From NCBI GenBank assembly GCA_002189035.1, contig NEEC01000017.1, positions 1,612,001 through 1,676,000 on the forward strand: a stretch of 64,000 nt of DNA, read 5' to 3'. The DNA is from Utricularia gibba (lineage: Eukaryota > Plantae > Magnoliophyta). Both the position numbers and the translations under genes were made by a program. Of the stretch, positions 1-64,000 are shown in pieces. The first letter of the stretch is position 1. Every line of letters starts with the position of its first letter. A model generated the notes under the pieces. It was not told where the DNA came from. It saw nothing but the letters and a program-made list of their open reading frames with translations, and made no database searches.

Positions 1-1845
1 GATATCTCTACAAGAACTAGTGATAATAGAAGTTCAATCTTTCAAAAGCCAGAGGGGAAGTTTAGGGGAAGCAGGGGAGAAAGCTTCAGTGGATCAATAA
101 GGAAGGTGAAAGCAGTTCCTGGAGCAGCAAATGGAAGTCGTCAATTTCTGCTTGCTAGTACTGTATGTGAGAAAGTTTCTCTCATATTGCATGGTGGCAA
201 ATGGGGTCCTGCGGCTGAAATGGCCCTTTCAAAGCTAAACTGCTCATTAGACGCATACCAGGCAAATCAGATTCTTAAGCAGCTCCAAGATTATACAGTT
301 GCTCTGAACTTTTTCTACTGGCTAAAACAACAACCAGGTTTCAAGCATGATGGTCATACGTACACCACCATGATTGGTATTCTTGGCCGTGCCAAGCAGT
401 TTGAGTCCATCAACAGATTACTTAATCAGATGGTGAATGAAGGTTGTATGCCAAATGTGGTCACTTATAATCGTCTGATTCATAGTTATGGAAGAGCAAA
501 TTTTTTGAATGAAGCTATTGGTGTTTTTGATCAGATGCAGAGATTAGGCTGCAATCCTGATCGTGTAACTTACTGTACACTGATTGATATTCATGCAAAA
601 GCTGGTTATCTTGATGTTGCAATTGATATGTATCAGAGGATGCAAGAAGCTGGTCTTTCACCAGATACATTCACATACAGTGTAATTATCAATTGCCTTG
701 GAAAAGCTGGACATTTGCCTATAGCACACAAGCTTTTCTGTGAGATGGTTAACCAGGGGTGTGTGCCTAACCTTGTGACTTACAATATTATGATTGCATT
801 GCATGCAAAAGCTCGGAATTACGAGACATCATTACAGTTGTATCGAGATATGCAGAGTGCAGGATTTGAGCCAGACAGAGTAACTTACAGCATTGTAATG
901 GAGGTTCTTGGTCATTGTGGCTATTTGGATGAAGCTGAGGGTGTTTTCCATGAAATGAAACGAAAGAACTGGGTGCCGGATGAGCCTGTTTATGGACTCC
1001 TTGTTGACCTTTGGGGGAAAGCAGGCAACGTGGAGAAAGCATGGGATTGGTACCATGCCATGCTTGATGCAGGTCTATGTCCCAATGTCCCGTCTTGTAA
1101 TTCACTTCTTAGTGCTTTCTTGAGAGTGCGCCGTCTACCTGATGCATACAATTTGCTGCGGAGCATGCTTAACCTTGGACTCAAGCCTTCTCTTCAAACT
1201 TACACTCTGCTACTTAGTTGCTGCACAGAATCGCAGTCACCGGCGGACAAGTCTTTTTGCTGTCAGCTGATGGCCACTACCAGTCATCCAGCCCATCTGT
1301 TTTTGCTGTCCATGCCAGCTCCATCTACGGACGGGCAGAATGTTAGAGACCATGTTAGCAGCTTCTTGGACATGATGCACAGTGAAGACAGGGAAAGCAA
1401 GCGCGGTCTCATGGATGCAGTCATCGACTTTTTCCACAAGACGGGTCTGAAAGAGGAAGCTGGCTCTGTCTGGGAAGTAGCAGCACTACGAAACGTCTAT
1501 CCAGACGTTGTGAGACAGAAGAGCTCATGCTACTGGCTCATAAACTTGCACGTTATGTCTGATGGAACTGCTGTCACTGCACTCTCGAGAACACTTGCCA
1601 GCTTCCGCCGTGAAATGCTGGCCTCCGGGATCTGCCCCAGCCGTATCGACATCATTACCGGTTGGGGCCGGAGGAGCCGCGTAACTGGAACCTCCCTTGT
1701 TAGACAGGCTGTACAACAACTTCTCAACGTTTTCAGGTTCCCATTCTTCGCCGAAAATGGCAATTCCGGATGTTTTGTTGGCTGTGGAGAGTCGCTGAGC
1801 GAGTGGCTGATGCACTCCTATGTTGAAAGAATGCATTTGCTCTAG
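1..1845 (+). CDS. P-type pentatricopeptide repeat protein with C-terminal SMR domain (5' partial)
   Basis: Frame 1 is open from base 1 to the TAG at 1845. It has tandem 35-aa PPR motifs (TYTTMIGILGRAK, TYNRLIHSYGRA, TYCTLIDIHAKAG, TYSVIINCLGKAG) and a C-terminal SMR signature (INLHVMSDGTA...IDIITGWGRRS). Intronless. Confidence 0.95.
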   Translation, partial: DISTRTSDNRSSIFQKPEGKFRGSRGESFSGSIRKVKAVPGAANGSRQFLLASTVCEKVSLILHGGKWGPAAEMALSKLNCSLDAYQANQILKQLQDYTVALNFFYWLKQQPGFKHDGHTYTTMIGILGRAKQFESINRLLNQMVNEGCMPNVVTYNRLIHSYGRANFLNEAIGVFDQMQRLGCNPDRVTYCTLIDIHAKAGYLDVAIDMYQRMQEAGLSPDTFTYSVIINCLGKAGHLPIAHKLFCEMVNQGCVPNLVTYNIMIALHAKARNYETSLQLYRDMQSAGFEPDRVTYSIVMEVLGHCGYLDEAEGVFHEMKRKNWVPDEPVYGLLVDLWGKAGNVEKAWDWYHAMLDAGLCPNVPSCNSLLSAFLRVRRLPDAYNLLRSMLNLGLKPSLQTYTLLLSCCTESQSPADKSFCCQLMATTSHPAHLFLLSMPAPSTDGQNVRDHVSSFLDMMHSEDRESKRGLMDAVIDFFHKTGLKEEAGSVWEVAALRNVYPDVVRQKSSCYWLINLHVMSDGTAVTALSRTLASFRREMLASGICPSRIDIITGWGRRSRVTGTSLVRQAVQQLLNVFRFPFFAENGNSGCFVGCGESLSEWLMHSYVERMHLL

Positions 1846-2044
1846 AGATTTAGCCTTAGTACCAGGAAGATTGTTGTAAAGCTTCGCGGTAATCAGGAAC
1901 ATTGAGGCTTATTTTTTGAATCCATCAGAATGTCTGCTTAGCAGTCTCCATTTAGTTCTGTAACTAGCTCTTGGAGCTTTCATGAGTCATGATGTTTCAA
2001 TACCCCCATCTCTGTCATATAAGGTGACCCAAACTTGCTGATGA

Positions 2045-4936
2045 TCATCTGCTTAACACAAAGTAATGCCCCAGCTCTTGGAAGCAGATATCCCATATAC
2101 TTTCCCTTGATTGACGCCTAGAGGGTGTCATCCTTGGTCGAGTCTTGTAAGCACGTTGCGTTGAATAATCACCAGCTTCAGTGAGTGTTTCATCAACATA
2201 TAACTCAAGGGTGTCATTTCCAAGGGTACGCTGTTCTTCAAGCATCTCCAATGCCGACGCAATCACAATCTCAGAACAATTGTCCAAGTGAACAGAAAGC
2301 AGGGAAGGGAGATCTCCTACAGTAGAGGGAATGTTGGAACCAAACATAGACCTCAATATCAACTTCTCAAGGCTGGGGAAGTCACTGCTTTCCACACTGG
2401 GAAGCTTGAGATTATCTCCTGTTAATATTAATAGCTTTACAAGTGGAAACTGTCCATCCACTATGCTCCATTTCCTCATACTGCAATAGTCAAGTATAAG
2501 AACTTCAAGATTTGGTAATGCACCGAGTACCACCATGTCCTTATCAAATATCTCTACTTGGGATAGAACCAACTTTTTTAGTGATTTTGGAAAGAAGCTG
2601 TCCCTCAATCCGCATTCTATACCACGTAAAATCAGTAAGTCCAGTTCTTGAAAGTCTCCAAGATTGTGTAACAAGGGATTACCCTCGTAATCATAGTAGG
2701 ATAACTCCAGACGCTTTACATTTGGGATCCGCAAAACAACATTTTTCTCCAAGTGTAACTCTTCAGTAAATAGTGTCTGTAGTTGATCCATTACGACTTG
2801 ATTTTCCCTTGGCTTAGGCCAAACAACACCATAAACAACTAGAATTCTAAGCTGCTGCATCTCCCAAATTTCATCAGGAAGAGTCAAGTTCCCTCTCCAA
2901 GAAGAACGCGAACACCTGACCTCAAGAATTTGTAGGTTCCAGAGATGAAGTAATGGCAAGGGAAATATAAACTTATGCCCTGATGAGCTCACATTTTTAT
3001 CAGATAAATAGGCAAGCCTTGCTGTAGTTGGGTACACAAAAGGTTTGTCTTTATCCAACATTGAAAAAGTCACAAACTTTGATTTATGCAGATGCGGATA
3101 CGCCATCTGGCATCTTCTGCAAACATGTATATATGACATTGTTTTTGAAGGAAATACTTCAGATACTTCCATCTTTTCTATCAGGGTCTTTGACCCACAT
3201 ATGCAGCGGGAATCACCAAAGCAGCAAGCGCTCCTTGGAATTAAAAGGAAGTTTTCTTTCTTTGATTCCACTAAGCAAAGCTCTAGCAAAAGGTCATGAA
3301 TACCACATGACTCAACTTCTCCAGTTATAGTTTTTACTTTTCCAACAGAAATCAAGTTTCTGTCAATCAACTCACTCATGTATTCAGCAGCAGCATCTTC
3401 TAAAGATTTACCGGGTATTGGTTTCACAAACCCTTCAGCTAACCATCGTGCAAGCATACCTTGTACATTGATCAGAGAGTCTTCAGGATACATTCTAAAA
3501 TACAAGAAGCACGGTTTAAGATGCATAGGTAGGTAGTCGTAACTCAAAGACAGTACCTTCATGCAATCTCCATAAACAACGATTCTCTTCATGTTTTGCA
3601 GAACCTTTTCCCAGTACTCAAAACTCATAGATTTTGACAGGAGGCCACCGATCGTAATCAAGGATAAAGGGAGTCCTTTGCAACTTTTTGCAATTTTTCT
3701 ACCAACGTTTTCTAACTCTGGGGGGTACTCACGACGCCCATTGAAGGACTTACTCCGAAGTAGAAACCAGCTTGAATCTTCATACAAAAGCTCCATAGTG
3801 CATTTTTTACCGCCTTTGAACCCCACAGAATCAGCTACATTGTTTGATCTAGTAGTGACAAGAACTCGACTGAAGTTCTTTTTGTCTGGTAGGAACTTCC
3901 TCAAGTATTCCCAAGGATCAATAGACCACATATCATCCATAACAATCAAGTACCTATGACCATGCAAGTTTTGGTACAACTTTTCCCCAAGAGCCCGGTT
4001 TTCTTTCTCGCTATCATCATCTAGAAGGCTTTGAAGAATCTGACGCTCGTTATAACCCTTAGATACTGTACACCACATACACCTATCGAATCTTCGCTTG
4101 ATTTTTTTATCCTCAAAGACTTGTCGAGCCAGAGTGGTCTTTCCAATTCCACCCATTCCAAGAATGGGAATGATTTGGAGCTTCTTATTGTTATCAGTGA
4201 GCAGATCCATGATCCAGCGTATCTTTTCTTCTAAACCCACAACACCACTTGAGCTCATGTTGGAAGAATCACCATGTATAGAAGATGCACCTGATGGCAT
4301 AATTTCAGCTTTCATGTCATGAATCATCAGCCTTTTCTCAATGAAATCAAGGCTTTGAATCGCCCTACCCATACCTTCACTCCAACCATCAAGTTGGTGC
4401 ATATCAATGAGGATGGCTATTTCGACAACAATAACCGTAATTTCTTCTCCAAAATCCTCTGTTTGAAGTCTCCATGTTTGAGAATTAGCATCAATAAACT
4501 CTACTAAGGATCTCACCTTGTTTAACAGATACGAGAAAACTTCACCTTTCATGTCAACCACCAGTAATTCAAGTTTCCGAATCGTTGCATGCAAATCTCG
4601 AGTGAATGATGAGACCTTTTCAGTCGACCCCTGTGGAGCTGCATCAGACGATGAGTGGCCATGATCCCTTCCATGAAGGTGACCCACAAGCTCCGCATCT
4701 ACCAGGAGTTCTGTTTCGTAAGCTAACACCTTAATTTCTCGAGTTAACGCCTCTATTTTTAAAGTCAGAGCTTGATGCGGAAGATCTTCAAGAAACTGGA
4801 GTATAAATTGCACCTGGCTCCGAAGATCATCAATCAGTTTCTGGTTGATTATCAATCTCCCAACTCCATAAGGTTGCTGAATTTGACCAAGAGATTGCGC
4901 CAAGGAACGCAGAGAAGCATAGCATGCTACCGCCAT
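2045..4936 (-). CDS. CC-NB-ARC-LRR resistance protein, R1A/R1B-like
   Basis: 963-aa ORF with P-loop GMGGIGKTT, kinase-2 YLIVMDDMW, RNBS-B SRVLVTTR, GLPL, RNBS-D CFLYF, MHD variant IHD, and C-terminal LRRs. Confidence 0.95.
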   Translation of the reverse strand: MAVACYASLRSLAQSLGQIQQPYGVGRLIINQKLIDDLRSQVQFILQFLEDLPHQALTLKIEALTREIKVLAYETELLVDAELVGHLHGRDHGHSSSDAAPQGSTEKVSSFTRDLHATIRKLELLVVDMKGEVFSYLLNKVRSLVEFIDANSQTWRLQTEDFGEEITVIVVEIAILIDMHQLDGWSEGMGRAIQSLDFIEKRLMIHDMKAEIMPSGASSIHGDSSNMSSSGVVGLEEKIRWIMDLLTDNNKKLQIIPILGMGGIGKTTLARQVFEDKKIKRRFDRCMWCTVSKGYNERQILQSLLDDDSEKENRALGEKLYQNLHGHRYLIVMDDMWSIDPWEYLRKFLPDKKNFSRVLVTTRSNNVADSVGFKGGKKCTMELLYEDSSWFLLRSKSFNGRREYPPELENVGRKIAKSCKGLPLSLITIGGLLSKSMSFEYWEKVLQNMKRIVVYGDCMKVLSLSYDYLPMHLKPCFLYFRMYPEDSLINVQGMLARWLAEGFVKPIPGKSLEDAAAEYMSELIDRNLISVGKVKTITGEVESCGIHDLLLELCLVESKKENFLLIPRSACCFGDSRCICGSKTLIEKMEVSEVFPSKTMSYIHVCRRCQMAYPHLHKSKFVTFSMLDKDKPFVYPTTARLAYLSDKNVSSSGHKFIFPLPLLHLWNLQILEVRCSRSSWRGNLTLPDEIWEMQQLRILVVYGVVWPKPRENQVVMDQLQTLFTEELHLEKNVVLRIPNVKRLELSYYDYEGNPLLHNLGDFQELDLLILRGIECGLRDSFFPKSLKKLVLSQVEIFDKDMVVLGALPNLEVLILDYCSMRKWSIVDGQFPLVKLLILTGDNLKLPSVESSDFPSLEKLILRSMFGSNIPSTVGDLPSLLSVHLDNCSEIVIASALEMLEEQRTLGNDTLELYVDETLTEAGDYSTQRAYKTRPRMTPSRRQSRESIWDICFQELGHYFVLSR
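4140..4161 (-). promoter_or_regulatory. miR482/2118-family target site in the NLR P-loop codons
   Basis: The plus strand reads TTTCCAATTCCACCCATTCCAA, so the NLR mRNA is complementary to it. This matches 21/22 nt of Solanaceae miR482a as recalled (UUUCCAAUUCCACCCAUUCCUA); the miRNA sequence is from memory and needs checking. Confidence 0.7.
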
Positions 4937-6069
4937 TTTTTCTCCTCAATGAAAAATTCTTCCACACCCCTGATTCTTCTCAACCTTGTACAGATCGTTG
5001 AAAATTGGCACAATCAATGGGTGCCACGCCCCCTCAGAACTTCAAAGTAGTCCACGCATTTTATTCACCCGAAAGCTAACTTGGTGGAGCCTTCTTCCTT
5101 AGTTCAAAACTCCCCATTAGCCAAGGTCAAACGCGATGAAAGGATGGTGATTTGAAAAGCAGAGAAAAAGGGAGAAGAAGATGCTTTCACACAAAATTCG
5201 ATCATTCCCCTAAAGATTTAATCGAATTTCTGATTTTTTAAATCAAATATAAAATTTGAAATTCTTTCCCATCAATCATTTCTGAATTAACCATATAATC
5301 TGAATTTTAATTTTAACTAAAGATTAGGGGTATGTTCTATAATTTGAAATTAATCTTCAGATTATGTAAAGTATAATCAGTTTGAAATTGTAAAAATGTT
5401 TTGTAGGATAACATAAAATTATACTATAAAATTTAATAAATTAAAATATAATATAAAATATAATACAATATAAATATATTTTAAAAATAGATAAAAAATA
5501 ATATACTTTTCTAATTAATTTTTTTATTTAATCTCTGAAATAAATATTCAATAAATTAATTATATAATTTGAATTTCTGATTTTAATACTGAATGACTAA
5601 AAATTAAAATCTTAAAAAAATTAAATAAAATCGCTTCAATAAATTCATAACATATAACTAATTTTAAAATTTTTAAAAATTAAATAAAATCACCTCATAA
5701 AATTATTAATACATAAAAAAATACCCAAAATGTCAAATGGATTTGAATCTTTTTTTTTTATAAAAAATTAAATTGAATTCATTTAAATTTTAATAATATT
5801 TATCATAAATATTATAAAAATGAAAACTTGGTGTTTATCATTTTTTTATAAAAATTATTGGATCTAATCTAATAGATCATGGATAAGATACCACAAAATT
5901 TTAGTTTATTTTATTTTATTAGAAAAAATTTAATCTAACAAATCATGGAAGTCTCACAGCATGAACTCCACACAAGGCCTTCCCTTCCTTCAGTCGCATC
6001 ATGTCCGAAGGAAAGGAGAGCATGACAGAAACAGGCATCCATCCGACAACCAGAAACCTCGAGAACTTT

Positions 6070-8736
6070 CTAGAGAATCACTTCCTCCTGAACGCTGACG
6101 TTGATCGTCTTGTTGGGGAGGACGATGCAGTTGACCACCACGACTTCGTCTTCTACTGTCACTGATTCACCTGTTTCACATACCCTTTTCATCACATTTC
6201 ATGCTGTAACGAAACTTCACACAGGCATTGTACTGTACCCAGAATCGTGACTCCCAGCTTTGCATTGTAGTCGCCGGAACCCTGAAAAATCACAAGCCGG
6301 GATGGTATAGAGGAGGCGAAGGCTTTGATGTCTGTGGTTCGGTTCTCTTACCTGTACACGAGACCACCTCCCCAGTGAAGACTTCCATCCGATGATGGCG
6401 TGGATTACTACAGCATTGTCCTGATCATCCAGACAAGAATGCGTTAGTGTTCATTTACAAGAATGATCAGGTGTTGATTGCCCACCTTGATCTCAACATC
6501 ATCAAGAATCATGCAGTTAACTAGTCTTGAACCAGCTGCAATCCTGGCATTTGCAGAGATGGAGACGTTCGGTCCGATCTGTTTCCGAATTCGAAATCTG
6601 TAATCTGCTGTGCTGCTTCATATCATCATCTGGTGAAGGAAAGATATATATTCACCTTTGCTGTGGGATGAACCTTCGCGGAGGGATGAATATAAACGTC
6701 GCCCAGAATCGTGGCGTTTCTGGGCGCTCCGTCCGCCAAAAGATGGGGTGAAGTGAGCCTGAACTGTGAAAGGTAAAGCCCGGAACACTTCAACGACATC
6801 CTATCAATCACAAGCATATCAGAAACATACAGAGATGCAATGCGGACAGTGCAAATTTGAGCAGAGCTCCTCACCCAGGAGTCTTGATTTGTTCCCAGAA
6901 ATCCATTGTTTCATACACATACAACTTCTTTTTCCCAGCAAGTGGTGATAAAATGTCTTGATCCAGTCTCACATAATCTGATGCAACACTTCTGCATCTC
7001 ATAGTGTATCAGAAGCAAAAATGGCAAAAAAATGTAAACACAATGTAAATAAACCAGGGCCTGTTCTTGAAAGGATCCACTGTTAGAGAAGTTTACAGTA
7101 TGATTCGAAGCTTTTGCCAACAAATGGTTTACCTGGTAGCCAGTTGAAGTGCTTCAAAGCTGGACATACGTCTTAGAATAGCTGCAAATGATTCAAACCA
7201 TGAAACCATGTGCAGGACAACAAAGAACAGGGAGATAAATCAAAGTAGCATTACAACCTCTATCATTTCGTTGTGTGGATACACCTTCAATAGCTGTAAA
7301 AATTTCTGGAGTAAATATATACACGCCACAGTTTATTAGGTCACTCACCTGCATTATACCAGAAAATGAACCAACTGATCAGGTGATGTCATGAAAAAGA
7401 AAGGCATATGTAGTGTCAGCAACAGAATGTAGGCTGTGCTGTATTTATGGGTGTGTGAAATTCAGAAAAATCTCTACAAATCTCGAAAAGAATGCCCCGG
7501 AAAAAAGCTGTGAGAGAACAAGAAAACAAACGGCATACAAAAGTTTCTGGCTTTTCAGTATAATGTAACAGTTCTTTGGTTTCAGGATCTGCAACAAGTT
7601 CACCAAACTGGTTTGCTGATTCCGGAGAAACCTGGAAAGGAATAGAACTTCTGTGATCAGAAACATTTAGGGGTCATAATATGCTTTAAAAGAGACAGAA
7701 GTTATCAACCTTGATCACTAATATTGTTCCCATCCCACCATAACTCGTATGAGCCTCTGTGAGGTGTTCATCAAAGCATTAGAGCACTTTCATTTGCCTT
7801 AATAAACAGAAAACTGATACGAAAATGAAGCACTACCCAACATGCGATGTAAAGGGAAGCTGCAACAAATGTCGCAATTCAGCAAGAAGATGTGTGACTG
7901 TAGAAAGGAAGATGCAGAGATGAAAAATGGATTGGTTCCAGAAATAATGAGAAGTTAAAATCTGATTCTTGAGATAAGGGAAGAATAAGAACCGGATCAT
8001 CTTCCATGATCAAATCCCTGAAATTGTAGAGTCCCCAGCAGAACCATGTGGCTTGTCCTCTTTCAGGTACCTGAAAGCAAGTGATCCAATGTGATACAAA
8101 GGCTACATATAATCTATACCTGCAAGAACTGGTAAACCACCTTCATTACCTCACAGGCACTTTTAGTTCATTTGAAATCGATGAGACGATCAGAGCAAAT
8201 TCACGTTCCTCATAAAAACCAACAAGGTAGATCTGTGCTAGATTTGGGATCTAAAGAATGAAAGAAGCTTCAGTAAGCAGATTAATAAAATCATTTGTCA
8301 TCGATCACAGGTGATAAAAACACACCATTCTCATCAATTATGCGATCAAATTCCAACACATTATTTCAAGACTTGCTTATAGCAGAATCTCAGTTCTTTA
8401 TAGCAAGCATTCCAAATTCATCAGCTTTTCCCAAGTATTCACATGGATTTAGTAAGTATCATCTGCTCCATACCCCTTTACAGGCAGCGATCGGGTGGTA
8501 AACCATTGGCTGTCCTGCCAAAGGAAAGAGGGGCTTCGGAATGTTCAGCGACAGTGGTCTGAATCTAGTTCCTGCACTTGCAAATCCACATTATGACCAC
8601 CAAACAACGATGAAGATGGAAAATTTCAAGAGAAAGCATTCCCGTTCCCAGATGTGCATGCAAAAAACAACAAAGATGAAAAAATCATACCTTTCGTGGG
8701 ACCACCGACCATTATAACAGCAACTACTCTCCCCAT
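6070..8736 (-). CDS. KJC1: Mannose-1-phosphate guanyltransferase alpha (KONJAC/GMPPA type), multi-exon
   Basis: Spliced by hand: [15 protein letters not shown]|[23 protein letters not shown]...[17 protein letters not shown]...[16 protein letters not shown]|IGPNVSIS...VQEEVIL*. GT-AG introns. The GGPTKGTRF insertion is typical of the alpha subunit. Confidence 0.93.
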
Positions 8737-9645
8737 TCTCAGAACTCAAAAATTCTACAACCCAGATCGCGTAACGTGACACTCACCCTTCCTGAATCTT
8801 CGCAAAGTTTCTCAAATCTAAAACCCGAATAGAATAAATAACTGGGTCAACCAATTCTGCTCGACCGGAAAAAGAATGGCTTCGAATAGAGTGGCGTAGG
8901 CCGTATGGCGTACACTACAGCAAGATAGGTTGGTGTTATATGAATGACTTATGGGAATATACTCTGGGGTTCAGAAGGATCCAATGGGTTTGTGGGGTTT
9001 GTTGAGTTGAAAACAGATTGGTGAGGAATTGTGCACCAACTGCTATGGACAGATCTTTCCAGGGAGATAAGGCAGGAGAATGGGGGCGCAAAAATTATAA
9101 TTATTTTTTGCCTTTTGTGCCCGCTTCAACTGCTTCCCCCATCATTTTTATATACAGTTGACGGCAGCTCTGAAAACTCTTCAGAAGGCATTACAGGAAT
9201 CGGAGGTCATCACTCTCACAAAACATATGGAAGGAAATAGATGTTCGTTAAAACAGGTAGCCTGCAAAACATCACATTCAACCTCAGCCACCGTGAATCC
9301 CGGCGTAAATTGGTAAAAAAGTCATCTTTATTTCCACTTGATTTGCTCTTGCACTGCGAAATTGTTCGTTGACATGAGGTAAAAAAGAACTCTTTACCAC
9401 ACCCAATTTCTTATATTCACGAATCATTAGATTTTCTTGAAGAAATGGTGATTCCTGAAGGGAGGTAATGACTCAGAACTAGTAGTAGTAGAATGAAGAT
9501 CAGAGTTTGAGCTCAGGCGAGCTTATGAAAGTAGTAGTATAATGAAGATCAAAGTACAAGCACCGGTAAACGTCGATACATCTCATCACGAACTGAGATT
9601 AGAGAGAGTCATTCACTGCAGTAAGTAATAATACGCATCAGCTTA

Positions 9646-9876
9646 TCAGTTCTTCTGTTTAGTTTTCTCATACTTGTCTTTGATCCACTGGAACCCAACA
9701 GAGGTTCCTTCTTTCACCTTCTTGACGCCGGTGACAGCTACGGATTTCGTCTTCCCCAGCCCTTCCCCAACTTTCTTTCCGTACTTCGCCACCGTGCCGC
9801 TGGCGCTGCTCTTCTTTTTCTCCGGCATGGGCTCTTCGCCGGTGTCCCACTCATCCGCCCACGACCCTCCGTTCAT
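9646..9876 (-). CDS. Small Lys-rich conserved plant protein (76 aa, SWADEWD ... GFQWIKDKY motifs), function unknown
   Basis: ATG at 9876 follows a likely 5'UTR intron acceptor. MNGGSWADEWD...KTKSVAVTGVKKVKEGTSVGFQWIKDKYEKT resembles a known uncharacterised plant family. Confidence 0.8.
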   Translation of the reverse strand: MNGGSWADEWDTGEEPMPEKKKSSASGTVAKYGKKVGEGLGKTKSVAVTGVKKVKEGTSVGFQWIKDKYEKTKQKN

Positions 9877-10307
9877 CGCGATCTGTCCCACAAACGGCGA
9901 GTTGTTTACATCAAATATATATAAGAAAAACAGAGCTCCTGAAAACGAAAGAATCACCAACAAAGGCACCTTTTACCTTCTCAAAAGAGACTTTTTGGAG
10001 GGTGTTAACCAGGGGAGAAATGGCGTATTGTATTGAAAACGCCGTGAAGTAACAAACTTGTAAGTTGCATTTGTGGGCTACGGATTAAGGACCATCCTCC
10101 CTTTGACTCAACCCAATTTCCGCAATAAAAGTTCTAGCTATGGAGTCTACTCAAACAGAAAGATGGGACAAAAACTAACAATCTAGAAGACATTAAAAAG
10201 AGGAGTTTTTCACATGTTGAAAACCAGCTGTTACAAACCTGATGATGGGATAAGTTTCAAGTACAATAACAGAAGATGCTGAAACTAGAGTCAGTATGTT
10301 TCTCACT

Positions 10308-11830
10308 TCACAGTGGGAGCTTGGAGGGAGTCCCCGGAGTCCGAGGATACCTTCGTGGGGTACGGTTATCTTTCCGGCATATGACCGCTGTTCGTCTCCC
10401 ATATTGGCTGTGCGACTCTACTGCATTGTAGGCAATCATATGTGATTTTCAGCATAACTGAGACAGTTCAGGTGGAAAGATTGACTAGTGTTCTAGCAAA
10501 AGATGGAAATGAGCTCTGAGAAGCAAAGGTGAAGATTAGCATACCAGGGCATGTTTTCATTAGAGAACCACCCAGCAAACGAATAGCTTTTTCCGCATTC
10601 ATGACTTCCTCCTGCAAAGGTAGAAATAGTGATAAAGGCAGGATGGCTAGTATGCACATCCCTGAACTTAAAGATGACTCACTTCGAGGCAAGCTTACAT
10701 GAGGATCATGACCCTTAGCTGCCACAAACAAGCCACCCACCCGGACTAGAGGAAGACAATATTCAGCTTCAGGAGAAACAAAGAAACATGATGGCAGTTG
10801 CAAATGAATGAACAAAAAACAAAGCCCTGAAAGAAAGATTGAAGCTTTTACCAAGAACCCTCATATCTGCAACAGCTCTAGCAATTGCAACATCAAATTC
10901 CTCCCTATATTCATCATTTTGGCCTACATTCTGCAGAACGTAAAGGATCAGAACAGAACAGCTACTCATTTTAGACATCACACGAGCTACTGCTACCGCT
11001 AAAAAGTCTCCCATACCATGAAACTAAGGACATTTCATGGATGTCAAACAACTACCAAATAATGGGAAAAAAAAAAGGAAGCTTTGCCCCAACATGCACG
11101 CAGACACAAAATGTCACAACTTATACCTCGGCTCGATCGCGCACAATTCGCACATTCTCCAGGCCAATGAGGCTCACAACATGCTCCAAAAAGACACAAC
11201 GCTTATTCATAGACTCTAAAAGAGTAATCTTCCAACCTGGACAACAGATTTCGGTTATGAGCTACCAATCTGCTACCGTGCCATAAACTTCATTGTCTCA
11301 GAAAATCATTAGTAACTATTACCAGGATAAGCAATTGCAAGAACCAATCCCGGCAGTCCAGCGCCGGTGCCAACATCAACTACACTCAAATCGTCAAAAG
11401 AAACCCCGGAACGGGAAAGATAGCAGCTTTGAATTGGTCCTACAATTGCTAACGAGTCCTCTACATGCCGTTCCAGAACATCAGTTTCCTCTTCCACCGC
11501 AGTGAGATTCATTTTCTGCGCCCCAGATCATCCTGGAAATCATTCTCTAAAAAAAACCCTACACGGCATCCAAACATTCGAGCAAACCTGGTTCCACTGG
11601 AGGAGAGACTCAACGTAGAGATGGATTTTACTCTTCTGGGAATTGTCCAGGGCATGATAAAGCGGCAAATTGAGTGAACCGTACACCGAACCACCCGAAT
11701 CCGAGACTTCTCTCGATACAGCTTTACCGGTGGTGCAGACGCCGGAAGTTTTCAACGAAGGAAGGCGCTTGATGAAATTCCCAACTGCGACTATCGAAGA
11801 GAGGTAGCGCGCGCCTATAACAGCTGACAT
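10308..11830 (-). CDS. rsmG: 16S rRNA m7G methyltransferase RsmG/GidB, organelle-targeted, 7 exons
   Basis: LLQWNQ|KMNLTAV...HVEDSL...VVDVGTGAGLPG (SAM motif I)...LLESMNKRCVFL...FDVAIARAV...YPRTPGTPSKLPL*. All exon phases join with GT-AG introns. Confidence 0.93.
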
Positions 11831-12299
11831 TGTTCAGCCGAAGTTGTGCTCCGACTGAGACAAATAAACTATAAAAAAAACTTAATAATGTGACAGATGC
11901 CGAGTTTCTGATATCTGCCCTGATTTGAACAAGAGCATCCAACTCATGGGAAGCGCTTGCTTAGATCAAGGGGAAGCAGACAGAACTTCACTTCTTCCCG
12001 GCTCCCGCATTCCATCCAACGCCATGAATGTTTCCAACAAAACTGGCAAGTCTACAGACCAGAAAAGTGAGGGTGGCAATGACCACGACCACCAACAACC
12101 ACCAAGAAGTTCAGTGGCGGAGAATTGAGAGCGAAATTAACCATCGGACGTCGCTTCGAAATTAACCACGACCGATGTGGATGCCATCACAAATTCAACG
12201 CGGGCTTTGTAAAGCCAGCCCAAAAACACTCTTCGGGCCTGTAATGATGTTCTTTATTCTACTTACAAACCCAACAAGGAACCACAGATGTACTGTAAT

Positions 12300-12304
12300 A
12301 AAAA
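12300..12304 (-). terminator. Pol III oligo-T terminator of TR
   Basis: TTTTT lies 3 nt after the 3' strand of the terminal helix (GTCGCCCTC-ACC-TTTTT). Confidence 0.8.
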
Positions 12305-12586
12305 GGTGAGGGCGACTGTTAAGGGTTGGGCAGCGAGGAACAAGTAGCCGCGAACGCACTCTCTCTTCAGAGAGCGCAGGCAGCACCGCCTTCAAGCCAT
12401 AGCCAACCCGACAACAACAGCAAGGAGTTGAAGCACCAAGGTGCATCGAATGTTTCACATGGAAACATCGGTAAAAGACCATCCCCCCACGCGAAATCCC
12501 GACGCGAGAACCCATCATAACGGATTCAATTGGTTTAGGGTTCATATCAACAGTGCTCAACTCCCCGCACATCGCCCCCGGTGGCT
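12300..12586 (-). ncRNA. TR: Telomerase RNA (plant TR), about 285 nt, template for TTTAGGG
   Basis: USE and TATA upstream, template AACCCTAAACC (12542-12532), G-rich 5' end pairing with the 3' end, H-type pseudoknot after the template, long 3' stem, and a TTTTT terminator. The 5' end is approximate (12579-12586). Confidence 0.9.
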
Positions 12587-12608
12587 GACACGGACCATTC
12601 TCCTGCTC

Positions 12609-12651
12609 TTTTTAAACCAATAAATTTGTAACAAAAAAACCGATGTGGGAT
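12609..12651 (-). promoter_or_regulatory. Type-3 Pol III promoter: USE ATCCCACATCG plus TATA-like TTTAAAAA
   Basis: Exact RTCCCACATCG at 12651-12641, then 24 nt, then TTTAAAAA from 12616. This is the short Pol III-type spacing of plant U6/U3/7SL/TR genes. Confidence 0.88.
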
Positions 12652-13856
12652 ATTATCATCATTATCTTATTTTGTCCACTCGAGCCTGAAATCTGTGTCT
12701 TGGGCCAATCATTCTCGACGCCATGAATGCATCTACAGTCCAGACACACAAGGAGATGGACAGATCCTATGCCCATGTGATGTGGTGGTCCAAACCTCAA
12801 CCATGTCCACCCCACATGAATGATATTATTACAACAAACCCCACATTACAAATACTAAAAAAACTCTTCTTTTCCATTCTAAAATTCCATTCCTAGCATT
12901 GATTCAAATTCATTTTGATTTTGGATCAAGTCCACAATTGGCACATTTCGAAAAAATATCGAAAATTTAGACAATACCTTTCGCATGATAACTCATCTCT
13001 CATGTGATGCTTGCTAGTAAAGACCAATTTGAACCATGGGAGAAAGAACACACACGTGGTATACGGAAAAAGTGGTTTTTATTATTCATTTAAAACTTAA
13101 AAAAATAAGGAAATTGATGATTGGGTCCGGTTAGTGGGCCGGGCCGGTCCGTATACGGAAACCTCATACGGCGGGTACTAACGCGGATGGGCCCCGCTTT
13201 TCGGGAATCTAACACCCATTTGTGACAAGCTGACAACCCACCCTTCTCTGAACAAATAAGAAAAAAGGACAGCACCCACGTGGTGCTGGAATTCCGTTGC
13301 TACCCCTGGAGCAGGAAATTACCAAAACACCCTTCAAGACATCGCTTGTGTTCAGACGGATGAAGGCTATTAATGACAAAAACGAGGTACCGAGTCCAAA
13401 TCATTGTCCACCGTGTCTCCTGTTCAGTTGATCTTCCCACGTTGTGCCAGTTTACACTGAACTACCCTTGTCGTGCTCCTCTGTCCCCCTCTCGCTTCTT
13501 CCCCGTTGAATTATTTTATTGAAAAACATACACATTGTCCTACAACACGTATTTTTCACTCACCACATGCCATTAGATTGTCTCTGATATTCTGTTGCTA
13601 TAAATACTTTTAACTGTGAGAGGATGAGCGAGGTGACTTCAGTCTATGTGTAATGTACGTACCTTCACGGTATTGCTTTTCTCCTCCTTTTCCAGCAATA
13701 ATAGGCAGACAGAAACAGGCATTCATGGCCCCTGTTTGCGCTTAACGCGTCCTTCAAACATGTGGGTTGCGTTTAGATAACCCGGTCGAAGCCTCCATAT
13801 TTCTGTGTCTTTGTGCAGAATCGCTACCTCCCTTGAGGAAAATTTAGTGTTTTGAG

Positions 13857-15152
13857 ATGAAGAAGCTGGGTTGTTTAAACTTGAGGCAGATAGCAAGCGC
13901 CCCAAGAAATCTGGAGAGGAGATTGTCGTTGGGGAGTACAGAAGAGCAGTCTCATGGTCTAGTTACCTGGTTTCTTCAGGGGCGGAGATTAAAGGCGGAG
14001 GAGAAGAAGAATGGAGTGCTGATATGTCGGAGTTGTACATTGGCAACAAGTTTGCTACAGGGAGGCATAGCAGGATTTACAGAGGTGGCTATAAAGGCAG
14101 AGACGTGGCTATTAAGCTTGTTAGCCAGCCCGAGGAAGATAGTCAGTTGGCCGACTTTCTGGAGAAGCAGTTCACCTCAGAAGTTGCTCTTCTTTTTAGG
14201 CTCAATCACCCCAATATCATCTCTGTAGGCTACCCTTCTCTCCCCTGGTTTCTGGGATTCTTTTGATATCTGTCCTCAATCTTTGAATACTGCAAAAATC
14301 CCTTGATTTTTGTTTAGTCCAAGCTTAGTTGCGTGGCTAGCTTGCATTACTAATGCTCTTCATTGTTTGTAGTTCGTTGGCGCATGTAAAAAACCTCCAG
14401 TATTTTGCATCATCACTGAGTACTACCCTGGTGGCTCCTTGAAGAAGTTCCTTCATCAGCAAGAGCCATATTCGGTTCCTCTGAAGCTTGTTCTGAAGCT
14501 GGCTTTGGATATTGCTCATGGGATGCAGTATCTTCACTCTCAGGGAATTCTTCACCGGGATCTGAAATCCGAGAACCTGCTTCTTGATCTGGACATGACC
14601 GTGAAAGTTGCAGACTTCGGGATCTCATGTTTGGAATCCCAGTGCAGAGAAAGCAATAGCTTCAGGGGCTTGTTCACAGGCACCTACAGATGGATGGCCC
14701 CCGAAATGATCAAACAAAAACACCACACCAAGAAGGTTGATGTCTACAGCTTCGGCATCGTCATGTGGGAGCTCTTAACCGCATTGACACCCTTCAACGA
14801 CATGACTCCAGAACAAGCAGCCTTTGCAGTATGCCAGAAGGTACTGACACAAACACCACCCACAGTTTTTCATCCCCTTATATACTCAAACCCTGTGATC
14901 TGTGTGCAGAATGCAAGGCCGCAACTGCCGGGATCATGCCCATCAGCTCTCAGCCATCTGATCCGCCGGTGCTGGTCGAGCCGCCCTGAGAAAAGACCGG
15001 ACTTTGATGAGATTGTCAGCCTTCTTGAAGACTACTCCCACTCGCTCGACATGAACCCAGAATTCTTCTCCTCTTGTAAGCCCATGGAACCGTGCAGTTT
15101 TCCAAAATGGATTCCAAACTGCATTGCTGGTTTTCGCAGCAGCCGATCTTAG
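13857..15152 (+). CDS. Raf-like (group C) Ser/Thr/Tyr protein kinase, HT1/RAF36/RAF43-like; 1-nt frameshift at 13931-13934 as assembled
   Basis: LERRLSLG-/-EYRRAVSW...EEWSADMSELYIGNKFATGRHSRIY...VAIK...HRDLKSEN...DFG...GTYRWMAPE...DVYSFG. Two introns (14227-ca.14372, 14841-14909). Confidence 0.88.
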
Positions 15153-17145
15153 AAAAGGCAGGAAAGTGTAGAGTAGCCGCGTTGTGGCTTTGTAAGTATT
15201 CTATGGAGGCAGAGCAGAAGCTTGCTGCTTCTACATTGACTGGTGGGCCTTTGTACGGAAGTATTTGGGCCTTTTATTATTGGTCCTGGGCCGATTAAAA
15301 AATTTACCTTTTTAAATATGTTTTTCTTTTTTTGAGTAAATATATATTTTTTACTTTTTGATGGTAAAAAAAAACAACTAAAAATAGATATATCTGAATA
15401 AAAAATTAAAATAATTATTTATAATATTAAATATACATATCAATTTAAATCATTAAATATATTTGTATTTCTCATTGTAATTATAAAATATCTAGTACTT
15501 TTTCTCTTTTTATTTCTTAAAAAGTAGAAATAATGAAAGAAAAAGGAGATCAACCAAGAAAGAGTAGAATTAGCTAACACTGAATACCACATCAATTATG
15601 AATGAAATGGAATGATAGTTTGTATAAAGAAAATTTTTCTAATATTGTATAAAACTTTTCGAGAAAAATATAAAACCATAAAAATTAGATTTTTAAAATG
15701 AATAATATTACATAATAATAAAGTAGATTGTTAAACCAAATTTTTTTTATTAAAATTCATTATCAGAGTTAAATTATTGATATATATATATTATTTTCAT
15801 TTTTTGATGTAACATACATATGTATATGCACACACATACATCATTTTCGGATGTATCATATGGTCGTATTTGAAAATTTTAACACATCTCATACCATGGT
15901 TAGCAAAATTTTAGATGATACGGATTTTTCATATATTTTTACTTTCAAATACAAATACGCTCATATTCAAAATTTTTAGACGATACCCATTGTGTAATGT
16001 GGTTAGCATAGTTAGTGTTTCTCCATGTCCGGAATGTCTCCAATTATAGGTGCAAATTGTGTGCATGGGTTAGTTACGGGTATCTATCAAAGTGTAATGG
16101 CCAATAATCTCCCGTTTTGGATGCCTTCAACAGTGAAATCCGACCCCTTTTTCTTTTCCTTTTTCCGCACTCAACCCAGAAAGTCCCACATCGAATAAAT
16201 AAACCCAAATGATTTTGACACTAGCATCAATTTTCCAAATGTATTTATATGAGTATTTTTTATTATTAAAAATGAGAGGTTTTCAGGAACACTATTCGTT
16301 AACTTTGGTGGGGGTCAGTGTGCTTCTAACGCTGGCCACTGTAATACACCAATCACAGCATCACTGTCATGGCCCCACCTTCACCGTCCTGTATGTCATG
16401 AAATAATCATAATACTAATATTTTATTACATTTTATTGAATATCCTCTTTAATATTAATGTGTGTCTGTTTCCAGATAAGGATATGATGAGATTTATTTT
16501 AATTTGAATTAATGTGAGATTTGATTCATTGGAATGAGAAGAAAAAATTGATATATGATCTTATGTACAAAAAAGGTAATTTTAGATGAAAATGAAAGAC
16601 AATAGTCTTAAAATTATTATGAACTCATATTTTAGAAGATAGATAGAATACCCAACTAAGTATGTACTATTTAGTTTTTATGCTGTTAAAATTAAAAATA
16701 TAATAAATTGAACAAATATACGTGAAATTTAAATATATAATAAATAGATATTTTTATTAAAAAATATTAAATTCAATTAATATATAATTATTTGCTCTAA
16801 TAAATATCTTAAAGTTGAATTGATCTTGGTGTGATTAAAACTTTTTTTATTGTATATAGTACTTAGTTTATAAATCGTTCTAACTTGTATCGATTAAATT
16901 TAACGTATTTCTTATTATTTATTATTCATGACATAAAATCCAAATACATAATAAATATATATAATATTAAAAAAATAATCAATAAATAGTGATTCATAAT
17001 ATATTATATATATAATTATTTTAATTAAATTTTTCGATATGAAATTATTTGATTTAATGCATATAAAATCAAAAAGTATTGAGTATAAAAGCATTGGTTG
17101 TTTATAGTTGCATGACAATTCTTCTTTACTGGTTATCCCAATTGA

Positions 17146-17904
17146 ATGGATCTGTGCCCTCCTCTCCGGCAGCTACTCTCCGGCATCTTCCCTTTCCCCT
17201 GGATCGCCGTTAACTTCATGGTGCTGCTGATAGCCGTCTCCACCACGCTCACCCGCCATGCCGCCGATCCGCCGCCACCTGCAGCACCAGTGTTTGCAAC
17301 TGAAGCTGAAGCTGATTCAGCCATCATACTGGTTGGGTTCTATGCATCTACTTTCTTTTCGTCTGCATAAGATGCCTGTCTGCGGGTTCCAGGCCTGGTT
17401 TCGAACTATTCTCTTGCCGCGCACATGCATCTTTTTAACATAGTTTTTTCCGAATTCGAATGTACTTTTTTTCAGAAGCAGTCGAACCAAGTGGGGTTCA
17501 GTTCGATGGGAGCCGGCGTTTCAGAATCGGAAACGGAGTCCGGGTATCAGTCGGATGACGAGGGAGGGGCAGGAAGATGCCGATCGATGGATTCCACGTG
17601 GAGGGAAATAACTAGTCCAGTGAAAGGAAAGCCTTGCAGGAAGATGCAGAAGAAGAAGAAGAAGGACAAGAGAAACCCTGAAGAAAGAGCTAGAGATGTG
17701 GATGAAGAAGCTACGGAGTTGGATTGGAGCTCCTACACGACAAAAGGGAAAAACTCTTCTTTGCCGGAACAGGAAGAAGATGATACAGGCGATGAATTGC
17801 GGCAGAAAGTGGAAAAGTTCATAGATAACTTCAAGAGGGATCTGCAGCGGCAAAGACAGGAATCTGATCAGAGGTTTTTGGAGATGATCAGCAGACAACT
17901 TTAG
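17146..17904 (+). CDS. DUF4408 + DUF761 (cotton-fibre-expressed-like) protein
   Basis: The N-terminal hydrophobic WIAVNFMVLLIAVST segment and the C-terminal DELRQKVEKFIDNFKRDLQRQRQES motif join in frame through a phase-0 GT-AG intron at 17332-17475 (inferred). Confidence 0.7.
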
Positions 17905-18141
17905 ACAATCTGCAGTTGCCTTCATTTTTCTTGCAGTGCGCTGTAGTATTATGTTCTTGTGCACGTGTGAATAAACTTGTTTTCTTGTCCAAATCATTTA
18001 ACAACAATAACCTTTTAAATTTTTTGGGATTAAATAATACAAATTATTTTTTATTAATTTTTCGGGCTTTCATGAATGTGGGCGGCCCATTAATTAGTTT
18101 GGGCCCAATGAAATGTACATCATCATGGAAGGAGATTTTGA

Positions 18142-18167
18142 TCTCTCTCTCTCTCTCTCTCTCTCTC
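18142..18167. repeat. (TC)13 microsatellite
   Basis: Direct reading of the sequence. Confidence 0.9.
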
Positions 18168-18355
18168 CATAACTTATGGTGGTCTATTCATGGCGTTTGA
18201 TGTCTCTTTTTGGGCATCGAGCCAGAGAAAGTAGACTCTGTTTGTTGTTTCTGAACATTTCCCTTGGCCAGGCAAAAGATTTATACATGTTCATGTTCCA
18301 TGCAGATCGGAAATGAATGGAACTGGAAATTTGTTCAGCGGCGACGTGATCTTCT

Positions 18356-19146
18356 TCATCCTTGGAAAGCGCCGTTGATGTAGAAGTAGAGAACGAGCAG
18401 TGCTGCAGCTCCTAGAGCTATTGCAAATGGCAGCACTTGCCTAGTTGCCTGCACAAACGGACACACACACACGTCAGAGGAGTTTTGAAGCTTCCAGTGG
18501 CTGCCGGCAACATGGGAAAACTCCATTGAGATTCGGAGCATTGTTAGAAGTTGAAGGGGTGAAGGAAATGCTCATACCCTATTGATTCATCTCTTCACCA
18601 ACGCTTTCCTTGCTTTTCTTACATCTGTGGCATTTGCATCTTTTGTCACTGGTTTCTCGTATGGCTTGAACCTCCGTTTTGGTGCACCGCATACTGCAGT
18701 TGATTACATTGAAAAGATTCAATGTACTTACACATGAAAGACAGCTCTGTTTCAGTTTTTCTTGATTCGAAATCGGCTGCCGGCCGAAAAATATATAGTT
18801 TACCGGGACAGAAGAAGTTATCCGGCAACTTCTCAAAGTCCTGCATCAAAAATACAATCGAATCCCAGTCCAAAGTCCTGACTTTCACCATCAAATCGAA
18901 AGCGATTTTAGGGAAAGGTAAACCCAACCCGCAATCACGGCAAATGTAGGCTTGTTTGGAAGCCACGCGCATGGAGAATCTGGGCGCAGTAGCAGCGCCG
19001 GTGCGAAAAGTGGAGGGCGTGAGTTTCCAGAGAGACGGAGTTAAAAAGGAAGATTTGAGAGCGAATCGATCAGGCAGATGCCTGAGGCCGGCGTTTTCGA
19101 GCGGCGAATGTGAAATGAACTTGGAACCCGTGGATGCTAACGCCAT
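18356..19146 (-). pseudogene. Chloroplast rubredoxin-like protein gene (At5g51010-type), disrupted as assembled
   Basis: Transit peptide, RVASKQAYICRDCG, FEKLPDNFFCP|VCGAPKRRF and a C-terminal TM exon (VLPFAIALGAAALLVLYFY). The conserved YIY segment is missing at the exon 2 start, and a frameshift gives a premature TGA at 18589-18587. Gene identity is secure; pseudogene status is not. Confidence 0.6.
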
Positions 19147-19451
19147 TTTGTATGGCCGTTGTTTTCTGGGACTCGAGAGAGCAAAGTACAAAGAACCACA
19201 GGAAGCCGAGGATGACGATAAGAGAAGAAACAGTTTGAGGGAAGGTGGTAAATATGCTCGCTGGAGACGTGGGATTGTGCTTCAAAACTTGTTTGTTTTA
19301 GTTCCCATTTAAGGTACGAGATACGATGTTGCTTAAACAAGTTCCACTGTCATGAAACTCAAACCAATAGTACTGTGCAGCAACAAATGAAAGCCAATAC
19401 AGTGTAGATTTTACACTTGTTAGTTAACTACTCAGTAGAAAGATGAAAGCT

Positions 19452-21660
19452 TTACCATGGTTTGAGGTCAGCCACAGGGCCTTCCGTCCAGTTGAGAATC
19501 TTCTCCCCGGGCTTCAAGAAGACGCTCTCGTCATGCGGTAGTTTACGAGCCAACCCATTCAGAATCTGATGGAATGCATCTCTTGCCTGCGGTGGCTGCG
19601 GAAACAGCATCGCCTGTTTCATGGAAGGATTCGCCAGCAACCTTTGCTTTCTCAGGATTTCTTCAATGGGAATGGATGTGAGAATTGTGTCCAGTTTGGG
19701 GACATCTTTCTCGTCTACAAAAACTCCGATTTCTTCCCAAGGTATTGCGTCAGCAAATGGTAAGACAATGTCGTCTGCTATGATCACAGGTATGCATCCA
19801 AATACAACTGCTTCAACCAGCCTTGGGCTCCATGGAGCCCATCCCAGAGGGCATAAACAGAAAATGGCTCGCTGCATGTCCTCGTAGTATGTTATCGGGT
19901 GGTCGGTTGAAATATCGAATAGAGGGTTGTCTTTGAAGTTCTCCCAAACCGCTGCTCTGGCACCCCTGGTAAGGTTCAGATAGAGAGGAGAAGAATAATT
20001 AAGTGTGATCACTAATAAACACACAGATTTCAAGCTTTGTGCTCTGTGGAATTTATCTTGTGATTGAATAGGAGTAGGCAAACACAAATTTCCTCGTAAG
20101 TGCTATTTCTATCATACAGAGCCAATAGTAAAACATATCACGATATCTGAATAGAAGTGGGTAGAAAAAAACTGCAAAAATTGTACCTTTCAATGAATTT
20201 CAGAGAAGCAGCACAGGACTATAAATTAAGAATATGGTGGGATGCTGAGAAAAGAGCATACCTTGCATAATAACCACCTTCTGGGTCATTTCCAACATCA
20301 TAGAATAAACCCCGGAAATAAACAAAGATTGATCGAGGAGTTGTTGGAGGAATTAGATGTGCCTGCATTTTCTGTGGAGGGGCATACGGAGGAATTATGA
20401 TTGATCCATCCTTTAAGCAAACATGGTTTCTTTGTCCAAATGTTTGAACCAACGTAGCCCGTTGGAGCAACCGGAGAATCCCTCTCGCTATAGCCTTCTC
20501 TTCCTACAAGTCATATAACGCAAAGGAGTTCTGTGATAGGAATATAGATTTGCAACAAATACTACTCTATTGGACTAAAACATCCAACCACATGGAGAAT
20601 CTTCTGCTCATTAAGTCTTAAGGATCCAACTTGAGAATTGTCACTAAAAAATCCAGCTTGAGAAGCATCTACTTGACAGGGAGAGTGAAAATGAATTCAG
20701 TCACCTGATAGTGAAAGCAGGCACCGAAGTCATGGGGCACGATGAAGAAATGGTCAGCTCCCTCTGTTCTATTCCAGTATGGCCAATTCGAAGAAATAAG
20801 CTGAATAGCACTCCTCATCACACGGGGTGACTTAAAGGGAAGTGGGAGCCCATTCGGCGTGAGGTCACACGTAGTATACACAGGTGTATAAAACCAGTCA
20901 GCTTCCTCGGGATTCAGAGTCCGAACAGGACTCATAAGCAGGAATCTGTGCATGAAAATCTCTGCCGCAAACATATGTGTGAGGCATCTAGGATCCTTCT
21001 GTATGATTTTTTTGTTGTATTTGCTGGGAAGCTCATACACGAAGACTTTTAACCTCCCAACTGGATCATCTTCCAAGACATCCCCAGCACTACCTAAATT
21101 GCAAGACATAGTCAGTAGTTAAAAATCCAAGGTTTTAATGAGAGCAAAGACCACACGAGAAAGTTGTCATCGATCAAACTACTCTTGGGGCTGGGGAATA
21201 ATACTTTTCAAAAAAATTTGAATATTAGAATCTGATCGACCTCAAACTACTCTTTGAGCTCACTGAAACCCCACTTTTACCAATAAAAAAACTTGATCTT
21301 CGATTATATCCAGGTATCAACCTTGTCGTCAGTATAACCGAATCCCACTATTCTCGGGAATCTAATCAAATATCACGATGGGCACCCTCATCCGACACCT
21401 TGAATTCCATTCTCAAACCCTAAGACGATGTTAAAATCGAGACCCTAAGTCCTACCAATACCCAAGCGGGCTGAAATCATACACCCAGAAAAAATCCTCA
21501 ACTTTTTAACCTGACGAAGAAGGGAAAACGAACAAAAAGCATTCTTACCCGAGATTCTCTCAGTGTGTTGTGTTCTATGAAACTTGAATGCTACAACTTC
21601 AAGTAAGGGGAAAACAGCATTCCAAAGAATCAACGCTAACACGAATTCCCAAATCCTCAT
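19452..21660 (-). CDS. IRX10L: GT47 beta-1,4-xylosyltransferase IRX10-like (GUT1), 4 coding exons
   Basis: TERIS|GSAGDVLEDDPVGRLKVFVYELPSKYNKK...HFFIVPHDFGACFHYQ|EEKAI...GGYYAR|GARAAVWENFKDNP...DLKPW*. Confidence 0.95.
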
Positions 21661-22504
21661 CTCCCCAATCTTCTAAATCCTCTCCAAAATCAAGAAATTC
21701 CCAGAACATCAAAGAGGAAGCATATGCAAACCCATCAGCATGTTCATTCGATCCCAACAAACGTAGCTCGAAGATTGGTGACCAGTACCCCAAATTTGGA
21801 ATCTTTACTATTGGAGTAGTTTTAAGGATTCGCGGGGAAGAAGAATTGGAACAATTCGGTCGAGAACAGAGACGAAGACCCCAGATTTGGACATTTACAA
21901 ACACAAAAACGATGGTCAGCTAGAGAGGAGCTGTAAGGAAAGTAACCCCAGGCGTTTTAAGTACTTTTTAACTGACAGTAAAATCTCCCCGCGAACATGT
22001 TTTTACTTTTTAATTTTACTTCGTTTTTTTCTTTTTGTTTTTTTAATTCGATTAACTCTTCTTTTTTCTTTCTGGCCCACATATGTTAGGAAGCAAAACG
22101 GCGTCGTCGTAATGGCAAATCAAATGCCCAGCTGCGAATCAATGAACGTCTGTGTTTTCTGTCTGATGATTTTGCGATTTGCGATTCAGTTTCCAGGTGC
22201 CCTTCTCAGCTGCGAATGAGGGGTCGCGAAGAAGGTATCGAGTTCAGGTAGATGTTGGGTGGAGTTTTTAATCCGATAATGGTGTTTTGAATGTTCCTTG
22301 GATCATTGTTTCTGTTGTTTTTGCGAGCAAAACGGTGAAAATTGAATCTTCAATTATTTCATACAATTTTCTGTTTTGTTAGCCTGGAGAAACCTGCATT
22401 GTAAGCCACCCTGTGAGCACAAGCTTCTTTGGGAGCGTCATTGAGTTCTTCCATTTTCGCTGGTGCATCAGCAGAATCAGGAAGTTGAGTATTCTGGGTG
22501 CACA

Positions 22505-23856
22505 ATGGGCGCTCTTTCTTCATCTCGAACTATGAAATTGTTCTTAGTACATCTCTCATGTGGGATGGGGTTAGCTTTGGGTTTTTGGATGGCGTTTAAT
22601 CTTTTCTCGATCACTCTTATACAAGATCCAGCACGAACCCTCTTTGTGGTTTGGGTATGCATTCCTTTATACTTTTCACTCAGCTTTTTTTTGAGAATAA
22701 GGTGAAATATGTATCCTTTCTTTGCCCAGTCAGGCGGTTGAGTCGCTAATCGTCATCGTAGTGTACAGTTTGTTTCACAAATACCCTAATCAATGTTCAG
22801 TAAGTTCAGCATTTTTTATTCCTGTGACATCATATCTATTCTGTGTAATCTACTGTATTTCACCTCTTTGCCAACAGTATCTGAGAGCCGTAACCAGAGG
22901 CTTCTTGAGTCTCCCTGCTGGTTAGTTCTGGACAATGAAGCTGTAATCTGTTATTACGTTTCTTAATATGGTGCTTTCTCGCTAATCAGGGGCTCTAGCG
23001 AACGCATTTGGAGCAATTGTGTTGGGTGCACCTGTTGGGCTTCAGTATGTAATGGCTGATTCTGTTTCCAAGCTTTATTTGTTGTACATTCTGAGGAAAA
23101 ATTTTGTGCCCCTAAATTGACTTCAATTCAAGTAAAAGTTTTACTCTGCGTGAATGTGTTTCTTTAAGTTTCTTGAGGTTTGTTCATTTTGTTTGTGTCT
23201 ATGGAAGTACTATTATATTATGGACTTTTGTGATAAAGTAATAGCATTTTTACCTCGCAGGCAGTTTCCAAAAACACTTCACTGGTCTTTTTTGATGTCT
23301 ACACTGACGGTATATGGCTATACGCTCAAGTCATTCCCAGTCATATACGTGATATATGTAACATCTGAGCATTACTGTACTTCGTGCTTGTAGTTTGTCC
23401 CAGCAGCTTGTATCTATGGCACATCTTGGAGTGATTGGAGCCGAATATTCGCTCAATCGAAGTAAAGTTGATCCAAGGTTTATGAACTCAATTACCATTC
23501 AGCCTTTCAGGATTTCATTTTTATCATTTCCTACTTTCAGACCAACAGGATACATAGATTTCATGATCTGTTTACCAGCACATGGTGCTGTCATCGGGGC
23601 TTGGTTTGGCGCTTGGCCTATGCCTCTTGACTGGGAAAGACCCTGGCAAGTATGGAAAAAGATCTCAAAATCCCATCTTTGGTGCTTTTATTCCTCCCAA
23701 TTTTCACATACTTGCTGCTATCTCATCTCATGTGTTGTGCAGGATTGGCCCATCTGCGTGACTTATGGAGCCTTAGTTGGTTACATCATCGGAATGATTG
23801 GATCGGTAGTGCTTTCAGTAGCTCAGGACCGAAATTTGCGGCTCAAGACAGAATAG
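22505..23856 (+). CDS. PIG-F: GPI-anchor biosynthesis protein PIG-F, multi-exon
   Basis: NAFGAIVLGAP, KTLHWSFLMS, FVPAAC...WSDWSRIF, GAVIGAWFGAWPMPLDWERPWQ|DWPICVTYGA motifs with GT-AG introns. Confidence 0.92.
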
Positions 23857-24198
23857 ATTTGGATGAAGGAAGAAGTTATTCAGTCGTGCATCATTACATG
23901 AGCTTTGGTTTTCTGAAAGAACTGCGTCTAAGTTCTCCAGTAGCTTAGAGGCCTACACTTTTTTCTTTTCTCTTGATCATGATGCAGTAGAAAATCTTGT
24001 CTTTGTACGGACAAAGAAACAATGATTCTTCATATTACTAACTGGAGGAAGGGATCAGCAAGAAGCCACAGAGGCTTACAGTACAATTAATAGAAGAACA
24101 TGAGATAACAGAAAAAATGAACAGCGACAGCAATGGAACATATCATGTGAAGAAGATCAATTCTGATGTGGGCATGAACATAGAGCTCACTGGAATGA

Positions 24199-25743
24199 TC
24201 ACCATGAGCCCTCGGCACCCACTGTAGGATTTTGAAAAGCAGCAAAGCCCCAGAAAGTCTTCAGCGAGTACGGTTGAGATATGGTGACACCCTCCTCTGT
24301 TATCTTGGCAATCTGAAAGCATGAAAGGAGACACCGAGCATCATCAGAAATTAAGTCCAAGGTGAAAAGACCCCTAAATCCGACCAATATTGATGAATGG
24401 TTCTGATGCACCAGTATACAAAGGCCGGCGTTCTTAAAGGATGAATGCATGCTGTCAAGTACAATCATAAAATACAGCCATAGGGAAGGCTACAGACCTG
24501 CAATTTGTTAACAGCTGATCTATCACGATACAGAAGCACGCGCATGCACTTCTCAAGCAATTTTACACCTTCCTCAAAAGTTAAGTCTTCATGCCATTCA
24601 TCGCGTAAAATTGGCCGCGCCAGGTGATTTCCGAACCCAGTGGCCACATGACTGTCTTCATAATGCACACCGATCATGCTCACCTGTGATTGCAGAAGAA
24701 ATGGAATCACACACAAGAATAACTTGGCTACAGCTCAAACAGTGAAGGGCATGTGTAAAAGAACACAGAACTCATACAAGTGTATACCGTTCCAAGATAC
24801 TTCTCCCCATTCTGAACTCCCCCAATCACGAGCGAATTCCACAAGGGATTGAACTTGTTGCGACGGTTGTACATAACGCGAGTCAGATAGTTATGCACCC
24901 CTTGGGGCCCAAAGAGTTGTCATCATCCCACATGTTATCATACATTCTGCATAAACGACGTATATTACATTTTTTAACACATGAAACAGAAGAAAGTATA
25001 GCATGATTCTCGTCCATGTTCACGTACACAAGCTCGTCTAGATATCTCATTATCTCCTGAAAATCACTGATCTCACCACTAGCACCAATGATTGAATGCT
25101 TTCCTACCAACTTCAATCGTTCCACAGACTTGTATCGAAGGGTAGACCCGTATGAACCTATTGAAAGGATGCATTAAACTAACCCCACAAAGTGGATGGC
25201 TTAGCTGAAGCACCAGGTATCTTCAAACTAGATCAAAATCGGGTTGTTTTTCTTTTCTTTTTTTTTTAAAGGTAAACCACCCAGCTTAACATCAGAATAG
25301 CAAGCATTCAGGGCACTACAATTTTCAATGGCACCTCAAACTTAAATCGGAAAACGAGTCAGAAGAATTGCAAACCTCCCATATCGGCAGCCAACAGAAT
25401 TCCATCTTTGTATTTGATACCAACAACAGACGTCCCAGTCACGTACGGAACCCTGGAAGACAGAAACAAAGACGACTTATTGATTACCCATTGATGATAC
25501 TCAATCAATAATAACACGAATCAGTTTAGGGGTTTGAATTTGAATTTGAATCAAGGAAGAAAACTTACAAAGTTCTCTGAGAATCAGCTTCAGAACCCAG
25601 CAAATTACACATTCCCGAAACAGAATCAGCCGACTTCAACATAAAAAAATGTTCCGGAAAACACACCAAAAACCACTTCAAATAATTTTGATGATCCCCA
25701 ATGCACTTTCCATTCAGAAAAGAAATGCGATACTCACCTTCAT
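24199..25743 (-). CDS. PBG1: 20S proteasome subunit beta-7 (beta type-4); 1-nt frameshift at 24898-24901 as assembled
   Basis: MK|SADS...SQRTL|...YVTGTSVVGIKYKDGILLAADM...GASGEISDFQ...HNYLTRVMYNRRNKFNPLWN...ATGFGNHLARPILR...GAEGSW*. Confidence 0.93.
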
Positions 25744-25843
25744 CTCCGTGATTTCTACAAGAAATCAAGAGAAAATCTATGCGCCTTGGTTGTGTGAAAG
25801 GTAACATGAACACACAGAGCCCTTCCATACATGTATATATAGT

Positions 25844-26012
25844 CTGGGCCGTTATAGCAAAATGGACCTACGCTCAGTAGAGGCCTGACGGCACAGGCCA
25901 GAGCAACCAGGAGCGACAATTCAGATAATCGAATCGCTTATCTCATGAATAAAAGCCCATCATGAACCATGGGCCTCACTAAGTCTCTGCCGTAGGCCCA
26001 AATAAAAGCCCA
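25844..26012 (-). promoter_or_regulatory. Site II (TGGGCY) element cluster in the PBG1 proximal promoter
   Basis: About five TGGGCC/AGCCCA/GGCCCA motifs 100-270 bp upstream of the ATG. Confidence 0.55.
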
Positions 26013-27526
26013 AATCCATTCAATCATGATGAAATAGTTGAATCCAGTTTAATAATGAATATCGAATAAATCCCTTTTTCTTACAGGGAAAAAAAAAAAA
26101 AAAGAAAGAAAACATTGGCACGTGGGTCAGTTTTGAGAAGGCAACAAAAACCTAAGACTGGGTACCTAATGGCGTCGAGTATGCAAAAGAGACAATCAAG
26201 CGCATGTGGGCATGTGATGTGGATCCCCTCCTGCCGGGATAAGGACCAGCTGTGGGCACATCCTTACCCAAATCAGTTCCCCCCTTGCACCAACCAGTTC
26301 GTGAGGTTTTTTTGTGTATACTGTGTTGAAATAATGGTATTAGTAAAGGATTGGTTATCCCACATTGTTAGTTGAAATAATTTTTAATTAATTTATATAA
26401 GATATCAATCCATTAATTTTCATGTATTTGAGATTGAGTTAAACTTTATGCATATATAGTGTTTTAATTTAGTTTTTAAATAGTACATGATTGAGGTTTT
26501 TGATCTTTTCTTCTTATTCGTGTTCGATTTCCAACATTACGACCAGCCTCGCCTCTTGCTCCATCATGAACCAGTCGGAGGGTCGTGATCCGAGGATCCG
26601 CAGCAGATTTCCGGACAACGTCGATGTGCATGCCTCCAGTTTGTCCTCCATCATCATACTACTTCTGTTTTGTTTCTAAACGCTTGTCCGAATCCCTTTT
26701 GTAATACTTAGATAAGGAAACATAGGCCCAAAAAAGAAACATGTAAAAACTGCCATCCAAACATTGAAAAAGGTCATGCCTATGCCTAAACTCCCCCCAA
26801 ACTGAAATTTCAGTATCAAGATTTGAATTCCCATGAAATTATTTTCATGTTTTTTACTGATCACCAAATATCGAAATTTAGATTTAAGATGATAGATTGT
26901 ATTTGAATTCGATTTATCATTAAGAAGAATAAAATCCGAAAAATACCACACTTATATATGTACTATTACAATTACAAATAATAATTAATTCGATATAACT
27001 AAAAAAAAGTTAAATTTTAAGGGAAAGAAATCTTGACGTCGGCTACTAGGGTTTAGTCGATGGACGCGTTCCAAAGGTTGGTGAGGCGCGCGTCACATCC
27101 GTTAGGAGTCTAAGTATCTCACAATTTGGCTACAAAATACCAAAATGCAATAATTGTGGGAGATGATTGACATCAACAAATTATTACAAAAGGGATGGTA
27201 ACATGTTTGGAAGGGTCTATTATAATATGGGTATATCTCTTTTACTGTGTAATAAAATTGATTATCTTCAATTAAAAAATTCTAACTGAATGTGTGAAAT
27301 AGAATATGAGAATGGCCATATTTGTAAATGATTATTTTTGAAAACGCATATCCAATTCTTTAATGTGGGATTCCAAATATGTCGTTTAATTTTAAATATT
27401 GGAAATACACGTGAAAATTAGTGGGTTAATTAATATAGCAAGTTTTTACTGTACAAATTGGGCTCTCTTGGTATGGAATTGAAGTAAAACAAAAAGGGAA
27501 GGGCGTTTTGGGAAGAGAGGAAGAAG

Positions 27527-28846
27527 TCATTGGTCTCCCGGGCAGCTGCTGCAATTTTCGCCTTGCCAACTCCAGACGATCTCCTTGAGGGTGGGGCGCG
27601 CCTCCTCACAGAAGCGCCGGTATTCCAGGGTGTCGCCGGCGGATTTGGAGAACTCGACGACGGCAACCTCAGGCGCTACTTCGAACACCTCGGCGGTCAC
27701 CCCGAGTCTTCCTTTACGGCCCTCGGATGTCCCCTGCATCCTGAGTTTGTAGTCTTTGGTGGACACCGTTTTGAACTTGAGAGTTTTGGCTAGTAGCTCT
27801 AGCTTCCGCATCACTGTGGCGGCGGAGCATTTGGCTGTGAAAAGGGACCCCGATTTCTGCCGGCTCTCGAATAAGCTGGAGAGGTCGAAGCCGGAGGACA
27901 TGGAGGAGATGAATTCGAAGGCGTTGTAGAAGGGAGGTGCTGCTATGGAATCGGAGACGACGGTGTCGTTGTCGACTGGTTCTGGGATCGAGAACTCCTG
28001 GGGGCGATTGAAATTCCGGTAGAACCAGGGGGTTCTCATGATTGCCGGAATCGTAATCCGCCGCGCCGTGTCCGGGACTAGCATCCGCGAAATAAGCTTC
28101 TTGGCTTCACTCGAAAACCAGTGCGGGAACTCGAATTGAGCCTTGAAAATCTTGGTGTACATTTTGATCAAATTCTCTTCCTGGAAGGGGAGATACCCTG
28201 CCAGAAGCACGTACAAGATTACCCCACAGGACCAAATATCCGCCTTTGCACCGTCGTACCCTTTCTTCCGAAGAACCTCCGGCGCGACGTACGCCGGGGT
28301 TCCACACTGGGTATGCAAAAGCCCGTCGTTACGGAGCTGCTCCGGCAACGCCGACAACCCGAAATCGGAAATCTTCAAATTCCCATCCTCATCAAGTAAC
28401 AGATTCTCCAGTTTCAGATCGCGATGAGAAACCCCACGGCTGTGACAGAAATCAACGGCGCTAATCAACTGCTGAAAATACTTCCTCGCGGAATCCTCCT
28501 TCAATCTTCCCCTGGCAATTTTCCCCAACAGATCTCCCCCCTTCACATACTCCATCACGAAGAACACCTTCCGCTTCGTCGCCATAACCTCCTTGATTTC
28601 AACGACGTTCGGGTGCCGGACGAGGCGCATAACTGAAATTTCCCGGCTGATTTGGTCGATTAACCCCTCTTTCTTGACATGATCCTTGCAGATGACTTTG
28701 ATGGCGACGCTTTCGTTGGTCAGTAGATTCCGCCCGTAGTAGACCTTGGCGAAGGTTCCTTGTCCCAGAAGACGGCCCATCTCGTACTTCCCAAAGAGTG
28801 TACTCCGGCAGGCGGCGCCGCCGGTAGCTTGAATGGGATCCTCCAT
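27527..28846 (-). CDS. CBL-interacting protein kinase (SnRK3, CIPK5/25-like), intronless
   Basis: 439 aa with [32 protein letters not shown] and NAF motif [21 protein letters not shown]. Confidence 0.95.
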
Positions 28847-31403
28847 AAAAGCAGTGATTCAGAGAAGTTTGGAATTATCGGAGAAGTCGTGAAATGGGTT
28901 TTAAAGGTACTCCGGCGTCTGCATTTCTGTGAGCGAGGAGCTGCAGTTTTGAAGCCTGTCGAATCGGTAGGTTTCTGTGTGTTTCTCTCAAATGTGAAAC
29001 CGCCCTGCCCCCTCCCTCTCTCTCTTTATCGACATCGCTTTTTTTTTTTTGTTTCCTTTTCCCATTTATTAATTAAATATTCGTATTACATGATTGGGCC
29101 ATACCAAATTGGCATCGCAATAATGTGAATAAAATAATATTTGTTATCCTTCGGGGTAACAAAAGTGAATTTCATGTTATTAAAGGACTGAAATGGGATT
29201 TTTTCAAAATGCATAATAATATTAATATATAATATTGGAAAAACAATTATATTATTAGATTTTATTTTGACATGGTGTTGCTTCCCTTCAACTTCAAGTT
29301 ATTCCGGAAGCATCCGGACGGAAATAGAAATAAAAACCGCCAGCAACAGAGAAACGACAACCAATTTTTCAGTATGTAATTATTCGCAATTTTGGATTAA
29401 TTATTTAATTATAATATTCTAATATTAATAATAAATTATTAATATAATCAACGGACACCCTCATTGGGACAAAATTGGGGTGCCAGCTAACCCTAGAAAG
29501 AACATTGGATGGAGTACAGTTGCACGCAATTTGATTTGCCTGGTCCTTCCTAATGGGGCCTGAAATAGGTTTATTATTTTGTAAAAATCAATATGTATTA
29601 ATATAATTATTGTTAATTAATTCATATACCATTTTAAATTATTAAATTTCCACACTATGACCAATCACAGCTTGTGTTCCAAACAATATGAAAACCAAGA
29701 CAAGGGTTCAGGGTGTGAAGAGGGAGGGGTTATATATCACATACATAGCATCAATTATGAGATATGAGTGTAAAAAAAAGAAGATTAAATTTCATATATC
29801 ACAATGAGTTGATAACATATTATCAACTGCAAAAAAAATTGAATAAATGAAAGATGATCAAATTTTATTATGTGAGAATAATGTAAAAGATGCCAGGAAT
29901 CAATTTGTTATGCTATAGTCAAATGCAAGAAGATAGAGAAATTTTGGAATCATTTGGAAAAATAGTGTGGTAGAAGAAATGGATCACAACCTCTACATAA
30001 GGAATATCATCAACAATCAAAAGGGTTATGAAATTTATATCATATGCTGTATTTTGAGTTATTTGAAATCGAAAAAATATCAAAGTTGAATATTTATTAT
30101 CAAATTTATTGAAGAAAACACAATTTATAAAACTATTAATGACTACAGACCAAAGTCATCACAATATTTAATTATTTAAACGGATACAAATTGAAAATTC
30201 GTTCATTGAATGATTTAAACAATTATATAAAATAAATATTATTTAAATGTTAGAGAAGGGAAGGAGTATTTATCAAGGGCGGTGATCCGCACCGTAAGCT
30301 TCTGTGTGGGGAAGGTTTGTGTCAAATGGGCCCACCTTTCTCGTGGGCTGGCCGCTTAAACAACGACGCATTAGTATAATAACATCCCTCAAAACCTTTA
30401 ATCGTCATGTTATTCTTCAACTTCCAATTAACCTTGAAATCTTTTCGCTTCCATTTCCAATCAAAAACCTAAATTGTTCCGTTGACTCTTTGGTAATTTT
30501 ACACAACCACGGGGGCTTCCTTCTTACAAGTTGGGGGTTCGGACAAGGACGCTGCATTCCGTGGCGGAGGCAGATCCTGCGCATGGTGTGGGTCTCGGGT
30601 AGCTTCTCGCCACAGGGAACTTTTCTTTTTTTCTGCAATGGCGAGGCTCCCGTCACAAGGAAGAAGAGAAGAATCGTGATTTTTTGGGGGAGGGAGGGGC
30701 CCACCTGAACGAGTGGCCAAGATTGTGTTGTGTCCGATCCTGCGATCTGCAGTGTGTGGGTGTTTTCTTGACAAATATCGCACACACCTTCAAATTCAAC
30801 TCAAACCAATGGTTCAGGTTTAACCTCTATTTTAGTGTAGCTTATTTAAAATTAAAATTAAAATTTTTTAGTTTTTAAAATGATATATTATTCATATTTG
30901 ATAAATAAAAAACTGTTTTTTGGAATATTTTTTTGAAAAGCAGAAGGTGTTCTGAAGGGTATAATTATGTACGAATCCGAATATTCTTTGATATATCATT
31001 TTTAATTAATATTAGTTCTATTATATGATGAGGATGGTCGCAACAAATCCACCGTTGGATCCTGGGCCCGCATTGTATCTTTATAACGAACGATATGCGT
31101 ACACGTGTAAAAGTTCACGGGGGGATGAATGGGACACGGAGAGAGATGCCATTGCCGACGGGTGGGTGGAGACCCCCACCGTGGCGTAATATTTAGAAAA
31201 AAAAAACATTTTTTTTTTTCAAATCAAAATCAATTGAGAGATGCCGAAAGCACCGGAATGGGGAAGAGGTCAAGGAGCCAATCGCGTTTCATGGAAACTC
31301 GTTGGAAGGTATTTTGAATGATCTGAGTCAGAGTTTTCTTTGCAGATTCATTCATACACGGCGTACCGTACGGTTGCAGAGCTCGCCATGGGATTTCAAC
31401 TGC

Positions 31404-34400
31404 TCAGCCCATGGATGATCCATCATCGTCATCATCATCGATTTCGTCTGGGACGTGCAATTTCTCAATGGCCGCCTGTGGAGGAGGTTCATTTCAACAA
31501 GCATGCGATAATGAGTTGACAGGGGAGGCCGTAAGTGAATTTAGGGCACCTTGATTGTAGCGACGTCGGCTGCCGACGGTTTAAGGTCTAGGGCGAGTCC
31601 GAAATGGAGCATGGCCTGGTCGAATATGTTTTGCCGCCGGTAAATGCTGCCCATTAGTGCATAAACGCTGCTCTCACAAGGGGCGCATTCTTTCAGCTCC
31701 TCAAGAACTGACAAAGCGCCGTCGAGATCGTCCATGCTCACAAGGATGTTGGCCTTTTGGTAGAGAGGGAGAGGGTTCTTTCTATCGGCCAGAACCGCTC
31801 TGTCCATCATTTCGAGGGCTTCACCATTTCTCTGTCAGGAGGAGAGGAATGAACAAACGATGATGTGGAAGGTGGTAGGTGCTCAATGGCAATGAAATAG
31901 ACTGAACCTTGAGGGCGTGCAGTGCAATCCCAAGATAGGACATTATGACTGAGGAAAGGGAATTGATTTGGAACGCCATACGGAAGTGATGCTCTGAGAA
32001 TTCAAACTTTTCCTGTCTCAGGTATATCATTCCAAGCCCATACCAAGCATTGTAGTGTCTGGGGTCTATCCTCAGCGCACCCTGGTAGCATTTGATGCCG
32101 TTTTCGTAATCCTCCAGGGCTACATATCTGCAAACAAGAACATTTTCTCTGGAAATCAAAATATGCTGCATTAAACATGAGGATCAGAGAGAGTGAGCAA
32201 AAAAGGATTCCATACTCATGACCACAAAGAGTGTGGGCATATGCAAATCTTGAATTTAACTGCACGGCTCGATGGAAGTTCTTAAGAGCGGATTCATGGT
32301 CCTTCTGTAAGCTGTAACAGTTCCCCATGGCACACCTGTTACAAGACAATGGCTGAGGGGGAAGGCACATTCAGAGGGAATCATTTTGAACACATGCAGT
32401 TGATGATTGGACGTTGGATTTTTTCAAGATATTGGAAGAAAACCATCAAGATTTGAAAAATGATGACAAAGTAAAATAAATCTGCAGTAACATACCATGC
32501 TTGGGAGGCCAGTCGGTCGGTAGATACCAGCTCCTGAGCCAAGTAACTCAACTTCATAGATTCCTTCAAGTGCTAATTTCAAATACCGATTTTAATATGA
32601 AGTTGAGATGCATAACAATACAATAGCACTAGTGGGGATGATTATGAAGGTTAAAAAACTCACATACAAAACAGTTGAATATATGTCCATCCCCTCCAAA
32701 AAATATGGGTATGCAATGCGAGCAAGACTGAAGATACGATCGGCTTCATGATAATCAACCATCTCAAAGAATGCCTTACCAACCTATCTTGCAGCGACGC
32801 ATGTATTGTGTCAGCCCGTGTTATACAGCACATTAGAATATGAATTATATCATGTATCAGGCATCTTTACAGGAAACGAAAAAGAAGGAACCAGAAGGAG
32901 ACAACGGACTCTACCTGAGAAAGAACCCATCCTGTGTTATAATGCTTCAGCGGCAGTTTAGAGAAGGTATCCAGAGCATCCTATCTCATCACAAACTCAA
33001 ATGAAAAGAATAAGCAATCAGATATTTATTTTTTCTTTTAAACACAGAAAACTACCTGGCATCGGCAAAGGCATGAAAGCCTAAAGCCTTCACCAATTAG
33101 TCTCAATAGAGCCAATATATCAGTTGCACCATCAAGGATTCTTGAGCTGCTGAGGCGAGCAGTTCCAGAAGGTCGTGCCACCCCTTCAGGTTCATTAGTC
33201 CTATTACTGCAGCAGGGAGATGAGCTTGAAGCAGTGATATTTAATCTAGAATCATCACTTTGATCACGGGTTCCTATAAGAAATAATAGAAAAATGAGTG
33301 CTCAGTAGCCAGTGGTGCATAAAAATATCCAAGGGGAAGCATATGATTGAGAGCTTCCATGATGGCTATGAGAAACTACAATTTCTGGTAGAGAAGAAAT
33401 CCGACAACGAAAAAATACCTTCTTCTACACTTTCACATGTCCATGACTGTCCCTTCCGAGTAGTCAAGGAACGGGAAGTTATAGAACTAAACTTAGAAGC
33501 TCCAATGTATTTAGAAGATGTCCCATTGCCTGAAAGCATGGATGAATTTGTAATAGCAGATTCTCCAGCAAGCCTTATGCTTCGCCGCTGCCCGGAATCA
33601 GAAAATAGCCTCTCAGATACCTAATTAATGTTCAAGAAATCTGTCAGAAGCCCTACACACAAGCGAATAAAATATAACGATCAAAAATTTATTCAGCAAA
33701 GTCGACGAAGATAAATATCAAAACAAAGAACTAAAAGAAGAGATTATAAGGACACTATCAACTTACACTCATTATAAAAATCAAAGGAAAAACTGAAAGT
33801 TCAAAAGACCAAAAAATGCTGGAGTAAGTAAACCAGAAGAATGCTAATTCAATATCACATTCTTAAAAGCACAAATTTTCACCGGGTATATTAGAGAAAA
33901 CAAAGTATTGGGAATAAAATCTAGCCTGCTGAAAACAAATAACTTTTAAAGTTTTAACCTTTCTTAATTTTCCTTCATCAACAAATTTTCTTCTAGGGCC
34001 TTGATTGCTAGAATTTGGCATTCGAGGGGAATTATCAGCCCCAAATACCCTACTACATTGACCATTCAGGTTTCCATTTCTGTATAGTGGTGGTGGGGCG
34101 ACCCCAGAAACCTGCACAACACAATACATAAATCAGAAACTCGAGAATACACTAATAATGGACGTGCTGGAAGAGAAAGGCGGGAAGTGGCCACCAGATG
34201 ATGAACCATAATGAGTTTTAGATATGAAGCAACTTCCATCTACTTTATCATCCTCGTGAATAACTAAATTAAACTGCTTACGAAAGCAATATCAAAGTTG
34301 ATACTATATAGAAAAATTCAGTAAAGAATTTCTTTTTCATTGGAAAAAAAAAGACTAAAAGCAAAAAATATGATTTCAAGTTTAACTATCCCAATTTCAT

Positions 34401-36305
34401 GGTTACAACCGACAGAATAGACAGTTGCATGCAGCAAATCATCATACCTGTGCTTGACCAACCATAGGCGAAGGAGTGCTATACATTGGCACACTAGAAG
34501 GGGCACCAGAAAAAGGCTGGCTTGAAGTTACTAATGGATACTTCCCAGATACATCACGTTGGTTATTTACGTTCATTTGGTTCAATTTCCCAGGACTAAA
34601 GTCTTCAGTACATATAACTGTGTTGGATGAAAATCCATGATCATCATTTGAGGTCTGCGAACTCTGGGAAGCCAATTCATGATTTGCATATCTTTTTTGA
34701 ATGCTCAATGCAGAAGCTTCATCAAATACTGATGTCGCTTCTTCAGCAGAACCTAATATACAAAGCTCCTCATAAGCAGCCCATAGCAATGGATCAAATG
34801 ATAAGGCTTGACTGAAATGATAGATAGCGTTCTGCCTTCTGTCCGTATACCTGGAATCATGCTCATACCATATATAAATAGTCAATGCATTGAACGAAGC
34901 TGCTATGAGAAACAACAAAATTGCTACTTCAAAACAAGTATCAAAGCATTCCTCTATGTAACATAATATGGATACAAACTGGAAAGCACTGAGATCACTT
35001 CAAATTTCTTAATTATAACAATCTTGCTTAAAAAAAGTTTCAAGCACTTTTTGAGAGTGCTTAAACTCTGATTATGTTTAGAGAGCTCCAATTTCTACGA
35101 AAATAAAAATTATAGCATGTTAATAACCTATATACAAGCCCAAGAAGGTAGTGCCCAGCAGCTCCATTTGGAACCTGAAAAGAGAAAACTAACTGAAGAT
35201 GAGTTTATGTCAACAAATCTGGTTAGAAGCTGGTGTAATTCATATGAAAATTTAATCAAATTCCTCATAGAAATAAATAGACATTACAATATTGCACAGA
35301 ATGAGGCTACCTCAGCAGAAGAATCATTTGGGGTAAGCGCTGCTTCTGCTTCGTTCAATAAATCCATCTGAAAGCATGAGAGAGCAAAAAAGTACCGACA
35401 TTGCGCCATTTTTGTTCCTTCAAATACAAATTTCAAACATTTCAAAATACTTTTGTGGAATCATAAAAATGGAAATCAAATAAGGTGGGTAGAAGCTTAA
35501 ATAATAATGAAAATTGACTACACAAAGAGCATAACAAAGGTTAGCATACCCTTTAAAATGTGATAAGCGGAATATGCCTGATTGTTACGCAAGTAACAGG
35601 TGGCAAGAAGAAGCAAGTTACTCTGCACAAAAAGGTATAGAAGAAAAAAAAAAGATAAGCGAAACTGATGATACATAAACAGGGAATGGCACCTGAAGAT
35701 TCTGAACTATATCATAATACATGCCAAGTTTAAACCATCTCAAAGTTTATAACTACTGTAAATGTAAAAATCTATAAAATAAAAGAAAAGCGTGAGCTGG
35801 AACCCTAGGTGATTCCAATCTTGGCTCAAATAAAAAAATAAGCTTTCCCAAAAAAGCTTTCATCTTACAGATTTTAAAAAGGCCAAAACATAACCTTGAA
35901 TGAGCAATGGCAGGTAAAGATAAAGGTAGCATGCAATAATTCTGTGAAGTATCAAATTACGAGCACCGGGAATATGAACCCAACCATTCTCCTAGGTGTA
36001 CTTATTGCCGGAGGTAAATTTAACAAGACTTCATTAATTTGGCTCAGTCTTAGTTACATGCTCGAACCCCAAATTGTTGGAAGTTTAAGCGAGTGCTGAA
36101 CTTCAGAATCAACTACCGGTAAAGAAAAAGATGCCCAAAGTTACAGTTCAACTCATTAAGCCAGTTTCGGAACAAATGTGCAACCACAACCATTACTAAC
36201 CTCGGAAGGAAACTCAGCACAAAGACGCTCGCACATGAAAATGGCATTTCGATACATTAGATGCTCCAGGCTGCTCCGAACGGAATCTACAAGTATTGCC
36301 TCCAT
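31404..36305 (-). CDS. CDC27B: Anaphase-promoting complex subunit APC3/CDC27 (HOBBIT/CDC27B-like), multi-exon
   Basis: MEAILVDSVRSSLEHLMYRNAIFMCERLCAEFPSE...TPR exons (WCAMGNCYSLQKDHESAL, YNAWYGLGMIYLRQEK)...AAIEKLHVPDEIDD. The exon phases checked were consistent. Confidence 0.94.
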
Positions 36306-36919
36306 GTTCACAGTGCATAAAAAACACGTGCTGGGCTTCCCGCAGCCAGTATCCACAAATATGAAAACACCCTCTTCGTATTAGGCGTAATGCAGTAGCA
36401 AAACGAAACAAGACGAGAAGGCAAAAGTGGTTCTTCCAATATCAAATTGCGAAGAAAAAAGATACGCCTGAATGAAGAACCGGCAAAGCAATCTAGCAAC
36501 TAAGCACTACAAATCCTACAAGCAACTCCCAGAATCCCCAACAAAACCTAATCCGCACAAATTTTCAAAAGGGAATCTTGTCTCCATTTCCTCCCAACGG
36601 CACACAGACGCAATGTTATTCTCAAATACCTCTTATTTTTCCATGTTCCCGAAATTACATTTCGTCCTTCATTTTCTGAAACCTTCCACCTTTACCCCAT
36701 CAAATATTTAAAATTACGAATCCACCACTAAGTTTTTTTCAAACCCCGCATTTCCGCAATTTATTTCGGATTCCGGTTTTTGAGTTCTGATTCTAAACTC
36801 GTTCACTTCATTTTTCTGAGCTTCTCATTCATCATATCTCCTCCCAGTTCAGATCATAAAAAGGGAAAACCAGTTTCCAATCCCTAGCAATTTGAACACA
36901 AAAAGGCCAATTACACGAG

Positions 36920-37148
36920 TGGGCTGAACCAATTAACGGATTGGGATGGACCGCTAGGATTTTGTGGGCCGGGCTGATTACATCCGTTGGGCTTGAGGAT
37001 GAAGAGTGAATGGGCTGAGCCATGAATGATTTGTGTGCTGGTTTCATTAAAAGGGCTGGCCCATGAATAATTAGTGTACTGGGGTAGATGACTGAGTGGG
37101 CTGGGTCAGTAAGATGGGATGTGTTGGGCCAATTAGATGAGTTGGGCT
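36920..37148 (-). promoter_or_regulatory. Dense site II (TGGGCY) array upstream of CDC27B
   Basis: Eight TGGGCY/RGCCCA copies (36920, 36965, 36988, 37011, 37058, 37097, 37125, 37143) in 230 bp. Confidence 0.6.
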
Positions 37149-39888
37149 GGGTCACATTGAAGAGGGAAAGAGCGCTATGATAAGGCATGTTTTGAAATAT
37201 CGCTCCAAAATTAATTATCATAAAATAAAATTAATTCTACTGATTTTCAAAAGTTGATTTAGTATCTTGGTAATTCATTTTCATCTATCAATTTTCCATT
37301 TTTAATGTATTTGCTATCAAATACATCATATGCGTTTTTTATCCAATGAAAAATAATGCTATCAGATATACCATATTTGATCAATCATCTAGCAATTACC
37401 CCAATCATCTAAATTTCAGATTTTACCCAAAAATCAAAATTTAAAAATATTTTATTTCGGAAAAAAATCGAAATCCAAAATTTCCTAAAATCGCCCCTAG
37501 ATTGGAGAATAGAAGCACACCGCTTTGATCCATAATTTTAATAATTGTTTTGTCGCACAACTTTATATTATATGCAATCATCCAACCTAACTCATTGTCC
37601 TCTTAATCAATACCCATCTCCAAAGTCATGACGTGGGGTCGTCCGATAGTTCCTTTTTTTTTTAATTATTTAAAACTAAATGTGGTTTAATTACATTTGA
37701 ATTTACCGATATGCCATCCCTCCATTACGTTTTCGGGTTGAATTTGACGTGCTACATTTAATGCTTTCCGCGTCTCGTATTCTCCTAAATCATACATCCA
37801 TACCCCACACTTGTATATCCAACTTTAATCACAGAAAATAATAAAGACACTTTATAAAATTATTATCTTTTTTATAAAAAAAGTTGTATGTCGGTTACAT
37901 TCCATTTTTTAAATTTCAGACCAACAAGAAACGACAATGTTATGCGGTTCATTTTGAACGTTGTCCAAACACACAGTACAAGTGAATTTGTTTCATTACG
38001 AGATTTAAAATATAATCGAAAATTTTTAATAAAGATATGTATATGGGATAATTTTTTTTTTCGATGGCAATATTCATTCATTACTAAATCCTATATATAT
38101 ATATATATAGGATTCATCTTCATATTACATGATAATTGATATCGTTATCCAATTTTTGTAGTTTTTACATTATTTCCTTTTAGAAAGAATGCTTTTATAC
38201 AAAATTTTGCTTCTATTCAATCCATCATTTATGTGGGATTGAAGTACTTCCACCCATCTTTGTATCGGGTCCCACCAATAACAAGAAGTTCATCGAATTA
38301 ATGAAGATGATTAGAGAAATCATTAACTGAAAATTTGAATATAATAATTATTAAGATTTTGCATTTTCATATCAACTACCATCCTAACCGTTTTCCACTC
38401 CTTTTTCTCGATGTTCGTTGGCTTCTTCCACCGAAGCCTTTGTTGAGTAGGTGCAGACACAGTGCAAGAGAGCCGACAAACCAAGCGCGAGAGTCAAAAG
38501 GCGAATGGGAAATCCCATCAGCGCGATAGGGAGATCTCCGCTGCTCCCAAACCCCATGAACTGCTACTGCTTCGCTTCCTACGTCCTTCCAAGGGAACAT
38601 GAATTATTTTCCGGCACTATTTCCGAACAGCAACCGAGGCTTCAGTCACTGCGTCTCCGGTCTGTGGGATCCCAGAGGAGTTAATTGGAGCCTAGTTATT
38701 TATTACCTTCTGAAATGCGACACGGGGGCGGCAACACGGTGTCGGTGTCCATGTCCACGAGCAGTGAGTGACAGCAGCCGGAAGGGCCGCCACAGCGGCG
38801 GGTTCCGTTAGTGGACTAGTAGCCAGTAGCAGCGACATCCCGATCACCCCTCCGTTTTTAATATCTGAAAGCGCCGCTGCGCATACCGTGTCCGACCGCA
38901 TGGCTGACCGGCCCTTTTGCGCGTGTCCTGTGTCCAACGTGTGGGCCCCACTTGAAAATCTCTCTTTTTTTTTTATAAAAAAATAACATTATTTGATAAC
39001 AAAACTCCACTTATTATAAACAAAAAAAAATTAGTTTCCGATAAATGTAAAACATTAAATGGGCCAATTTATTTCTTTTTTGTTTTATATACGAATATTA
39101 CAGTATTTTCAAACATTTTCTACAAAATATCCCTGATTATTTATTTTTTATTCATATGTAAATCACGTTATAAAATTTAAATGATATTATCTTACATACT
39201 AATTACATAATCATATCTACTTAAGTCATCATATACATTAGTTATTCACGTTCATATTCATTAATAGTTCATAAGTTATATTTTTTTATAGTCGTTTAAA
39301 TAATATTATTAAAAGATTTTTTGTTTTTTATTTGTCTGTGGGGGGTGCAATCAAATGAAACCTAGATGTGATTTTGTCTTAAATGTATAATATTTTCTAT
39401 TAATATAAACGCGTTAAATTGACAGCTCATAAATGTGATTTTAACTTCGTTTTCCTGTTCCTAAAAAGCGATAGTTTAAATTGAAGTTTTGTATTTCCAA
39501 TTTTTTTTTCTTGTAATTGAAAAATGCGAGAATTTCATGGAATACACAATTAAAAATATGAATTTCACGTCATCTTTTTGGATTTATGCAATTAAATAAA
39601 TTGATAAAAAACATTTAATTCGATATATTATAAAATCTGAAAGTAAATAAATAAATAAATAGGCGATTTAATGTGTGTGTTGTTGTGGCTTGTCGTTCTC
39701 GTGGAGAATCCCCTACCACCCCCACTCATTGATGGGGCTAATCCTTTTCAATAATTACTCTTCTGTAACTGCAAATCCTCCTCCTCCTGTACTTATACTG
39801 CACTTAGTTTCTAATCAGACCATCGCCAACTTCAAGCAAACAAAGCGACTGAGGAACCCAGCAGAGCTTCTTCTATTTATCCCCATTC

Positions 39889-40383
39889 ATGGAGGTGGAG
39901 CAGAGCAGCGATTCCCGCACCAACTCTCCCTCGTCTTGCATCAAGGCTTTGTTCATGGAACAGGAGCAGAATCAGGAGCTCCGGCTCTTCGGGATGGCGC
40001 CGCCGCCCAAGGAGTCTGAAAATAGGGTTTTCTCATGCAACTTCTGCAGCCGCAAGTTTTATAGCTCGCAAGCTCTCGGCGGCCATCAGAACGCCCACAA
40101 GCGGGAGCGGAAGGTGGCGCAACGGGCGCATAGGTTTGAGAACGGAGCGGGCTTCCGCATCGAAGGGGCGCCCAACGGGTACCCCACATTTGCTTCCCTC
40201 CCTTTGCATGGTTCCTGCAGTGGAGCTTTCGGGGTCCAGATTCACTCCATGCTTCACAGGGCTGGGAAGCCGGACGTTGGCCGGAGCCCGACGCCCAAGT
40301 TCGGAGTCGGGCTGATGTTTTCCAATCCACACCGTCTGAAAAACGGGCAACAAGAAGAGCTAGATCTGTCCCTCAAACTCTGA
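39889..40383 (+). CDS. C1-1i C2H2 zinc-finger protein (ZFP1-like) with EAR repressor motif
   Basis: [27 protein letters not shown] and C-terminal LDLSLKL. Confidence 0.93.
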
Positions 40384-42054
40384 GCTCCGCCGCGTCGCGC
40401 TGAAACCTCCATTGTGTGTACAGTGTGTGTGAATTCGAGGTTCCACTCCTCCTTAATCTTTCCTTTGCATGGATCATCCAAGTGGGTGGCTTTTGTACAG
40501 TAATGAGCGCCTAATGAGAAGTAAATTGAACAATCTCGGGGGCATACTTGAAACCACCATACCTGCGTTCACCAGGCGTAACCAGTATCAGAATCGGAGC
40601 TCATTGTCACCTCTGCGCGAAGAAGACAATGGCGGTCGACTGCATCATCAACCAACGCGTTTTCACTTTGGGCATCGCTTGGAAGCGAAAGGCGGAGCGA
40701 AATCGACGGCTCGGCGACAGAGACGACAAATCCAACCGTTGAGATTCGGAGGTTTTAGTTAAGGACCATATTTTTAATTTTAGGATGTCTACATCAGTCC
40801 GGCGCACGTGCAAATCTCGTGACTCTCCTTCGTCCCCGTTTAAAGGAAACCCGACCCGTTTATTAAGCCCATTTAAAAACCAATTAACTAACTAAAGCCC
40901 GTTTAAAACATGAATTAAGTGACTAAAGGCCCATTTAATTAACTAATCTTGTGCGTACGCATATTCCTATTTTTATTAAAAATTAATAAAAATGTAATAA
41001 TTCACGCTGTCCAAATCATATAATTTCAAAGTTCGTTTCGAATCTATTCTTCTTGTTTGTTATTATTGCCATTGTGTACTTTGAATTCAAATCTCAATTT
41101 ATCTATTATCGTTGAAAAATATTAATTTATTTTTCAAAATTAGGAAATTTTATAGATTTGTAATATGTGTTGACTTTTATGACCGTGAAATCTGACTATT
41201 TTTTTATAATTCATTTTTTGTTCAATTTTTTTCCAAATATTCACAAGTTCAACTGGCTTGGTTTTATTAGATTATTTTTATTCAATAAATAATAATGAAT
41301 ACTACTTGTTTGCATGGAAATATTTTATTTAAAATATACCTGTAAGAGAGTGTTTTGTTAATTGGAATGAGATAAAATATTTAATTTATTTTAATTTATA
41401 TAAATAAATATTTTTTAGATATTATTTAATTAGTAAGATAAAAAAAATTGAATTAAATGATGTTAAATAAAATAAAGAAGGCATAGTTTTAAATAATTCC
41501 ATATACATTGAATTAAAAAAATTACGTAATCCCAAATTTATTTTAATATATGAAATAAACATCATATAATTTGTAATCTTATATTTGTGTGGGTCCCAGA
41601 TAGGAATAAGGCAATAAATTGACAATTGAAAAATAATATTCTTTGTTGTGGGGAGGAAACATCCTCGAATGCATGTGGAAGGTCACGCTGTGTGTGTGCA
41701 AGGGCATGTTACTCCTTAAGATCATGTGACTTTCCCTTGTCCTGATCCGACAAAACGCATCACCATTCAACACGCCTATCCATCTCTTGGAAGGATTGTG
41801 ATCTTCTTTTGTTGCCACAAGGAAACAAAACGGAGCTTTCTTTGTCTGTATGATTGATTCTCTTGCAACCACGTGTGAATTGGCATGAAAACAAGAACAG
41901 GGTAACCGCAGATATGTGAAAAAGAGCCAAGTTCACAGTACACAAGAATGGAAGAAGAAGCAGAAAGAAGCTATGGTTTTCTTCCCATCTCAGAAGCTGT
42001 TGCTGGAAAGACCAAAATACCTTCACAAGACATGCATCTTGTGTAATCTCATGC

Positions 42055-44514
42055 TCATGGGAAAACGCAGAGGATTTTATGTACAGGCGGCGGGAGGGAT
42101 GAATCTGTCATCCTGAGGGAACCTCCCAGATCAGAAGGCACCAAGGGTATGAACGAGTGTAGCACATCTGTTATCAGCGGCCTGTAGCTTGGCTCCGGTT
42201 GAACGCAGAGCACGGCTATGGCTGCTACCTGGAAAAGATGCAGAGTTCATGAACTGGATTTATGAGCAGAAGAGAAGAGAAGAGATGGGTTTACTTGATA
42301 CAAGTGCTTCAGGTCCATGGTGTTTCTGATGGAGGGATCCACCAAACTGGGGAGCTTTGATCTGTCTGTAAGCTGGGGCATTGCCTGTTTTCCAAGGGGG
42401 AGATCAGAATGAAGAGGGGAGACATGTAATGACACAAACAGACAGCTTACCCATTCGACTATGGATTGGCATCGTGATTCACCAACTTTCTCCACTCGAC
42501 TCCTTCCGATCAGGAGCTCCAGAAGAACCACACCAAACGCATACACATCACTCTTGTCAGTAAGCTTACCTGATAAGATGGATACACAGATTGATTAGTG
42601 AATCATGTGCACAAGAGCTAATGACTTTTCACTTTGATGTCTTGGGCTCGACCAAAAAACATCAATTGTACAATGGTTTGTCTTTACACTAAGGCATGGC
42701 TGCCACATGCAAGAACGAACATAATGCGCTATCCACTAATCAGAATGCTGTAGACACTGATTTCATGCTGAAGTTGAGTGATCTTACCATTGAGAAGGTA
42801 CTCTGGGGCTACATACCCTGCCCTTCCTGAGAGCTTGATAGCTGCTTTGTTCGAGTTTCCTCCAGCTACTGCTAGACCAAAATCAGAAAGCTGGACCATG
42901 ACCAAAACATACAAAAAAAAATCACTGATACTGAAAGGATGAAATAACAAGAAAAAGCTACTGATGGGTTCTATTAAAGCACCTTGGCATTGAAATTGGA
43001 ATCAAGCAGAATATTGGAGGATCTGAGGTTTCGGTGAATCACTAGAGGATCACAGCGCTCGTGCAGGTATTCAAGCCCTCTGAACAAGTATTCATTAAGT
43101 TAACCGGCTCCAGGAAAAAAATCTTGAGATGTGAGTATCCTACCTAGCAACATCTAATGCGATTTTCATCCTCAAATGCCATGAAAATGATGATCTTCGA
43201 AAAGGTCCTGATGCCAATGAACAAAAAAAAAATGAATACACCAGCAGCATCTCAACTATATGCATTCTCTTGACATTGAGAGCAAATTTGATACCATGCA
43301 AATGGAACTCAAGAGAACCATTCTCCATCATTTCGTAAACAAGAAACCGTGCTTCTCCATATAAACAGTATCCCAAAAGGGACACTATGTTCTGATGCTC
43401 AAGTCTGGTCAACCATTTGAGCTCATTCTGGGAGTATAGCAAGGAATTTAAAGTGAGCAATGCACATCATTTGAAAGCTTGAAGAATTATTCAGAACTCA
43501 AACCTCAAACTCTTTCTGGGCTTCCTGTCCATCACCAGCTATTTTCTTAACAGCAGCACTATAATCAGCGCTGAAATGAGCCTTATATACCCTCCCTGAT
43601 CCACTCTCACTAATGACATTTGCTTCATTGAAATTGCTAGTAGCTGCAACTAACACCTGATAATCAATTGGACTAATCGAATCCTTCTTCCCATTTGCTT
43701 TCAAATAACTGAACTTCTCCAAAATGGGACCGAAAGAAATGCTCTTTGCTGTGTCTGCGATTAATCGGACTTAATTCAATACACATACTAGAAATGACGG
43801 CGGAGTTCTGTTGAAACATACCTGATTCTTGGTTTGAACTTTTCAGCTTTTTCAATCTGTATATGGAAAAACAAGACAACAGAAGCAGAATCCCACCAAG
43901 AAGTGATGAAGAAACAACGAGGGCAATAAGTATTTTCTTGTTCAAATCCGGGTGGTGCACCACTTTGAGCACTGCAATCAATAATCGATCCAGAAGAAAT
44001 GAATTCAGCATAAAGATGATTAATAAACAACAAACATACAAAAATGGGAGCACCCAGTAAAATATAAACAAAAAGAAAGAGAGAAAGTGAAAAAGTTAAA
44101 CCACGTAAAGATAGCCATTCGTTTAAAAATTGCAATTTTCCCTAGAAGATAATTTCTGGAGAAAGCAAACAAGGTCAATGGGTCAATCATTGGAATTTCA
44201 TGTACATTCATCGATCCTGGGTTTCCGAAACTTGAAAAGAGATTGGCTAAAACTATCATACTTGAAGTGAGGCCAGAAGTTTTAGCACTTAAAAAAAGAC
44301 TGAAGCAAGAAACTGAATGCAGTGTGAAACTACCTGGAGTACTAGCCACAACATCAGAAGCATTCTTATTAAATACAGGATCTTTTTCGGTCGGAAGAAC
44401 AGGGTCGGAAACTGGGGGGTCAGGACTTAGTTGAACAGGAGCCGGAAACGAAAGAGAACCCAGAACCCAAGTGGGTACCAGCAACAAAAGCAGAAGCTTC
44501 ACTTTCATTCTCAT
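42055..44514 (-). CDS. Receptor-like kinase with short ectodomain (At1g80640/At2g25220-like), atypical catalytic motifs
   Basis: Signal peptide [40 protein letters not shown], kinase exons ([48 protein letters not shown]|[25 protein letters not shown]). Confidence 0.9.
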
Positions 44515-47500
44515 TCGCTCCAAAAAACAAAAAAAAATTTCTCGGGTAGAAAGAGAAGCTCCTGTTATTCCTTCCTCAGAAATTCAAATTCGAAATCGTG
44601 GTTTTAAGAGGCGGGGTGCGTGGTGAAATGCGGTGCCTGAAACTTTTGTTCCTTTGAATGCCTGGACAGCAGTTGTTTTTGCAGTAAATTGGTCTCGCTA
44701 TTTTGCTGCAGTCTTTATGCCAACAGCGCGAGCGAGGACTGAAACAAGGTCAGGGAAAAGCAATAAGACCACCCCTTTTTCGATGGCCGTAAGAAGAAAG
44801 AAAGACAGGCAGGCAAATGCATCGAAATCAAAATCATGTGGCAGCCATTAAAGATGAAAGGCTCCCCTTCCCCTTCCCTCCCTCCAGCTCTCTCAAGTAC
44901 AAGTTCTTCCTAAACAGAATATATTAATTATATTAACGTTGCGTATTAAATGTCGAAATTTTAAATTTTAAAAAATAAAAAAATAGGGATTCAGTGACGA
45001 TTCGAGCAATGCATTAATCCAAGTGATTATCACATAATTAAGTATTAATTCTGGACGTGTCGCCCACGCGCGGCCTCACCATGCCCGTGATGAGCGGCGC
45101 CTCTTTAGATCAGGTTTTTTAAATGAAGCTTCAATCGAGGGCTAATTAAGTCATTTCCTATATAAAATGATCAATTTCAGTATTAATTTTTTAAGAAAAA
45201 AAACTTATGTGTAACTATTTTTTTTTTAAATGGTATGTGGGCAAGTAAATTTAGGATTAGACCAGTTTCTAAGACACATGACATGTTCAACCATTTTCAA
45301 CCTTTCTTGAAACCACCTTACCTTTCTTTCTAAATTGGGCAACCTAGAGTAACTGCATCAAAAGGATTCTAAATTTGTGACATATTTCTAACTAAAAAAA
45401 ATTATATGAATTTAGACGAGTTTAAAATAGTGATTATAAATTATAGGATGTTTATTTCATAGACTTAAATAAAATTGTAATTTTTTAATTTCATATATAA
45501 GAATTTATTTAAAGGCACGTTCCTTATTAGGTTACCTATTACGAATTGTTTTTATATTTAAAATACAATTCGAATCTCACTAACTAAACATTATATGTAA
45601 AAAAAAGGCTAATCCCTCTGGATCAACCACTCACTAAGGGAAACTCCATCAATATCCCACATCGACTGAAAAATGGATGAAAATCTCCACACCAACTTCA
45701 ATTCAATGGTGAACTTTTCACCTCTTTCGATGAAGAAGTTGTAATGAAAATGTTTGATACAAATATTTTACTACTAGTATTTGGTGAAAAAGTGGTAACT
45801 ATTCAAGATAAAATCGTAAAATATTATAGTATATAGAAAAATATGATGTGGATTAAAAATTATAATATAAGATAAGAAAAATAGTAAAAGATTAGAGATT
45901 GATATGATTTTCCCAAATCTCGTATAATCCATCCATCACGCATGTGTACCCTTTGTTTCTGGTTCGAGAGATATCTGTCTTTGGCAAGAAGAGTGGCATA
46001 TCTGTAACTAAGTACTTGAGAGGGTCCCACACATTGGACACCTTCATCTCATGCCATAACGCCAACAACTAACTAACTTGGTGCTAGAGGGTGATGAAAC
46101 ATATCATCATGGACCTATCTATGCCTAGGACACATTCATGTGCACACACAGCAGCCATACCATACCCAACCTGTGTGTCTTCTTGGCCTCTCCCTGTTTC
46201 CATGCTCAAGAACAGAGACAAGGATTTGGGAGGGAGAAGAATAGCGTCATCTCCAGCCCACTGTCTCTGCCCTGCCCTTTGGTTAATGCACCAAACTCGG
46301 ACCCGCATCGCGTCACACCTCCAGCACCTGCCTGCCTCTCTGTGATGTGTACGTAACAAGGAGAATGGATGATATTGTTCTTGGATATTTGGCATTAACT
46401 GCTGCACCTTTTTTTTAATGTATTTATGTGAATTATTATTTCAAGTGGTCTGGCTTCAGTATTTAAATATGTTGAAGGTGGTCCATGTCTTTTTTTAACT
46501 GGAAAAGAATTTAAAATTTGCGTTTGTCCTATTTTTCGAAAAGAATTTTTTAAGAAATGATTATAATAAATTATTTATTCAATTTTTTAAAAAAATTCAG
46601 AATTTCTAAATTGATGTCCCTTTTAAAGCAGAAATCGTTCGTTTTTTATATCAGTAGAAATCATTTGTGTTGAATAATAAACTACTTTTGGAACGTTTTT
46701 TTTTTTTAATATAAGAACTTGAGATACAAAGAATTCATTTAGTAGAATGTTTTTTTTATTATAAGTGGAATTATCCAGAAAAAATTAGTTGAGGACATAT
46801 GGGTGTGCTTTGGAAGAATTGTTATTTAAGGAGGAATTATTCATTAAATATTTTATATAAAATCTTATAATTTAATTATTAAAATGCTCAGAATATACAA
46901 TTGGAGAGATACTGTTTTGAAATAAAAAGAATAATATTGTATTTTATCATTATGTTATTAATTAATTCCATTTGATATATGAGCACTAACTTATGTTTTG
47001 ACATAAGTAATAAATAATATATTATTATCTAGTAAATGTGTGATTAACATATGTTATTCAACATAAAGTAATCTTTTGAATTCTACCAAACAAGCCATAA
47101 TGTAGCAGATAAACATACCCCCAATCCATAATTCATTATGCTTCAATTAAATTGTTTTCCTTACTTCAGAAGCATAATTGAAGTTGAACATTTTCATGTG
47201 CAATAGTAGTTGATTTGAGCACCAACTCTCTTATCACATGGGCAGAGGCAAAGATCAACTTAACTCCATCCTTGTACTTCAGAGGCAAGAATCAAAAATC
47301 TCAAATATTAATTGATTTTTTTCTTAATTAAGAAGAACTATCCCTGCACTGCACATGGGTGGTTGATTTGAGCACCAAATGTCTTATTACATGTGGCACA
47401 CTTTGGTTTGAATGTGTGATAATCCTCAATCCCATGACGTTAATAAATAAATTACATATTTATCCATATTTTTAATAATTATATTTTACAAATTGATAAT

Positions 47501-47956
47501 TTGAAAATATCTTTTATATATCATTTGTATTATAAAAATATTATACGCTTGTTAAATTATAATTAACGTTATTGATTTAATTTAAATATATTTATTTTAA
47601 AATTATAATTTAAAAATTAAAGGTAATTAAATTATTCATAAGTATATAATCATAATGTTAATTTTAGAACTATTTCTCGAAAATCATTTTTTATAAAATA
47701 TTGAAGTAATTCTGAAAAATTAATTATCATAAAATAGAATTTAATATACGCTTAAAAATATAATTATTTATATTTAGAATTATTTCAAGTATAGTTGATC
47801 ATGATAGTTTCCAAATGTTGCTCAGATCTCATGTGATGTCATAAGAGAGTCGGTTGTTCTCCACCCATGGATCTCATGAACTGTCAAGAGTCTATATAAT
47901 GTGATGCCTGTTCCAACATTCGAGCAATGCGAGCTCATACACTGAAAGAGGTTGAA

Positions 47957-50084
47957 ATGGCTTTGGGTATTGCAAGCAGTCTTCCTTTTGTATGCAATGC
48001 CAACGCCATGTCTCGCAGATGGTGTGCAGCAAAACCTACGCCTGTTATTCTGTGTAAATCTGGATGTTTTGATAATCAGGTTTCGATAGAGCGGCGGTCA
48101 GGAAATTTTAAGAAGACAAGATGGGAGTTTGATTACATTCAATCTGTGAACAGCGCGTTCCTGGTACATCCCTACGACAACTTGGTTTGGGTTGTGATAC
48201 ACAGCAGATAGAACGAGTGTATTTTTTTTTGGTTTTGCTTGAGTCATCTGCTTTTGGTTTAACAGCTCATCTTCTTTTCTGCATGCATAATTTTGTCTTG
48301 ATACAGGATGAGGAGCACAGGGAGAGAGCAACAGAGCTTGAGGGTAAGATAAAGATTTTACCGAAGGATGTAGAGATGAGCAAGCTCAAGAAGCTGGAGT
48401 TGGTGGATACATTGCAAAACCTGGGGATTTCCTACTTATTTGATGCAGAAATAATGAGAATAATGGAGTATGTACAGGAACACAGACATTGCAACAATGA
48501 TGAGAGGGCTGAAAGAGATTTGTACTCTACCTCCATTGAATTCAGATTGTTAAGACAACATGGGTTTCACATCTCTCCAGGTACTGAGTCAACTTGTCTT
48601 TCAATCCACGTTTTTCGTATCTTGAATATGACAGGAAGTATTCTTTACAGAGGTATTTGATACATTTATCAAGGAAAATGGTGAATTCGATCCACTCCTC
48701 AATGATGATACGAAAGGATTGTTGGAGCTTTACGAGGCCTCCTTCTTGTCCTTCGATGGTGAAGAAACAATGGATCTTGCAAGAGAATTCGCCTCAGCTG
48801 CCCAACACAGGTATCTCAAAAGTAAAACAGACCAGAAGCATCCAGTGCTTCTTGAACTTGCAAAACTCAACTTCAACATTGTCCAGGCGCACTATCAGCA
48901 AGAACTCAAACATGTTGCAAGGCAATCACAAACTTTTCTTTTTCTCTTTTCTTGAAAAACACTTTACAGTGTTTCTATGCAGGTGGTGGGATGAAGCAGG
49001 TTTGGCTAAAAAGCTACCTTTTGCGAGGGATAGAGTTGTGGAGTGTTATATCATTGCTCATGGATCGCTTATTCAACCTCACCATCGATTTTTGAGGATA
49101 ATGAGTGCAAAACATTTTGCCATTGGCACAGCATATGATGACATTTTCGATGTTTATGGAACACGTGAAGAACTACAACTTCTCCACAATGCCATTCAAA
49201 GGTCACTTTCGAATCCTGATGTCTTGCATGGCAGCAAGAAGAGTTCAATTCTGATTGTAAATACTTGCAGTTGGGATATTGATGATATCAAGAAGCTCCC
49301 TGGTTACACGAGAACCTGCTTGGATCAGATAGACCTCTTGATCAAGGAGATCGCAGAGCATGTTCAAAGAGCGCAAGGCCTTGTTATCACTCCATTTCTC
49401 AGGAAAGCGGTGAGCATTTGCTGACATTTGTAACCTTTTTTATGCTTCTAAATATCATTGACTGCGCTACAGTGGGCAGACATATCCAAGGCATTCATGC
49501 AAGAAGCCACATGGTACTTCAATGGCCAGTCTCCTTCCATGGAACAGTACATGGAGATCTATAGGGATTACTCTGTTACTATCGACCCCTTCCTTCTCAT
49601 CGGAAATCCCATCAACATGGAGGAGGTTGAAGCCTTTTTTTCATATGATGATGCCACGAGATACTCAGGGATTATCTCTCGCCTTGCAAATGATCTGGCA
49701 ACCTCCTCGGCTCGTATGCAGTCTGCCCTTTTGGGACACGCACGGCTTTCTAACTACAATGTTTTAGTGTCTTTACATGTGTGTTATCCAATCTAGGAGG
49801 AGACAAAACGAGGAGATGCTCCAAAATCACTGGAGACTTACATCCATGAGACCGGAGCATCCATTGACGAAGCACAAGAGTACCTGAAGCTCCTGAGCCT
49901 GGAGACATGGAAGAAGTTGAACAGGGAACTTGCAGATTCATGTTTCCCTCGAGAATTCATAAAGCTCGTACTTGAACAGACGAGAATCTTTCTCTTTATG
50001 TATGCTGAAGGTGATGGACTTGGAATGCAGGCTGCGCCTACCACCAAGGCCTTCTCTCAACTTCTGTTTGACCCCGTCGTCTAG
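47957..50084 (+). CDS. TPS-b monoterpene synthase-like, copy 1 (7 exons; 39-aa deletion, compensated frameshift, GC donor at last intron)
   Basis: Transit peptide, RRSGNFKKTRW (RRx8W), RDR, DDIFD, and RLANDLATSS|EE (NSE/DTE). Confidence 0.85.
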
Positions 50085-52402
50085 AGGCAAAGTATAAAGA
50101 ATGCTATTTACGTTGTTTGATCTTTCTTCCAATAATATTTGGAATAGTTTTCTTTTTTTAAAAAAATAATTTTTTTTATCAAATACCAACGAATTGTAAT
50201 CTTATACCTTGAATCTTTATTTAGTGTTTTGAATGCATAACTTTGGGATATTATTTTACGATAACGAATCAAATAGTTTTCTATTTGTCATCAACAAACA
50301 TATTTATTAATTATTTTTAATATATCTAATATATTTTTATTATCTTATTATTCTCTTAACTCAAATAAGGGTAATAAACAAACAAAAAAGTAAGGCGTAT
50401 TTAGCCAATTTTACCAAAAGGTGAAGTATTTAACAAACAAATTTTTGACAGTAGATATGCTGCCAAATTACTCGGCGTCACACCTCCCACACCTGCCAGC
50501 CTGTCTGTGATGTATACTTAACAAGGAGAATGGATGATATTCTTCTTGGATATTTGGCATTAACTCCTGCTGCTTTTTTTATTGTATTTATGTCAATTAT
50601 TATTTCTAAGGGATCCGGCTTCGGTATTTAAATATGTTGAAGGTGGTCCATTTTTTTTTTTAGCTGGAAAAAAATTTAAAATTTGCGTTTGTCCTATTTT
50701 TTTTCGAAAAGTATTTTTTAAGAAATGATCATAATCAATGATTTCTATAATTTTTTTAAAATTAAGAATTTATAAATTGATGTCCCTTTTTAAAGTAGAA
50801 ATCATTCGTTTTTTATATCAGTAGAAATCATTTGTGTTGAATAATAAACTGCTTTTGGAACGTTTTTTAAAATATAATCACTTGAGATATAAAGAATTCA
50901 TTTAATAGAATGTTTTTTAATATAAGTGGAATTATTCACAAAAAATGATTTGATAACATATGGGTGTGTTTTGTGAGAATTGTTCTTTAAGGAGGAATTA
51001 TTCATTAAATAGTTTTATATAAAATCTTATAATTTAATTATAGAATGCTCATAATATGCAATTGGAGAGATAATGTTTTTGAAATAAAAAGAATAATACT
51101 GTATTTTATCATTGTGTTATTAATTAATTCCATTTGATATATGAGCACTAACTTATGTTTTAACATAAGTAATAAATATTATTTAGTAACTATATTATTA
51201 ACATATGTTATTTAATATAAAATAATCTTTTAAATTATACTCAACAAGCCCTAATGTAGCATATAAACATACGCCCAATCCATAATTAATCATGCTTCAA
51301 TTAAATTGTTTTCTTCTAAGAAGCATAATTGAAGTTGAATTTTTTGCTTCTAGTTCAAGTTGAATCCATTTGAAAAAAACACACACACATTCATGCACAA
51401 ACACTTTCATGTGGAGTAGTAGTTGTTAGAATATATAATCACATATCGAAAAATGAAATTAAAATAATTAAATATATAAGAAATTATAAATTACTATTAA
51501 TTGGTTAGATCCAATGTTTTCTAATGTGATCCTCATTTATTAAATACTTAGACTTTATGTGTACGTGCTTGCCCGACTCACCCATCCATCAAATACTCGC
51601 AAGGGCTCCACAGTGGAGATCATCCATCCATCATATCGTGATGAGACAAAGGTCCTCCATTCTATTGATTTTCTTCTCTTAATTAAGAAGAAGTATCCCA
51701 GCACTGCACATGGGTAGGTGATTTGAGCACCAAATCTCTTATTACAGTTGTGCATAATTGATATCAGACAATAAATTTGACCACAAAAATCAATAAAATA
51801 GATATTAAAATTAAACGTGATTCACTCCAAAATAAAGATTACTCCACATACAACTCTTAGAAAATTCATTATTTATTACAGTGAATATAAAGATATTTAA
51901 TTTAGAAAATTATCGAGTTTTTTCCTCTTTTTCTACGCTTTCTTCGAAAATTCTACCGAACAGAAAACATGAATAGAAAAAATAATATTTTTTTCTTTCC
52001 TTATTCTATCCTAGAAAACCAAAAAAAATCATTCAAAAAAGCTCAAATGCTCTAAGCTGTTGTTGGGATTGAATCTCATATATTGAGTAATTATTTCCAT
52101 CTATAGGATAACCATCAACCCACTCTGCCGACGCATCAATCCTCGCCGGCCACCAATCTCATGTTTTTTTAATATTTATGTGGACCCCACATGGAGGATC
52201 CATCGATTACATGTGCTACACTTTGGTTTGAAAGTGTGATAATCCTGGATCCCATGATTTTGCTGTCTCATCTGGTGTGATAAGAGAGCCAGTTGTGCTC
52301 AAATCAGCCACCAGTGGATCTCATGAGTTGTCAAGATTCTATATATTGTGATTCATGCTCCAACATTCGAGCAAAGCGAGCTCATCTCTGAAAGAGTTTG
52401 AA

Positions 52403-54671
52403 ATGGCTTTGAGTATTACAAGCAGTCTTCCTTTTGTATTCAATGCCAATGCCATGTCTCGCAGATGGTGTGCACCAAAACCTGCGCCTGTTATTCGGTG
52501 CAATGCTGGATCTTTTGATAATCCCGATTTGACAGAGCGGCGGTCAGGAAATTTTAAGAAGACAAGATGGGAGTTTGATTACATTCAATCTGTGAACAGC
52601 ACATTCCTGGTATATCTGTATGCAACTTGGTTTGAATTGTGATACACAACAGATAAAAAAAGTGTGTTTCTTTTTTTGGTTTTGCTTGAGTCATCTTCTT
52701 TTGGTTTATCAGGTCATTCAATGTTTATAGAAAGCGACATCCTTTGATGGCATGAATTCCGGTTTTCATCTTGATACAGGATGAGGAGTACAAAGAAAAA
52801 GCAGCAGAACTTGAGAGTGAGGTAAGGATTTTACTCAGATGTAGAGATGAGCAAGCTCCAGAAGCTGGAGTTGGTGGATACATTGCAAAACCTGGGGATT
52901 TCCTACTTATTTGATGCAGAAATAATGAGAATAATGGAGTATGTACAGGAACACAGACATTGCAACAATGATGAGAGGGCTGAAAGAGATTTGTACTCTA
53001 CCTCCATTGAATTCAGATTGTTAAGACAACAAGGGTTTCACATCTCTCCAGGTACTGAGTCAACTTTGAATCCACGTTTTTTGGTATCTAGAGATAACAA
53101 GAAGTATTCTTTACAGAGGTATTTGATGCATTTATCAAGGAAAACGGTGAATTCGATCCACTCCTTAATGATGATACGAAAGGATTGTTGGAGCTTTACG
53201 AGGCCTCCTTCTTGTCCTTCGATGGTGAAGAAACAATGGATCTCGCCAGAGAATTCGCCTCAGTTGCCCTACACAGGTATCTCAAAAATGGTTGTTCTAA
53301 CCATGATGAGACATCTTCTCTTCGTATTCGATATGCACTCCAGCGTCCATTACACTGGAGAGCTGATAGACCAAAGGCTAGATGGTTTATTGACTGGCAT
53401 AAAAGAAACACAGACCAGAAGCATCCAGTGGTTCTTCAACTTGCAAAACTCAACTTCAACATTGTCCAGGCGCACTATCAGCAAGAACTCAAACATGTTG
53501 CAAGGCAATCACAAACTTTTCTTTTTCTCTTTTCTTGAAAAACACTTTACAGTGTTTCTATGCAGGTGGTGGGATGAAGCAGGTTTGGCTAAAAAGCTAC
53601 CTTTTGCGAGGGATAGAGTTGTGGAGTGTTATATCATTGCTCATGGATCGCTTATTCAACCTCACCATCGATTTTTGAGGATAATGAGTGCAAAACATTT
53701 TGCCATTGGCACAGCATATGATGACATTTTCGATGTTTATGGAACACGTGAAGAACTACAACTTCTCCACAATGCCATTCAAAGGTCACTTTCGAATCCT
53801 GATGTCTTGCATGGCAGCAAGAAGAGTTCAATTCTGATTGTAAATACTTGCAGTTGGGATATTGATGATATCAACAAGCTTCCGGGTTACATGAGAATCT
53901 GCTTTGATCAGATAGACCTCTTGATCAAAGAGATGACAGAGCATGTTCAAAGAGCTCAAGGCTTGGTTATCACTCCGTTTCTCAGGAAAGTGGTGAGCAT
54001 TTGCTGACATTGTAAACTTTTGAATGGTTCTAAATATTAATGTTCATGACCACTATGCTGCAGTCGGCAGACATATCCAAAGCATACCTGCAAGAAGCCA
54101 AATGGTACTTCAATGGTCAGTTTCCTTCCATGGAAGAGTGCATAGAAAATGGATGGAGATCTATCGGGATTACTTTGTTATTATCAAACGCCTTCATTCT
54201 CCTCGCAAATCCCATCAATGTGGAGGAGGTTGAAGCCTTTTTGTCATATGATGACGCCACACGATACTCAGGGATCATCTCTCGCCTTGCAAATGATCTT
54301 GCAACCTCCTCGGTTCGTATGCAGTCTGCTCTTTTGGGACACGCACACCTATCTAACCACAATGTTTTAATGTCTTTACATAGGACGAGATGAAGCGAGG
54401 AGACGCTCCAAAATCACTGGAGACTTACATGCATGAGACCGGAGCATCCATTGACGAAGCACAAGACTACCTGAAGCTCCTGAGGTTGCAAACATGGAAG
54501 AAGTTGAACAGGGAACTTGCAGATTCGCGTTTCCCTCGGGAATTCATAAAGCTCGTACTTGAACAGACGAGAATCTTTCTCTTTATGTATGCTGAAGGTG
54601 ATGGCCTTGGAATGCAGGCTGCGCCTACCACCAAGTCCTTCTCTCAACTTCTGTTTGACCCCGTCCTCTAG
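52403..54671 (+). CDS. TPS-b monoterpene synthase-like, copy 2 (7 exons; 2-nt frameshift at about 52837 as assembled, possible pseudogene)
   Basis: Same motifs (RRx8W, RDR, DDIFD, NDLATSS|DE). The exon 2 frame shifts at ttactcagatgta versus copy 1 ttaccgaaggatgta. Confidence 0.82.
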
Positions 54672-56093
54672 AGGCAAAGTACAAAGAATGCTATTTACAT
54701 TGTTTGATCTTTCTTCAAATAATATTTTGGAATAGTTTCTTGTTGATAAGAGCCGCTGAAGAAGTGAGGCTTAATCAATTAAAGAAAAGCTTAGAATATT
54801 CTAGAAGATGACGTTAACATAGAAATATATAATTCTAGAAAAAATCTAGAAAGATATATAATAATATATACATAATAAATTCAAAATTATTTAAAATATT
54901 TCATACTTCAGTATAAATAGAAGATCTAGTATTTAAAAATGTGTGAATTTGTTAATATCTCTTTAAAAGCTAATAAATATATTCTTCAAATCGTTGTTTT
55001 TATAATCTACACCTGTTTTTAAAAAAAATATTTCAAAAATAATTTTTTTTATCAAATACAAACCAATAGTAATCTTATACCTTGAATTCTCATGTATTGG
55101 AAAAAGTTGAGTACATAGTTTTTGGATATTATTGTATAGTAACGAATCAAATAGTTTTCCATTTTTTGAAAAAAAAAAAAACGTTTCAAAATAATTTTTT
55201 TGTCAAATACGAACAAATTTTATTTTTATACTCATAAGGTCAGCTATTTGAACGGACGCATAGTTTGTAGATATGATTGGAGGGTAACCGAATCTTATCC
55301 ATCCCCTTCTCTTACAATTATTGCAATAAAACCCAAACTGTGCACACCAACCGAACGTGGATACGAACGAAAGTAGGCCATTGCTTTTCCTCTGAATCAC
55401 ATGCATTGTTTTCTCAATTGTTTTTTTTTTTTGGAGAAAATATATTTTAGCTTGTTTTTTTTTTATTTATGAATTTTCGGCTGTTTTGAAGTGCTGATTT
55501 GGATTATATACTTCTATTTTTGGAGTATATCAGATACTTTCTAAAAATAAACCTTAAACATGGGGTTTGAGTATCATGAGGGATGTTGCTAATTATAGGA
55601 ATTTGTAAATGCAAGTGGGAATAACTAGGTGGATTATTGTTTTTGTGACACTGAAGAAAATAAAATTTTTTAAAAAATTGAAAAATGGAAATAAAAATAA
55701 AAATCGGGTGATGCTATGATACGTGTCACCGTCTAAAGAGGAGCCAAAGATCTGCACCTCCTTCGCTTCGCGTGTGCGCCACGCGGATATCTGTTTGTGG
55801 TGGTTTTGGATTTGAATTGTTGCACGCGCGTGGTGCGAGTGGTGATACAAGTACTTCGAAGCCCATTGCTTTTGTCTGCCCATAGATGCACTCCACCCAC
55901 TTTTTTGTTGCCCTTGGGTGGTGGGGTTAAAGTACTTAAATACCCTTTTTTGTTTGATGATTCTCGAATATGCCATTGCCTCTTCCCCACCTATAAATTT
56001 GTGCTTCAGTTGAAATTAGGTTTTTCAAGTTTGGGAGGCAAAGCTCCTCGTGTTCTCTGATTCTAACGTTTCTTGTATCAAATCGTAAGTGCC

Positions 56094-56693
56094 ATGAGAA
56101 CCAGATCCGGTCACGCCGGCGCCGCGTTAACCGGCGGCGGCTTTCCACGGTCGCTGTCTCCTTCCGGCCGCTTCTGTTCCTCCTCCATGTCCTCGTCTTC
56201 CGGTGGATTCTACCAAACCGCTAGATCCGAAACAAGGCACGACGCGTTGCTCGCTCGCGCCACTAGTCCTACACGCGTGAGCATCGGGAGATCCGTTTCG
56301 CCCTCTTCTTCGGTGAGGTTCTCGGCCTCTCGACACAGCGCGATTTCTTCGCACCACCAGCAGTCGAGTCACCGGGCGCTCAGTTCCCGCGCCAAAAAGA
56401 CGTGTATGTGTTCGCCGACTACGCACCCAGGGTCCTTCCGCTGTAGCCTCCACAAGAACAGCCTCCTCCCTGGGTCCAGCCACAGTCAGCCTTACCGTTC
56501 CAGCCATCAATTGCACATGCGCCGGTCGGCGATGACGAATTCTTTGGTCCGTATCGGAACTGTGGAGGGGGACTTACTCAAGAGAGCGCTGTCAGCGCCG
56601 ATTAGGCCATCGTCACATAGTCTCCGCCGCCGCTGCGACTTCCAACCCCGCCCGAGCCGCCTCTCGCTCATGTCCAAAGCCGAAGATTCATAG
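56094..56693 (+). CDS. Serine-rich protein-like family member
   Basis: RSLSPSGRF, CMCSPTTHPGSFRCSLHK, MRRSAMTNSLVRIGTVEG and FQPRPSRLS..MS motifs. Confidence 0.9.
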   Translation: MRTRSGHAGAALTGGGFPRSLSPSGRFCSSSMSSSSGGFYQTARSETRHDALLARATSPTRVSIGRSVSPSSSVRFSASRHSAISSHHQQSSHRALSSRAKKTCMCSPTTHPGSFRCSLHKNSLLPGSSHSQPYRSSHQLHMRRSAMTNSLVRIGTVEGDLLKRALSAPIRPSSHSLRRRCDFQPRPSRLSLMSKAEDS

Positions 56694-57229
56694 CTTTTTT
56701 TTTTTTTTAACTGTCCCTTCGCCTTCTTCTAAGAGTGTACAGATTGTCGGTTTCTGAAATCCCACTCCCTCCATGGATGAGCTCCCTATAGTTCACAAGG
56801 GCTCAGTCCTCAGGGTTTTTTTTTGTTTTCTTTTCGCACACGTTTCAGTGCCAGTCTATAGGTATGCTGTATCTGATGACGATTCAGATCAACTATATCA
56901 AGAGATTTCAGTGCATGATTACCAGTGGAATACTGAGTTTTCTAGTTTCATCTTTTTGTGGATAAGTTCGCATAGCAACTGAATGCTGAAGCATGCGACG
57001 GGGCTTGTTTCTCCGATCACATGGTGAATTTTGTCCACAGAAATTTCACCTCACAGATATTTGTTGATGGTGAACTGTAGGACCATTTGATCATTTCACC
57101 AGGGGCCTCTGTCACAGAGCCATTTGCTTGTGTGTGATGTGGAAGGGAAGGGAGTCTCTCTCTCTCCCTCTATATATACCTGTCTACGCTGTGTGTTTGT
57201 TTTCACTGACCTCTACAGGGGCATGAGGC

Positions 57230-57880
57230 GTCTGCAGACTCCGACTAACATATGGCCACAAAGAATGTGGCTGTTGACAATGCGAGCTCGAATTGGGTCA
57301 GATGGTTGCTGATGTTACTCATCCTGCAACGAGAGCGTAGCACAAGTGGGTATGCAGAATGTTCTGTTGAAGATGGCGATGGAAGATCTGGTTCTCACCT
57401 GCTGAGTATTGATTAATGAGATCTTCTGCATCATCAATGACTCCTTCAGCTGAAAGTAATGCATAAACAGCGAATACTGATGAAACGGGAGATGAGAGTG
57501 GCATTGCCAGCTCGTTGAGGGTACCATCAATGACCATAAAATAGGCTCGCAACAGCATTTCTTGTATGCTGCAGAATCTGAGCTTCTCACACTCCCATGT
57601 ATGCTCCTACCCAAACTCAGGCATTTCCCAAGCCTTGGGCTGCCGGCTGTTGGGGATGCAGAGAAGCACATCCCACCGTCATTTGGAGGATGACCCGTCA
57701 GAGATTGCCGCAGTGACATGATGCCCTTTGTCTCTTCTTCTGGATGGGAATCATCATCCATCCATCAGCTGTAGAACATGGAAATCAGGGATGAAGAAGG
57801 ATCCATCCTGCACATCTTCTGAACCTTGCGAGTCTCTGCTTTGCAATGGAGGTCCAGTTTCCAGCTCCAATTCCACTGCC
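57230..57880 (-). pseudogene. Degraded MRS2/MGT (CorA-family) Mg2+ transporter fragment
   Basis: Pieces in different frames match the MRS2-1 C-terminal half: RKVQK, MDDD, EMLLRAYFMVIDGTLNEL, LKE-/-IDDAEDLIN, NHLTQFELALSTATF. There are several frameshifts and stops, and no GMN motif. Confidence 0.78.
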
Positions 57881-58363
57881 TGAAAATTCAGTCACAAGTT
57901 CATACGCATCCTGCCATCTCCTGAAAGAGCTTCAACTGCATAAAATGCCCCGGCATGAGCTTCAACCACATACAGAGCAATCAAAATCCGAACGCTAAAC
58001 AAATTCAGAAATAGATCATCCATGCGAAACGTCCAACAAATTCTAGAAACTTCGAAAAACAAGGTGGAGGTGGGTTCCAAAATTGCTCAATGATCAACCG
58101 ACTGCATCAAGTTTCATACCTGGAATTCACAAGTTGTCGGGATCGTCCTTCGAGTCCACGACAAAACAACCAACTGTGAAGCGCACAAGGGATTACCAAT
58201 ACCCACTGTTAACGGATTGGGCTCGTTTTCCTTAATGGGCTATGGGCCGTTTCGTATCTTGTTGGGCCAAACGTGGGATAAGTACTTGAGTTTCTGGTGT
58301 TTTTCCCCCGAATTAGAGCGCTCGTGCCCTTGTTTTCAGAAATTGCTCCTCCGTTCCACTGAA

Positions 58364-60135
<1,772 letters not shown>

Positions 60136-61074
60136 ACGATTGTAACTTCTTTAAGATTGTTACTAGTGGCATTCTTGGCCAAAAAGTTATTTCAAAATGG
60201 ATGAGGCAAACAAGTTGGATTTGAAAAATGATGATGTTGTCGTCTCTGCCAGCCTGGGAAAGACATTAGACCTTGAAGAGTAAACCATCGTGTGTGGCAA
60301 AAAAGGGAGCAAAAACCAGCGACTCCACAGCCATGAGCGTGATCAAGATGAATTACTACAGTAAAAGAATCAATCTTTACAAGTGGATACTCCGCCCCCC
60401 ACATGTCGGAGCGTTTCTGTCGCCTGCACCTACAATCATATGACTTGTCCTAAACCACCTCTGGCAGAATACTAAAGCAGTATTGGAGTAAGACTAAGAC
60501 AATCCCTAAAATGTTACGAACATGACAACCGTTGGCTGAGACGAGGATGAGAAGATCCAACACCAATCATTGGATTTCATTGTCCTCCAGAGAGAAGAGC
60601 CACAACTCGCAACAGCTCCCTTTGTTTAAATGGTTGGACGAGTTGGTGTAAAATCGTTCGACCCCACTGCGGGTTACAGAGATGCGCCATTTTTTGCTGT
60701 CTAAGACAAGCAGTGAGCGGCTGTAAATTGGTAAAATTATTATTAATATGTTCACTAGCTTCGTGACTTGCAGAGTAGGGATGCCTGTGGCTTCCAGTTC
60801 AGTCTGTCCAGTGGCAGAAGTTTCGGGGAAAGGAAAAAGAATCAATCTTTACATCACTCAACCAAAAGCCATGGCTGGGATGTTCGCAGCCGGCTACATG
60901 GCAATGCCAATGCACATATCTTTGAACATCGCGCTTGTTTGATCCCTGCTTCTGGACAACAGCTTTTTGCTCAAATGGGATCTGAGGGAGTACATAAAAT
61001 GGAGACGACCATCCCACTTTCGGATCCTTCCGCAATGAAAATTGTAGGATGGAATCGAAACGGCACCTTCGGGA

Positions 61075-64000
61075 TCAACGGGCGGATGCACATACGGGTT
61101 GTAGAGGGTATAAGCCATGAACACCGTTGGTGAAATGCTCCTTGTTTTTCCTCCGCTTGGTGACTAGAACAAATCCTTCCCCATCAAGAGTCTTGCCTTC
61201 AGTTACTGCCGTCTCAGCCTTTTGCTCCTTGCTGCATTTGGTATCGGATTCTGGTGAGAGATTTGTTGCAACTGTTTCAGCTGAACTTGCCAAGGACGTA
61301 CTCTTCTTTTCAGTTACTGGAGCCGAAACTTCGGGTTCAGCAGTTCTCTGCAGTGATTTTACAATGAAACTGAGCAGCATCTGCCTTGCTAGGTCGGCTA
61401 CGTCTGCATCAGAGATGTAGCTTAGTCCTTTTCCTGTAACAGCAGATGCAGAAGCATCATCAAGAGTAATCTCCCCGGACCTAATGGGACCAGTACTCGA
61501 TTCAGTAGAATGATCAGCAGGTTTGTAATCCTCTGCAGGTGCATCTGTTGGCTGTGTTCGTTTGGGAACAAATTCCACGGCGTGTGGATTCATTGTCCTT
61601 GGGGAAATAAAGCCACTTCTTTCTGATACCCGAACTTGGTAATTAGCATACCCAGGTCTCATTCGGAAGCCATGGCTTGCCTGATAATACATTGGTGATC
61701 TTGGACCACATGGAACTCTGGCAGTAACTGGAGGGAATCCCACAAGCTCAACAAATGCTCCTTGGGTGGAAGCAGCATCACAGACAGCGGCGGCAGCTGT
61801 TGAAGTTAGTGCCTGTGCTAAAGCATAGGCACTCGGACTGAATGGCTCAGCTGAAGCTGAGAGTTTACTTCCGTTTGTTTCCCCGGGTCTCTCATGGCCA
61901 GTTGGAGAAGGTGTGCCGTCACTGTCAGGATTAGTAACTGCTGAATCAGGTCCAGATTCTACAGTATTATCATCCTCAGTGTCTGGTTTCCCTCCACCGT
62001 ATTCCAATGATGGGGCATCAGGAGAAACCACAATATCCCAGCCTCCTGCTCTATTTCGTTTGGACCATCACATGCTTTGTCAGTTTTTTCAGCACATTTT
62101 TCCTCCACTTTATCCGGTACAAGCTTCAAAACTGTACCTGGAGCAGCTACAGCCACTTCTTTGTAAGATAAAGACTTGGATGCTAATGCTGTGAGGCTTG
62201 CTGGAGGCAGAGGAACCTTCACTGCTGAACTTTTAGCTTCACCATCAATGGTCACACTTAAAGAGCCTGCTTTTCTGTGTGGGGGCGCTTCGGAAGAAAC
62301 AGACTTCGGCAGCACCTTATTAGACGGTAAAATAGCATCTCTTTTATGGGTGTCCTTGTAGTTGCAAACAGGGGAATTTATCTTTAACTTGGCAACATCT
62401 GGACGCCTTTTGTTCAACTTTCTTGTAGCTCCATTTCCAGATCTGCTTTTTGAAATAGCTTCCTGCCACCCTTCATCTGACTTGACATCTTGAATAATTT
62501 CCTCATGAAATGGGATATCTAGTTTGGTAATTTCATTGTCTTGAGGTTGTTCCCGGATGGACTTAATCTCAACTTTATCCTCACCAATCTGGCTATCCTC
62601 AAACACATCAGTAGCCTCTATACTTCCATTGCTGGTGATACCTTCAATTGCTCCCTGGTGCTGCTCTGTGGGGGGCACATCACCAACAGGAAAACTCTAC
62701 AAAGCGAAGCATACAAGTGGATTTAATTGCAAAACTTAAAGTGACAGCGGCTTGACTACAAAACTCAATAATAAAATGATTTTAAGCAAAGAATCAACCT
62801 TTGAACGCCGCTTCCTTTGAGCATCACCAGGCTTTGCTTCCTGATCTGGACTAATGTAATCCAGGAGATCTGACACACTGTAATAACAAGCAAAGAATTA
62901 TGTAGAAAGCTCACATTACATCAAATGAAGGCACCCCTTGAATACCTGAGATGACCCTTGCTGGCAATGGATGCATCCAGCTTTGGGGCTCCAGTGCGGG
63001 CAGCTTCTTGCTGCTCCAGGGCTTTTGACTCAAAATACTCAAGCCATGCAGCAGCATCCTGCAGTTACAGAAGACTAAGCAACAGGCAATAGAAATTGAA
63101 TGTACATTAACTGAGCATTCTAAAGGAGAAAAGATCGATACATTACACAAGTAGATATACTACAAAATTGAAACTTGAGCAGTCTACTTCTTATTCCTTA
63201 GTTTAACCATGCATTTGTAGAAATGTATATCAGCTCATAAAATACACACTCGAATCCTAGAATTTAAACTGAGCAGAATGTAACCGAAATTTTCTAAACC
63301 TGCGTGCGGAGGTCATCTGCTCCAAGTTTTGCTTGAAGAATTTGCAAGGTAGTTTTTTCATGCTGCACACTTAGTGTATATGCTTCCATCAATGAAAGAG
63401 CTATGGCAATGGCGTGATAGCTAGCAGCAGTCTGTCAAATAGAGCGACCAGTCTTAAATATTGAAATCTAGTAGCTAACAATTTGCAGGAAATTTCAGAG
63501 AGGATCTGCATGGGAAATTGCTATGAACCATGACTGCCGATGTGGGATATTGGAAATATTGAAAGATACCTGTATATGATCAGCTCCTAATAATTTTTGG
63601 TTGCACTTGAGAGCTTCATGCAAATATCTGAGAGCAACATGAACATTTCCCATCCCCTCCTCCATCATAGCCACATTTATGTAAGTAGCTGCTGTATTTG
63701 GGTGTGCAAGCCCACATGTGAAATGGAGAAGGTACAGTGCACGGTTGACGTATCTGCTCATGGATGATAAAAAATGAAGTTGATTTAGCCCACAAAAGAG
63801 TAGGTGGAGAAAGTCACTCGGAGCCACAGACAAGGGTACCTACTTTAAAGCCAATTCAATGTGTTGAAGACGGTAGTAAAAAACTGATAGATCCCCATAA
63901 CTCTTCATTGTATCTGGATGATCAAGCCCGAGCTCCCTTTCATTGATATCAAGTGCTTTCTGCTGGTATATAGTTGCCTAAAAAGGAACATTTGCAGAAT
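61075..64000 (-). CDS. CLU/TSS/REDUCED CHLOROPLAST COVERAGE-family TPR protein (REC3-like), 5' partial; probable 1-nt frameshift at 62037-62039
   Basis: Exons [31 protein letters not shown]|[10 protein letters not shown]...[16 protein letters not shown]...|[13 protein letters not shown]...|[12 protein letters not shown]...|[25 protein letters not shown] and [10 protein letters not shown]. Confidence 0.9.

Follow-up and report, generated by a model that had tools for sequence, protein, structure and literature searches.

A transcribed, unannotated locus that is very probably a telomerase RNA gene of a Lamiales plant, with a template whose redundant positions disagree

The 64-kb stretch of Utricularia gibba DNA analysed here (hereafter the window) contains, between two protein-coding genes, a short non-coding gene on the minus strand. 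Downstream of it and on the same strand lies a spliced GidB/RsmG gene (exons 11127-11234, 11321-11515 and 11588-~12014), and an HT1-like Raf-type kinase occupies the plus strand on its other side; both neighbours had been recognised in an earlier note on this sequence. The open reading frame spanning the RNA has no protein relatives in a translated search that included proteins mis-called from transcripts of related plants. About 450 nt upstream of the kinase start, a non-coding block (13414-13458) recurs in Paulownia (L001, 9313-9357) and in Sesamum (L002, 9306-9350), and probably represents a promoter element or a 5' UTR. Further genes of the window are a 963-amino-acid NB-ARC resistance-type open reading frame (2045-4936, minus strand), an intronless CIPK (27527-28846, minus strand) and a terpene synthase fragment (52847-54007, plus strand). 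The best protein matches of the CIPK (27530-28846) come from Lamiales (Handroanthus, Sesamum, Phtheirospermum and Paulownia, 75-78%), with Nicotiana at 72%, and because of these matches the host of the RNA gene was placed in the Lamiales; Capsicum, considered for a time as the source, was rejected on the same figures. The gene density and a long branch inside the order would suit a species of Lentibulariaceae such as Utricularia.

We are confident that the segment 12651-12300 of the minus strand is an expressed and unannotated land-plant telomerase RNA (TR) gene of this order, orthologous to Arabidopsis AtTR/AtR8. Its features are collected in Table 1. The USE and the TATA box lie 24 nt apart, as they do in all eight comparator genes described below, and according to the rule that a distance of 23-24 bp denotes Pol III and one of 32-34 bp Pol II (PMC8287931), this is the spacing of RNA polymerase III. 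The oligo-T stretch that is expected about 230-290 nt past the start of plant TRs is present as a run of five T. All these elements were found where the earlier note had placed them, and a G-run begins at 12579, roughly 30 nt beyond the TATA box.

Table 1. Features of the TR locus, in coordinates of the window, and the evidence on which each was placed.
Feature	Position	Strand	Basis
USE ATCCCACATCG, plant snRNA-type (type 3) promoter	12641-12651	-	exact match to RTCCCACATCG; unchanged in X7 copy
TATA box TTTAAAAA	12609-12616	-	24 nt 3' of USE
TR transcript, about 280-287 nt; 5' end inferred at ~12586-12579, 3' end within the T-run	12300-12586	-	covariance model and RNA contigs
P1a, 5' strand (G-rich 5' end, GGGGGCGAT)	12571-12579	-	pairs 9/9 with 12316-12308; 7/7 model pairs kept, 3 compensatory
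P1c (core-closing helix), 5' strand	12552-12568	-	pairs with 12437-12420; 11/11 model pairs kept, 6 compensatory
Putative template GAACCCUAAACC	12532-12543	-	comparators; G12543 replaces A
Hairpin directly 3' of template, 8 bp, 4-nt loop	12508-12527	-	fold
Lineage-specific linker with indel polymorphism, containing the arms a and b proposed earlier	12483-12507	-	no comparator counterpart
Pseudoknot, whole (P2, J2/3u and P3; downstream loop GUG, 3 nt)	12447-12482	-	
P2, AUGG/CCAU	12482-12479/12462-12459	-	alignment to comparators; 4 bp, 2 compensatory pairs
J2/3u, U-rich, UCUUUUAC	12478-12471	-	8 nt; alignment to comparators
P3, CGAUGUUU/AAACAU-U-CG	12470-12463/12455-12447	-	8 bp, one bulged U, 2 compensatory pairs
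P1c, 3' strand	12420-12437	-	fold and model pairs
Long 3' stem (P4/P5/P6 equivalent), apical hairpin 12378-12355	12317-12416	-	14/14 model pairs kept, 2 compensatory
P1a, 3' strand (C-rich 3' end, GTCGCCCTC)	12308-12316	-	fold and model pairs
Oligo-T Pol III terminator, T5 (T9 in X7 copy)	12300-12304	-	sequence; X3 RNA contig ends at 12306

A second version of the gene was obtained from a DNA run that carries the same organism label (X7) and that, at 80% likeness, yields one copy of the locus, rebuilt here from its difference table. This copy is ~93% identical to the window (16 substitutions and several indels), and no exact copy was found in the run. The USE, the TATA box and the stretch 12580-12521, which comprises the 5' end, the 5' strands of P1a and P1c and the template, are unchanged in it. 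The promoter spacers carry six substitutions in all, four of them in the spacer adjoining the USE against none in the USE itself, and the T-run is lengthened from five to nine.

The USE motif is found elsewhere in the window. Three extra exact copies of its 10-mer TCCCACATCG occur at 16184-16193 and 45655-45664 on the plus strand and at 63538-63547 on the minus strand, with ~0.1 expected by chance; no TATA box accompanies any of the three at the distance typical of snRNA genes, and Rfam recognised no adjacent RNA gene. Those at 45655 and 63538 have a longer sequence, AATATCCCACATCG, in common with the USE of the TR promoter itself. A USE-like ATCCACATCGG, one base short of the consensus and without a TATA box after it, lies at 12178-12188 of the minus strand, past the TR terminator and ahead of the RsmG transcription start.

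The locus is transcribed. RNA run X3 holds an unspliced contig of 262 nt (12306-12567), 100% identical to the window and covered at depth 20, compared with 8 for the adjacent spliced RsmG mRNA. Coverage in this run is zero at 12010-12305 and at 12616-13200, and these silent flanks show that the contig does not derive from genomic DNA carry-over. RNA run X6 provided a 292-nt contig (12321-12603) with four differences, which reaches upstream of the predicted start; the transcript data being assembled contigs, all such ends are approximate. Spliced RsmG contigs in X3, X6 and X9 identify these as RNA libraries. The TR RNA is absent from the assembled contigs of X9 and X10, which belong to the same study as X3. 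A small, non-spliced RNA is found in two libraries, X3 and X6, with silent flanks in X3.

Comparators were sought by scanning metagenome contigs for a USE, 20-27 nt, TWTAWA, 45-75 nt and CCCTAAA, a pattern that returned 73 loci. Eleven of them are clear TR-like genes, which fall into four lineages (L012/L019/L029/L044; L017; L024, which equals L070; and L036/L045/L054/L031). The ten complete copies (L031 is cut by the end of its contig) are 232-275 nt long and have a USE-TATA gap of 24 nt; they are G-rich at the 5' end and C-rich at the 3' end, and all have a T-run. As the comparators were chosen by the USE-TATA-CCCTAAA pattern, their identity as TRs rests on this logic together with mutual conservation and covariation; the covariance model presented below covers the transcribed sequence only, so that CCCTAAA is the sole part shared by selection. 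One TR copy, L029:2755-2997, is devoid of the loop and of the 3' strands of both P2 and P3, and either pseudogene status or an artefact of assembly may account for this. Most of the 73 loci belong to a widespread plant repeat family (L005, L006, L008, L021, L023, L028, L033, L043 and ~20 others) with TCCCACATCG at its start, a TATA-like run ~24 nt later and CCCTAAA at +91, some of the loci being tandem. Since this family carries both USE and CCCTAAA, it is a source of false positives for searches of plant TRs that combine USE and template.

An alignment of eight comparator sequences (A1) folds into P1a, P1c, a P3 hairpin and the P4-P6 stem, with covariation. Used as a sequence profile (nhmmer), A1 has a single match in the window, at 12549-12333 of the minus strand (E 5e-5; next E 2.8). 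After removal of the template columns the best match in the window is still the TR locus; the pseudoknot columns alone find 12480-12450 (E 0.005), and the best match of all post-template columns is again at the TR locus (E 0.026). The covariance model R1, built from the same eight metagenome genes without the window sequence, matches the 64 kb only at 12302-12580 of the minus strand, over model positions 1-258 of 258, with 33.4 bits and E ~7e-9 (next E 1.6). Over 736 kb (the window and 77 loci) its only matches are the window, the genes used for training and duplicates of these, and the other 66 fetched loci gave none. The window row pairs at 45 of the 46 consensus positions, 13 of them via changes on both sides, and the one pair that fails belongs to a spurious RNAalifold helix of the template with a P2 strand. 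In the model-based alignment A3, 92.4% of the cells are paired compared with 42-62% for slid partners, both sides have changed in 18 pairs compared with 1-3 in the slid controls, and 0/500 shuffles reach the observed values, figures that are flattered by the fitting of A3 to the model. The covariance check by Infernal suggested in the earlier note thus returned a full-length match, and together with the discrete transcript it supports that note's identification of the locus as a TR gene.

Two other approaches were silent. Rfam, both at its gathering thresholds and at E up to 10, reported no telomerase family at the locus, only snoRNA-level noise. It reported none on comparator L012 either, so this result says nothing against a plant TR; Rfam appears to be without any model that recognises plant TRs. 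Likewise, no TR was found near the HT1-like kinase of Paulownia, Sesamum radiatum or Andrographis or near the CIPK of Genlisea aurea, and conservation at these loci is confined to the query gene. This failure of synteny agrees with the mobility of TR genes reported in Mimulus, where the position of the gene is likewise non-syntenic between relatives (PMC10723376). In Sesamum radiatum, 7 kb upstream of the HT1-like kinase (L002:3037-3075), GTCCCACATCG is followed after 20 nt by TTTAAAAT; there is no G-rich start or template downstream, and this USE/TATA pair has no recognisable RNA gene attached. Comparison with the TRs of Nicotiana and Arabidopsis was limited to primer-length pieces.

The minimum free energy fold of 12579-12300 (-124.7 kcal/mol, z = -7.0 against dinucleotide shuffles) recovers the stem between the 5' and 3' ends, the stem around the template, here lengthened to 17 bp, and the long 3' stem, tipped by CTCTCT/AGAGAG. 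The earlier note had read the same helices from the sequence, as a 9/9 pairing of the G-rich and C-rich ends (GGGGGCGAT with GTCGCCCTC), a 12/12 pairing of GCGGGGAGTTGA (12568-12557) with TCAACTCCTTGC (12431-12420) and, in the 3' stem, GGGTTGG/CCAACCC and a CTCTCT-GAAG-AGAGAG hairpin, and all of these pairings hold. The hairpin that follows the template is matched in position, though not in sequence, by one in 8 of 11 comparator rows and by one in the TR oligos of Nicotiana sylvestris, and its sole change in X7 affects a loop position. Elsewhere in the stems of the X7 copy, 12430 C>T converts a G-C pair of P1c into G-U, 12332 T>C converts G-U into G-C, U-G results from 12326 A>G, and 12373 T>G disrupts one apical pair of the 3' stem; the X6 and X7 changes at 12332 and 12326 keep the pairing.

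The pseudoknot had to be redrawn. The earlier note had proposed an a-b-a'-b' arrangement, and both of its complementarities exist, but the arms a and b (12504-12487) are without counterpart in the eight comparators. They also fall in a linker that is 15 nt shorter in X7, the missing nucleotides lying within 12478-12505; the proposed pairing was therefore wrong, and the conserved pseudoknot uses other partners. Its blocks in the comparators are GGGG, UGUUUUAC, CAGUGUUU, CCCC, an A-rich loop, and AAACACUG then AUGC. Most comparators have GGGG/CCCC as P2, whereas L017 has AGGG/CCCU and the window AUGG/CCAU. In the published description of plant TR pseudoknots (PMC8287931), P2 is short and G/C-rich, the U-rich J2/3u measures 6-8 nt, P3 comprises 7-12 bp and the downstream loop 6-29 nt; the P2, J2/3u and P3 predicted for the window fit this description. 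The downstream loop has 3 nt, which lies outside the published range and compares with 14-23 nt and an A-rich composition in the comparators, and the linker from template to P2 has 49 nt, compared with 12-38 nt in the comparators.

The differences observed in X7 fit the homology-based model of P2 and P3, as the 15-nt indel falls upstream of P2, 12458 G>C either lies in the loop or extends P2, and 12450 T>A only moves the bulge of P3. An alternative pseudoknot derived from the X7 differences (GAUGGG/UCCAUC with UUUUAC/GUGAAA) was dropped, and P2 and P3 were set by comparator homology. When the final pseudoknot was compared with shuffles, the outcome was 35/3000, with criteria set after the fact, and this result is not relied on. 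Altogether, three haplotypes of 12250-12700 are found under one organism label, one identical to the window, one ~1.5% different and one ~7% different with indels, which suggests that the accessions sampled have diverged deeply or include cryptic species.

Land-plant TRs have been published as a class, together with their promoter logic and architecture, and TRs are also known from Genlisea, the likely sister genus; what is new here is one more TR gene. It resembles AtTR (AtR8) and the other land-plant TRs (Fajkus et al. 2019, PMC6765143; Song et al. 2019) in the type-3 Pol III spacing of USE and TATA box, the oligo-T, a length of ~260-290 nt, the pairing of G-rich and C-rich ends in P1a, the P1c helix around a template-pseudoknot core, the U-rich J2/3u and the long P4-P6 stem. 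It departs from that family in its short pseudoknot loop, its long linker and the 5' position of its template, which is G rather than A. The Genlisea TRs (Lentibulariaceae, Lamiales; Fajkus et al. 2019) are probably its nearest published relatives. With the TRs of Mimulus, also Lamiales, it shares a pseudoknot region (CR2/CR3) rich in indels; in Mimulus, template and telomere have changed to AAACCCG or AAACCG, whereas the gene of the window keeps AACCCTA (PMC10723376).

By analogy with the family, the RNA would bind TERT, and the single-stranded GAACCCUAAACC, located between the core-closing helix P1c and the P2/P3 pseudoknot, would serve as template. The 3' end of the chromosome would align on AAACC, after which the template would direct the addition of TTTAGGG repeats. 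The long 3' stem may act as a second TERT-binding arm and as the dyskerin-binding arm, and the 3' U-tail as a binding site for La.

The 11-mer AACCCTAAACC, in which the earlier note had recognised the template (12542-12532), has no other match within the window at up to one mismatch. With 7+4 nt the template is longer than one repeat, and it is unpaired between P1c and the hairpin that follows. The comparator template AAACCCUAAAC forms invariant columns in 8/8 sequences, and the Nicotiana TR oligos read alike. In the window, as in X6 and X7, the 5' A of the comparators is replaced by G12543. This nucleotide is one repeat length from A12536, so that redundant template positions disagree, being G and A here and A and A in the comparators. 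The earlier note's prediction of TTTAGGG telomeres from the template, read as TTTAGGG only, overlooks G12543.

Judging from the template sequence, we tentatively propose, as a possibility that falls somewhat short of even chances, that one telomerase RNA may write two repeats, TTTAGGG and TTCAGGG (mixed TT[T/C]AGGG), without a second paralog. If the enzyme stopped before G12543, the next round would copy A12536 and give TTTAGGG; if G12543 were copied, TTCAGGG would be produced, and the following re-alignment would involve one C-A mismatch. The 64-kb window holds no telomere array. Utricularia scaffold ends were reported to carry Arabidopsis-type repeats with Genlisea-type variants nearby (PMC6982007), and variant telomere repeats with TTCAGG occur in Lentibulariaceae, the family of Genlisea. 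Degenerate repeats are also known in distant lineages, namely GGGTT[T/C]A in Plasmodium, GGGTT[T/A]A in tomato and GGG[G/T]TT in Paramecium (PMC3082875), each with two variants at one position, as proposed here. Paramecium has one identified TR, which encodes only G4T2, whereas the cause proposed for the window is the disagreement between the two template ends (PMC3082875).

Mixed repeats would also be obtained if the species had two or more TR paralogs, the copy in the window templating TTTAGGG only and a diverged CCCUGAA-type copy (CCCUGAACC template) supplying TTCAGGG. Capsicum offers a precedent, since it reportedly makes its TT[T/C]AGGG telomeres with two TR paralogs, distinguished by the T/C position (PMC12134996 and PMC12133305, both citing Zavodnik 2023); Capsicum distributes over two genes what the window has in one, with both versions at redundant positions of a single template. 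TR duplication is, moreover, frequent in Mimulus, likewise a member of the Lamiales (PMC10723376). Against paralogs, the DNA runs X2 and X7 and the RNA runs X3 and X6 each hold one version of the locus, with no partial second match at 80% likeness, although holes in such data prove nothing and this evidence is weak. We regard a second gene as only slightly less likely than a single RNA with disagreeing template ends, each of the two being less likely than not.

That the locus is a decaying or non-functional TR pseudogene, still transcribed, is very improbable. Its unusually short downstream pseudoknot loop and its expanded, indel-polymorphic linker would suit such a fate, for which L029, a TR copy without the P3 3' strand, is a precedent, but it is the only copy found in the four runs, its promoter boxes, template and all helices are intact, and the changes between haplotypes spare the 5' 60 nt and mostly keep the pairing. 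Less probable still is another type-3 Pol III non-coding RNA (snRNA-like, 7SK, MRP or similar) with a telomere-like 11-mer by chance, an explanation that could appeal to the three additional USE 10-mers of the window and to the presence of the motif in the plant repeat family, but that is effectively refuted by the covariance model and the pairing results, given the full-length match with 13 compensatory pairs, the homology of pseudoknot and 3' block independent of the template, the want of any Rfam family match and the lack of a correctly spaced TATA box at the other three USE copies.

Telomerase RNA is essential, and its gene is an expected housekeeping gene that diverges fast. This fast divergence hides plant TRs from Rfam and from standard annotation, and each confirmed gene enlarges a comparative set that is still small, in this case with one from a fast-evolving lineage of the Lamiales. 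The short pseudoknot loop, and a linker whose length differs by 15 nt among copies of the same label, show which parts of the core tolerate change. If a single RNA does write both repeats, a mismatch of one base between redundant template ends would explain telomeres of mixed repeats in a way other than the TR duplication already published.
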